Source: Rhodosorus marinus CCMP1338
Taxonomy: Eukaryota; Plantae; Rhodophyta
Length of the DNA: 64,000 bases
Reading direction: 5' to 3'
Assembly (NCBI GenBank): GCA_029953675.1
Contig: JAMWBK010000006.1
Span: 1,426,001-1,490,000, forward strand
In this document: positions 1 to 64,000 of the stretch, in pieces
How positions within the stretch are numbered: position 1 is the first letter of the stretch
Layout of the letters: every line of letters starts with the position of its first letter
Notes under the pieces: model-generated
What the model was told of the DNA's origin: nothing
Databases searched by the model: none
The model's input: the letters and a program-made list of their open reading frames with translations, nothing else
Program-made: the position numbers and the translations under genes

Positions 1-583
1 CTTCGTCGAACAAGGACAAGGTGTTCTGGTTTGGATCAGAGAGCAGGGAACGATGAGCAAAGGCTGCAGATGATATAGAGTGAACGCTCCCGGCTCTTCG
101 CTGTGACGCAACCAGTTGAGGAGGAAGAATCGGGAGAACTAGATGAGATTCGTCAAATATCCTGCATACGTAAGTGGCTGTAGTTGCAGTCCAGTTAGCA
201 ACCCCAGAAAGAACAGCTTATCCTCGTGTACGTGGTCACGAAAGTCTGAAGGAGAGCCAATTCGGAAGTTTCCACTGGCCAGGACTATCGATCTCATCGA
301 ACAGCAGTGACAAGCTTCCCATCGACAGAACAGAGAACCGTCCCGTGTTCAGTTGCCGGTGATTCAGTTGTTCAGCAACGACCGTGAGGGAGTTGTCCCT
401 TTTTGAATCCACTGGAGCCTCGAGGCAATAGCTTTTCAACGAAGGGTGCACATTCGCGAAGGTGGCCGCAAGCAGATCACGAACCCTAGCAGCTGCTCTG
501 TTCTGATCATCTACTGCTATGAGCTGGGGGAGCAGCCTTTCGTCACATGCAGCTAACGGTGGCGACCCCACAGCAACCAACAA
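1..583 (-). CDS. Hypothetical protein, partial (runs off the window start)
   Basis: 115-aa ORF 236-583, then a CTAAC..TACAG acceptor near 180 and a frame open to base 1. No family recognised. Confidence 0.3.
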
Positions 584-632
584 AAACTCCTCACACGCAC
601 TGTTTGAGTAGGTCTACTTGACCTTTCAGCAA

Positions 633-3600
633 TTAGCTCGGAGTCGGAAGCGAGTTCGAAACTCTACTTTCTGCTGCCGATGCAGTCGTACTGCTCTTCA
701 AGCGACCCACCTAAGCTCCATTCAAGTGAAACATGCTTTGCTCAGATAAGACTCTGAGCATCGGGGCCACGACAATCTGCGTATCCACCACCTACCGCGG
801 TTGAGTATTCCTCGACGAACTTCTCGGTAAGGGCCTCAGCTTCAATCCAGTTGGGCAAGGTCTTTGCTCTCGAGGAGAGGATGTACTGAATGACTGCGAC
901 ATCAGCCGATCAGATGAAGACAGAAAACTTTTGCTAAGGTTCTTTTCCGAATATTTGCAGCGAATCCTTCAGCATGCACTTTCACAATGTTCTGCTCACC
1001 CAGCAATACATGCTCGACCATGATAATGACGAGAAATTCTTGCACAGAATCGATTTCGTCGCCAATGACGTGATCTCCGAGCTTCGAAGTGAACAAGATG
1101 AGACCCAAGTTCACAGCCATGCTGGCCATGCATACTAGTGTGAAGGCGTACTGGACCGAACCAATTGAAAGGGCCCTCCGAGGAAAATTCCTGCATCTCA
1201 CAGGATCCAGAAAAGGCTTAAGATTCCGCGCGGCACCGCTTCACGGGTTCTGTTCTACGCTGATGGCTGCGTTACCTCCGGCGAGTTCTAAACGCTGCGA
1301 AGAGCTCTGTGTAAACCTGAAAATAGTTGCCAATAAATGCTCCAACGGCTCCAAAGGGTAGAGCGGCTGCGAACAGAACGAGTTGCCCTGTCCCAAAAGG
1401 AAGAAAGACAAATCAGGACAACCGTCCCGTTGAAAGCAGCTACTCTTCTACGTTATTTTGGCTGATAAAAAGTCCTCTCTCCGGTTTCTTACCAAATTGT
1501 GAAGTGATCCTCGAGTAGTCCATTACGTCCGCAGCAGCTGCTTCAGAGAGCTCCATTTCCTCCTGCAGAATTCAGAAGTACCCAAAGGTCAGCAACAACA
1601 CAACGGAACTACCCACCACAATTTTTCACCAAGAGCATGTGCCCGCACCAGTATTGGGCTTTTGTTCGCGTGGGTTTGGCTTTCGTCCTTCTTCATTTGC
1701 CCTTCTCTAGAAACCTTTCCATGCAGCTTGTATCTATACAGCCCTTGAACGAAGACCTTCAAAAAGAGAAATATCATCTGCATAAGGATTTTCACAACTC
1801 GCGGGCGGACACTATCGCAACCCCTAGGTATTCATCGGAAACCCAAGCCTTACCTGTTTCAGAACTGTGGCTACCATTTCCAAAACATTGATCAGTAGGA
1901 GTGCCTTGAGCAGTTCTTCAAACTCGCTTTTGTAGAAGGCCAGATAAAAGTATGACACGTTCTTGCACAACAGTTTGTAGAGCATCTGTACATCGAAGCA
2001 GTCGTCGTAGGTTCACGAAGCACCTTAGTACATGTTCTTGTCGCCTTTCGTGAGTTGAAAAGGTCGTTTTCAACACACCTGCCTGAGGAACAACACATTC
2101 TCGTGCTCCCTCATCAGCTCATGACTTTCATAGTTTGTGACCGCCTTAGTCAGTGCGTTGTAGCCAACTTCCAGGATGTTCAAAGCGGCGATGTACACGA
2201 TCGTCGGCACCTGCAGAAGACCTTGGCTTTTTGCAAACATAAATCCCATCTGAATAAGCTCTTCACGGTCCTTGAAGGACAACTGCATGAAAGTAAGCAA
2301 ATGAATAACCACAATCGTAAGCAACGCCAGAGGGATGAGCAGTACAGATATGCTGCAGGGGTGAGGCAGATCATACCAGCGACTCTATTGAAGGAGTATC
2401 TTCGACGAATTTGGCAACCACTTTTGCTAGTTCGAGGCTGTAATGAAGAGCGAAACATGACCCGATGAGGTACAGAGCAAGAGAACACCATGAACCGAAT
2501 TCCACGAGCTTCGCTTGCTTCTAGCTCATCAGCATTTGTACAGGGGCATGCGCAGGGAATGGTCAGACACAACCGAATGGATACATCGCAACATCGAAAA
2601 GCGCATGGTGGTTAGTTTACCTGTGACCCTCTTGACCTATTAGTTGCATGGCGCTCATTGATTTCGGCCTTGGAAAACTGGAACTGTACTAGCGCATCAT
2701 TCGGGAGACAGTGATGCCATAAGTAGGTCATTTCACTGTTCTTCCTCTGCCAGATATCCAGGTATCGGCTTGCCCAGATGTATGTATATGCAGAGTATGC
2801 GCAGACGCAAAGAGCGCGATAGCGCAGAGGAAATAACAAGCCCGACACTCCGAATACGAGACCTTTATATTGCCCGGAGAACAAAAAAAAACGGTTCGGC
2901 GTCAGAGGGCTCTGCCTAGGTAGTAATTGCGCTCGTGGACAGCTTGAGCACAGACCTCCGCAGGCGAGGAAGACAAGCCAATTCACGTAGAGAGTGAGAA
3001 ATGCGTAGTAGACGGCGTCGTAGTCTCCAAAGTAGCCCTGAACTTTGCAAATGGTTGAAAACGTTGGAATTGGATTCTTCCAGGTGAGCGTGGACATGAT
3101 TTGGTTGGCCTCATTGCGATCGTGCATCGGAAAGAAAGCCTCAACGACGTCGATCCTTCTCAGAAAGTGAATTAGGGACTCGTCCTCTCGCCAGTCTAGA
3201 TTGGTCCACGAATTGAGCATTCAAGAACGTTAGCGTTGTTGGTGGTTGGATTTCGACATGGACTTTCACGAAGGGACTGACCTTTCAGTTTATCTGAACC
3301 AGGTTGAGGATCAGGTTTGATGTTGAACAGAGCATGACGGATGAGAATGAGCTCCTCTTCGGGTGAGGTCATATACCGAATTGACAGTCCGTTCGGTTTA
3401 AATTCAGCAGTCTAATTAGTCGTCGAGAGCGAACACCTCAGAAATCCAGAGGTTGTTCTAGCATGTTGGGAAAGAGCAATTACCTTGTAGGGTGTAACTG
3501 CTCCCCTCGAATTCCGCTTGCGAAGGGACGCCGATTCCGCCGCCTCCTCGAGTCCCTCGAGGGTAATCTCAAGCAAACACCTGCGAGATCCTTCTTCTTC

Positions 3601-3834
3601 CTCCGTCACTTTGAAGCTCTTCCTCCTAAGCACCTCCAAAACCTCGCTGAAATCCTCCTCGCTGGCGCTGCTCTTCAGAACCAGAGCAACCTCAACTGGT
3701 TTCCGTTCCTTACCAACCAAACAATCCAACTCGGGAACGTCCTGCAGAGCCTCAGTAAACCTCCACCAGTCATCGACCGTGCTTTTAAATCCGTGTCTCT
3801 CGGACATTCTGGAACGATGTGCCCGATGGCAAAC
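633..3834 (-). CDS. Anoctamin/TMEM16 family protein (ANO10/ANO8-like), multi-exon
   Basis: Spliced segments match anoctamin motifs: KVQGYFGDYDAVYYAFL, LTKAVTNYESH, YFYLAFYK, DYSRITSQFG|QLVLFAAALP, SIGSVQYAF..NLGLILFTS, IIMVEHVLL. Stop TAA at 633-635 after the last intron. Confidence 0.9.
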
Positions 3835-3912
3835 TAGAAAAACTATTTCCTAACTTCGGCTTCGTTCAGCGAAAACTTGTCGAGCCCTCCTGAAGGAAAA
3901 ACAAAAACCACT

Positions 3913-4780
3913 CTACAGGGAGAACGTCCAACCAAACGTCGTGTAGGGTTTCCACTCTGGCATTCGTCGATCAACTGGCAAAAGAACGGAAAAGACTGCT
4001 ATAGCTCCGTCAACATCATCATAGAAGAAGCTGTACAGAGCAATCGATGAGGAAAGCGGATCAGACTGATCGAAGAAGACGAACAGAGAGCTCAGAGAAG
4101 CAACGAGCTTCTTCTCATATGATTGCAATCCGCTGATAGCTTGTCTGATATCTTTGTGAGGTGGGCTTATAATGAAGTTGACAAGACAGAGTATTAGACC
4201 ATTGCCACGCTCTTGGTGGTCCTGGTTATGAAACCAAGCCATACCCCGTTCATCGGTCGGAAGATGAACTCTGTCACTCGAAGAGTCCGTAGCAACGACC
4301 AACACTCCGGTCGAGGAAGACCAGCAAATCAATAGAACTAATAAGTTTCTCTTCGAGCAAAAGCGAAAGTGAAGAATCACGCCTTCATTTCGTCCGAAAT
4401 TATCTTCATAGCCATAGCGAATGAGTACAGCTTTTGAATCCGTCGACGGGGATGGCTTTGGAAAATGGCTACACAAAGAAAGAGCAGCTCGCCTCGTGGA
4501 AGGGTACTGAAAGCAGCTTGGCCCATGATGATATCAGAAGAACTCGACGACATCAAATATTCCACCAAAGAGTAAAAAGAGTCCCGACGAGGGTGGAGAT
4601 GGATTGCCTTGGAGAACGAGTCAAACGGTTACTGCCCGTCAATGCGAGAACTAGAGAAAAGTGCATTCTTGGCTCCTCTGCAGTGCGCATAGAATGATCG
4701 ATATCACCGACCACCTCCCCCGCCTGTTGTGAGTGCTCTACTTTGGAGGTTCTACATGATCCGGCATCCAGTAAGCTCAT
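3913..4780 (-). CDS. Upstream coding exons: N-terminal extension of the anoctamin or a separate hypothetical gene
   Basis: Successive minus-strand ORF pieces (4553-4780, 4377-4568, 3913-4476) with intron-like gaps. The anoctamin frame is open upstream of 3807 to an acceptor near 3835. Confidence 0.4.
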
Positions 4781-5083
4781 TCGGAAGACGAGAAAAAGCT
4801 GCGCTCCTTTTCAATGCGGATCTCGCTCTTCACAATTCTTAGCTCCAACTTGCATATTTTCTTCAGACTGCAGCGGGTTCATTTACAGAGTCTGATCCAG
4901 GAAAGAAATCTGAGTGTGCTTGCGCCCTGCTCCCTAGTAAAAAAAATAAGTCGATGGAATTTTACTGTAGTGTCGCCGCGTTCATAGATTCTCAGCTCCC
5001 AAATGTGAGAACGGGTCATTCCCTCCCCGGGGCTCCTACGTTCGGAGGGTTACAACAGCTTTGCTATGTCGTCACTGTTAGAA

Positions 5084-6773
5084 TCATATTATGGTATCGA
5101 GAGGGCACGAGTCCCTAATAATTTCCAGTAGACCATCAGCGAAGGCGTCTGAAGAATTGAGGCAGGGAATCAGCAACAGGTCATCCCCACCGGCCGCGAT
5201 GAAGTCCTCCTTTCCTCGAATGCCAATCTCCTCCAGAGTCTCCAGGCAGTCCGTAGTGAATGACGGAATGCAACAAGCCATTCTCCTAACCCCTTTCCTA
5301 GAACAGCGGTAGTGCCACGTTTCACCAAGTCAGTCCTCTCTGCGCAGAGCTCGTCACATCGAAGCTGGACAAGATGCGGACACAACGACTTACTCTGCTA
5401 GCTCCTCTATTACAGCATCCGTGTAAGGCTTAATCCATTCCTTTCCGGCTGCGGATAGGCGGCTTTGGAAGGCCACTGTGTACCTGTCCTCAGTTAATTC
5501 CAAGGTCGCTGCTAGTTTCCGAGCTGTTTCATAGCACTGGGCTCGATAGCAGTTCCTGTTCGCCTGTTCACATGGCATAATGTTCTACTTGAGAAGCCGA
5601 ATTCTCAGGGTGATAATTCATCCACGTGGCCGGTAGCAGGTCCAGAACCTCTGCGCTAAAATACGGATTGAAGTTCAACATAGGATCGATGATAAGCACT
5701 CCATACCTGTACAATTTGTTTGCAGCAGCTGCTATCTCCTTTACAGTGAAGACCTGTCTCGTCCGTGTTGAAGCAGTGTTGCTCCGGTGTTCCATGGAAA
5801 CTCATCAGAAGATGGTCGACCTTTGTCCCGCCCTGCCCAATTGTTTCTCTGATTGTCTCAGCGTAGGCTCTGAGGTACGCGGGATGGTCGAAGAAGGCCG
5901 GGACGACATGAAGGTACGGAGTATTGTAAATCTGTGAACCAAACGGTAAAACGCGAGACAAACGGCTTTGAGACCCTCAAGGCGACAATCGCCTTTTTCA
6001 ATAAGACAAGGGGGTTGCTAGTTGTCGTGCCTTTGCTGCCGCTTTGTACGCAATCTCTACAGCGGCTCCCGTCGCGGATGAGGCGTATTGTGGGTACATT
6101 GGTAAGATGACGATTTTGTCTACTCCGTTACTGCGGAACTTCTCAAACGCCCCACTAATATTCGGCTCACAGTATTGCATGCCCAGCTCGACCATAAATC
6201 CCTCTCCAAGGCGCTCACGCAGTTTCACTGCAAGGTCCTCGGTGTGATATATCAAAGGGGATCTAATTCGAGCACAACCTTCATGTCAAACTCAGCACCC
6301 AAGCACCATCAGACTTAGCACGTCCTACTTACCCCCGGTCCTCATCCCAAATACTGGAATATGCTTCCGCAGATTCCTTTGGTCTGGACGGCAGGATGAA
6401 TAAATTCAATACCAACCACCTGACGATGGGGTTAAGGTCAACTACGCGACCGTCTCCTAGGAACTGCCTGAGATACTCTCGAACATCCTTGACCTCCAGC
6501 GACTTAGGGGATCCAATGTTCATCAGAGCGATGCCTACACAACGAGGGCGACGCGCGTCTGTCAACAACAAAGAAGTCTCAAACCGAAAGAGTACGAAAC
6601 AGCCTACCAGTCTTCCCCCTAAACGGCTCTGGGGAAACAACCTCCAAACCAGGTATCGTCTCCACAGGCGACGCCGTCGTCGCGTAGAACTTCCCTCTCC
6701 CCCGTCGCGGCGCAGCCGAGATACCGCCCCGCCGAGTAGCCAACACGCTCCCGCCAGACACAAATCCTGCCAT
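5084..6773 (-). CDS. hemH: Ferrochelatase (protoporphyrin IX), plastid-targeted, bacterial-type
   Basis: MAGFVSGG transit peptide; [23 protein letters not shown]; LGMQYCEP; [13 protein letters not shown]; LMSFHG; AFQSRL..WIKPYTD; [13 protein letters not shown]; IPCLN. Confidence 0.96.
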
Positions 6774-6898
6774 CTCGACCCAACTTCTCACCCCAGGCCA
6801 AAAAAACCACAAAAACAATACCCTCGCGCTCTCCACCACCACAAAAACAGAAAACACAAATTCAGAAAGGAAGGACACTCCCACCTACACACTCCAAC

Positions 6899-6943
6899 CT
6901 CTCTCCCACCTCTCCCCACCTCTCCCCACCTCTCCCCACCTCT
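6899..6943 (-). repeat. 10-bp tandem repeat (GGTGGGGAGA)x~4.5 upstream of hemH
   Basis: Plus strand reads ctctcccacc tctccccacc tctccccacc tctccccacc tct. Confidence 0.9.
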
Positions 6944-7049
6944 ACCAGTCCACCTTCCCCACCGAACAAACTCCACAGAGCCCCCCTTTACTCAAGCCAA
7001 AAACTACACCCACCCAATTCTCTATTCTCACAGTCTAATTTCATAATCA

Positions 7050-7950
7050 CCCCCTAAGCAGGCAGGCCTTACGCCCCCCCCCCTGAATTCCTTTGCCCAC
7101 CAATATGTTAGCAATCTTCAACCCTCCCTTGCCAATTGAATCTAAAAGCCAATTTATTCTAATTTTAATAATAAACACGTACATTATCGTTTTTCACCTT
7201 TTTTATCATCATACCCTCTTACTACTGTCAGGATGAAGGTCGCGGCAAACAAACCCCCGAAAACAAAACAAAAAATCTCATCAGATTGCGGGGCCGTCCT
7301 CCCCTGTGAAAGAAAAAAGCAAAAACACAAACAAACAAAACCTCCTCCTTGTCCGCGCTAATAAAATCCTATTAAATTATATTCATTATTAATGATTAGT
7401 CGGTCTACTATATATCCACCAAGTGGTGAGATTAGCCAATAGTCATCTAATGATCTCGTCCCGTCCATAAATATCGATCCCCCGAACGAATATCATCTAC
7501 CGAAACAAAAACACCAGTATTTTGTTTTAGTCTCTTGGTTTTTTTTTGTTATGTTTTATCACTGTATGACTTTTTCCTCCTTTAACGAAAGAATCCTTTC
7601 AAAACCCTAGAAAAGGAGGAAACTAACGAGATAATAGATAAACCGTGATAAAAATTCTTTATTTCATTTTTATTCAATCTATTATGGCGTTATTGACTAA
7701 GTTTAATCTCGGAAAAGGCTTTTGCGGCGGCTCGATGAGAAAAGGGTTGGGTGTAAAATGTTAATATTTAGATGCATTTGACGAAATTATATCATCAGAA
7801 AAAAGAATTTTACGGGGACCGACGTGTTTTAATACAATAGTTATTTTGGATGTTGTTCAATATCAATATTGGTATAGAAATAATGGGTCTATTTGTAATT
7901 CTTCTTGATTATGATAGATTCGATTTGATTTGAGGTTCTGAAAAAGAGAA
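7050..7950. promoter_or_regulatory. AT-rich divergent promoter region with a CCAAT box
   Basis: AT-rich, no long ORFs; AGCCAAT near 7434; C/A-rich to G/T-rich composition switch between the divergent transcription units. Confidence 0.55.
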
Positions 7951-9674
7951 ATTGTTAGTGTTTGCGTGCGCTGTGCGACTGCTGCTGAATCCATTGATGT
8001 CTTGGGTGGATGGGGTCAGTTGATAAGGACATGAAGGTCGGTCGTGGATGCCTCAACTTTTGCTTAGCTTAGAATTTGTACTGCGTACCCCCGATTCCCT
8101 TGCAGATCTGTGATGTGATCGCGTGCTTTGTCTGCATTGAGTTAGCAAGCAGACGAAGCTGATTCTCGGATCTTCTGCGTCTGGTTTACCAACCCATCGT
8201 GGTCAGCGTTTGTCTAGATATTTTCTGAGCGGATTCCGGCTCTGAATCATCAACGGTTCTCGAGTAGGCTGGGTCCGACTTGCCTATGTACTCTAGGAAC
8301 ATATTCGCTTATCCGACTTCAATGAGTTTTTTTTCTCTGCGGTGTATTGGTCCTGAGATAGCTTGACCATTTGCATGCCATGATCCTTGTCGAGGTCCTG
8401 ATGATAAGAGAGGAACCTGGACCACGGGTGGATTCGTTTTCCGAGCTTTTAATGTGAAAAGAGTCTGTTGAAGTCCCGGAATTGTCTTCCCAATCCGCTC
8501 TCGGAGTAGTGGTCCATGTCAGTAAATCAAGGAGAGTTCAGTGCCTGGTGAGACAGTGCACAAATCAGCCTTCGCGCGGGCATGACAGACGTGGATGAGC
8601 ACAATTGCTGGGATTATCGTCATATGAGAAACGCGTTCGGCTGAATGGTTTGCGGTCCCGTCGTAAAGAACGTTTGCACTAGCGAGATGTCCTCATTTCC
8701 AGACAGGACGGTTTCAGGTCTGGGAGGAACCAAACTGAGACAGCTCTACCCAGCGATATTTGATCATCAAAAATCTCTTGCTTTGACAAAGTTCACGCGT
8801 CAATAATGCGACGGCGGTGGAGTCGTCAGCAAGTCCGAGACGTAAGCAGCGCTGACCAGGAACAGTAATAATTCGCGATATGTACTGGACATGGACAGGT
8901 TGAGGCAGCTCACCCACACACGCTCTATGTTGAGTGGCGGGTCCAGACTAAAGCGGAGGCACTGTGGGCAACCTCGACCATGTGAATGCTTGCCGTTTTC
9001 CGCCCATTCAGCCGCTCTCATCCTGCCCGTGCTGCGAAAATAGGTTTGAAGCCAGTCCTCTACAACATAGGCACCACAACACAACCACACATGGCGCAAT
9101 TCCGATCAATAAACTCCACGTAAGCCCTCGGATCTTGCCTTTCCTAGTTGTGCCAGGCATGAAGCCTCTCCAGTTCCTTCCAAGCTACGAAGACGATCTG
9201 TTCCGTTGCGAATCGGCGAGATGTCGAGAATGTGAACCCAAAACAAAAAGATAGTTGTGGTCACGTCGAGAATCGTTTTGCTATTTTCTGTTGAAACGCA
9301 GCTTAACCGATCCTCTGTCGAGCATCAGAGTAGAATAATCCCAGACAGACGTAACCTTCTCCCAACCTTTTCGTCGAGGGGCAGTCCTTGACAAGCTTGC
9401 GGTTTGCTTTGTTTGCTTCGGGTTCCTTGAATGGCTTGAGCACTATCGGTAGTGATGAGGTACTAAACCCAATGCAGAGGTCCATGACTTAAGCTCTTTG
9501 AGCTCAAATGCCCAGCTTTTGAGACGAGCTGGCCGATCGCGAACGATGAGGAAGGAAGGCAGCATGAGATCGGACTGCAACAGAATCGTACCTGAGACGC
9601 TGGAAGGTATTGAATCTTTCGTTTGAGTAAGTAAAACGAAGAGCTTGACGTACCTGGACTACGAGCTAGCTGAA

Positions 9675-11012
9675 ATGAGTGAAGATCGGGTTCGGAGCGA
9701 GAAGCTCGACGAGATTGGGGAGTACAAAGGCAATCCATTCCGAAGACGATCTGTCCCGCTGAGATGGCAAGGTGTTGCGAAGGTGAGTGAAACAACATTC
9801 GGGCCCGTCGAGAACAGAATTGTTGTCATGGAGTCGGATGAAATGTCGCTTAGACCATCCTCTCTACGGTACATGTCGCTTCTGTGAAAGGTCTGCGTAG
9901 GAATGGTCCTCGTACCGATGAGAGTTATGCTTTGTACATTGGCCCTTTGCTTGTCGTTGGGATCGATCTTGGCGGTCACATATGGAGATCCTCCTAGAGA
10001 CTTTTTGCAGCCACAGGACAGGAAGAAAAGGTTCGAAAGGTTTTTGCCCCAGAACAGAGCGTGAGCTCCTGCGGCTGATCTCATATTGACGTTCTGAAAA
10101 TTCTATCCTAATCGACCAAACACCGAAGAAAATTCGTGGAGAAAGTTTCAAAGCTATGCGGTAGAGCTGTCATGATTGTCATGGGAGGTTGGAACGTTGA
10201 GGAGCATCTGGCAGTGGATCCACCAGAGGTTAGTGTCCCTGGTACCTACGTCATTGTATCTAATCATGTATCATTTATGGATATAATGTACCATGTATGG
10301 CGATCTACCCCTTCATTCATTGCAAAGGTGAGTTTCTGATACAGATGTGACGCCGATATTCCAATTTCGAATACACACATGAGCGTTCTCACTCTTTCCA
10401 CAGGCGGAGGTTTCGCGAATTCCGATTATAGGACCACTGGCTCGAGTGCTTCAGACTATTTTCGTGGACAGAGAATCGGGAACCACACAGAGTGCTTCCA
10501 TGCTGCTAAAGAGTCGTCTGAGCATACCAGGTAAACAATTCACTTTGGCTCCTTACCGAAATGCCTTGAGCATCCCGTGGTCCTCATCCCAAACTGTTCG
10601 TGGTGGGTTTGCGCTATCAGGCTTTCCGTCAACACTCGTTTTCCCGGAGGCCACTACTTCGAATAATGAGTGTCTCCTCCCCTTTCACACTGGGGCCTTC
10701 CTTGCCGGAGCTCCGGTCAAGATTTTTGTCTTCGAGTACGGGGTTGTCGATTTCGACTATTCATACTGTGGATTAACGCTTCCCGTGCTCTGGTCGATAT
10801 TGAGCGAACCCGTTCTTCCTCTCAAGGTCACCAGTCTACCAATGTATTTTCCATCTGAGAAGGAGAGAAATGATCACTTCCTCTACGCCAACAACGTAAG
10901 AGCGGAGATTCAGAAGGTGTTGTGCGTACCATACTCAAGCTTCACGTTGAAGGACCGGAACGAGCGCAACATGTCCAGGGAGGATCTGAGTGCTTTGGTC
11001 AAACAGGATTGA
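9675..11012 (+). CDS. Lysophospholipid acyltransferase (LPCAT/LPEAT, PlsC family)
   Basis: NPF near the N-terminus, TM segment VLVPMRVMLCTLALCL, catalytic NHVSFMD, PSFIAK|AEV, IFVDR, LVFPEATTSN, FHTGAF. Confidence 0.92.
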
Positions 11013-11391
11013 CAAATGTGCTTTGTAACGCGAAACTGATAATCGACGTTAGATAGGCCGGTTACTAGTGTTCGGAGAAGGTTGGACATTACTTTCCGCT
11101 AGAAAAGCAGAATGAACAGAGGCTATGCACAGAATGCGACATCAAGCACTTACTCTTCGCAGTGGCTAAGTATGAAACTTTGACCTTGAACGCCGGCATG
11201 CGTTTCAAGTCTGAATTGGGTGATGAGGCTTCCGTGAACAATTTAAAATATTCGGCAAAAATCCTACTCTTTCAGAGCAGCAAGAGTTTAGAGGAGTTAG
11301 ATACCGCGCTCTGGAGAGCGGTGGAGCTGTGAAAAAGAGCATAGGTACCAACCGCTTGTGGGTAATGGTTCCCTTCAGAATAGAAATCCAA

Positions 11392-14300
11392 CTACGCAGC
11401 CGGGGTTTCTATATCTACGAGCACGTCAATCCGCAGCGACTCAAGTTTCGCTTTCAACTGTGCATTGTCGTGCCAGGCGCGATCATCCCGGGAAACGCTC
11501 AATAGAGCCGTGAGCTCGTCCTCCGCAAAAGACTCCAGAATGCGGCTGACCAACTCTGCCTTGCGGCCTTTCGTTGATGCTCCCTTGACGTAAAGTATTC
11601 TTCGGAGGAGGACGACTGTCATTGACCAAAGAACGGATTGAGGGCTCTTTGGCTCTCCTTCAGGTGCACCGGATTGGGAGTCCTCCCCCTCACACATAGA
11701 CTCAGCCCTCGTGACTTCGCTGCGCTCGCTCTTGATCTCGCTTGCGTTCTCGACATTCGCCGAATTCATATTCTCCTTCTCTCCAGACGCGTCAAAGCTC
11801 TCTCGCAAGCTCAAGGGTTTCATATCATCAACACCCGCTGGACGTTCCCTTCTTTCTCCGTCACCCAGCGAAGGTGCCTCGCACAGAACATTTGATAGAG
11901 GAACATTTCCCAAGGTCTGTGGAGACAGATTTCCAGCTGTGGAGCGTCGAATTTCCCTCTTCGGTGAGTAGTGTGCCCCGCTTGCAAGTTCAATCCCAGC
12001 TCCCACGGCGTCCGCGAAGAATACACACTTTCTTCGTCTAGACGATGCGCATGAGTTGGGAGTCTTCAGACAAGATCTTTCCTCCGGTTCTCGACTTGAC
12101 GCCAGCCGAATGTGTACATCCTGAAGATCGCCACGTACACAGATAAGGTTTACCTTAGCTCTCCACTTTGACTCTAAAGCAAAACGAACTGGACTAGGCG
12201 AGATGTCTCGCACAGAAGATCTCGAGCTTACCTGTGGACTGGCATGGGACTCGGACTGCTGTGCTTGCTGTCTTGTTGCACTTGCTTCATCTTCTGTTCT
12301 GCTGGGAAGTTTTCTCAAGTGAGAAGATAGAACTTGCATGTCCATGCTTGCTCCGTCTGAACTCGCAGAATCGTGCTGCACCTCTTCCGACAGCGCTGGG
12401 CTGTTCGCGAAGTCCTGCTCGTGAGATAAATCAGTTGCAATTTCCGTAGTAGATTCGCCCTCAGGTGATTGTCCCTTCGGGCACCCGTCGACTGGTGAGA
12501 AAGACCCTTGCGGAGTTGAACTGATACTCTGCGAGTAGGAGTCTCTCTGGATCTGATCACAACTTTCTTCGGTAAAATTGATAGTCCGAACTTGGGGAGA
12601 AACAGAAAGAGCTCTCTTCGCTTGCTGTTGGCTCAGCCTCGTGCTCCTTCTCGGGGTTGACAGCGGTCTGGCATCTGGAACCGACGCCCTTGCCGATGAC
12701 GGTGTATCCGATCCGTTTTGTTTCTCCAAAGCTGAGACCATTGGTGAGCTGGACACTCGTTTCGCTGCTCTGGTATGACTTAGAATGTTTCTTACATTGT
12801 CCTGAGAGATTCCGCAGGATGCTATCGCAGTCTCAATCGGTTCCTGTTTCCCACTGTCATTGCACATGTCAACGCTGTCTTTCGGGTTGGCGGGCGTCGC
12901 GACTGCGTTCACTGGAAGCTCCTTCGCGAGTCTTACTCTCGGTGTGGTAACAGCATCCAAGGGGAGTTCCCCTGAAACCCGAATTCTTGGCGTTGCCGCA
13001 TCCTCACGAGGAAGTTCGGGGTATCGAACGCAGGGCGTGGCCACTGAATTTACCGGTAGCTCCTTAGACAACCGTACCCTTGGTGTCATAACTGCGTCTG
13101 TGGGTAACTCCTTGGCAAACAGAACCGGCGACGTTCCCACAGCTTCGGGAAGCTGTTGGGAGAGGCGAGCATTTGGAGTCCTCGCCTCGTCTAGCAGAGA
13201 TTCTTTTGTAAGTCGAACGCTTGGCGTTGCCAAGGCGTTCACAGGGAGTTCCTTGGCCAAACGAACGCGAGGGCTCGTGATAGCATTCACGGGAAGCTCC
13301 TTAGCCAGTCGAAAGTTCGGTGTAGTTGCGGCATTCACAGGAAGTTCCGTTGACATCCTCATCCTGGGACTTGTGCCCAGATTCACTGAAAGCTCTTTCT
13401 CATGGTTCATATTCGGAGTCACAAAGCCATCCATTGGAGGAGCTTCCGCGATAGGCGGTTCCGGGGTTTGCTGAAGCTCTTGGTCTTCGGCATTGAGCTG
13501 GATATCGGCTGCCACAGGGATCGCTTGAGGCACACGCTTCGGAGTAGCGACTGCGTTTACAGGCAGCTCCTTCGAGAGCCTTATCCTTGGTGTAACCAAT
13601 GCCTCGATTGGAAGCTCATTCTCGTAGTTACTTCCTGGAGTTTTTGCGACACTTCCTGCCGAGTGTCTTGGGTTTGCTTGCGCAGGTGTGTTGGCTACGT
13701 TCCTCGAACGTGACCTGGTAACCCGCACACTGGGCGTGTATTCGGTATCCATTATCTGAGATTTGGGCGTACCAGGATCTGCCGCCATGGAATTCGTAGA
13801 CTCGTATCGTGGAGTGAGTGCTTCGCTCTCTACGGCTGGGGCTTCTGGTGTCTTTACAGCGTTCACTGGGAGCTCCCTCGATATTCTGAATGTCGGAGTT
13901 GAGACTGCATTGACAGGAAGCTCTTTTGACAGTGACATTCTCGGTGTTCTGGAACCCTCTAAAGGCGATTCTTTGCCTGAAGTCTCTCCCGAGCTTATTG
14001 CAACGTCCTTCAGGGAATCTTCCTCTCCGTGAGCAGGACTGCATGGAGTTTCGGCTTCTCCTTCTACGTCAGAGCGAACACTCTGCTCCACAGCAATGTT
14101 CGTGTCTTCTGCAGAACTGGTAATAGAGTTGTCTGGCAAGGAAGAAGATACAGGGTTAAAGGTTCGTCAGGATGTGGGAGCGAAGCCCTTGGTCTTAGAG
14201 ATCCGGATATAGGGCTTGATGCTTACCTTTGGATCCTCCCCTCAAGTCCTGAAGCAATCGCTTAGGCGAAAAGATTGCGTTCACGGGTAGAAACTTGCTC

Positions 14301-15573
14301 AAACGGAAGCGTGGTGTTGTAACAGTATCAACCGGCAGCTCCTCGCCCACAGACTCACGGAGCAGAGCCGATTGGCGTCTATCTCCAGAGTTCTTCTTCA
14401 CATGCTCAGGAGTTTTCTTGTTTTCAATACTGCCTAGCGCCGACAGTCTCCTGCTTTTCGTTTCCGGTGAGGAACCCGCATCCTTTTCACCGCCGATAGT
14501 CTCGTCCTTAACATCCCGTAGGACCTTCGCATCTGATGGGGACTTGGAAGGAGTGCTTAGAACTTTCCCCTTGAAGGATTCAAACACGTTCTCTTTGTCG
14601 ACCTAGTGAAACCGACAAGAAGTGAGACTGATCAGTCTTAGGATTTCTGTCTGTGGAGGCGTTGGCTGCGTCGTTGGCTGAGAGCTGTAATGTGCATCCC
14701 ACCATCTTGTCAAAGGTGGTCTCCTTCAAGGTACCGACCTGACGTACAGATGAACCGGAAATAGGATTGCCTTTCCGTTAGCATTTCAAGAAGTTTCCGA
14801 ATGATAGATTTTGACGAGCTCATACCTGGTTCTTTGATTCATCTCCTCTGATAAAGTCTCCAAGTGACCTCCGCCGTTCAGATAGACCTTCAAAAATGTG
14901 GAGCACTATGAGATTCTGTATGAAAACGAAGACGCGCGAGTTTCTTGGCTTACTTCGACGAGCTTTTCTTGGGGTAAGCTTAAGCTCCAGCTGACCATTG
15001 TGTCGAATGCTTGTAACTGTGGCAATGGACTTTCTTCGTGAGGCTTGCGCATCCGCGATTCTCGCGTCTGTGAAAAGAGGAGTAAATAGGAGTTGGAATG
15101 CTCAGCTTCAAATATTCCCACCGTTCCTCTTAGAACCGTGGTAGCGAACCTGATCTCTGTCGTTTTTTGTCTGCTGACTGCAACCTTGTAAGCGTTTCGC
15201 TTTTTTCGAATCGAAATCGTCTATCAGAAATCTCGATAATATCTTTTCCAAGAATTATGGATCTCTGTTCTGGTCGTATCATGAAGCTGCCGACTTTGAT
15301 CGAATGAATCTTGCTGAGGTTGTGGATTTCCACTTTCGTCAAATCTTGATGGACTGATAGTATGGCATGGTGTTCGTCAACACATGGTCGATTGATTCGA
15401 ATGTCGTTGTCTTCGTGTTTGCCAAAAGTTACAGTGTTGTCTTCGATAGGAAACACTGCACCATCTTTACCATCCGTCCTCTTGAGAACAACAATGCTTC
15501 CGTAATCGGGCAACTCAATGCTCGACGCATTTGATGCGTAGCTCGAACGTCGCGATGACACTACAGCAGTCAT
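11392..15573 (-). CDS. FHA-domain, repeat-rich, SAP-domain nuclear protein (Ki-67-like architecture), about 1250 aa
   Basis: Exon 1 encodes an FHA domain (IVVLKRTDGKDGAVFPI..FGKHEDNDIRI..IIEISDRRFRFE). In-phase exons lead into a 2.7-kb exon with ELPVNAVxTPR repeats, RRRKCVFF and the SAP motif LWSMTVVLLRRILYVKGASTKGRKAELVSRI. The extreme C-terminus may have a further exon. Confidence 0.8.
12880..14350 (-). repeat. Coding ~48-bp (16-aa) repeats, ELPVNAV[AT][TS]PR[VI]RL[SA]K, about 17 copies, 11 contiguous at 12880-13395
   Basis: Counted directly in the translations of ORFs 11392-14139 and 14195-14587. Confidence 0.92.
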
Positions 15574-16313
15574 CTTGATGGTTCTTCACAAGACCAAAGA
15601 TGCACACGTGCAGACCCTCCCCTAGTCTGTTCAAACCTTCCCTAGTCCGTTCAAACCTCCCCAGTACCTCCCCAACCCCACGAACGATATCTGAACCCCA
15701 CTTAATGACCCCTACGAGTGCATGTGACCTGGTCATGCCCAACTCAACTAATAACCTGCTACCGATCAAAAGTCAAAGAGGTCAAACCTCAAAAAACCCC
15801 GGTATTATTCTGTTCTGAAACGTCGAGGGACACACTCCAGAGAATCAAAGGGGCAATTGGTTGTTTCTAATGAGCCAAAAGCTCAGATTCTCAAAATCCT
15901 GGAAGTTCGACCGGTGCCTTTCATCTCGATATTAGGCCTGGAGAAAAAAGAATAGAAAAACAGGTACAGAGAAAGCAACTCCCTCGCTTTTGGTTCACTC
16001 CTCACTACCAAACAGGAAACAACTAGACAGGGACAGGATAAAAAAAAAAAGGCCCAAAAAAGGCCCTAAGCTTTTTCAGATCCCTCTATCCCAACCAGCT
16101 CAACACCATTTTCCCGATCCAAATTGGAAAGAAGACCCAAATCCTTCTCAACGGAAACAACCGTTACATCTACATTTAAATTCAAATATGGCCAATATGA
16201 TTGGCCTATTCGAAAGTACTTGCGAAATATTCTATTTTCATTATTTTTGAGTGGGACTTCGTTTTGGTTTGGAAATTTAGTTTTTGCCTAGCAGCTATAA
16301 TGCTGACAGTACA

Positions 16314-16675
16314 ATGGCACGTGAGGGCATTGGGGAGTCGACAAGCATTGAGGTTAGTAGCTTCTCCGGACGGAATTTTACTGTTCCTGTCCCCACATCT
16401 GAACATTGTTGGGGATTATGGGCGTGTCCTCCTCCTCATTGGAGCTAAGCTTCAGTTGTGTTTTTTTTGGTGGAGGGGTTCTTCTGTTGAGCATTACGTC
16501 CGGCTCATCTTCTCGGGTTCATGAGCTGTTTTCCGAGTTCGCCCTAAACGAAGAGATGACTGCTCCTTTCAGACTCTTCCCGGAGAATGAGCCAACACGA
16601 CCCTCCCGTAGTTCACGCGTCTCCCAACTTCGCGCAAGCTTCATTTCAGCGTCGGTCACACAGTGGAAAACGTAA
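16314..16675 (+). CDS. Possible small two-exon hypothetical protein (MAREGIGESTSIE|..FSEFALNEEMTAPFRLFPE..)
   Basis: ATG downstream of an inverted CCAAT pair (GGCCAATatgATTGGCC, about 16190-16206), GTTAGT donor, short open frame to TAA 16675. Acceptor uncertain. Confidence 0.25.
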
Positions 16676-16917
16676 TACTACTAAAGAATCAAGGCACGCC
16701 TTGGAAAATGGATTCGGTACCATTGCATCTCTACATTGGTAGCAAGTTTTAGCTTCAATCTTCCATGTTGACTTCGCGTCTCCTGTGGCTCCGAGGACTA
16801 TCACCGGTTTGTGACCTTGACACGAAATATTGAAGGTGAACTATTGCTTAGCTAACCGCGTCAGAGCTAGATACCGCAAATACTAAAGTGTGGCGCCAGT
16901 CAACGGATATCTGAAGC

Positions 16918-18579
16918 TTACGTTTGTCTGTCACGCATTGGAGACGTGGATCTGTCCCGAGAATCTCGGTTCCTTAGTCGAGGTCTCCTATCCCGATTCT
17001 CCGAACCAAAACCGCTTTCCTTAGATCCGCGGGGATTAAAATCCCTTTCATTGGACCCTCGCGGGCCTAAGCGTTCCCCCCGTCCACGTCCACGACCATC
17101 ACCTCGCCTTGGCACAAACCTACCCCTAGGGGAGAACCTTCGTCCAGGTGCTAGAATAAAAAGGCGTGGCAACCTGTGAGCTTTCCAGCATCGGATTCCT
17201 AGCCCTGGGTAGTGCCGACCAATGGCGTTGGACACCCTCAACTTACGCGAAAGCGAAGACATACGACCACCTCGACCACCGGGCCGTCGATCGCGCCAGG
17301 GGGGACTTCCTAGTCTGCGTTCTGGAGGTCGCCTACCCCGCCCAACGCGGGGACTCTCAAAGCGAGGACCCTCGAGACGCACACCGCGTCCCTGCGGGTC
17401 GGGTTCGTTTCGAACGCTCATCCGCGCCCGTCGCTCAACACTTCGCTTGAACTTGAAATCCTTTTGCTTGCTGACGGCGAGGCTCTTTCCTCCTATCTCT
17501 CCGCCGTCCATGTGCTGGAGCGCATCCTCGGCCTCTGCCAGCGCTTCAAATTCAATCACGAAAGCGTCCAGTCGGTCATCCTGGGATTCGACGGACATGA
17601 TAAGCCGCTTGTTAGCATTCAGGCAAGAGACCGGAATCGCGGGTCATCGAGCTCACCGGGTCTTCTCGATTGGGTTTAACCGAAGGTGCAAGGATGACAT
17701 CCCTGTAAGTATCTTGTACTTTGCCAAAAAAGGAGAAGATCTCTTCTATGTGCTCCTTCTTAAGGGACTCCTCAAAGCCCTCAACAGCAATTTGACGGCT
17801 TTCTTTCTCCTCCTGTTTCTTGCGTCTCTCGAGCATCATCTCCCTGTAGCGTTGACAGGACGGTACCGGGTTTTGGCTTAAGTTGAATGCAATGACCAGA
17901 CGTGGAAGACCAGCGGGGGGGGGGTCAGGTTCCTTACCGCCTCCGAGCACGACTATCACTTCGGTCGCGAGCGCCTCGCCATCGTCTACCTCTTTGTGCC
18001 GTGGGAAATAAGAACATCATGACGAACCAAGTCAGCAAATTTCCCTCTATGAACACTAAGGCTTTTATCCACTTACAATGCGTACCTTCCAAAATTTCTG
18101 TCACTGGAGATGCTTCTGCTGCCCCGTCTTCCGCGCCTTCTCACTGGAGACCTGGAAAACGATCTGCTGGACCTTGACATTGACTTGGATCGCGAGGACC
18201 TTGAGTCTGATCGTCTCCGCCCAGGCCTCCTCCTAAACCTTCCACGTGGTGATACTGATCTCGATCTAGAAAAAAAGCGCCAAAGGGTAGACATAATATG
18301 AGTCTACCATATGAATCTTGGACCGAAATATTCTTCTAGGCTTCGACAAAAGGCTTGTCCGAACCTTGATCGGGACATTGACCGGCTTCCTGACCGTGAT
18401 CGACTCCATGATCTAGACTCCGACCTGGACCTACTCCTGCGACGCCCTCGTGGCGACTTAGATCCCGAACGAGAACTGGAAAACCCACGGGAAGCAGATC
18501 CTCCCGACCTCGAAGATCCAGACCTCGACGAGTACTCCGAGGAAGCCGCGGATTTGGAATCATCACTCTTGCGAGCCAT
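16918..18579 (-). CDS. RNPS1: RNPS1/SR45-like RS-RRM-RS splicing/EJC factor
   Basis: N-terminal RS tracts; RRM IAVEGFEESLKKEHIEEIFSFFGKV...IEFEALAEAEDALQHMDGGEIGGKSLAV; R/G/P-rich C-terminus. Confidence 0.85.
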
Positions 18580-18725
18580 GCCAAAACTCGCCAGCAACGT
18601 ACCCTCTCAAGTGGGGCCTCGAGACCGTTCCAGAAGTCACACCACTGCAATCCAAAACCAAAAACAATAGCACCACATACACAAAAGAGGAAATAGAAGT
18701 ACTCAAACACCCACCCACGCAAACC

Positions 18726-20070
18726 ATGCAAGAAGGTGGCAACGAAGCCCGGCTTCTTCCAGACTTCTACCCAATCTTCACGGCTTCGATGAGAAGGATA
18801 GAAGAGGCTGGGAGCGGGGTTGGGGAGCGAGGGCAATTGTATAAGGAAACCCGAGCAAACTGTAGTTCTTCCCTTTCTCTCAAGCCTAAGAATCGAGAGC
18901 ACCAAAAACCGGACAACCAAAAACCGGACAACCACTCTGAGTGAAAAAGTCCAAAATCCGATCCCTCCAACATGTTGAAGAGCAGCTAGAAAGGGTTTGA
19001 ACTGCTCGGGACTGATTGATACAAGCCTAGGTGTATGAGGTATTGAACGAATGAACGAGTACCACCTTAGGCCATTTAGGGAACAGACAACTGCATTCTT
19101 GAAGGAGGAGTCCTCGTTTGCCGCCCATCTATGCATAACAATTGCGGACTCCTCAAAATCACAAACGCAGTTGTGAACGGATAGAAACATGGAAAGTCTT
19201 CTGCAGGCTTGCCTAGCCTAGAGAAGAAGAGTATGGCGCAATCTTACCAACTGCTGACTTGGCCGGCGATTGATTGAGCTGAACAGCAACAGTCTCAAGT
19301 ATACCCACGGTGCTGTGCGGTGCACAGTGGTCATGAGGAAGATGATCGACGCGCCTCTCACTTTAGTGAAGAGGACAAAGCCGCTGGGAGCTTCGGAGTG
19401 ACTGACTCTTTTAGTTCACAAGGCTGAGGCCTGATAAAAACGCCTCCTCCAGAAAGAGCGCGAAGAACGAAGAACTTAATAATTGTTTGATGTTTACTGC
19501 GCAAGTCTGCTTGAAATCGGCCGTTGAGGTTGCGTAAGGAGCAAGGAAAAAGTTACGGTCGTCGAATGGGCAAATGTGATGACGCCCGCGCTACACAACG
19601 AGTGGGACGTCCAATTATTGGAACTAGCATCTTGACAGATTCGTTCAGCACAGAGTTCTTGTCAGAGCATCCTCTTGATCATCACCAGGCCAGCATCGAT
19701 ATGCTTCACAGTTGATTGCGGGCTGTGATGACTACAGAGTCAATAGGAACAGTTTTTGAAGATGGTGGCACCGACACTTGGCGAGCTTCTGTCAACTTAG
19801 CAGCCGTTCAACACCATTGCTGAACTGTACAGGGAGAGATTCAGGATCTCTTTCGCGCCCTATCGCTGGACGGTATGTTTGGCATCAGCGAGAGGGGAAT
19901 GCCTGGGGGCGGATTCCTCCTAGAATCTTGCGCTCAAAGCCGGAGGACATTCCAGCCCATCACTCGCCGCGTGACCAAGACTAAAAAGATCTGCGGATCT
20001 TCAGATAGCAGAACTTCACCTGTTTGGGGCAAACGATGTAGTTGCGTCGATCGATATTTACACTTATTAA
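18726..20070 (+). CDS. Probable multi-exon hypothetical gene, structure unresolved
   Basis: ATG 18726 divergent from RNPS1; several short protein-like frames bounded by splice signals (IERMNEYHLRPF.., LNSNSLKYTHGAVRC.., GEIQDLFRALSLD|GTATG). Confidence 0.3.
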
Positions 20071-20100
20071 CTCGTTCCACAATGCTTGCAAATCTGGTTC

Positions 20101-21867
20101 CTAGTGGGCCGCTGTCATTTGGGATTGGAATGGACAATAGTATTCTGCATCTTGGAGCATGTTGAATTCCCTGAGAGCAACATGGACAGTTTCCGAGACC
20201 TCTGGGTGTGTCCTCTGAGCTTTGCGGAGGAGCGATTCGGCCCTCGGAAAAGACTTCATGAGGTCACGGACCTCCTTGCTGCGGCTGCCAAGGTTTCTTA
20301 TTGCGTTGCACGCAGCCCTGATTGCACCATCGTGACCCGTGTGGTTTTCTAGTACCCCGATTGCGGCCTTCATGTTGTGAATGATTCGGCAAAGATGTGA
20401 GGAATAAAAAAGGTGTTCGTCAGCATCATAAGTGCTGAAACCTGCAGCTATTGACCCTTCTCGAACGCTTTTGAAACCAACCTCAATCCCACCCATGTTC
20501 GCAATGATCTGAGCTCGTGAAGAACTGCCAAGCGAGATCGCAGCAAGAGCGCTCAATGCCAGCTCTTGAATTCTGGCGTTGTGTTCGTGTACCCCCATGA
20601 CCTCCAACACTGATCCGATTCCATTGTTGTCCGTCGTTTCACTCCGGCATTGCTGATTTCCGCACAGATTCCTTAGCAAGCTCAGCAATAGGAGCGTCAT
20701 CTGTGTTCAAATCAGACCAAACGAGGAAATTTAGACGCACTGCGTACTCAGTTGCCTCGGAAGCACCAAGTTGTTACCTCAGGATCCGTCATTTCGACTC
20801 GTAGTGCGCTCAACACACTGGGCACAACTTGAGCCTCCCTCATGACCTCGATAACGTCATCTGTTCTCGCCAGAAAGTTCAAAGTGTTCAAGGCAGAAAG
20901 CTGAGACCTCTGACCCCCGTGCGCATCGAACCCGATATTCATGAGCGGCTCCACAGCGCTGCCTTCGTAGACCAATGAGGGTACGTTCGCAGCGCTTGAG
21001 TTTTTCGACCGGCAGAGAACCCTACAGCAACCGAGAATCTCCGTTACTTCCTTGGTATCGTCCGGGCAAGCCAGAGCGCGCATCAACGAGCAAGAAGCAG
21101 GAAACTAAAGACAAGCTCCCCAAGCAAGAGAGGCTGTGGTATGAGTTCCCCCGGTGGACCAGTTGATATCTCCTGGAGAACGACCATGGCGTATTCTTTG
21201 GGGTCCTTACAATCTCTTCATCATATTGGCATTCGTTCATCGTCTTGACGACAACGTCCAGACCTCCGTCTTGCACGAATGCCGATGTCCACCGGCCATC
21301 CCGAAGAGCTCTTGCTCGGGTCGCTTTTATAACCGACGCGTTGCTGGGATACTTCCTGATTGCGCTAGGTGTCGGCAAAATCTCGCCTATCGGTACATTT
21401 AGTACCTTACGGTGAGACGAGAGTCCCAAAACTATGGAACAGTACGCTTCTACAAATTCTTCGCTTCCTGAAAATGACGCCCGGAGAAAGTTGGAGATTA
21501 TTTCAAGCAATCGCCGACCAACAAGGATCTGTGTGACTCCCGTACCTTCCTCCACCGCGAGATCAAGGGCGTTCCGTAGCTCTTTCACGGCGTCCTCACT
21601 ATCCAATAACTGCTGTGAGAGCGTAGCAGAGCCCTCAAGCTCCCTCCCGAGCTCGTGAAGAAGATCTACGTTGTGCACAGACACGCGTCTGGAGAAATCA
21701 TGTCGTTCTCTCTCCTCTACTGGCGCCGTCAACAGCTTTGAAAAATTGGTAACTCCCTGCGTACGGAGCTCCTGCACCGCATCGGCTACGGCTTCTTCCC
21801 AGTTCAGCTCGAAATCTGTCATTATCTCCTTCACGAGGGCATCGAACCGCTCCTGAGTTACCTCCAT
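20101..21867 (-). CDS. ARMC6: Armadillo repeat-containing protein 6
   Basis: MEVTQERFDALVKEIMTDFELNWEEAVADAVQELRTQGV matches the ARMC6 N-terminus; C-terminal ARM repeats ACNAIRNL..AESLLRKAQRTH..VHVALREF. Confidence 0.88.
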
Positions 21868-22629
21868 GGTCGATCACTAAAACTGTACTTCAACAACTAG
21901 CGCAAGGCAGATCCTCCTCTCCCCCCAGATTTTTACAATAGCACCTTGCTTCTGAATCTAATGACAGTTCACCAACAGTGCCATCAGTCCACAGTTCGAT
22001 GCCGTCCGATTCCAAATCAACATCCACATCCACCCCTTGTCCAATTCCCGCCATTGACAAGTCCTTCACCCATAATTAAAGCAAAAAATAGAATTGTTTA
22101 AACTTGAAGTTCAAATTTACTTGGCATCAACGCCAAGCCTGGTTTCTTCCTCTGAAGGACTACTTTGCAGTCGCAGAGCATTGCTCTGCTAAGGAGGTGG
22201 CAAAGCTTTTGAGTTAGGCTCGGTTCAGCCTTTACAGCGTTCATTAATTTCACATGGACGGTTTCCGGTTTATTGAGTATTGAGTTTCATTCGGATCGAG
22301 GTTGATGATGATTGAGTAACCGGGACTAAAGCAGCAAAATAAGAAGAGGTCGTCGGGTTTGTTGATAGTTCAGGCGCGGCATGGCTTCGGGCCTGCTTTC
22401 GCGCCCCCGATGAGACTCACTCGCTGTTCCTTTCTGCTTTGAGTTCTTATCCTGTCGCGTGCTCACGGGGGTTAAGGGCCCCGTTCTCTCTATCGATTTG
22501 CATAGCCTTCTTCCTCTCAGGGTTCTTGTTTTTGAACAAGCAAAGACTGAAGGCGACTTCACAGTAGGCTAAAATCCTCGAAGAAGGATTCTTTGCCGTT
22601 GGTACATCTCATACATCTCCGCTCGTTCA

Positions 22630-22980
22630 GATGGGTCCCCCAGCGGTGTCATTCTTGACGTGGATCCGCTACACCTGTTCGCCGTATATTGAGCGGGCGA
22701 CACTGGACCTTCCTAACATCGCAGGTGCCACAGAGTCGGGCAGTGTATCACTGAACCATCCTGGCTCCGCCTCCCGTATCGGGTCGCCGATACGCTTAGA
22801 GATTCTCTGGATAATACCCAGCCGATGAACGGGAGCAAAATGACATACGGTAGTACCTCTCCCTTTAGGCAGGAAAAGATTCCTCTACACCTTAGTTCGT
22901 TCCAAAACGCGGATCTGAACTCGAGCTCGCGAGCGCGAGCTCGAGTTCAGGTGCAGCGACCTTCCTATCCGGCTCGTAGG
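22630..22980 (+). other. Possible small spliced transcript or short gene
   Basis: CTAAC..CGCAG acceptor at 22723, open frame CHRVGQCITEPSWLRLPYRVADTLRDSLD.., GTAGTA donor near 22850, TTCAG acceptor at 22950. Confidence 0.25.
22915..22950. repeat. Perfect 16-bp inverted repeat with 4-nt loop
   Basis: CTGAACTCGAGCTCGC-gagc-GCGAGCTCGAGTTCAG; the arms are exact reverse complements. Confidence 0.95.
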
Positions 22981-23790
22981 TCTCGCCATGAAGTCCAAGC
23001 CTGAAGCCAAGCCTGAAGGACGTTTGAACTATCCGCCAATTCCACTCCTAACGAAGTTCTGTAAATAGATTCACGCTAAAGCAGCGAATTATAATGCGGT
23101 TTCATAAGGAATCAGTGTACATGGAGGGCGCTGACCAACGCTGGAGGCTTTGCAGCCCGTCCCCGCTCAATCCATACCGCAAATCCCATAGAGGTCCCGG
23201 ATTTCCAGATACACGCTGTAGGGTGTTTGGTTTAGCGTGAGTGATACTATGACCGCGCTGCTGCTATTTGACGACTGTATGATTCTTTGAGTCTTGTATC
23301 TTAGGCGCTGTAGCGCTACTCTAGTTCTGGACAGACGCTCTTTGCCCCCCTCGTGGCTTTCCCTCATTCAAGTAAAAACGGGTCATCATCAAAAAAGCCT
23401 TAAGAAAAACAGATTTACTTCACGGGCCATAGCAAATCGCAAATCCGAGAATTGTATTTAAAAACAGAACATTTTGAAGTACTAATCACTTTTTATGTTT
23501 TTAGCAAAGGGTAGATTATAGAAGCTCTTCTCTGTGCTTCGGTCGTTGGGAAGATATTTGAAGGATTGAGATAAGTAGCTCGAGAATGGTTTGGGGTTGG
23601 TTTGGGGGGGAAGGGAGGTTGTCCGGGGAAGGTTGGGAGGATTGACAAGAGGAGGTTTCTGGAAGGATGTTTGGATGTTAATACAGAAGAGAGGCAGGTT
23701 TGAATTTGAGTTAAATTGTGAATCGGGTTAACTTTGCTTTTGTGATTGGTCTTTGTGGGTGGGGGGGTCGGTGGAAGGGGAGGGAACAGG

Positions 23791-25410
23791 ATGTTTGGGT
23801 TTGTTGGATTGGGTGGTTCGGCGTGTGGTAGCAGGAACAGGAAGCTAGCGATCTGCCGTCAGGTGGTTCCGAGGGCGCCTTTAGATGATGGGAGCGTTCC
23901 GGAAGGGCACCGGGGGCTGCACGATGCGTTGTACAGTGGCGGAGCTGAGGCAGAGCACGGCAGCGGGTCCGATGTTCGGCAGCAGGCGATCAGCTTTGAG
24001 CAGGAGGAAGTATATGAGTATGAAGAGGCGGTTCAAATGATGGCGGGTGCGAAAGTTGCTGGAGTTTATGCTGTTCAGGATACTGATTATGAAGTGATGT
24101 TCGTCGGGATTACGCGAGATGTCAAGGCGAGTTTGCGTGCGCACAGGTACGAATTTTTTCTTCCGGGGTTGAGCTTGTCTGGAGCTTGCGCACTCAGCTT
24201 TGCGTGAGCCCCTGGGCAACCCGTCCGACAGTATATGGTACTGAGCAAGGTTTTTGTTGTCGTAAAAACAGGACTGCCTTGGGGGAGGACAAGACTAGAT
24301 ATGTTCAAATTGAATCAGTGGGATTTCCTAGCCGAGATGAGATGGAGTCCATACGAAACGAGTGGATTGAAGATCTTGGAGAAGTTCCCCCAGGAAACGG
24401 CACAGACAACGCTTTGTGGATTTCGTCGGTGAGTTCTGAAGAATGTTGGTGCTGCTGGAGTCGACCCCTTCGCTGTTTTTTTACATTTAGATTTCTGAAC
24501 TTTCTCAAATTTCTTTCTCGTAGCTTAAGCAGGCCTCAAAGACGGGCATGACTAGCGATGAACAGAAAGAGTATGCCACTAAGAAGTCAAAGCTGCAGAA
24601 AGCGATGGCCGTGATCGAAGAAGATGAACCGTTGAACTCTGATTCGATGCGGAGAGCGGTCGAAGATGATGACTGGAGTGCTGCTGTTGATGAACAAACG
24701 AAAGAAACAATTGCAGCCGAGCCAGAGAGTGTTATTGTGAGCCCCTTCGCGAAGGAGTCGGCTACCGTGGACACCACAGCCGCAGTAAAAGAACTCAACA
24801 TGGAGAATTGTAATTTAGTGCTCGACGAGGTAAGGGCTCACGGGAATGGAGCTAATCATGGCCGGGTCTAGAACCTGATGAACGAATTTTTTGAATCGAG
24901 CAGGTTCGGCCCTACCTCGTTGCTGACGGTGGAAATGTCAGGGTTTTGAAAGTGGACGACGGAGACGTGCAAGTGCTTCTCGAGGGAGCATGCGGTAGCT
25001 GTCCAAGCTCGACAACGACTATGAAGCTCGGAATAGAGAAGGTCCTGCAAGAGAACTTTGTGGATTTCAAGAGCGTTTCGGCAGTTTCTGACGTCGCGGA
25101 TGCGCTTGGCTCAGAGTTGACCGTCGGTAAGTCAGCATCGGGCTTCTATGTTCGTCGACCTGACCTATGATTTTTACCCCAACGACATGCCAAACGCTGA
25201 CTGGAACGTATCTTCGCAGAACTCTGCGACCACGTCCTGGAACAAGTCCGACCGGCGATTGTAGGTCTGGGTGGGGTGGTGAAAGTGCTCAAAGCAGAGG
25301 ACGAGACGATCGAATTGCAGTATACTGGACCCGAGAAACTCGCATATGGGATCGAGCTGATGCTTAGAGACAAGTTTCCGAACGTGAAGGAGATTGAATT
25401 CAAGGGGTAG
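23791..25410 (+). CDS. NFU: Plastid NFU-type Fe-S cluster carrier with N-terminal GIY-YIG-like domain
   Basis: Transit peptide; AGVYAVQD..FVGITRDV..WIEDLGEVPPGN; VRPYLVADGGNV..GACGSCPSSTTTMKLGIE; second NifU-C domain lacking CxxC. Confidence 0.92.
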
Positions 25411-25662
25411 AAAACTTAGCCCCAGACTAACGTATATCTATTCTGTTCTAATGCGGTTTCGGGTTCTGTTTAATCTAGAACTTAAATGCAGATCCCTAGC
25501 GTCGACCAGACGCGTCTCAAGAGCCTCATCACCTTGAGAAAACGTTCTATGGACGGAGAGGTCCTTAATCATTGGGACCGTTGCTCACGTTTACTTGTAA
25601 GAGTCATGAGATATAATCGATAAATAAGTTAGTAGTCCTCAGCTTTGCCATTGACGTCCAGT

Positions 25663-27518
25663 CTAGTGGGAATGCGCGGTCCTATTCGGTATGTAACCGC
25701 CCACGTTTTGCGATGGAACTCTGTCAAAAACTGCTAGCATCTCCACGTGATTTGAACCTGGGAAAAACAGGTGCGCTTCCGCGTGCACCGCAGTCCAGCC
25801 ACCGAGGAGCAGCCGCTCCGCATCTTTTTGGAAGGCCTCCTGCCCACAACTGACGTAGATAAAGCGAGAAGGGTTGGGTTTTCCAGGGGCGCAGAGAAGT
25901 TCCAGAAATTGAAAATCAAGTCCCTGCCGTGGGGGATCGGCGATAGCAATATCACAGTCGAGGAGCCTGTCCCTCAGAGCTGCTGCTGTTCCGACCTCGA
26001 AGCTGGTGACATCAGCTACATCATTAGGGAGCTTTGCCCAAGACTGTTGAAACGCGTCCTCAGAGAGCTTGTTGAGCTCAGTGCAGAGCAGTGTCCTGAG
26101 CCTTCTCCGGCTAGCTATTGCCAGTCCAATGGCGCCCACCCCAGCACAGAACTGGGCGAAGGATTGACAACAACACACTTGGGCGTGAGTCAATACGATC
26201 TTGCTTTCCCTTCTAATCCTTGTCTCCTTTTTTCGCTGCTTTGGCTCACCTCCACTACTCTTGAGTCGTCAGGTACAAACTTGACCAGCGACTCCAAAAG
26301 TCTCTCGAAAGCGCTCAAATTTGCTTGCCTGAAAGCAGACGGCAGGAAGAACACGGTAGCATCCAGAACTGTTTCTCTCAACATCCGCTCTCCACGGATT
26401 AATTTCCACCGATTGGGTTCCGCAGCGAGAACGGTATTTCCCGACGAAACGTTGAGATTGAGCCATATTGAATGTAACTTCAGCTCCTGTCGTCTCATCC
26501 AGAGCTCCTTTACGACTCGTCCGGCCCCAGGATTTGATTGCTTCACAGTAGATGCATTCCAAACGAGAGTGACGCTCACCAATCCTGCATAGGCAAATGT
26601 GATTTTGATCTGTCTCAGTGAGCTTCAGCTGTGAATCCAAGCTTTGCTTCTCTCACGCGTCCAGAGCAGACAGAAACTGACCCGTGGTCCTCTCGACGAG
26701 GAGGTGCACGTATCGAAGCATTCCAGACCTAGTCCTCTCATCGTAAGGTTCGACCCGCATTTTTTCTGCCGCATCCTTTATCGCAGCTAGCACAATGTTG
26801 ACCTGCGGGTAATGAACGACACACCTAAGACAAACCGAGCAAAGTCAGAAAGTATTCCTGCACGGCTCCGATTTATCAGAAACACGTACTTTGGAATTTC
26901 GACGACATTGTGGGTACCCTTCTCATACAACCCGAACGCAAGCTTCCTTCCCGCTTTGCGAACGGCCAGCCTTGCTGTGGTCCTCCATCCGTGAATATCA
27001 CCAATCACTATGGGGACGGTTTCCAGCTTAAGCTTGTTCATAGCAAACCTCTGAGCTGACTTCAAAGCTGGTGTAGTGGTAAATTTCGACTCAATACTAC
27101 ACCCCGAGCACTTTGCAAAGTGCGAACAGTTCAAGTGCTCCCCTACAACATGTTTCCCGCTCCTGGACGCTTTCCCCTCTCCGGCCTTAGAACGCTCGAA
27201 CAGGTCCTTCTTAGTCTGTACATCTCGCCGTTCCTTAATCCTCAGCGCAACCGAACTACCAGCATCCCATTCATTACCACACTCAGAGCACTTCAACACG
27301 CCCTTTGGAAAAGGCAGGTTTACTAAATAACAAGTCGTACAAACCTCACATCGAAGATATCCCTTCCTGTCCACCGCGTGCTTCCCACCAACCTCCTCAA
27401 GTACCAGTTTCTTTCCACTTCTGTACGCAACACCTTCCACAGACTTGCAAACAACCTCACAAACTCTCCTCCTACCCATCCTGCTTCCACAGAACCCAAA
27501 GTTCCCCACAAACCCCAT
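25663..27518 (-). CDS. RlmD/TrmA-like RNA (uracil-5)-methyltransferase, organelle-targeted
   Basis: CSHFAKCSGC Fe-S motif, WRTTARLAVR, FCAGVGAIGL SAM motif, DPPRQGL, YVSCG catalytic Cys, FFPGSNHVE. Confidence 0.9.
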
Positions 27519-27937
27519 CGCTAAAACCATTCAGAAAAACTTTCTGGTCACTTCTTCAATCTCAATTGTTCGGACTTGCAAAACAACTTTCCCCGTACGC
27601 TCACAGACCTCCTCTAAGCCGCCTAGTTGCCACTACTACCACCCCTCCTCTTCTCAAAACAGACACGACTACTTCCCCGCTCACACGCTGCTACCAAACC
27701 CTCACTATCCAAAAAAACAAATACCCGCCCACCTTCATTAACTCATAATACAAAGTCTCTAAAGTTCCCGACCAAACGGTTGTTCAGCTAGTCTTGCCGA
27801 CCTTCTAAAGGACGACCTCCAGACTTCTCCTTCCGAAAGAAAAAAACCAAAAACCAACAAAATCGAAACAATCTCACCAACGTCCTCACCAACAACCCAA
27901 AACAAGGCTCAACCCACCACCTTGAAGTTGCTGTCCA

Positions 27938-29360
27938 ATGCCTTCCTGGATGGAAGTAGATTTTCATAAACTGAAGACCTGGCAGGTTCGAACAAGGTGA
28001 TACCAAAACAAGATTTTCATGTCTTCGCCGGTTTCTTGCTCCAGACTATATCGAAAGGTGCTTCCCCTAGGCCGTTCCGCCGGGGCAGCCGGTGCCCCGT
28101 CGTCGTCTCGGAGGATTCAACTGGGTTGTCCTGTATGGATGCCAGAAGGGTTGAAGACCGGGTTTAGGTCTGGAGAGAAAGCGAACTGATACAAGTGTTT
28201 TCCTATGAAAGTGTCCTCAGCTATTGTCTGACTTGTGAATAGGACCTGGTTCAAAACGAGCCTGCAGGGTGTTGTTGTCAAAACCGCGAGCGGGGTCTGA
28301 ATGTAAACATGAAGATGGCTGAGCATTAGAGACTAGGGAAAGAAAAGCGTTGCTTTTGCGAGAGAGCGGGCAACAAAAGGCGCAAGCAAGTGAACCTCGA
28401 CTGCCGAGACGCTTCTATGAATGATACCAGGACACAGCTTTTACCGGCCTCCGGACAAGGACCAAGTTGGTTCCGTCCTGGCGCAGAGTTTTGTCCACAT
28501 CAAATCCTGTACGTGTCTTGACTTGGGCTTTTTAGGGAATACGAACATCATAGAAATTTTTAGGCGCAGGTCCGCGTGGAAGCTAAGCCAAGATGTTTGT
28601 TTCCGTCCCAAGCGGAAAGATCTTTTTTTTTTTGTTTCAGCTTCATGTGGGTTTCACCGCACCCAGTCTGGGATTTTCGAGATCGCGATTTTCGGACCTC
28701 GTCTCGTGCATCATAGAAGACTAAAGACTGAGGTTCGATTGCGAGATGCACAGCCCGGACGACCCTCAATCAAGAACGTTCTGATCACTTCGCTTCTGTA
28801 CTGAAAAAGGCAGAAACTTGTGGCTGGCTGGATTTATCAGTGAGCGTTGTCGCACCAAATCCGTCTTGGGCGAAGTCAACTGAAGCTCCCAGAACCAATC
28901 TAGATGGGTAAATCGCCTAGGTCTTGTTCATTAAACTTTTGTAGAGAATATCGTCGGTTGTCGCAAGCTACAAAGCCTTCGTGAAGCCGCCCTCTAGTGC
29001 GAAGGCAGAACCGTCCTTCGAAAAGTCCTACTTGCCTGTAAGTTCCACGAAAGCAACTTCCGCGGATGAGCTCGACTCCAACGGGATGCATCTCAATGTG
29101 CCTGGCATAGTGAGGAGTCCCTATATCCGGAAACTCAACGCCCAAACGCCAAAATGAGCACAGCGGCGAATTTATCACTCCTAGGTCGAGCCGAAGCTCG
29201 CGCCCGGATACTTGGTGCAGATGAGTTGTAAAGCGCTCATCAACAGGCGGATCCTCATCGAGCTCTGTCAAATCGAGTGGACTCCACGAAGCCTGGGTGC
29301 GCAAACCCAGCTGTCGAACATCTCTATTAGCCGTGCACTAGTTAGAAGTCTTTGGAGCTG
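27938..29360 (+). CDS. Probable multi-exon hypothetical gene; strand and exons unresolved
   Basis: ATG 27938 MPSWMEVDFHKLKTWQ|GTTCG; several plus-strand donors and polyT acceptors (e.g. about 28620-28640). Minus-strand frames are also partly protein-like. Confidence 0.3.
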
Positions 29361-29453
29361 AACCGCAAAAAAACTGCTGCTTGCGTCACATCGTCTTCAG
29401 GAAGACATCTTCGGCGGGTCACAGAGCGGCAGCGAATGTGCCCAAGGATGTTC

Positions 29454-30896
29454 TCAGCCGGCTTCAGGCGGGAGGAGGCGTTCGATATCTGGTCGTCAGA
29501 AGCAGCGAATCAGACCGTAAGAAAAATGCAGTTAAAAGAAAGAGAGCGAGAAAACATTTCAAGGACTTACGCGCCAGGTCTCCAGTGGTTCGCGACGCCC
29601 ACACAGTACAGTAATGCTCCAGAATGAGTTCAAACTCTTCAATTTCGTCCAAGGGCTCTAGTCTGTTGGTCCTGATCTTTTCAGATGCGCTTACGAATCT
29701 GTGCGTCCAATAAGAAAAGTTGTATTAGCGTTTCCTGAACAAGTTTCACCATACAGATAAGCTCAAGGACGAGCAAGACGAGAATTCTCCCTGTCAAAGC
29801 GTCCTGAAGAGATTCGGCGTACTTCGAATAGTACTCTAGCATTGACATCGCCGCGACCGCGTTGAAATTGAACTTCTGGAACCGTTCCTTCTGTGCTCGG
29901 ACACTTGGATACGCAACAAGTCCCATCAACGGACTTCCTCTTGCCTCAATGTTCTTAGTCATCTGTTTCCCGAACGGGTCTTCCGGTCCAACCTATTCAA
30001 ACGAGGCAGTAGAAATAATTAATTCCGTTGCTTCATTCGAAAAACGAGCACCACTGAGTCCGCTTGAGCCCTTTTGAGTAGTCCTACTTGTTCAAAGTTG
30101 AAGAGCAAGAGCTCGGCAAAGCTGCTAGACAGGTAGCTGAGGACTGCGTCGCTGTACTTCGGCTCCATATAGATGAGGACTAACTCGCAGATAACAAGCG
30201 TCGGCTTTTTCAGATTGAAACCAGCAACCTCCTCGGTAACGCGTTTAAAGTCTTCAACTAGGCGTAAATCGACTCCGGCGAGTATATACTGATCAGTCTT
30301 TGCGCCTGCAGCGGACGAGGTGATCGATGTTCAGGAAACGCAAATCGACAGGAGATTTTCCACGATTTCGTCCTTACCACATGCGTTGGTGAGTTGGGTT
30401 AGGTCTGCTCTGAGAGCCGTCCGTAGTTCAGGGTTTGTGCGGATAATCTCAACTTTCTTGGAAATCACACTATCATAGTCGACGTCCAGAAAACGATCTC
30501 CTTCTTGGAGCAAACCTTTCCTCTGTAGCTGAAAGTAGAGAGAGTCGAAGCCAGATCCAAGAGAAACAATCTGACGGCAGGAGTTCTCTCGATAGGTCTC
30601 CAGAAATCTGTAAACGCTGTCGTAAACAGCCTGGACTCGAACCCAAGTGCCCCGGTTAATCAAGGGCGATTTTCTCGACCCCGTGCGTGCAAAGTAGCGA
30701 ACGAAGGGATCCTCATAGTAACCCCTAGAGAGAAAAGAGACCAAAAGCGTTCAGAAAAACGCGGGACAGAATTTCAAACAGGAAACAGGCCCACAGCGCA
30801 CACGCACAGCGCTTACCTTGCTACAGTATTAATCTTTGTAGTCTGTGCGTCGTCATTCGTTGCTTGCACTGCAGCGTCGTGCTCAAATAAATCCAT
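29454..30896 (-). CDS. LCMT1: Leucine carboxyl methyltransferase 1 (PP2A methyltransferase)
   Basis: DAAVQATNDDA..K; GYYEDPF; SPLINRGTWVR; QIVSLGSGFDSLYF; LDEIEEFELILEHYCTVWA. Final intron starts GTAAGT near 29570. Confidence 0.93.
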
Positions 30897-31609
30897 CTCA
30901 CCCAGAGCCGAAACGAGAGGACGGCACATACAGTCTCCAACAAGTCGACCAGTGCTCGAGCTCTTCAGCTCACCAACACGGAGGGCTTATGCAACACCAG
31001 AGAGATGGAAGCTATCCATCGGGGGATACTGGACCCAGTAGTGCTGAAGGATTCCAACTCATGAGCTTGACTTCCAACCTTCCAGGATCCTCCTATACAA
31101 CTATCGGACGCGCGTGGGGTCCCAAGGCAAGTTCATACATAACCAGTCCATGCTATCCAGGCTGATGTCCCCGTTGATGGAGACTGCTGGAGAGCACTCA
31201 GGGCTAGCTCGCTTGGTTGAATATCGTAACAAGGAGTGGATGCATGAGCGAGTTTTGGAATGAAGCAGCACTACTTGATGACTACATCCACACCATTTCG
31301 ATTCAACTGGTCAGTGCTTGTCCGGAATGGGAAAATGCCGGCTTCGAAAGGAATTTCCGAGTGAGGGAACTTTCTCCCCCTGGATAGTGAGGTCTGGTCC
31401 AGATGCATTTTTTTTTTTTGGCTGAAGTTCAAGGACGCCAACGAGCGCAAAAATGCTTTGAAAGCTCAAGTTTCCTTTGTTTTTTTGTCTATTAGAATTT
31501 GCAACCTAGTTTTATTACGTATCGGCACTGTTAAAGTTTGGGCTAGTAAGCTTCGAATACAAAAGTCAAAAGGTAGACGTCGGCTACCTTGAAACAAGGC
31601 CGCGTAGAG

Positions 31610-32695
31610 CTAGGATTTCAAAAAGGATGCCGAATCCGTGACCATTCCTTCGTTGTACAAGGCGGCGAGCTCGTCCTTAATTTCGTCCCAGCTACCGCCC
31701 GCGGCATAAGTGTAGTCCATGAGGTACGCCGCGCGATCGAGAGCCACTTGTTCCTTGGGCTTTCCGTCCTTTATCTCATTCTCTCTCATATCCTCAGCCA
31801 GCCTCTTAAAGATCTTCCGCAAGCTTGTTTCGTCCTGGTAACCGGCAATCTGGCCCATCTCCTGCAAATTATCTCCTAGGGTCCACAGCGGAAGTTGAAG
31901 AGCATACCTAGCTGCATCGCGTGCCTCGGAGTTGCGGTTAAATCTCTGCAAAAGTCGCGAATGAAAGCAGTGCCCTCTAGCCCACCCTGGAAAAGCAACT
32001 CCCGATCTCTCCGCACAGACGAGCGCGCTCTGGGTATCACCCTGTTTGGTCAAGAACAGCATGGCCATTCAGATTCTCAGCTAGATTCGAAGACGTGAGT
32101 ATTCCCTCAGCAATACGAGCTTGAAAAGTTTTGGAAGACAAACCTTGATTTCATGGAACCTGGTCAGCCCCTCGTAGATATCTGGGAAAGGACCAATTTT
32201 CAGAATGATGTATCTTTCCAAGCCGAACCCTAAGCTTTCGACTTCTCCCTCGCCAATTTGGAGCTCCTCTGGAACTGAAACATCTGCAGGCTTTGCAGCA
32301 GAATCAAGCTCGGCCATGTGCCTCTTGATGAAGTTCTCTGCTCCAGTTGACAGCAAGGTAAGACCCATTTCACCTTTCGCATTCCTGACAATTGGCACTT
32401 CCATGTCCGGTGGCGGAGTTGGCCATCGCAAAAATCCAGTTGTACCCTCCTCATCGCTGCTGATCGGGATTAGGAACGGATGCAGTCCAGCGCGTTTCGA
32501 CGGATCGCCTATTTTTTCACCTTTTGCCTCCAACACATCCAGCAGCGAGCGCAGGTACTTTGGAGCTTTTAGATTCGCAACGATCTCCAAATATTCCGAG
32601 AATATAGCCTCATTCGAAGCACATAAAGCTGTCCGATCCTGCCTCTGCAATCGGCACCTCCCGCCGCTAATCCCAACACCCACAAATCCAACCAT
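31610..32695 (-). CDS. PAB: PAB-like protein (protein in chloroplast ATPase biogenesis), 2 exons
   Basis: Transit peptide MVGFVG; RAGLHPFLIPIS; GFLRWPTP; GPFPDIYE; ALVCAER..FPGWAR; EARDAARYALQLPLWTLG; QVALDRAAYLMD. Confidence 0.8.
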
Positions 32696-33945
32696 CTTGT
32701 GACCCCAACCCCCTCAACCCCACACAGGTCCGGCAAAAACCAAAAAAACAAAAAAATCTCTCAAACAAAGCCCGCAATGTCTTTACCCTCACACCCTAGA
32801 AAAGAATCCTCCCTCAAACCACGTCGATCTCCTTCCCTCTCTCTGCTCATCATCATCAACCTCTAGTAGAGACAACCGATCCACAGATGAAAAAAAGCCT
32901 CCTCATTAAGTATTCGTTGGCCTTCTTCCCCGTCCTCAAATCTCTGTGGACATCGTTCCCCACGGCAACCCAATTTCTACTCAAATATACCAAAAACGTT
33001 TTTAATTCAATCATTGTATTTCACCTAATACAGTTATTTTTTATTCATATGTTGAGACTTAATACTAAAATCCAAATAAAATAGTGATATTCAATCTAGT
33101 ATTGCTTGATTATAGCCATTCAAAGTTGGTTTTTGGAAATATTTAAACTCATTGATATATAAAATTAGTTATTTTCTTTTTTCTTACGTAAGGTATTTAG
33201 TAATGTTTTAGTGTTTTGGCCTTTTTTTTCAAGTGAGTATAAACTACTCTAATTCATTTTTGAGTTGGTTAGGGTTTTGGGGTTTATTCGGACTGTATGA
33301 TCGGTGGCCTGGTTGCGGTGTTTTCGGTGATGGACGCAGACGTCTTCTTTGGTGAGTATTTTGTGCGCCGCAAATCGTTATTTCTATGAAAATACAAGCT
33401 GAAGGTATTTCTTGATTTCCAACAGCGCGCAGTTTCTGGTTGCTAAGAAAGTCCCTGGCCCCCAAATTCCTGACTGCTCACGTTTCGTCTTACCTGCAGA
33501 GAATGACGGGACTATCCAATGCTTTTGGAGCAGAAAGGCGTTCCTGAAAGTGACAGTCAGCATTAAACCAGTTGTCACTTTCCAAAACGACGACAAAAAA
33601 GCTTGCGTCGACTTTCCAAAATGCAATATTGCAGTAGGCTTAGCTCGAATGGAAAGCATTCTTCCAAGAGTATGCCCAAGCACGATCCTACCTCACCCGT
33701 ACCAATCCTAGGGATATCCCTATCCTCAAGAAGGCATCAAGGTCAGACTAGTCTCAGTCCCCCACAGGCTAACGCGATCTCTAAAACTCGAAGAAAAAGC
33801 TGAAAGAAAACAAAAACAACATAAAAACGGTGCAAACCTAGATCAATCAAAATATTAACAATGATTGACTAGCAGAAAACCTCCCAAAATACGAGTACTT
33901 CTGGAAATATTCCTAAAATAGAATAAAACACAGTAAGAGGTCAAT

Positions 33946-34104
33946 CCAATCAAGATAGTCAATCATTATCCTCCTCAACGCGAACGAAAAAGCCTCTCCG
34001 AGTGCATTATCCAATGAGCGAGTGAAGGTTTATACTTTAACCAATGAACGACGATATCTAATACTTTTTCATTTTTTATGTTTTCTTTGACTCACTATGA
34101 TTGG
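33946..34104. promoter_or_regulatory. CCAAT-box cluster (4 boxes) upstream of the TspO gene
   Basis: CCAAT at 33946, 34011, 34041 and ATTGG at 34100. Confidence 0.55.
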
Positions 34105-34578
34105 CTAGAGCCATCGGATATCAATATATCGTGTACGAATGTTAGTATCTTTTCTTGCGTTGGAAACTTCTTCTTGTACTAAGAAGAATACTTGGTTTTT
34201 ATTTTCTTCAGACGAGATAGTGGTACGAGCTAGACCTAGACGGAGGGGAGGAAATGTGTACTATACGTACTAAATTTGTTGTCTGGTTGTTTTTGTTTTT
34301 GTTTTTGGTTGAGAGAGCGTAGAAAAGGTGTGTTTTGGGTTGGTGAGGGAGGTGGCGGCGGATTGATATGGGATTTCTGGGACTTGTTGGAAAGCGGGGG
34401 TGGGGGCAGAGATGATGGGCGAGATATAGAGTACAGGGGTACATGTAAATTAGGGGTTGGATGGATCGGGTGTAGAGAAAACTCACCGAGAAGGCAGTGT
34501 TGGTCTTACTCATTAGTTTGTGTTTGACGGGACATCCCGGGGGGGGGAGGGGGAGGTCGGGTTTGTTTTGCGGCGATA

Positions 34579-35388
34579 ATGGATCTGAGTTACGTTTTCG
34601 TGCACTCTGGAGCGGAGATTGTGCTTCTTTGGCTTTGTCTAGTGGGACTGGCGCTGCTGCAGAATTCTGTTGTGGAGCCTGGTTTGAATGCGGTGTGGCC
34701 GGAGGAGTGGACAATTAAACCGGGGTTCATAACTGTGTCGCAGGTTGATAAGTTCAATTGGGTTTCGTTTCTTCTCTGGCTCACTGTGAACTTGTTCTCA
34801 TCGTTTGTACTTCATCTGCCGACTTTGTGGACCCGAAGGGTTCAAGTTAGACGGCCGCTGCAGCCTTTGGACCCCAAATGGTATGACAGCTTGAAGAAAC
34901 CGTTTTGGAATCCGTCCAACCTGTTCTTCCCGCTGGCATGGGTGCCGGCTAAGCTTCTGAAGTCTGTGGTTAATGCAATGATGTGGGAGGTGTGTGGGAG
35001 GAGAGTTTACGCGCTTCCTATACTCAGCTACATCACTTGTGTTGTTGTGGCTGACCTGTGGAACCAAGTTTTCTTTGTTCAACACGACTTGAGCGGGTCG
35101 GTTGCTGTGATTTGGATGCTGAATATATTGGAATGGGCTAACTTCTTAGCAACAGAGTACTATTTGCACGGAGCTCATCAACTACTGTACCCGCTTCTGT
35201 TTGCCCTTCTGTTTGCGGCAGCATTGGCAACTCATATTGCAATTTTGAACCCGGCGGCGTTTAAAAGACAGGAATTGACTGCAAAAGTGCTTTCGACCAC
35301 TGAACCATTGGAAGGGAAGCACGAAGTTCATGCAAAGGCGGATAAGAACCTCACGCATGCTCCTTCGTTTGTAACACATTCGGCATGA
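34579..35388 (+). CDS. TspO/MBR family membrane protein, single exon
   Basis: PKWYDSLKKPFWNPS..FPLAW; LWNQVFFVQHDL; hydrophobic helices. Confidence 0.85.
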   Translation: MDLSYVFVHSGAEIVLLWLCLVGLALLQNSVVEPGLNAVWPEEWTIKPGFITVSQVDKFNWVSFLLWLTVNLFSSFVLHLPTLWTRRVQVRRPLQPLDPKWYDSLKKPFWNPSNLFFPLAWVPAKLLKSVVNAMMWEVCGRRVYALPILSYITCVVVADLWNQVFFVQHDLSGSVAVIWMLNILEWANFLATEYYLHGAHQLLYPLLFALLFAAALATHIAILNPAAFKRQELTAKVLSTTEPLEGKHEVHAKADKNLTHAPSFVTHSA

Positions 35389-35637
35389 TACGGTTTTATT
35401 TTTACGTGGGTTTCTAATGAAAGGCAGCGAAAGCAAAGAAAATAAAAATTTAACTTAATCCTCAGCGGAGCTCTGTAGATTCTCACCCATTGCTGGTGTT
35501 ATCTACTGTCATCCTCCTTCCGAACACCAGTGAGCACAGTAGAATTGGGTCCAAACCTCGCCTGCCAGAGCCTAGTTGAGGTTACGGGATACGGTCCCAG
35601 CACAGCCTGAAAAAATCCATCTTCATGGGTACGCCGC

Positions 35638-36848
35638 TTAATATCGAGGTCTACGTTTGCCCCTTTTAGAGCTAAAGCCGCCGTCAATCTCACGACCTTT
35701 GAACTTTTCTCCTTCCTCGTTTCTCTTCACGACTCTATTGAAACATTTTGAAAGATTAGGGTAAGAACCTTGACGAAGTCGCACCGTCTCGACATTGGGG
35801 AAGACGGGGATGTACACGAACTTTGAGGAGCGAAAGTCTCGTTGACCTCTTGGAAGTATATCTACGTCTTGGTCTGTAACCGGTTCCGGCTCAGCCTTCT
35901 TCTTCCTCTTCCCTTTCTTCGGCTTTGTTCTTTCCGCGAGATCAATCGACTGCTTCGAGTTGATCCATCCACCGTTTACAACAATCTTGTCCTTCCTTGC
36001 ATTAACAGCAAATTTCGAGTCCTTGACGACGCTTCCTGACTCACCGAGCAAGGAGTTGACCGCAATGAGTTCCACGAAACTGGAAGTAAGTGCTAATTAG
36101 AGCAATTTCAAACCATTCACTTCGACCTTCCCGGCTCGGATGAGGTATTCACAAGTATCCGAGGCCGCAATTTTGAACACTTTCAGAGCGTTCAAAAGCT
36201 TCTGATTCTCTGGCAGAATGGGTTCGCTGGCTACGTATCCACAGGGAGCAGGAAAAGTAAGATTTTCAAATGGAACATTCTAGAGAACCTCGAACAAACA
36301 TGGGAACCGCGAACGAATTCGTCTTCCACGCTGAATGAGGTTCCTGCCAAGTTGGTCTAAAGTAAGGTCTCACCAGGATCGGCTTTCTCATGTGTTTTTT
36401 TTCTCCTAATCGATACAGGCTTCAAAGGAAGTCCACTGCAGAAATAAAAAGAGAATTGTGCGTCGATCGTTAGATAGAGCTTTGACCTGACACTGCGAAG
36501 ACAAACCAGCAATGCTTCTCCTCACTCTTCAACCACATCTCGTCCCTCACTGTCCATTCCAAACTCGTCAACACTGACATTTTCGTAAACAATCTCATCC
36601 GCATCATCACCCGTATCCGCTTCTTCCCAGTCCTCCTCAACATCCCGAAACCTATCGCCCGCCCGGTAGTCGTCCAAGTCCATACTGAACTCCTTCCCTT
36701 CAACAGGTCCATTTTCGTCCAACTGCGGTTCCTTCTTACCCATACGAACCCTCACAAACCTCTCTCCTCTCCGACCACAAACGTTCCCTCCCGTAACCCT
36801 AGGCATGCCAACCACATTCCCACTGAAGCAAAACCCTAGTCCCGTCAT
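35638..36848 (-). CDS. Plastid-targeted S4 RNA-binding domain protein
   Basis: Transit peptide; spliced QKLLNALKVFKIAASDTCEYLIRAGKVEVN|GSVVKDSKFAVNARKDKIVVNGGWI resembles the S4 domain of RluB/RsuA. Confidence 0.65.
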
Positions 36849-36986
36849 CCTATCTCAACAAGGAAAACTAATACCAAACAAAAAGATAAAAATCCCCAGT
36901 CTTCTTACGAACACATCATAGACAGACTTAACAAAAAAACTGTTTTCTACTCAGGCATTCTCGTTTTTCGTTTGTCAAATCCCAGA

Positions 36987-37777
36987 TCACAAAAGAGGTT
37001 TCAATGCCTCGGTCTCGCTTGTCCCCGTCCCTCCCGCGACCGCCTTCGTCGGCTTCTCACCAAAGCTGGAATTTTTCAGAATGTCATTACGAGAGATTTT
37101 GATATTCTTCGCGGGACACCCGTTTTGGTTGATGACCCGTTGAGGACTGTGGGTTAGGCTCTGACAGTCTCATATAAACATTCGTCCGGTAGCTTAGGCT
37201 TGCGGGGCGTCTCAAGCCTGGACTGTCCTCGTCTATATCACCTCGTCATGTCGGTCGAACTGGGAAATGACGACGGCGGAAAATAGTTCGAGGGTACGGT
37301 GGGGAAGGGACGGGGCGGGGTTGGCATTGGATGACCTTGGCTGTATTGCAGAGCCTTCCCGTTGGTATTTCATTTCTGTAGGATTCTGATGTCTGCTCTT
37401 TCCCATATGTATCTCCCCGTCCACCTCACCTTATCCTGCCTATAGAGTTTGAAAAGCCGCAGGTGGTCGCACGGGGAAGGTTAACACCCATTGCGCGCAG
37501 TGGGAAAGGGCGTGACTGTCTTACAGAACCTTCCGAAAGCAATTTAATTACCGTGCAGAGGTACTGAAGCGTGCATCGTCCTCGATAGCTCCCAAGTCCC
37601 CAACCCACTGTCCACCCCGAAAAAAGAGAAACTTACAAAAAAACCGAACTGCTTGAGGTCGGGTTGAAAGTATTCACGAGCAAAAGGTGGGGATAGAAAC
37701 TTCCTCAAGGGTCTTGAGCACCGAGATTCAGCTTTCCAGATGTCCTCATGTCTCCGCACTACCGTCCCGACCATCAC
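36987..37777 (-). CDS. Hypothetical ~175-aa protein, 4 exons
   Basis: Exons join in phase (GTAAGT, GTGAGG and GTGATA donors; CTAAC-CCACAG acceptor): MVGTVVRRH..QFGFF|YLCTVIK..GRIS|QGHPMPTPP..MTS|PQRVINQNG..LL*. Confidence 0.45.
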
Positions 37778-38215
37778 TCCGTTGTCGTCGAAAACCGATA
37801 TACGACGTCCTTATTTATTCAAAAAAGGATTAAAAGATGATTAATCATGACCAAATACTCGAAATGAATGACAAAATACAAAATTAAAACTCTTAATGTA
37901 GAATATATAGTCTAGATATAGGTACCAACGTAAGCACCGTGGGGAAATCCTTGCAGAATGAAAGAGACTTGTTGGGAAGGTGAGTGGCCTGGGGCAGGTT
38001 GTGTTCAGAGGCTAGTTCCGGGTGACGAGCTGAAGTTCTAGATTGAGGAGCTAGACTTGGAAGTGGAAAGGTTGAGGATAAGGTTGCTTTTAAGTTGGTG
38101 TAAGTGGGCCAAAGTGGCACAGGAAACTGTGAGTGACGGGTGGGTTGTTTTTTTTTTTTTGTTTTGGGGGGAAGGAGACGAATCGATTGAACTTTGTTAG
38201 AGGGCGAGTGTCAGA

Positions 38216-39017
38216 ATGACGACAGCACACCGACCGACATGGAACCCGGCGAGAGGGGGAGAATCCCAAGGTGGATTTCGGGTGATTGCTCCGTCGGCAA
38301 AGTACTCTTCTCGGGATATGCCTGCTCAATTGAAGATGAAGATACGTCAAGTTGGGCAGTCGGCACCGAACGAGGTTCAGAGACGGGATTTGAAGAGGGA
38401 GCTGCAAGCTAGAGAGGCGGAGCACTTCAGGAAGACTAATAGACTTCTTGATGAGAACGAGGAAGAGGCCTTAACTGAGAGCCTACAGCGTTCAAACGCA
38501 GCATTGGAATACCAACGTATTGACGCCGATGTGGACTTGAACGACGACATTTTTGATTCGGATAAGGAAAAGGATGGAAACGACCATGGAGAGAACGAAG
38601 AGTCTGAATCCGAGGATGACGATAGTGATGATGACAACGAGGAACTCATGCGTGAGTTGGAGCGGATCAAGAAAGAGAGGGAAGAGGAGAGGTTGAAAAA
38701 AGAGGAAGAGGTATCAAGTTTTTTTATCACCGCCACCCACTATCATGCAAGTAACTAACGAACCGGCTCATTATTCCAATCAGGAACGAGAGTTTCAAGA
38801 GCGCGAACGAGCTCAGGCTGCGATGACCGGTAACCCGCTGCTTGCTTCAGCCGAATCTGAAAGCTCCGCGCCAGAGTTCCGGGTGAAGAGGCGATGGGAT
38901 GAGGATGTAGTCTTCCGAAATCAATCCCGGGGAAGCAAAGAAGTCAAGCCGCGTTTTATTAATGACACAATTCGAAACGACTTCCACCGCAGATTTCTTG
39001 AGAAGTACATCCGATAG
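38216..39017 (+). CDS. CWC15: Spliceosome NTC-related protein CWC15
   Basis: MTTAHRPTWNPARGG; YSSRDMPAQLKMKIRQ; GNPLL; VKRRWDEDVVFRNQ; FINDTIRNDFHRRFLEKYIR. One intron. Confidence 0.97.
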
Positions 39018-40192
39018 AAAACCTTATGAGAATCGTTTCAATGGGTTACGAAACCGCCCTTTGTATATCGGTTTCCAGCCTGCGAACGGCCTGAACAATT
39101 GCCCGGTTGACGAAGATCTTTGTGATACTCTGCCCTCCGACCATTGTCCGATTGTTTTCTACCGCAACCCGACCTTTTGAGAGTGTTCGTGTTATGGATT
39201 GGGTCGAATGCGCAGTCTTGTGTGACAACTAGGACTGGATATCTTTTAATAAATAGGAACAGGAGGAGTCATTCAAATGCTCCCAAGACACATACGGGAC
39301 TTCGTGTCCGACAAGCTTCACCCTCGGAGCATGTTTTGCTAGTATGTTGTCCAGGCTCCTCAAGTCTGATGCTGAGAGCCTGGCTTAAGCTCCGAGGTCA
39401 CCAACATCGATTCCCGTTCCATATGCCCCGCTTGGCCGAGCCCTCCGACAAAGCATCCAAGGAGTACTCTGCGAAGGAGGCCCAACGCGCGTTTCTCTCC
39501 TTAGCACCAAGAGGGAAAGACGGCATTAAGGGGACGACGCTGGGGTTTTAACGATTCTACTATATCCAATCCAACAAACACACTTGCTCAACAGGCTAAT
39601 ACGAAAAGACTGATCTGGTATACTCTACATTGCTTTCCGCACTGCAGAAACCAAAACCGGAACTGAACCAAAAAAAACATTCACGAAGCTTTTTTCCCGC
39701 AACGTAAATTATTCCAAAATTCAATACTCATTCATTACTAACACAAAAATTGGATTTTTGATGCATTTTTCGAGGGATAGGGTTTCTTACCATTTCTGGC
39801 CGATTGAATCCATCGAATTTCAACGGAAAACAATTTCCGATCCATTTCGGGGATCGATAAGGGATCGTTTTCTTGTATTTTTGGAATTTTCTATTGGGAA
39901 TGGAGATGTGGAAGTTTGGATTGGGGGGCAGGGGGACTGGTTGCTGGTGAGAGAGCGCGGGGGGAGAGGGTGGTAGGGTTTGGGGGGAGAGGCAAGCACT
40001 GTGGAACGTATGTGTGGCAGGACGCTTTTGTTTTATGATGTCCTGTTCTTCCTGACCCTCGCTTGTGTATATAGATATATAATATTGTTGTTGTGGTGTG
40101 TTATTTTTCTTCTCGTTTCGGCGGATCCTGGTGGCGACTGAGGTTGTTTTCGAGCTGTTTGGTGTGTGTTTGGTTTTTTTGTTTTGGTAGAG

Positions 40193-42603
40193 ATGGTTGG
40201 TTTCGTTCCTGGATTGGGCCATCTGGGTTCTGGGGGAAATCGGATCGCGGCGAACAGGGTTTGTGATCGAAAACCTGGGAGAGCTTTCGCCCTGCAAAGG
40301 GCCGGGGGTGGTGGCGCCCGAGTGGGCCATTCTGGACGGGAAAGGGACGGTGTCGTTTTGGTCTGGTGGCGCCCGAAGTGCGGTGGAAATATGGAGGCAC
40401 TTCGGCGAGCAAGATTAACAGGATGTGAGGTTCAGTGTGTTGTATTTGGGACTGATGCATCTGGAATCATCCCTCCCACTCCGAAAGTGCATCGGATCAC
40501 AACGACTGAATTCCCTGCTACCGCAATTCTGCGGATCTGTATGACCACGGGTAGGAATGCGCAGAACACAGATCGCCTTCAATAACCAGACTACTGAAGC
40601 CACCGTATGCTGTTTAACAGGCGCATCTGAAGTATTTTGCGCATCGTCCGACGACCTGTTGCTCGCCCGAGAGGAACGGTTAACGAGGGATTTTCTACTA
40701 CGATTTGGGCGACTACTGCACTTAGTGGATACCCTGCAACGCAACCTTCCGGCCCTTGCGTCCGCCTCGACTTTTCCAATGGTTAAGGAGAAACTCGAGG
40801 ATGGAACAATGATCGAGTACGACGATAGCGACGGAAATCTCAAGGCCATAGTGCATGAGGACCACCGAACACTGGAGGAGAAGTTCACGGATTTCATCTA
40901 CGGGGTGAGCAGACCTCTTCAAAGCGGCCCCGTTCCGAAATCGATTCGACGGAACTCAAAGTGAATCTGGGGAGTAACAAACCTTCTCTTCTCTCCGGTA
41001 CGAAAAATTCAGATTTATTTGCCGGACGGATTTCCCGGCTCAGTTACGAGCGACTACTTCAGGTTTACTCAGTGGCGTGTTCTTCAGAACATCGCCTCGT
41101 CAGTCATGGCCGTTATCTCAACGGAAGCGCTTCTCTTCGGTCTTGGACTTGGGAAAACTGGCAGTGCGGTTGCAGCTGCAACCGCTTGGGTCCTGAAGGA
41201 TGGCCTAGGATACATGGGCAAGGTGATGCCCGTTTCACTTGAGAGATCCTCCTGAGCTTCTGGAACCGAGGACGCAGTCGTGGACCTATGTCTCAGAGTG
41301 TGATTTAAATCTTCCGTCCATTGTGTAGGTTTTGTATGGGTACCTGGCTGGGAAGCAGTTTGACAGTGATCCAAAGAGCTGGAGAGTATCATCCGATGCC
41401 GTGGAGGATTTAGGCGGAGTTCTTGAACTTCTCACCCCCCTGTTCCCCGGCAACTTTCTTCTCCTTGCGAGTATCGCAAACGCAATGAAGGGTGTGGCCG
41501 GAATGACAGTGAGTTGTACTCCAACCTCTCCCTTGCCTCCCCTTGTTGGTCTTCTCCAGGCAACAGTAAGTTGCCTCTAATCTGATGGAAAATCCTAATC
41601 TGTCCTCTAGGGAACTGCAACTCGACACGCGATCTACAAGAGCCTTGCTCTGCGGGATAACCAGGGTGACATCGCAACAAAGGGAGAATCACAAGGTGTA
41701 ACTTGCAAAATGGTAAGGCTCCCTTTCTTCTCGGCAGCAAGGAGCTACGCGCACAGTGCTGTTCGCAATCGCATGCTGAGCGCCCCCGTCCTCTTTTTCT
41801 TCTAGATCGGACTTGGCCTGGGAATCGGCGTATCTACGATGATTGGCCAGAAGTATGCAGTCCTTCTTGCTGCCTACTCATCTTTCGCTGTTGTACACCT
41901 TCTTGGGAACTGGCAATCCATGAAATGTGTTCAGTTCTCCACGATCAACCGACAACGAGGCTCGATTGTGATGGACTCGTTCATGGCGAATGAACCGGTG
42001 AGGATATCCCTTTAATCGCACGGATTGAACGAATGTCTTTTGCAGCGTTTCTGAGAATGAGCCCCGGCCGTCCTTGTTTTTGTTGTTTTAAGATACCAAC
42101 TCCGTATGATGTGAGTCACATGGAAAAAATAGTTTTCCCGCCGTGGAGAAAGTTCAACCACCACGTCGTTCTCGGTGCAAGTATTTCTCAGGCAACGCCA
42201 ACGACCAAGATCCTGAACCAGGCAACGGATGCATTTGCAAAGTCACCGTAGGTTGAACCGCTCCCTGAGATTGTTTGAGTCCCATGTTTCATCCTGCGGC
42301 GTGTACTGAAAGAATTGCCCTCACTTTTTTTCTTTTTTTTTTGCTTCATGCGACAGTTATCTTGCAACATCCAGGAACGGAAGGATGTATGTTGTTTTCC
42401 GTGACGGTGCTACGGCCGAGGATGTTCTGTCGGCCTATTTAATGTCCCACAGGTACGCTCGAAACGGACTTGACCTAAACGAAGCCAGCAACTACGCGAA
42501 GAAGAACACGAGAAGATTCATCACCACGATCAGAAAAGCGGGTTGGAAGACGGAGTCTAGCGTTTTCCTGTTGAACGTCTTGAAGAATAGATCTGTTTGG
42601 TAG
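40193..42603 (+). CDS. Root UVB sensitive (RUS, DUF647) family protein, plastid-targeted
   Basis: MVGFVPG transit peptide; PDGFPGSVTSDYF..QWR; WVLKDGLG; FDSDPKSWR; GDIATKGESQ; STINRQR. Confidence 0.92.
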
Positions 42604-43164
42604 AGCACTAGGAGAGGGGTGAATTTACCAACAGTTGTGGACAGGGTTTCGAGGCGAACGCCGAGGTAACTACTAACTTATCACGCTCGACAAGGTGTTA
42701 CACGATCATTCAAGGCGCCGGTCGGTACTACAGCCGTTGATGTATGAGTTAAAACAGTTGGTTTCGTTTAGCGAGGATTTCAATAGTACATGTTCGGAAA
42801 AGAAAGCGTTATAAAGGAACAGTCAAAGGACAGGCCGGAGAAACGGACCGTGGTTGCACGGATAACAAATAAAGAAAAGGGTTGTAACATCGTTCGATCA
42901 AAGGACAAGGGAAAACAGTCCAGCGGGCTGCGCAGTCGGAACGAGGCGGATCATCCTAGCCAGATGCAAACAGGAGCTCTCATGCTCAAGCGACCCAAGA
43001 CTGGTTGCGAAGCACATCTTCGAGTCGGGCGACAAGCTTCTGTGACACTGAGGTCCTCCTAGGATACGGACGACCGCTTCGCTGTGGCGCAAAGTCATGC
43101 TTTGACGGTCCGACGAATCCACGTCGCACATGTGTCGCATGTATGTATCACGTCCGAATCGCAT

Positions 43165-44039
43165 TCAAGACGCATTCACCGCACTGGATGGCATCATCGT
43201 AGCGTTCGGTGGACTATTTAGGAACATACTCGGACTCGGATGATCGAAGTGCGCGATCGCAACAGAATCGTAGTCGAACGAGCGCGTGAAAGGAGAGTTG
43301 AGCAACATCGCGATATCGTGAGAATTTGACAGCGTTCCAAAGCTTTCCATATGCATGTCTTGGTCCTGTTGGACTCCGTTCGTGCTGCCCGGAATTGGGA
43401 TGCTGTTCGTGAAGTTCTCTTGCATCTGCCAAGGCTTCTCCTGATGAACCTAGTGTATGTCAAGAAACACGCGATGGTTTAAAACCCTGAACATTCTTGC
43501 ACCAAAAACTACTGTTGTACGAGCCGAGATCATGCTGACTTCTCAACAAGCTTCGGCTCCAGCAATTATTAGTACTTGACAGTATCACATACCTCTGTCT
43601 GTGGGTGTACAGGAGGGAGCTCGCTTGTTGTTGCCATTTCCAACTCATAGTCACCGCTTGCACTCTTACGAGTTACCCCCTTGTCCTGACCGATGTACTC
43701 CTCACATTCTGGATGCTTTGCCAGGTACGAAGCTAGGTTCTTTCTAAGCGGGGCAGCATTGCCAGTCACTTTCCTCAGCTCCGACTTATGCCAGATCGGA
43801 ACATGCTCATTCCTAAATATAATAGTTGCGCCAGTCTTCGGATCAATCCCACTGGTCGCCGTTCCTAACATCTTGTCCTGGCCATCATAGACCTCACACT
43901 CTGGATGTCTCTCCAGGTACCTCTCCAAATTCCTCCTCAGCGGAGCTGCGTTGCCGGCTATCTTCCTACACTCCAGCCTATTCCAAATCGTCACATGCCT
44001 AACTGACTCGGCAGGAGACAGATCCCCATACACAGTCAT
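43165..44039 (-). CDS. Protein with two BRK-like domains and a low-complexity tail
   Basis: RHVTIWNRLECRKIAGNAAPLRRNLERYLERHPECEVY and EHVPIWHKSELRKVTGNAAPLRKNLASYLAKHPECEEY. GTATGT..TAG intron joins to the 43165-43425 frame. Confidence 0.75.
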
Positions 44040-45242
44040 CCTAGATTCAAAAACGAACCACTCCTACAGAACGCCTCCCTACTTAATACCCTCTGTCCGG
44101 AAACCCTCCAGACTCCCTAAACGATCCAAAATAACTTAGCTAGTAACAGTAACCGTAGCCAGAACCCCTGTCCTCCAAGAATTTCCTCATCCTCATCACC
44201 ACCCAGCCCTGTTCAGTACTCTATTCGCAATCTTTATATATATCCATTTCCTTGTCCTCGGCACTTAATCTCCGTCTTTGTCAAAGCAAAAGAAAATTTC
44301 CGTCAGAATGACCCTGTCTTGTACACCAGCTCAATGGCTGAAGCCATTCGACACCACCCACCCACCCCCCTCCACGGATCCATTTCCTCCGCTCTTAGTG
44401 ACTTGCCGCATTCTCATTGGGATCATTCTCTCCCCCTAGTGAATGTTACATAATTGCATGTTGTTCTTCAAAATCGAATTTAGGGGTTATACTATTCACA
44501 TACAATTGTACCAAAAATGCTATAAAAGTAAACCAAACCACAATTTCGACAATTTCCGATTACTAGTTGACAAACAAAAGCCTTCAGTGGAGGGGTAGAG
44601 AGCCCGCCTAGACTATCGTTGACGCGGAGGTGGTCAATAAGGGGGGGGGGTTGTTCACGCAGGACCCGGAAGATTAGACGAGTTTTTATTTTTGGTTTGG
44701 TCTAAACTAAATATATTTTTGGAGAGTGACAGTAGGGGGGTATATTAAGCTTGTCATTTTTCGTGTTTTTCATGATTGGATTTATTGTTTGAGGCATGGC
44801 GGGATTTGGCTTAAGATTCGAAGTCTGGAGTGCGACTTGCATAGGGGGGGTACGATGGTATTTGATCTCAAACACGCAAGTGGAGAGCTAGGATATTCTT
44901 TGAATACGTGAATTTTTGTGGGCGTCTTCATTATTTGATCGAGATATTTAGCACCAATGTCCTACACAAAAGATGAATTGTTTTAAAAACAAAGGGTAGA
45001 GTCGAGGAGGTAGCGAGGGGGGGAGGGGGGGTGGGGTCTAGCTCTGGAAAGATGGAATGTTTATGGCCGTTGTCTGATGAATTTCGGAAATAATTTCAGA
45101 CTATCAACAAGGAGGTGACACGGGTGTCGTTTTCCTAGAAATTGTTCCTCCTGACTTCAGCTCTGTCAATTTCTCCCCCTATTCGTTCCCAACAAAGTCA
45201 AGAAGGAAAAAAAAGAAAAAAGGAGGAAGACTTACGTGATGG

Positions 45243-45531
45243 CCAATCAAGGTTTTGCAAGAAAAATATACTTTGAGGCGGTAAAAAACAAAACAAAAGT
45301 GGAACAAGATTATCCAATCACCATCTCCCAGCATCTGAAATTCTCAACTTGATTGGGCTTCAGTTGGGGATATATCCAATCCGGACTGACAGAACGGACC
45401 CTTCCCTCATTGGACAATGTGGGCATCTGGTATCCAATGAAAATAGGTAACTGCTTCGTGTCCAATCAATACTGGGTGTATATGGACCAGCAAAACCAAT
45501 TATGCAACTACAAACAGCTTTACAACCCAAT
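45243..45531. promoter_or_regulatory. Dense cluster of 9 CCAAT boxes
   Basis: CCAAT/ATTGG at 45243, 45314, 45352, 45376, 45409, 45434, 45462, 45496, 45527. Confidence 0.7.
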
Positions 45532-46227
45532 GATCTACGGCCACTAGAATAGGGGAAAAAAAAATTGAAATCGAAAATGATTGATACAATCATTATCATC
45601 TAAGTCTCATTCCACTTTGTGATAACTACAACGTCAATCCTCTCGCGTATACGCTATACCAGAGCTCTTTGTACGATCAACTGAGTCTTAATAATCTTCA
45701 AAAAACCTAATACGGTTTTAGTACACTATTCATACGATGAGTTGCCCAAAGTTAGCAAAACATTCCCCGTTCCCTCCCCCCTTACGTTTTGGAAGAAATT
45801 CTTGTCGTAGGCGAAATAGTTATTAGTGGTCTATAAAATGATGTTCAACTAGCAACAGGCATAGAGGGGTAGCATAACAATCAGCCCCGACAAAGAAATT
45901 CCGTTAGTTGGTAGGCGGCTTTGATATGGGTCGTTTTTATTTATGAAAATCTATTCTAGATATGCAAGGGTGAAAACGTATCGAAAAGGGTATTTTCTGC
46001 CGTTTCTACGGCATTCCGATCAAAAACAACGGCTGAAATCAGATGGGACTGTTTGCTGGGTTTTGAGTCTGTCGAAGTGCCGAAGCAGTTGGGACTATTG
46101 GTGTGTTTGCTGTATTTTTGTCAATTGGAGAAGGTATAGGGAGGTGGGGGAAAAGGATATAAACTTGAGAATCTTTCGGGATTTTGAAAGAGAGGCGGAG
46201 TGGGAAGGAAGCGTTTGGATCGGTAAG

Positions 46228-46856
46228 ATGTCTGGAAAATCTGCGCAGACGATTCAGCAGCTTCTGGAGGCCGAGAAGGCGGCTGCTGAAGTAGTGGAGC
46301 AGGCTAGAAAAGGTGAGGCTTGATGGGTTTTTCTTCGGTTTGGGTGAAGTGGGTTGGTGGTGTGCTAGTTGGACACTGACGTGAGGCAATTGTCTTTTTG
46401 TGGTTTTTGATTGGTGATCGCAGAACGAGATGAGAGGTTGAAGAAGGCATCCTTGGAAGCGGAGGCAGAGATCGCCGCCTACAGGGAGATGCTCGAGAAG
46501 GAATACCAAGAAAAGCTTGCCAAGGTAGGGCGAATAAGAAGCTTTTGTTTTAGTCAGCGTTGACGCTTTCCGCAGAGTACTTGCTCTTCTAAAAACGTAC
46601 GAACGCGTCAAAATTGTTGTGACCTCAGTTCAAGGCATCTGAAGGAGACGTGTCAAAGATGGTAAAGGAGCGAGAAGACAAAGAGATTGCAGCTGTCAAG
46701 GCGGCCGCGAGCAAGGAAAAGGATGCGGTAAGAGAGAATTTCACGATAAGCCGACTGGCGCCGTCTACGTGCTCACTTTCTTTTTTTTTATCGGCAAATG
46801 TGTAGATATCTGCCCAGCTTGTGGAATGGGTTTGCGGGATAGATACGGGCGTGTGA
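46228..46856 (+). CDS. VHA-G: V-type H+-ATPase subunit G, 4 exons
   Basis: MSGKSAQTIQQLLEAEKAAAEVVEQARK|ERDERLKKASLEAEAEIAAYR..; ends ISAQLVEWVCGIDTGV*. Confidence 0.95.
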
Positions 46857-46987
46857 AGGACTCATTGATTTCAGATCGAATTGAACAAAAGGAATTAAAA
46901 AGTTGAATGCAAAAGGAGTCGTCTCCCAAGGGATCTGCTATGCGAATCATTATCCAACAAACTGGCATATGCGTGGTTCGGTCACCA

Positions 46988-48061
46988 TTAGCCCCCTCGC
47001 AGTTCGTCTACAAAAATGTCGGTGATGAACATGTGACCTGGTGAATGAGTGATGGCCAAGGGAAGGCTCTTGCAAGAAGTCGAAGCCTCCAAAAGCGTGA
47101 CGCCGCAGGGCCAGAAGACCGGAACCTAGTGCCAAGATAGTGTGAATTCAGTGCTTATCCATATTGAAGTCCACGTACTTTACGCCTTGTGTACCTCCCC
47201 GTCGTGGATGGTGACCCTATCCCCATAGTCAGGCTTTTCCAGGTCGTCAATACCTATGGCTGAGGGATTTCCGGAGTGAACTGGACCGCCATGTGCGCCT
47301 GGATATTCACTCGTAGTATCGATGCAATACTTGAGATTCTCCGGCTTGCAGGGCCTCATAGTTACGACAAGGTTTCCCCCAAACTCTCCTATATGCTCCT
47401 GTTCCGGTCCAAAGCGCCAAGTCAGTGCTCCACAATCAAGCTTCTCACGTTGACTTAGAAGCCTCTACATGGGAGGTGAGAGCATACGTTTGGGATATTT
47501 GTGTTGAACATTGGGACATTCTTCGCCTCCTCTATATGGCGTACTCCGACCTTTTCATGAAGCATATGCTCCCAGGTGAACGAGCAGCCGACGAGGAAGA
47601 ATATGAGGTTGTTCTCCACGAATCTAGAAGCATCTTTCGTCTCCTCCACGAAGGTGCCGTGCCGAAAGACTCTGTACAGCGGGAGGTCCGTGCTGAGGTC
47701 AGCCCCTGCCGCAATTGATGGAGATTCTCGCCCGGAGACAATGTCCAGCAAGGGGCAAGCTCTGCTGTTCGTCAACGCAAACCGCAAAAAGTCAAACGCA
47801 TAGTCCTTCGGAATCCCAATAAGGTTCGCCTGGACAAACTCCGGCTCCTTGAAGAGCCGAACACAAAAGAACCGTTCAATGAGCAATCTGGGAGCAGACG
47901 GGGCCAGAACGTCATTATTTTACCTGCGCGCATGTTGGAGAATCAAACTCTCCTTTCCTGCAGCGCTCTCGAAACCTCCTCGCACGCTCTCTTCCGCAAC
48001 GACTTTTGTCCATAGAAAACGCTCTGGGCAGTCCAGAATGAAGCCATCCTACCTCGAGCAT
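46988..48061 (-). CDS. DUF1445/UPF0317 putative hydro-lyase (D-glutamate cyclase-like)
   Basis: [23 protein letters not shown]; [12 protein letters not shown]; GCSFTWE; NVPMFNTN; LVVTMRP; AHGGPVH; [10 protein letters not shown]; [12 protein letters not shown]. Confidence 0.92.
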
Positions 48062-48546
48062 AGGATACTCTGGAGGCATAGTTTCAGAGTCGAGTGCGCA
48101 ATTTTCTGTTGCTATAAAGTAGACACCCGTTTACTTGTTTATTTTTGTCGAGGACTCCCTCCGACCACCTCACGTTGCGAAGGATTCCCCGCTCTTATGG
48201 AAGGGAAGCGCTTTCCCATGGAGCGGATTGAGCGGTCTTTTGGCATGGAAATGCTCGAAGCCTTGAAGAAAGCATTTTATTCATTAAATTATGAGTCAGG
48301 ATAATTATAATAGTTCAAAACAGACTTGATTATCACAATGAGACAGCCAGGAACGAATAGCTGGCTAGCGTCTCCTCCGGTTTTGTCCGTGATCGCTTCA
48401 GCAACTTTGCATCGTCGTCGAAAGCGGACGCGTTCCGAATGATCACACGTGCCTGATATCCATCGCGTCTGAACAGAAGCGTGAGTTCTAACGCCACGTA
48501 GAGTCTCGCAAGCGTCGCTATGAACATGCGCGGACGGGGTTGGCCC

Positions 48547-50334
48547 CTAAATAACTTTGTGCTCTATATCAGGGGAATGCTCAGTTTCCGTATCCAAGTG
48601 CACGAATGCTCTGTCAACACCATCGAACATCTCAATTCTGTTCTGCAGGCTCTCTCCAATGTCGTGCGCCTCCCACAGCAGCATATCAGATGACAGGACG
48701 ATATCGCACTCAACAAACAAACCGTTGCCCACGTGATACGCACGTACAGTATCCACCTGGTATTCAACGATGTACCAAGGGCAACAAATGTTCAGAAGAT
48801 GGAGTACGTCTTCTCAAAGTTGACCAGATCTCAAAAGTCTACCTTGTGAATCTCCGGATGGTGGTTGCACGCCAGAAAGGTTACGAGACTAAGCGTCTTG
48901 GCATCTGCTACTTTCCCGAGCAAGTTTTGCACGTGCTCAAGAGTGTGTCTAACCCAGTTCAGGATAATCAGCACAGAAATGCAAATTCCACCCGCTGGAT
49001 CGAGCCACCAGAGATATCTAAACAAGAACAAGAGTTGTTCTCAGAAGTCGAGCCGCCTTGAAAGTGTTGAACTGACGGATTATGCGGTCAGCATGCCCTA
49101 CTTCTCAGCTAGAAATACGGTCGTAATCGAAACTGAATTCGCAATCACGTCATTGAGATGGTCCACCGCTAAGCTTTGGACGGACATATCGCTGCTTCCC
49201 TTGCACATCAGGTACAAGCACAGCTTCGTGAGGAGCGCTAGGAACAGCAGTCCTACGACCTAGGAGCGTTGGCGAAGCAGAGAAAACACACTTCAGGCCC
49301 CAAAACAGGAAACTCACTTGCACGTGCCCGTAGAACATACCAATGGCGACAGCCCCGAAAACCTTGCCCTTTCCTGCCCTCCAACCAACGTTGTAATGCT
49401 CTCCTGCAGGGTGACGAGGGTAGCGGAAGTCATGAGACAAGCCATCCCAATAACTCCCAAAGGCTCTAATCTAGATTGTCCCACTGGGTATGAGTATTTA
49501 TCTCTTGAGCTCTTCAGTTTCCAAGTTAGCAAGACCAACAACCCGGAGACAAAGTCCAAAGTAGCATCGGTAAGGGTGGCCATCAGAGCGAGCGACATAG
49601 AATTAATAAACGCAAAGGCTTGGGCGAACAGGAGGAGTATGTTGCACGCATTTGAGAGATAGACAGCTCGCCGGGCGTTCCTGCTCTCAGAACTATCGTC
49701 ATCGTCATATTTCAGCTCCAATGCCTCGGCACAACGATGCACAAAGCTTTTCTCTTCTTCTTCGAGGATATCATGGCTGCAAATTGCAAGGCAGTGAAAA
49801 TACCGCCACTCGTTTGAGAACTAGATTCTAACAGATCACCCAACACCTGGAGGCGGGCGCGGGTACTTACCCAACAGAGCACTGAACATACTCTTCAAGC
49901 AGATCGTTCTGCTCCCGGTAATAATCTCGCAGAGGTTTTGGGCTCTTCTCCAGCTCCTCCTTTGTCTTGTATCCTTTCCACATGTTTCTGAGAGAATGTG
50001 CGAAACTTCCACTCGGCCAACTTCCCCAGGTTCTCAAACGAACATTGTCCAATGCCGCACCATCTTCATTCCCAATGTGTATAAGCGTGGACTCCTGGAG
50101 CATAGCACCAACTGTCGACTTCGTCTTCCCGTTTCCGATCATTGAGTAGGACGTCCCCTGATCATCTACAGTCCACACACATAACCCGCAAAATAAAACC
50201 AATGCGCAAGCAGGAAAAAACATCAGTCACCACGCAAGCAGGGGACCGAACAGAAAAAAGGAAAAACAAAAACGGAGCCACTTACCGTTCTCAGAGTCCG
50301 TTATCAACCCGGTGTCTTCAGAAATACCAGCCAT
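48547..50334 (-). CDS. Cation diffusion facilitator, Mn-CDF (MTP8-11-like)
   Basis: YYREQNDLLE; SLALMATLTDATLDFVSG; YPVGQSRLEPLG; DTVRAYHVG..VECDIV; AHDIGESLQ; RAFVHLD. Confidence 0.94.
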
Positions 50335-51057
50335 CGTTTTTACTGCCCACGACGTCTCTCTAAACCCCAAAACTCCCTCACAAAAAAACAGCTCCACCCA
50401 AAAACAACAAAAAAGAAATAAAGTCTCACAAACACCTCAGACCCTATCCATCAATCAGCCGCAATCCTTCCATCTCTTGTCCTTACCAGCAGCACCCAAA
50501 GTTGACAAACTCCCCGCCCCCCCCAAAAAAAAAAAACAAAACAACAGTGATTCCCCAGCTCACCAAACCTCCATGTAATCTCTTCTCCCCGCACGTCGCT
50601 CATCCTCATCCTGCACCGAGAAACCCTGACTTCCATCTCCTCCCTCTCCCCCTCTCCACATTCCCCCTAAAAAAAACAATCTTTTCAATTAAAAATCATA
50701 GATATACCTAAATAGCACAAAAAATCCGCCTCTAATTCAGCCATTATATGAGAACCGACATCTCTCGAAAAGGGGGGGGGGGGGTGGATATCGTATGCCA
50801 TGCACGAATAGTTGCTCTCGATGACTCGGTAAACTTAAATATTTAATAATTTATATGCTAAATAACGGGTTTCGGTAATCGTTGATTGATTTGAAGAAGG
50901 GGGGGTAGATGACAACCCCCCTTTTTGGAGGTTTCTTTGAGGTTTTGTGGATATATTTGCTTTGTTGAAGAAATAACTGGAGTTGGAGGATATGGGTCGT
51001 TTTCGAGACGGATTTTGGCCGCAGGATTTGTCGGAAAAAGTGGAAGTTTTTTAATTA

Positions 51058-51082
51058 ATATATATATATATATATATATATA
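51058..51082. repeat. (TA)n microsatellite
   Basis: About 12 TA units. Confidence 0.95.
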
Positions 51083-51229
51083 TTATTTATGTGCTACGTG
51101 AGCCAATAGAGGGGTGAGTGGTAGTTTTAGTGATTGAAAAATGAAAAAGTTTGACTGTACAAGGTCGACGTAGTTCCGTGGCGAAGGAATTGGGTGAGGA
51201 GTTTTAATCTATGGCGTAAGAGTCAAGAA

Positions 51230-52450
51230 AGAGCATATCTCGGCTGGATACTCCGTGTTTCTTGTGAAAGGTTGCAGATGACTGAGCTAAGGCATCCTGA
51301 TGCCGTCCTCAAACAGTGCGGGAAGTAGCCTAGCGTTGGCACATGGCTGGTCGACTGGATACCGCAGAAAGTTGTTGTATGTAACGGCGCGGGGGGGATT
51401 CTGGGGCATGGTTGCGATTGATTGCTCATATTTGCGTTGGGCTTAAGGGTGTGCTATTTGAGAACAGTGGTCTTCTGGTGTCGATCCCAGCATATCTGTG
51501 TAGGAGAAAGAATTGTACGAATGCAGGATTGGTGATTAAGGGGACCCGATTTGGACGGAGGCCACAGCGATATAAACATGGGCCACAGTCGTTCAAAGAT
51601 TCTCTTTTCGCTCTCTGGCTTCAATCTACAGCATTTCTGGTTCGTCGTTGCTTTATTTTAGACAGGTAGCGTCGGGGAAACGATCCTCCACTAGAGTTCC
51701 CCACACCCGCGTCGCGCCGCCGCGCTCTGGCCGCGTCACTTCACCAAGGTCACCAGAGTTTTTAACTGGTACTAGATTCCGATCCATCAGGATGTTGACA
51801 GCACGCGCCTGTCGCGTTGTCAGAGTCGTCTGAGACGTTAGATAACGAAATAGTTTATGGGCGGTTCTTGCAATGAACCACTGTTCAGTCAGATACGTCG
51901 TCCCGGGGCGTATAGAAAGGACAATGGTATAACGCTTACTCTATAAGTGCTATATTGCTGCTCCGTATGGTTGAATGCCCTGGAGTATTGGCGATAGGGT
52001 GTTGAAGGCCTCCATGCTGGTGGGGATGTACCTGTCCACCGTCTAGGTGCTGGCATCAGTTTGCCCAATGAACGGCAGTTCTAGGTCGACCAAATACAGC
52101 GTGTTCGTGGAGTACTGAGCGTCCTTTAATCCCTCGAATACTTTCTGCTGCGCTGAACACCATTCCCAGCCCTTTTTCGTTGTTAGCTCGTGCAGGGGTG
52201 GAGCAAATATGAGCATTTTCGGGAATCAGCAACCGTAAAATGTTCATAAAGCCAAGAAGCTCGGGTTAAAGAACCCACCATCGGTGTTCATATTGGCCCA
52301 CCGGCGTGACAAGTGCCGTACGGTCCCAAGATCCACATTCTTGATTAACATCGAGGCCCGGAAGCCCCCCTTCATGGGCTTGCGTAGACAGCTGTCCATT
52401 CGAGTTTTAACTTCTAAAAAGGTCGAGAACTTCCCAACTCATAGATACAT
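51230..52450 (-). mobile_element. Degenerate Ty3/gypsy LTR retrotransposon pol remnant (RT, RNase H, start of integrase)
   Basis: Frameshifted, stop-containing motifs: DRTALVTPVGQYE; FLGFMN..LIP; PLHELTTKKGWEWCSAQQKVFEGLK; PFIGQTDAS; HPIA; RTAHK..YLTSQTTLTTRQAR. The RT core between motifs appears deleted. No LTR pair found. Confidence 0.85.
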
Positions 52451-52597
52451 TCCTTCATTTTTTCTCCACAAAATGAATTCGATTTTATTCATCTCACGGA
52501 AGAAATATCTTGGCCAAGTTGAGCTTGATTGTTACATTCAAAGAATAAATGCAAAAACAAAAAAAGTCATCAACGTTGTTTTGCTAATTCTTGGAAG

Positions 52598-52716
52598 GGA
52601 TGTGTAACGCTGCTAGGATGTGAAACGCTGGTTTGGGGTTCGAAACGCTGGATTGGGATGTGAAACGCTGTTTGAGATGTGAAACGCTGTTGGGATGTGA
52701 AACGCTGGTTGGGATA
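52598..52716 (+). repeat. Minisatellite, 6 x 18-21 bp, consensus GGATGTGAAACGCTG(G)TTG
   Basis: Units start near 52598, 52616, 52637, 52656, 52675, 52693. Confidence 0.92.
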
Positions 52717-53071
52717 TTTGGCCAGGCAGATTTTCTTGAGGATCTGGAAGAGTAGAAAAGTCTAAGTCAGCGAAGGGTACAGGTGGTGGGCGAGAGGGGT
52801 GGGTGGGGGGCGAAGGAAGAGTGGCAGGGGAAATGTGTTTTTCGTTTCTTCTTTTTTATGTTGTTTTTGCAAGGTAATATTCGACTGCGGTGTATAGACT
52901 GAAGGTGAGATCAAGGACTCTGGATTTTGCTCTGCCGCGATTTGGAAAGGACTTTTGGATCAATGCATGGCTTGTGTTGGTGGAAGATGACGGGTTTCCG
53001 CGTTCGTTGGTTGAGCGGCGGCGAAAGGTAGATTTTCTTTGTTTCTAGTTTTCATTAGAACACCGAGAAGA

Positions 53072-55790
53072 ATGGACAAGGTAGGTTACTTCTTTGAGTT
53101 CTGCCTCGGGGGCCGCGATTTGCTCAGGATTGTAACTTGTTTTGCTTCGTCCAGCCACAGGATGAGTTGGGCGGAATTTGGGACGCCTACCGGCGCAGGC
53201 TCATCGATGGCTTTCTTAAGAAGGTTAAACAGGCGAGCAGAGCTCCGTATTTTGTCCTTGTGGTAGACAGGGAATCTCTTCGACACTTGTCGACAGCTAT
53301 GACAATGAAGGAAATTTCGCAGAACGGGGTGTCTTTAATTGAGATAATTGACAAGCCCAGAGAACCGCTTCCGGGTGTGAACGCAGCGTTTGTACTGACT
53401 CCTACTCCGGAAAGCGTGAACATGCTTGTCTCGGAGAACCCTCGGCAATATGCGGCTTTCCACCTGTTTTTCACGTCTAGCCTGGCAGATCGAGAGTTTT
53501 CCAAGCTCAAGCAGAAGCCGGCTTTCATGAAGAAGGTAAATCTTCGCCCTTGACTTTTCGAACCCTGCGCCAATCAATCCCGCTGAGATCATGACCTGAC
53601 CAGAATGATGATGCTCTGGATGCGCAGGTTAAGTCTCTATGGGAGCTCAACATTGACTTCTTCGCCATGGAGAACAATTGCTTTTCCCTTGGACTTCCCG
53701 CTGGAGGAATCCCCAATTTGTGGGGCTCATCAGCCCACTATTTTGAAGAAGAGGTGGACACCGTTGTCAAGAGGCTGACCAGCGCTTGTAGGCTTCTGGC
53801 GCGTCCGGAGGCATGGAAAGTCAGATATCCAGTGGCTTCCAAACCAGCGGAGCAGGTCGCGAAGAGGCTCGTGAGGGGCCTGAGCGCAAAAATTTCTGGA
53901 GGTAAATGAACTTACTCTCTGTCCGTTTGTTCAAATGACGACAACAGTGTATCCAAGACGAATATTGCGGATCAGAGGTCAACAGATTCGGAAGAGCGGG
54001 GGTGCTTATCATTGTCTCGTGTACCATTTCCGTGTAGGCGAAAGCAGCGATGAGACGGCAGAGTACAAGTCGGCCACGCTCCTAGTGGTCGATCGCATGT
54101 GTGATCCGTGGTCGCCACTAGTTCATGACTTCTCGTTTCAAGCGATGGCCAACGATGTTCTTGAGCTCGACCAATCGAGGTTAGGAGGTAGTCGTTACTA
54201 TGGCGCCGGAAAGAAAGCGAACGATGAGAACGCAAATGCGATCCTAGAAGACGAGCAATTTGCTGTATGGAAAAAAGTAAGACCTCAAACAGAACGCGGT
54301 TCCCGCAGCCACTTGATTTTCTGAACAATCTTCACTTGATCTTGAATGGGATCCTCTACACAGTATCGTCACAAGCATGTAGCAGACGTATCATCGCAGC
54401 TGAATGAGGATTTGCAGTCGTTTGTTAATTCCAACGCTGCCGCGAAAGTTCACATCAAAGGCAAAGAACCGGGGCAGGAGTTGGACTTGAAGGATCTATC
54501 GAGCGCCATTCAGGCTCTTCCCGAGTACGGAGAGACCTTGTCGCGTCATTCTGCAATGGTCAACGCGTTGAACGATTGCCTTGAACTCTTCAAAACGGGA
54601 AGTCTGGATGGCATAGCTCGAGTATGTACACAGGGTAAACTCCTCAGTCTCGCCCAGGTTGATAAACGCTGATTCGAGAATCCTTCCTCCTTCCCAGGTT
54701 GAACAAGACCTGGTCACTGGGCGCACAGCCTTGGGTGAGCGTTGCAGATCCAAAAAGGTTCTTTCCTCCATAGTGGATCTCCTCATGGCCAAGGAGGTTG
54801 GAACTGAGGACAAAGTCCGCCTTACAACTTTGGCGCTTGCTATTGCTCGGTCTGAGAAGGTTCGTTTAGTAGTTCCTTCGCATGGAATGGGATTCTTCAT
54901 CGTCCAATCGGCCCGCCAAGTTTTCTCAAGCTGTAGTTCTTGTTTCTAGTTCATGTACTACTCTGGAGGGCGACCAAGCCTTCTGTCCGGAGCGTCCTTC
55001 AAATCGCGCTTCGATTTAAATGAATGCTTTGATCTCGCTCGAATTTCATCACCGGAGAAGACTGCGCCAGCGAGGGGGCTGGCCATGATCCTGGAGAAAA
55101 TCAAGAACGCTGGAACGGACTACAAATACTCTCTAGAAAGCTCAGACTAGTAAGTAGACGAGCACAAAGAATCAGGAGCACGGACAGTTCGGAGTTAACC
55201 AACCAGCTGCTGACCGCGTCTTTGTGCTCGGGAGTGCAGCAAAGGGATCAAGAAGGGTGTTCGTCATCTGCCCAAACGCCAGGTAGAGGCTTCGTATGAT
55301 GTTTCCCGGTATCAACCGCACGTCTACTCCCTCACAGCGGATCTAGTGGAGGGATACTTGTTGCCGACAATCTTTCCAGAGCTCCAGGTGTCGGACACTG
55401 CAAACGGAGGAGGAAAGACGCTGTTTATGATATTTTTCGTAGGCGGTGTCACTCACTCGGAGATGCGAACCGTGTCTCTTCTTTCTGAGAAGTGCAAAGG
55501 CGAAAGTGAGCGTCAAGGACTTTCAATCATTCATTGTCACGTCCGGGACTCTCAAAGATGGTAGCTAACATGCCCCCGTTCATACTTGTTTAGATGCAAA
55601 AATCGTAACAGGTGGTTCGACGATCCTGACCCCCTCGGCCTTTTTAGAGTCACTCGCTGGTGTTGCGGACGCGTCTATTCGCTCAAGAGTATTGAGACCT
55701 CCTGCCCCTCTACAATTCGACTCGGCGAAGGAGTCGGACCAAAAAGTGGGCTTGGAGACAGACCAAAAAGTGGACTTGGAGCGTGGGTAG
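53072..55790 (+). CDS. SEC1: Sec1/Munc18 (SM) family vesicle-fusion protein
   Basis: FVLVVDRESLRHLS; REPLPGVNAAFVLTP; ELNIDFFAMENNCFSL; LLVVDRMCDPWSPLVHDFSFQAMANDVL; RHKHVADV; SRYQP; FFVGGVTHSEMR; TGGSTILTP. Confidence 0.95.
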
Positions 55791-56135
55791 CCTCCCTGCG
55801 ACTAGCACAAGAAGTTTGCACATAGCGGAGGCGAGATGTGCTACCGTTCACAATCTGTTCTGACTTAATGGATTTCAGGAGAGAACAGCATCGATAGGGC
55901 AGCGCCACGATTGGACTGAGGACACGCAAAGCAACGCCTCGACAACAAAAAAATCTCGATCTGCTGTACTCTCAACGGTTCCGACTACGTGCCCAGATTC
56001 TCTCCGTCTTTTTCTTGTCTTAACTTAAAAAACCTAAAAAACTACTCTTACAGAATCGCGCGTGCGATGAGGGAAAGCAAAAAACAAGACGAAATAGTAC
56101 GCACGTTCCCGACAAGCCACGGCGTGGGACGAATT

Positions 56136-57428
56136 TCATCCTTGATTGATGCTTTCCTTATCTTGGATGTCGAACGTGGCTACCAATCCATGTGGAGCGT
56201 ACTTTGCCGGATCCGATTGATAAGTATTGTCGATGTAGAAGAACTGAAGCAACAAGCACGCAGAGGGCACAAGACTTTTCAGCGACCTTCAGGACTTTTT
56301 CCTGGAGTTGATCCAATTTCACAAGTCTCTATTGGGCCGGATATAGACCCGTGGGCTGTAGAGCGACGCCTACCTCCATGCTTACTTGGAAGCCGCAGTC
56401 TTGAAGAAAAGCTTCTAGGACGTAGGGAATGAAGACCGGCGCTGTATCGTCATATTCTTCAGCTGCCTGTTGGGTTTTTGCGGGAAGAAACTGCGACTTG
56501 AGAGAAATATTGTAGATCCATTATGAGAGGTTCAGAGTTGCCTACCAGCAACTGCGCAGCAGTCATCGTCCGTAGATCGTCTGCGAAAACTGAGAAGTTG
56601 CTTTGTCCATCCTCACGCCATTCGATATCCTCCAAAGAGGAGAGATCGATCCTGAGAAGGAATCGGGAGGTTTCAGGTGGGGGAAAGCGAGGCCGACGGA
56701 ATCATTCCTGCAAATGTACGCCTGTGAGAAACGTACTTGAATCCGGAAATCAGCCCGTCCTCGCGGTAACCTGTTAATAGGACGTTAATACCGTCTATAA
56801 CCGGCCTGGATTCTCGCGGAGAAGCACGGCTTTGTGAGCGTTTCTGTGCGAGGCTGGGCGACTTTCGTTCCGCATAAGTTAATAGCTCTTTTGCGACCAT
56901 TTTTGTGAGATCGAACCGGCTTTGCTTCGACGTCGTTCCTACTGCGATGGTGTGATAAAGTGAATACAGGTTGAGGTTGAATCTCGTTGTGTCCTCGTCA
57001 ATCTCCGTGAGCTCGCTCTCTTTGAACAGAGACTGCGCCTTCGCCATTTTTTCGTCTGCAGCCGCGTTGAGCGTGGTTATCTTAAACAGACCCATCTTCC
57101 TCGTCGCAACATCTCGCGTCACGTCCAGTAGCAGCTTTTCCAATTCCGGATTCAACGGGTTCATCTGAACCTCAACCACCGGCTGGTCTGGCAGTCGGTT
57201 CAACGTCGCGTCGATCAAATCCAGACCATACCTATCCCACGCCCTGGTCGCAGCAAACGATATTCCAGTCATCCCTGCTACCAGCAGCAACCTCCTCACA
57301 CCCTCGTATTCATCATACTGCTCATCGCCGGTGCACGATCTCCATCCTTTCCTCCAAACTCGTCGTTTCCTCACGCTGCAGCCTCCCTCCCTTACAAACC
57401 CTACCAATGCACCGCTCACAAACGCCAT
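56136..57428 (-). CDS. Unknown plastid protein with twin-arginine thylakoid-type signal
   Basis: MAFVSGAL transit peptide, then RRLLLVAGMTGISFAATRA. Spliced C-terminus ..PYVLEAFLQDCGFQ..FFYIDNTYQSDPAKYAPHGL..*; last junction uncertain. Confidence 0.7.
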
Positions 57429-58238
57429 TGCCTAAACCCAACCCCTGCCCTCACCCTCACAAAGAAAATTAAACAAAATTCCTCACAACACGTCTGTTCA
57501 CAGACCGCCTTCCTCACCTTCCTACACTTCCAAAAGTTCTCTCCATCTATTACCCAAAGTCCTCTGAACCAGGAGCAACACATACCAGTTGATCCATACA
57601 AGTTTCTCCCCCCCCCCCCAAAACTCGGAGACGGAAGCAACGCCCGAGCTCAAAATCTCGCGGTCAGTGCACAGTCCGGTTTACCAGGGCAACTCAGCGA
57701 GCATGCAAGGCCGCTTTGAAGCTGAGTTGCTTATGGCGAATTCAGATGAACACTGACAAAAAGTATGGTCGTTTAGCAGAGTGGTTAACAAACTCGTTTA
57801 GTACAGGGCGATCCAAACGGCTGTGGAAGCGGTTTCCATCTTGAATGGGATGGCCAGGACTTTACACTGAACTACTCAATAGACGATTGAGTACGGAGGT
57901 TGGGTCGGAAAGCATGGGACAGTAGTCAGGAGCAAAAGGAGTGCACGCGATCCGCAGGCTGATTAGATAGGCGGACTCGTGGGATGACTTATACAATCAG
58001 GGGACGAAAATTTGTTAACAATCTTGACTCTTCGTCGTCATTTACTTCTTTTTTCATCTATCTTTTTTGGTTTCATGTGTTACGCGTTTGAAGGGTGGCG
58101 TTACTACGCAGTGTTTCAGTGCGGGGGATTGCTGAGTTTCTGAGAGTTCCACTGCCTCAACTCAATACATCGAACAGGATGTGGAACCAATAAAATCAAA
58201 AGTGAAACCCAACTCTGCGACTGTTCAGCAACATCTCT

Positions 58239-59849
58239 TTAGCGAGCGGCACTCATCATCTGCTCCTTGATTCCGCTGCTCGTCAGGGCCTGCGCGCGAG
58301 ATCCCGCGGCGCTGGTCGCACCAGTTCGGAGCCTAGAGGCGCCGTACTTGAGGGTGATGAATCGGAAGAAATCTCTCCACACGAGCTCGAAGTAGGTAGT
58401 GCTCTTGCTGATCTGCTCGGGAAAAAAAAGAGAAACCAGATAGAACGAATATTTAGTATCCTCCGCCGCTGCGCGAACGTTTCGTACATTCTCACCTCAG
58501 GCACAACGTTCCTCTTCTTCAGCTCTTGGTGGATTCTTCGTGGGGAGACACAGCCAAGCGCCAGCCACGGGGAGATCTTGCATGAGAAATCGGCTCCCAA
58601 GTGGGACGAGGCAGTGCCGCTGTTCCTCTTCGCCTCGGCGATGTACCTCTCGAGTCTGCCCATCGCGTCAATCTCCCCACCAGTGAACCTCTCGGTCTTC
58701 AGCTTCCTTGGTGCCTCTGAGCCGAGTCCAAGGTCGCTCAAGGTTGGAAGTCTTCCGCTCTCGCAATCGATGGTGCGCGGCAACTTCTTGGGTGCCGGGA
58801 GGGGCTCACGGATCTGTCCCTTGTCCTGCACCATATCGCGGAACTTGGAATACACATCCGGCATCTTCTCAACCGCGAAAGGAAGATCCTCCACGTCGTA
58901 GAGGGTGTTGCTCCACATTGCCTTGTGCTCGATACGGCCGGTCTCCAGGGCCTTTTGCAGCTTCTGCTCGACTTCCTGCTCTTCAAAGCAGACCTCCCTG
59001 TGATAAACGACCTTCCTAATTCCATTCTGCTTGCAACTATGGGACGCGTTTGAAAAATATACTAATTCAGCTCGATGCTCTCGTGGCCTACACTAGTGAG
59101 TAACAGACACTTTCTGCGGCACTTACAGGTTGACGATAACTTCCTCGGGCTTGCCCTCCCGGATGATGAGGTCCGAACCAATGTCACGGAGCCTCTTTCG
59201 CAGCTGATCAACTGCTTCGATGAGGAACTCAGCACGGTACCTGCCAGTCTTGGCAAACCCGAACGAGGTCTTTCCGAATTGTCGTGGGTCGAATGTGAAC
59301 AGCGGAAGCACCGACGATGCATGCTCCTCCACATACTTCAGGGCTGGGTGATCATGCAGACGCAGATCAGCGCGGAACCACATCAGGATTTTCTCACCCT
59401 ATTGTAGAGGACATCGAGAAACTTAGGTGGGGACACAAGGCAACCCAAAGTACTCACAGGTAAGGGAATGCGAAAACGCTCTAACCTTGCCACCTGCGGG
59501 TCCCTTTCCAAACCCATTGCAGTCCGTGAACGCCGGGGACAGGGACGGGGAAACCTTCGCGTTGCTCTTGGTCGTCACTGCCTTCTTCTTAGACAAGACA
59601 ACAACCGACGAGGAGAAGCCTGGCAGCTTTCCTTTCCATGAAATACGGCTCTTGAGAGCGGAAGCCCTCCTACGGCAAGAAGCACGAGAGTTACACTAAT
59701 CAGCACCAAACACAACAAATCCAAACATTCAATCCCGATCCAAACCCCAACCCCCGAGACAAGAAAAGCACTAGAACTTACTGGAAAGGCAGAGTGGAAA
59801 TCAGAAAAGCGCTCCTCAGTCCACTACGAACACCACGTGATTCCTCCAT
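58239..59849 (-). CDS. PHR2: PHR2-type photolyase/cryptochrome family protein (CRY-DASH-related, C-terminally short)
   Basis: LMWFRADLRLHDHPAL; DPRQFGKTSFGFAKTGRYRAEFL; FTGGE; GADFSCKISPWLALGCVSPR; YFELVWRDFFRFITLKY shortly before the stop. Confidence 0.88.
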
Positions 59850-61367
59850 TTTTACTTAACCCTTTCTTACTTCTCTCGCTCAAGCAAAACGCTATCGTCC
59901 TCGCTTTGATTACGAAAGGCAAAGTATATCCCCACCTACAAAATCAACAGCAACAACAATAACGACTACCTTGCCCTTCCCCCCCACACACACACTTAAT
60001 CACTTTCCCCACCGCAAGCTATATATTCCCCTCCCCACCCTCATCTGACATCCCCCAAAACAATTGACTCATAAATAGCCTCCTCTGCAATTTTCAACGC
60101 CATAAACGCCTTCAAGAAAATGCACTGCTCTCCGCGCACATGGTAAAAAAAAAAAAAAGGTCAAAAACCCATCAAAAATCGACGCCCTTCTTCCACACCC
60201 AACCAAAAGGAATATCGACAACCCCCTTTTCATTACCAACTCAAAACGGCTATATAATATACACAATTCATGTATCCCGATCTGGACCTCCAATCCCTGT
60301 ATATATCCCAACCCTGACCAATGTTCAACAGAAATGGGATAATAAAAGAAGTAAGAAAAATCACGACCACACAGCGGGCCAAAAAAAATTTGAATAAACC
60401 CCCACCCCCCTCCTTCCTTTTGTCACCGGATAATAAACGAATATTTAAATTGTTAGAAAAAAGAACGCGATATGAAGTGAATGGAACGCGATATTATTGC
60501 CTTCCCCCCCCCCCCGTCCGTCACCCCTGACGGACACACAGTCAATTGTGAACGTACTATTTTACTGAAAAAATAAAACAAATCACAATCTCGGAAACGA
60601 CAAAAAATTGACGCTTCGGGGTTGTGGTTTAAGAGGTTGAGTTAAGGGGTATGAATACTTTTGTGCAATTCGTTGCGACGGGTTTTAATTTTACTAAATG
60701 ACAACAACAAGCATTTTCCGGGGGTTGAACGAGTTGAACTCATCCTGCCTCAAATTGGAGCGATCGGAGGGATCGAATACGACACGTGGAGATAGATGAT
60801 CAGATTAATTCCATAAATTCTTGCACTTCATTGGGCTATATGATTTGGTTTTCTGTAGATTTTGAAGGTTCTTTTCGTATTCAAGGAATATTTCTTTTCA
60901 GGATGTGGGTGAGAATGGAAGGAAAGCTCTCTACCCCCCATTTTACGATGCAGTGCCTCCCCGGCGTTGGATGGCGATGGCCTTTGCCGAAGGATTTGTG
61001 TGCATTGCAACGGATGCGCGTTTGGTGTAGAAATTTTGGTTTCTTTTTTTTTGTGGTGTGAACAGGTCTCTTCGTGGGTGGGGATGGATCGAGGGAGCTA
61101 AATTTTTCTTCCGGTGAGAAGGAGGGGGTGTTGAGGAGGGCGCGTACGTTAAGTGGGGTCTCAAGAGGGTTGGGTTTTTTGTTTACTAATGCAATGCTTT
61201 TATTGGGACAAGCAAACTACAGGTGCAGTAAATCCCCCTTTTTTATTTAAGATCGGCGGCAGATTTTGGGGATTTTGAGGAATACTAAGTCGGAGTCAAT
61301 GTACTATTGAGAAACACTGCATTCTGTGAAGTTAGTACTCGTTACTATTCGGGGATTTAGCGCAGTC

Positions 61368-62348
61368 ATGGAAAAAATTCTCTATCCCCCCGGTGAGTGT
61401 GGGTGGGGTGGGTGTGTGGGGTAATGGCCACTCCCCCCTGTGCAATGGTTGTGTAGGGCTTTTCAATGGGAAGGCTGTCTTTTTTTTTTGTGGTTACATT
61501 TGCGTTTCTGTGCAATTTTGTTCTTGTTGTGCAATTGTTTACGCGGGGGGGGACACAGGTTGCTTGGGCAAAAAAAACAACGAAATCGCCTTGATCCAGT
61601 CTCTGATGGCCGCTTACAACCTCCCGCAATCAACGGTTTGTAGGGTTCCAACTTAAGAACAGAAATATTCAGTTGGTGGATCGCGAGGGAATGGAATGAA
61701 GAATGCGTCTCTAGAACGGGTGTTAGTACGAGTCGTTTCTCTTGGCTATATTGTGGCCACAGGATAACTTGAGTTGCAGCGCTCGTAGCTGCTAACGGCC
61801 CTGCGGCAGTTTGTCACCACGCAGTCTTGAGTTGCACGCTTCAGTGATAATTAGCTGTGAGCAACATATTTATACATCACCTGGCAGCCGCATGCACTCC
61901 GTCCTGTCTGTGCAATTGTCGAGCCGTGAGAAGGGGAATATGAAGTGATTGTGGCCCTTCACTGCCTTGCAATGGACTTGTTCCAATGGCCGGGGCAGGT
62001 TGTCGCAGCACGCAAAGCTGACGTACAACTATTTTAAACGGACGAACTCTTTTAAGCTTGCGGGCGAGTTTACTGGCCTGGTCATCCGGTCTTCGATCGT
62101 TCGCAATGACACCTCACGAATGTCCTCCACACGTTCATCGCCAGTATGGACTGTAGTTAGCGTGGGAAGGACACGGCCATGTGTGTGCATAGTCAACTGC
62201 AAGGGTTTCCTTCCTCCACGGGTTGGTCCACTATGATGAGGAGTTACGGACTGGATGTACAGTGTCTCAGTTCGTCTCAGACATACGTACACGTGACGAG
62301 GACGACAGCATCTATCTACTATCTACTAGTCCTCTGCACTTGTGCTAA
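61368..62348 (+). CDS. Probable multi-exon hypothetical gene
   Basis: MEKILYPP|GTGAGT..CAG|GCLGKKNNEIALIQSLM..; later protein-like frames GEYEVIVALHCLAMDLF and VSFLHGLVHYDEELRTG..*. Middle junctions unresolved. Confidence 0.35.
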
Positions 62349-62470
62349 GCTTCTAAACAATCTCTTATTTCATTTAATTTGTACATGCTATTTGCTCTTC
62401 AGCTTCTCCCATCTCGGCAACGATAAAATATAATAGTTTCTCCTTCAGGAATCAGTTGAACTTCGCCCCT

Positions 62471-63972
62471 TCAAGCGAGCACGACCGGTTCCTTCACTTG
62501 CTCGATAGTAGCTACAGCAGTAGCGCCCGGGTTGTTGCTCGAACTCCCATGGCCCTTTGCTGATTGCGTGCAAGTACTACTCCCAGCAGCCTGATCCCTT
62601 GCAACGTCACGTGCGACATCCTCAGTTATTTCTACTTCCTTGCTCTTGACATCGGAACTCGAGTCAGTGTCCACTGCCTCAAGTCGTCTTTCTTCCGAAC
62701 GCACGTGCGCGGATACACTTGAAGCCGATGCTGTAGAAGATGAAGGCCCAGCACCTCCTCGGTCTTCCAGTTTTATGTTCTTCTTGTCGTTCATCTTGTC
62801 GTTGGGAGGTAAATAAGGTTCATTCTTAATAACGGAGGCCGGATCCCACACATCCCCGGTCGGTAATTTCTCAGAGGAGTACGGGCTTCCCCAAGAGAGT
62901 TCAACAGGTAGACGGTTAGGCGCGCTAGGATGCACATCCATGAACGGAAGGAACAAGCCAAAGAGAAGAACGAACATGAACATCACGCGCATATTGCCGC
63001 CTCCGGCGCCGGTATCTGCCACTGCCGGTCGCGGTGTGATCGGCGTGATCAAACCCTAAAATAGTCAATTAGAGTTGGAGAAGATGAGCCACCTATTTGA
63101 AGACCAGAATAGCAAACGACTGATTGAGAATTATTTCCCTCATCGTTTACCTGGAAGACCTCCGACAGGAAAACTGGCCCAATATCAAGGCCAGTACCCT
63201 TCTGAATCTCTTCCGGGTCGCTCTCCGATGGTAGTGTTGACGGCGCTGGAGATCCTCCAGACACGGATACTTGTTCCCTTAGTCCCGCGACCTCAGCACG
63301 AAGTTTCGCCAATTCATCCTTCAAGTCTCCGTTCTGCTTCTGAACTTCGTCCCTCACGTTCTCAGACTTCAGCAACGCAGCTTCAAGCTCTTTCGTGTAA
63401 ACACGACGACGGATACGAGAAATGTACGCAGTCTTCCGGTTCTTCTTAAGCCGTTCCTCATGCTTCGAGCTCTCGGTCTTCTGACGCTTGCCGTCGCTGC
63501 TCTGTTCCTCATTTACGCCCTCCTCAGCAGCACGCTTCCTATCGCGCTGCTGGGAAGATGCCGTCGCGGCCTGTTGGGCCTTCTTCTTCGCAGACTCAAT
63601 GGCATACCGCCCGCTGCTACTTCCTTTAGGTAGGGGTTGCGCAGCGTCATCGCCACTGTCATCCCATGAGTGCTCCGTCGCTGTCATGTTCTCAACCACG
63701 GGTGTCGACTCGACTGCAGCCGATACTTTCAGATTGGCCGCCTTGACAGCAGGCCGGGCTTCAGAAGAGGCAGCAGTTGTTGACGAAGGCAAGCTGTACG
63801 GGTTGTTCTCTTCAAAGCTGACTTTGAAAAGCTCATCAGGGAAAAGAAGCTCGTTGTCTTCGACGTTCATATAGGGGCCTTCTTCAATTGGCTCAAGGCT
63901 CGGGAAGCTATCCGAAAGTTCCTTCAAATCCACCTCCAAATCCCCCTGCTTCGAATAGTTCTCAAACATCAT
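62471..63972 (-). CDS. Membrane-anchored bZIP transcription factor (ATF6/bZIP17-28-like topology); true start may lie beyond the window
   Basis: Basic region RLKKNRKTAYISRIRRR plus leucine zipper; 95-nt intron 63056-63150 (GTAAAC..CTAAT..TTTAG) joins in frame to the TM MRVMFMFVLLFGLFLPF and a ~170-aa tail. Confidence 0.85.
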
Positions 63973-64000
63973 CTTGGCGTTTCCGTTTCCTCCTCGATTT

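What the first reader, a model, noticed from the sequence alone, without database searches (positions are those of the whole stretch)
5549..5745. Plastid ferrochelatase with an intron-split internal C-X5-CC-X9-C motif
Seen: removing intron 5564-5706 gives [14 protein letters not shown]|[10 protein letters not shown], four Cys within 18 residues, which the ORF track cannot show. There is no C-terminal CAB domain or C-terminal Cys cluster. Known: Myxococcus xanthus-type ferrochelatases ligate [2Fe-2S] through four Cys in an internal ~20-residue segment; plant and cyanobacterial enzymes lack a cluster and animal ones use mainly C-terminal Cys. Inference: a bacterially acquired, Fe-S-bearing ferrochelatase in the plastid that could couple haem (and phycobilin) synthesis to Fe-S status.
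Basis: partly seen in the sequence, partly recalled or inferred. Interest (0 to 1): 0.75.

Follow-up and report, generated by a model that had tools for sequence, protein, structure and literature searches.

The report
Red algal ferrochelatase with internal Fe-S motif
This is the nuclear ferrochelatase gene (last step of haem synthesis) of the red alga Rhodosorus marinus; an intron splits a four-cysteine motif that binds an iron-sulfur cluster in related bacterial enzymes, a motif shared by all red algae examined but apparently not yet pointed out in eukaryotes.

Summary
On the minus strand a six-exon gene (CDS 6773-5084) encodes a 402-aa ferrochelatase identical to GenBank KAJ8904149.1 of Rhodosorus marinus. 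The intron at 5706-5564 (GT..AG, 143 nt, phase 0) is absent from a transcript of a related strain. Splicing gives C263-x5-C269-C270-x9-C280.

These four Cys are invariant in 121/121 closest homologues: red algae, dinoflagellates and many bacteria. They lie at the internal insertion that binds a [2Fe-2S] cluster in the Myxococcus xanthus and Pseudomonas syringae enzymes. There is no CAB domain and no C-terminal Cys cluster.

- The non-cyanobacterial, bacteria-like origin of red algal ferrochelatase is already published. My trees do not resolve the donor: Myxococcota are closest by similarity only.
- "Plastid" is unsettled. An N-terminal phenylalanine motif (MAGFV; MAFV in most orthologues) argues for the plastid, but the Cyanidioschyzon merolae orthologue was found in mitochondria.
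- Cluster binding and coupling to Fe-S status are inferences, not shown.

I found no paper noting this motif in a eukaryote, and the 2021 survey of ferrochelatase Fe-S motifs sampled no red algae. Verdict: a new (eukaryotic) member of a known class, of moderate interest.

The parts
5084..6773 (-). Ferrochelatase coding region (ATG 6773-6771 to stop 5086-5084). Six exons: 6773-6608, 6534-6333, 6262-6031, 5931-5707, 5563-5394, 5297-5084. Product 402 aa.
   Evidence: Model built. It is identical to P0121/KAJ8904149.1. Exon blocks match transcript L001. Pfam PF00762, E 1.4e-91.
5564..5706 (-). Intron 4 (143 nt, GT..AG, phase 0), lying between Gln275 and Ala276 inside the Cys motif.
   Evidence: Absent from the related-strain transcript.
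5743..5745 (-). Cys263 codon, first Cys of the motif (exon 4).
   Evidence: Invariant in 121/121.
5722..5727 (-). Cys269-Cys270 codons, the XCCX pair typical of insertion-type [2Fe-2S] ferrochelatases (exon 4).
   Evidence: Invariant in 121/121. Both adjacent Cys are reported as cluster ligands in the bacterial class (PMC8529089).
5549..5551 (-). Cys280 codon, fourth Cys, in the core CYRAQC element (exon 5).
   Evidence: Invariant in 121/121. Present in 148/151 representatives, including ones without the insertion.
5534..5536 (-). Cys285 codon, a variable fifth Cys that is unlikely to be an obligatory ligand.
   Evidence: C in 68, S in 48, A in 5 of 121.
5794..5796 (-). His246 codon (SFHG), equivalent to the catalytic His263 of human FECH.
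   Evidence: Invariant in 121/121. Alignment to human FECH.
6624..6773 (-). N-terminal presequence (about residues 1-50) beginning MAGFV. It is absent from bacterial homologues and disordered in the model.
   Evidence: pLDDT 40-53 for residues 1-30.
5932..6030 (-). Intron 3, with a non-canonical GC donor (AAG|GCACGA ... CACAG).
   Evidence: It is the only frame-preserving junction that reproduces YKAAAK|IYNTPYLH, as seen in P0001/P0121 and the red algal homologues. The transcript block boundaries are 6031/5936.
4901..5083 (-). 3' UTR (at least this far).
   Evidence: Transcript L001 aligns through to 4901, the edge of the region compared.

Best explanation
The locus is the nuclear gene for the protoporphyrin ferrochelatase of the red alga Rhodosorus marinus. 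The enzyme belongs to the subfamily that carries a roughly 20-residue internal insertion between the catalytic SFHG strand and the CYRAQC helix.

Three Cys of that insertion (C263, C269, C270) plus C280 at its C-terminal edge most likely ligate one [2Fe-2S] cluster next to the active-site pocket. This is what has been shown for the homologous Myxococcus xanthus and Pseudomonas syringae enzymes. A spliceosomal intron happens to interrupt the motif, so it is invisible in single ORFs.

The gene is a bona fide eukaryotic gene: it has five introns, an organellar presequence and a transcript. It descends from a bacterial-type ferrochelatase that replaced the cyanobacterial one in the red algal lineage and was passed on to peridinin dinoflagellates.

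The cluster would be inserted by the Fe-S machinery of whichever organelle hosts the enzyme (SUF in the plastid, ISC in the mitochondrion). That would make the amount or activity of holo-enzyme depend on iron, Fe-S supply or redox state.

Shown: gene structure, splice junction, family membership, motif conservation, and absence of CAB or C-terminal motifs. Inferred: cluster binding, host organelle, and any regulatory role.
For: - Gene model and junction.
- Ferrochelatase identity and fold.
- Four Cys invariant in 121/121 closest homologues spanning red algae, dinoflagellates and several bacterial phyla, and present in 113/151 cluster representatives.
- Relatives that lack the insertion have an 18-20 residue gap exactly here.
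- The motif matches the published definition, CX(1,11)CX(1,11)C with an XCCX grouping in a 22-34 aa internal insertion. 97% of insertions in that survey carry the motif, and M. xanthus and P. syringae are listed there among the eight characterised cluster-containing ferrochelatases (PMC8529089).
- The insertion is modelled with pLDDT 78-91.
- Red algae form one clade (bootstrap (BS) 87-100%) that joins a dinoflagellate-containing clade (BS 100%) inside the insertion-type radiation.
Against: No eukaryotic member has been purified or examined spectroscopically. Four-Cys sites can also bind Zn or form disulfides. I could not read the primary 2006 paper and rely on its summary in PMC8529089. A 2026 review notes that loss of the cluster does not necessarily abolish activity in bacterial ferrochelatases (PMC13564367), so a regulatory role is speculative. 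Some members of the sister eukaryotic clade have lost the CC pair or the whole insertion (P0132, P0133, P0274), so the cluster can be dispensable.
Confidence: 0.75

Rival explanations
1. The enzyme works in the mitochondrion, not the plastid. The cluster would then be made by the ISC pathway, and haem for phycobilins would be imported into the plastid. This rivals only the 'plastid' part of the reading.
For: The only experimental localisation of an orthologue places C. merolae ferrochelatase in mitochondria and not plastids (Watanabe 2013, as cited in PMC7209954, and PMC11914136). C. merolae also starts MFVVV, so an N-terminal Phe does not guarantee plastid import. The presequence is Arg-rich and lacks acidic residues, which also fits a mitochondrial presequence.
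Against: 34 of 46 full-length red algal orthologues have Phe within residues 2-6, mostly MAF[VIL]. This is the motif rhodophytes use to distinguish plastid from mitochondrial precursors (PMC7038456). Dinoflagellate members of the same clade are attributed to the peridinin-plastid repertoire (PMC5115734).
Confidence: 0.45
2. The conserved Cys quartet is a structural Zn site or a disulfide-stabilised loop in the eukaryotic enzymes, and no Fe-S cluster is present.
For: There are no biochemical data for any red algal or dinoflagellate enzyme (literature searches). Cys4 knuckles often bind Zn.
Against: The motif is homologous, not merely similar, to the one in the characterised M. xanthus and P. 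syringae enzymes. It has the same position, the same CC pair and a continuous family (PMC8529089).
Confidence: 0.15
3. Artefact: bacterial contamination in the assembly, or a wrong splice model that creates the motif.
For: The closest non-eukaryotic relatives are bacterial.
Against: The gene has five introns with GT/GC..AG borders, a 50-residue presequence, an independent spliced transcript from a related strain, and orthologues in every red algal class sampled.
Confidence: 0.01

Closest known systems
Insertion-type [2Fe-2S] protoporphyrin ferrochelatases of bacteria (Myxococcus xanthus, Pseudomonas syringae; Shepherd, Dailey & Dailey 2006; surveyed in Weerth et al. 2021, PMC8529089)
   Same: Internal insertion at the same position, C...CC...C motif with the XCCX pair, no C-terminal Cys tail, and 50-54% identity to Myxococcota-type members.
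   Different: This one is eukaryotic and nuclear, intron-containing, and has an organellar presequence. The 2021 survey lists insertions only in bacterial phyla and sampled no Rhodophyta. Cluster binding has not been tested here.
Cyanidioschyzon merolae ferrochelatase (P0058)
   Same: Orthologue with 57% identity and the same four Cys. Literature states that only chlorophytes among primary algae acquired FeCH from cyanobacteria (PMC11914136); whether red algae carry a single FeCH gene was not tested here.
   Different: It is reported to be mitochondrial. The Rhodosorus and most other red algal presequences show the MAF-type plastid motif more clearly.
Metazoan ferrochelatase (human FECH, PDB 1HRK)
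   Same: Same fold (TM 0.79), same catalytic His and Glu, and a [2Fe-2S] cluster near the active-site pocket.
   Different: The human ligands are one internal Cys plus three in a C-terminal extension that is absent here. Identity is only about 22%.
Plant and cyanobacterial ferrochelatase with C-terminal CAB domain
   Same: Same reaction in a phototroph.
   Different: Those enzymes have no Cys cluster and carry a CAB (EXXNXR) extension. The window protein ends right after the catalytic core (PMC8529089).
Arabidopsis plastid sirohydrochlorin ferrochelatase SIRB
   Same: A plastid class II chelatase that, unlike its bacterial orthologues, carries a [2Fe-2S] cluster. The cluster is not required for catalysis and is proposed to be regulatory (PMC6006212).
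   Different: A different chelatase family branch and substrate. It is an analogy only.

Membership tests
Ferrochelatase (Pfam PF00762, class II chelatase) | Significant match to the family profile over the full domain | tested here: met
   E 1.4e-91, 307 bits, profile positions 2-315 of 317.
Ferrochelatase (Pfam PF00762, class II chelatase) | Catalytic His (human H263) and the acidic ETL element (human E343) | tested here: met
   H246 in SFHG and E351 in DCLETLEE are invariant in the alignments.
Ferrochelatase (Pfam PF00762, class II chelatase) | Two-lobed ferrochelatase fold | tested here: met
   AF2 pLDDT 89.7. The best Foldseek hits are human, yeast and Bacillus ferrochelatases (TM 0.75-0.86 by target length).
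Insertion-type [2Fe-2S] ferrochelatases | Internal insertion after the catalytic His strand, relative to cluster-less enzymes | tested here: met
   The human alignment breaks between residues 232 and 288. Insertion-less relatives (P0217, P0226, P0252, P0274) have an 18-20 residue gap here.
Insertion-type [2Fe-2S] ferrochelatases | CX(1,11)CX(1,11)C motif with XCCX grouping inside or at the insertion | tested here: met
   C263-x5-C269-C270-x9-C280, invariant in 121/121. Definition from PMC8529089.
Insertion-type [2Fe-2S] ferrochelatases | Phylogenetic placement among insertion-bearing sequences | tested here: met
   All nearest relatives carry the insertion. The eukaryotic clade sits inside that radiation and apart from Bacteroidota and Verrucomicrobiota. 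The exact sister group is unresolved.
Insertion-type [2Fe-2S] ferrochelatases | Physical presence of a [2Fe-2S] cluster (UV-visible, EPR, Fe/S content) | not testable with these tools
   Needs purified protein.
Metazoan-type C-terminal [2Fe-2S] ferrochelatase | C-terminal extension with three ligand Cys | tested here: not met
   The protein ends ...[10 protein letters not shown] with a single Cys (C396).
Cyanobacterial/plant ferrochelatase with CAB domain | C-terminal CAB helix with EXXNXR | tested here: not met
   There is no C-terminal extension, and no second Pfam domain passed its curated threshold.
Rhodophyte plastid-targeted nuclear proteins | F-based motif at the extreme N-terminus of a cleavable presequence | tested here: inconclusive
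   MAGFV is present, and 34/46 orthologues have F in residues 2-6. However, the C. merolae orthologue (MFVVV) is reported to be mitochondrial. No targeting predictor or experiment was available.

The most novel reading that the evidence does not exclude
Red algae and peridinin dinoflagellates possess the only eukaryotic ferrochelatases of the bacterial insertion type. In most red algae the enzyme would be imported into the plastid. There a SUF-made [2Fe-2S] cluster would gate the haem/phycobilin branch of tetrapyrrole synthesis according to iron, Fe-S or redox status. That would be a plastid counterpart of the Fe-S dependence of animal mitochondrial FECH, arrived at independently.
Probability: 0.25. 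Interest if true: 0.6.

Novelty: new member of a known kind. Interest (0 to 1): 0.4.

Why it matters
The function of the ferrochelatase [2Fe-2S] cluster is still undefined (PMC8529089; PMC13564367). Current summaries treat eukaryotic clusters as C-terminal and internal ones as bacterial.

Recognising that a whole eukaryotic lineage uses the internal type has three consequences:
- It corrects that picture.
- It adds a candidate to the list of organellar Fe-S client proteins in red algae.
- It offers genetically tractable phototrophs (C. merolae, Porphyridium) in which Cys-to-Ser alleles could test whether the cluster links haem and bilin output to iron/Fe-S supply.

For this window specifically, the gene is an ordinary, already deposited housekeeping gene.

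Tried and rejected
- My first acceptor for intron 1 (exon 2 starting at 6558, giving ...[15 protein letters not shown]) was wrong. Homologues and P0001/P0121 show the acceptor that starts exon 2 at 6534 (...GKTGIALMN).
- For intron 3 I enumerated all GT and GC donors. The canonical GT options delete or add residues relative to every homologue. The GC donor after 6031 is the one used.
- The primary paper on the insertion class (Shepherd 2006, PMC1479749) is not held.
- Rooting the 270-sequence NJ tree on P0274 was misleading, because that sequence belongs to the second eukaryote-like clade.
- The NJ backbone among bacteria has about 0% support, so no donor phylum can be named.
- The AF2 output gives no coordinates, so S-S distances between the four Cys could not be measured.
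- tRNA scan of the window: none found.

Full report
**What is there**

The finding lies on the minus strand. Reading that strand and testing splice combinations gives a six-exon gene. The exons are 6773-6608, 6534-6333, 6262-6031, 5931-5707, 5563-5394 and 5297-5084.

The five introns are 73, 70, 99, 143 and 96 nt long. Four have GT..AG borders. One (6030-5932) has a GC donor.

The product is 402 aa. It is identical to P0121, GenBank KAJ8904149.1, 'hypothetical protein NDN08_000676 [Rhodosorus marinus]', which UniRef names ferrochelatase. The window is therefore nuclear DNA of the unicellular red alga Rhodosorus marinus.

**The splice junction**

Intron 4 spans 5706-5564. Its donor is CAG|GTATGG and its acceptor GAACAG|GCG, and it is phase 0. 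Because its length of 143 nt is not a multiple of three, retaining it would break the frame.

An intron-less transcript contig from a closely related strain provides direct support (L001, JGI sample 3300016967, about 90% nt identity, encoding P0001 at 96% aa identity). It aligns to the window in six blocks: 6788-6605, 6535-6333, 6263-6031, 5936-5706, 5570-5389 and 5297-4901. These are exactly the exon set, including the GC-AG intron and the junction inside the motif.

The finding's coordinates 5549-5745 run from the first base of the Cys263 codon to the last base of the Cys280 codon.

**The protein**

- Pfam gives Ferrochelatase PF00762 at E 1.4e-91 over the whole domain.
- An AlphaFold2 model built on 86 homologues has mean pLDDT 89.7. 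The first 30 or so residues are disordered, and the insertion region scores 78-91.
- Foldseek's best matches are human, yeast and Bacillus ferrochelatases, with TM 0.79 to human FECH at about 22% identity.
- The catalytic His (H246, SFHG) and the ETLEE element are invariant.
- The protein ends ...[10 protein letters not shown]. It has no CAB domain and no C-terminal Cys triad.

**The motif**

Splicing yields H-C263-KGDSS-C269-C270-KQIVQ|ANRN-C280-YRAQ-C285.

In an alignment of the window protein with the 120 best database hits, C263, C269, C270 and C280 and their spacing are invariant in 121/121 sequences. C285 is Cys in 68, Ser in 48 and Ala in 5. C253 is Cys in 77.

The same quartet is present in 113 of 151 representatives of 50%-identity clusters. 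It also occurs in genomes labelled Myxococcota, Sericytochromatia, Planctomycetaceae, Acidobacteria, Acidimicrobiia, Chloroflexota, Verrucomicrobiota, Flavobacteriia, Fibrobacteria and SAR324.

Relatives without the insertion show an 18-20 residue gap at exactly this place, yet keep C280 in the core CYRxQC element.

This matches the published description of the 'internal insertion' class. That class has a 22-34 aa insertion carrying CX(1,11)CX(1,11)C with an XCCX pair, in which both adjacent Cys are ligands. It is listed among the characterised cluster-containing enzymes for M. xanthus and P. syringae, and 97% of insertions in that survey carry the motif (Weerth, Medlock & Dailey 2021, PMC8529089).

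**Relatives and origin**

The best hits are red algae of every class sampled. They include Rhodosorus, Gracilariopsis, Gracilaria, Eucheuma, Porphyridium, Galdieria, Cyanidium and C. merolae, at 57-96% identity. Next come sequences with long N-terminal extensions that include the dinoflagellates Pelagodinium beii and Polarella glacialis. After these come bacteria at 50-54% identity. Every one of those bacterial hits that carries a name is Myxococcota or 'Deltaproteobacteria'.

NJ trees were built from 270 and 88 sequences, with 100 and 200 bootstraps respectively. They give:
- a red algal clade (BS 100% and 87.5%);
- its union with the dinoflagellate-containing clade (BS 100%);
- clear separation from Bacteroidota, Verrucomicrobiota and some Gammaproteobacteria.

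The bacterial sister of the eukaryotic clade is unresolved, with BS below 30%. A truncated scan of GTDB species genomes puts Sericytochromatia, Deltaproteobacteria, Thermoanaerobaculia, Bradymonadia and Planctomycetaceae at 46-50% identity.

The replacement itself is established in the literature. Rhodophytes plus peridinin dinoflagellates form a ferrochelatase clade of 'unclear but might be proteobacterial' origin (PMC5115734). [quoted passage not shown] Among primary algae, only chlorophytes took FeCH from cyanobacteria (PMC11914136).

**Plastid or mitochondrion**

The 50-residue presequence starts MAGFV. Among 46 full-length red algal orthologues, 34 have Phe within residues 2-6, mostly MAF[V/I/L]. 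Rhodophytes and glaucophytes use exactly such an N-terminal Phe motif to direct proteins to the plastid and to tell them apart from mitochondrial precursors (PMC7038456). This favours plastid import.

Against this, the only experimental result for an orthologue is that C. merolae ferrochelatase is found in mitochondria, not plastids (Watanabe et al. 2013, as cited in PMC7209954, and PMC11914136). That protein also begins MFVVV.

I treat the location of the Rhodosorus enzyme as undecided, at roughly even odds.

**Mechanism**

The most likely mechanism is as follows. After import and presequence removal, the local Fe-S machinery inserts a [2Fe-2S] cluster into the C263/C269/C270/C280 site beside the active-site pocket. 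The holo-enzyme then inserts Fe2+ into protoporphyrin IX.

Whether the cluster is needed for activity or stability, or acts as a sensor, is unknown even for the bacterial and animal enzymes (PMC13564367).

Plastid sirohydrochlorin ferrochelatase of Arabidopsis offers a precedent. It is a chelatase whose [2Fe-2S] cluster is dispensable for catalysis and possibly regulatory (PMC6006212).

Some members of the sister eukaryotic clade have lost the CC pair or the whole insertion, so the cluster is not indispensable everywhere.

**Novelty**

The gene, its protein model, the class of internal-cluster ferrochelatases and the odd phylogeny of red algal ferrochelatase are all known.

What I could not find in the searchable literature is any statement that red algal or dinoflagellate ferrochelatases carry the internal Fe-S motif. 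The dedicated 2021 survey lists insertions only in bacterial phyla and contains no Rhodophyta.

I therefore rate the finding as a new (eukaryotic) member of a known kind. It is of moderate interest and not specific to this window.

Noticed in passing
window 5932-6030 (-): Intron 3 of the ferrochelatase gene uses a non-canonical GC donor (AAG|GCACGA). The junction is confirmed by the deposited protein model and by a related-strain transcript.
   Followed up: yes
window 34579-35388 (+): An ORF of 269 aa matches the TspO/MBR family (PF03073, E 3.7e-12), a tetrapyrrole/haem-binding membrane protein family. It lies about 28 kb from the ferrochelatase gene. The proximity is probably coincidental.
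   Followed up: no
window ~6905-6945: A CT-rich short tandem repeat (cctctcccca-type units) lies about 130-170 nt upstream of the ferrochelatase ATG, in the putative promoter/5' region. It is followed by an AT-rich intergenic stretch at about 7100-7900.
   Followed up: no
window 11392-14139 (-): This is the longest uninterrupted ORF in the window (915 aa). Its only match is a sub-threshold SAP-domain hit near the C-terminus (E 7.4e-05, 22.7 bits against a cut-off of 23.9).
   Followed up: no
proteins P0132, P0133, P0274: Within the second eukaryote-like clade, which contains the dinoflagellates Pelagodinium and Polarella, some sequences have lost the CC pair or the whole insertion. This suggests secondary loss of the putative cluster site.
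   Followed up: partly
window protein residues 253 and 396 (codons at 5775-5773 and 5104-5102, minus strand): Two further Cys are conserved mainly in the eukaryotic members. One is C253 (HC, 77/121). The other is C396 in the red-algal C-terminal signature DSCP(M/L)(D/E)TF (61/121). Their role is unknown.
   Followed up: no
loci L003, L005: Among GTDB species genomes, MAGs labelled Candidatus Sericytochromatia (non-photosynthetic relatives of cyanobacteria) are among the most similar bacterial ferrochelatases (46-50% identity) and carry the full motif. The scan was truncated and trees do not resolve any special relationship.
   Followed up: partly
protein P0260: This is a 994-aa database protein whose C-terminal part (about residues 764-985) is this ferrochelatase type. 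Its N-terminus looks like a MutL/MLH-type protein, so it is probably a chimeric transcript assembly.
   Followed up: no
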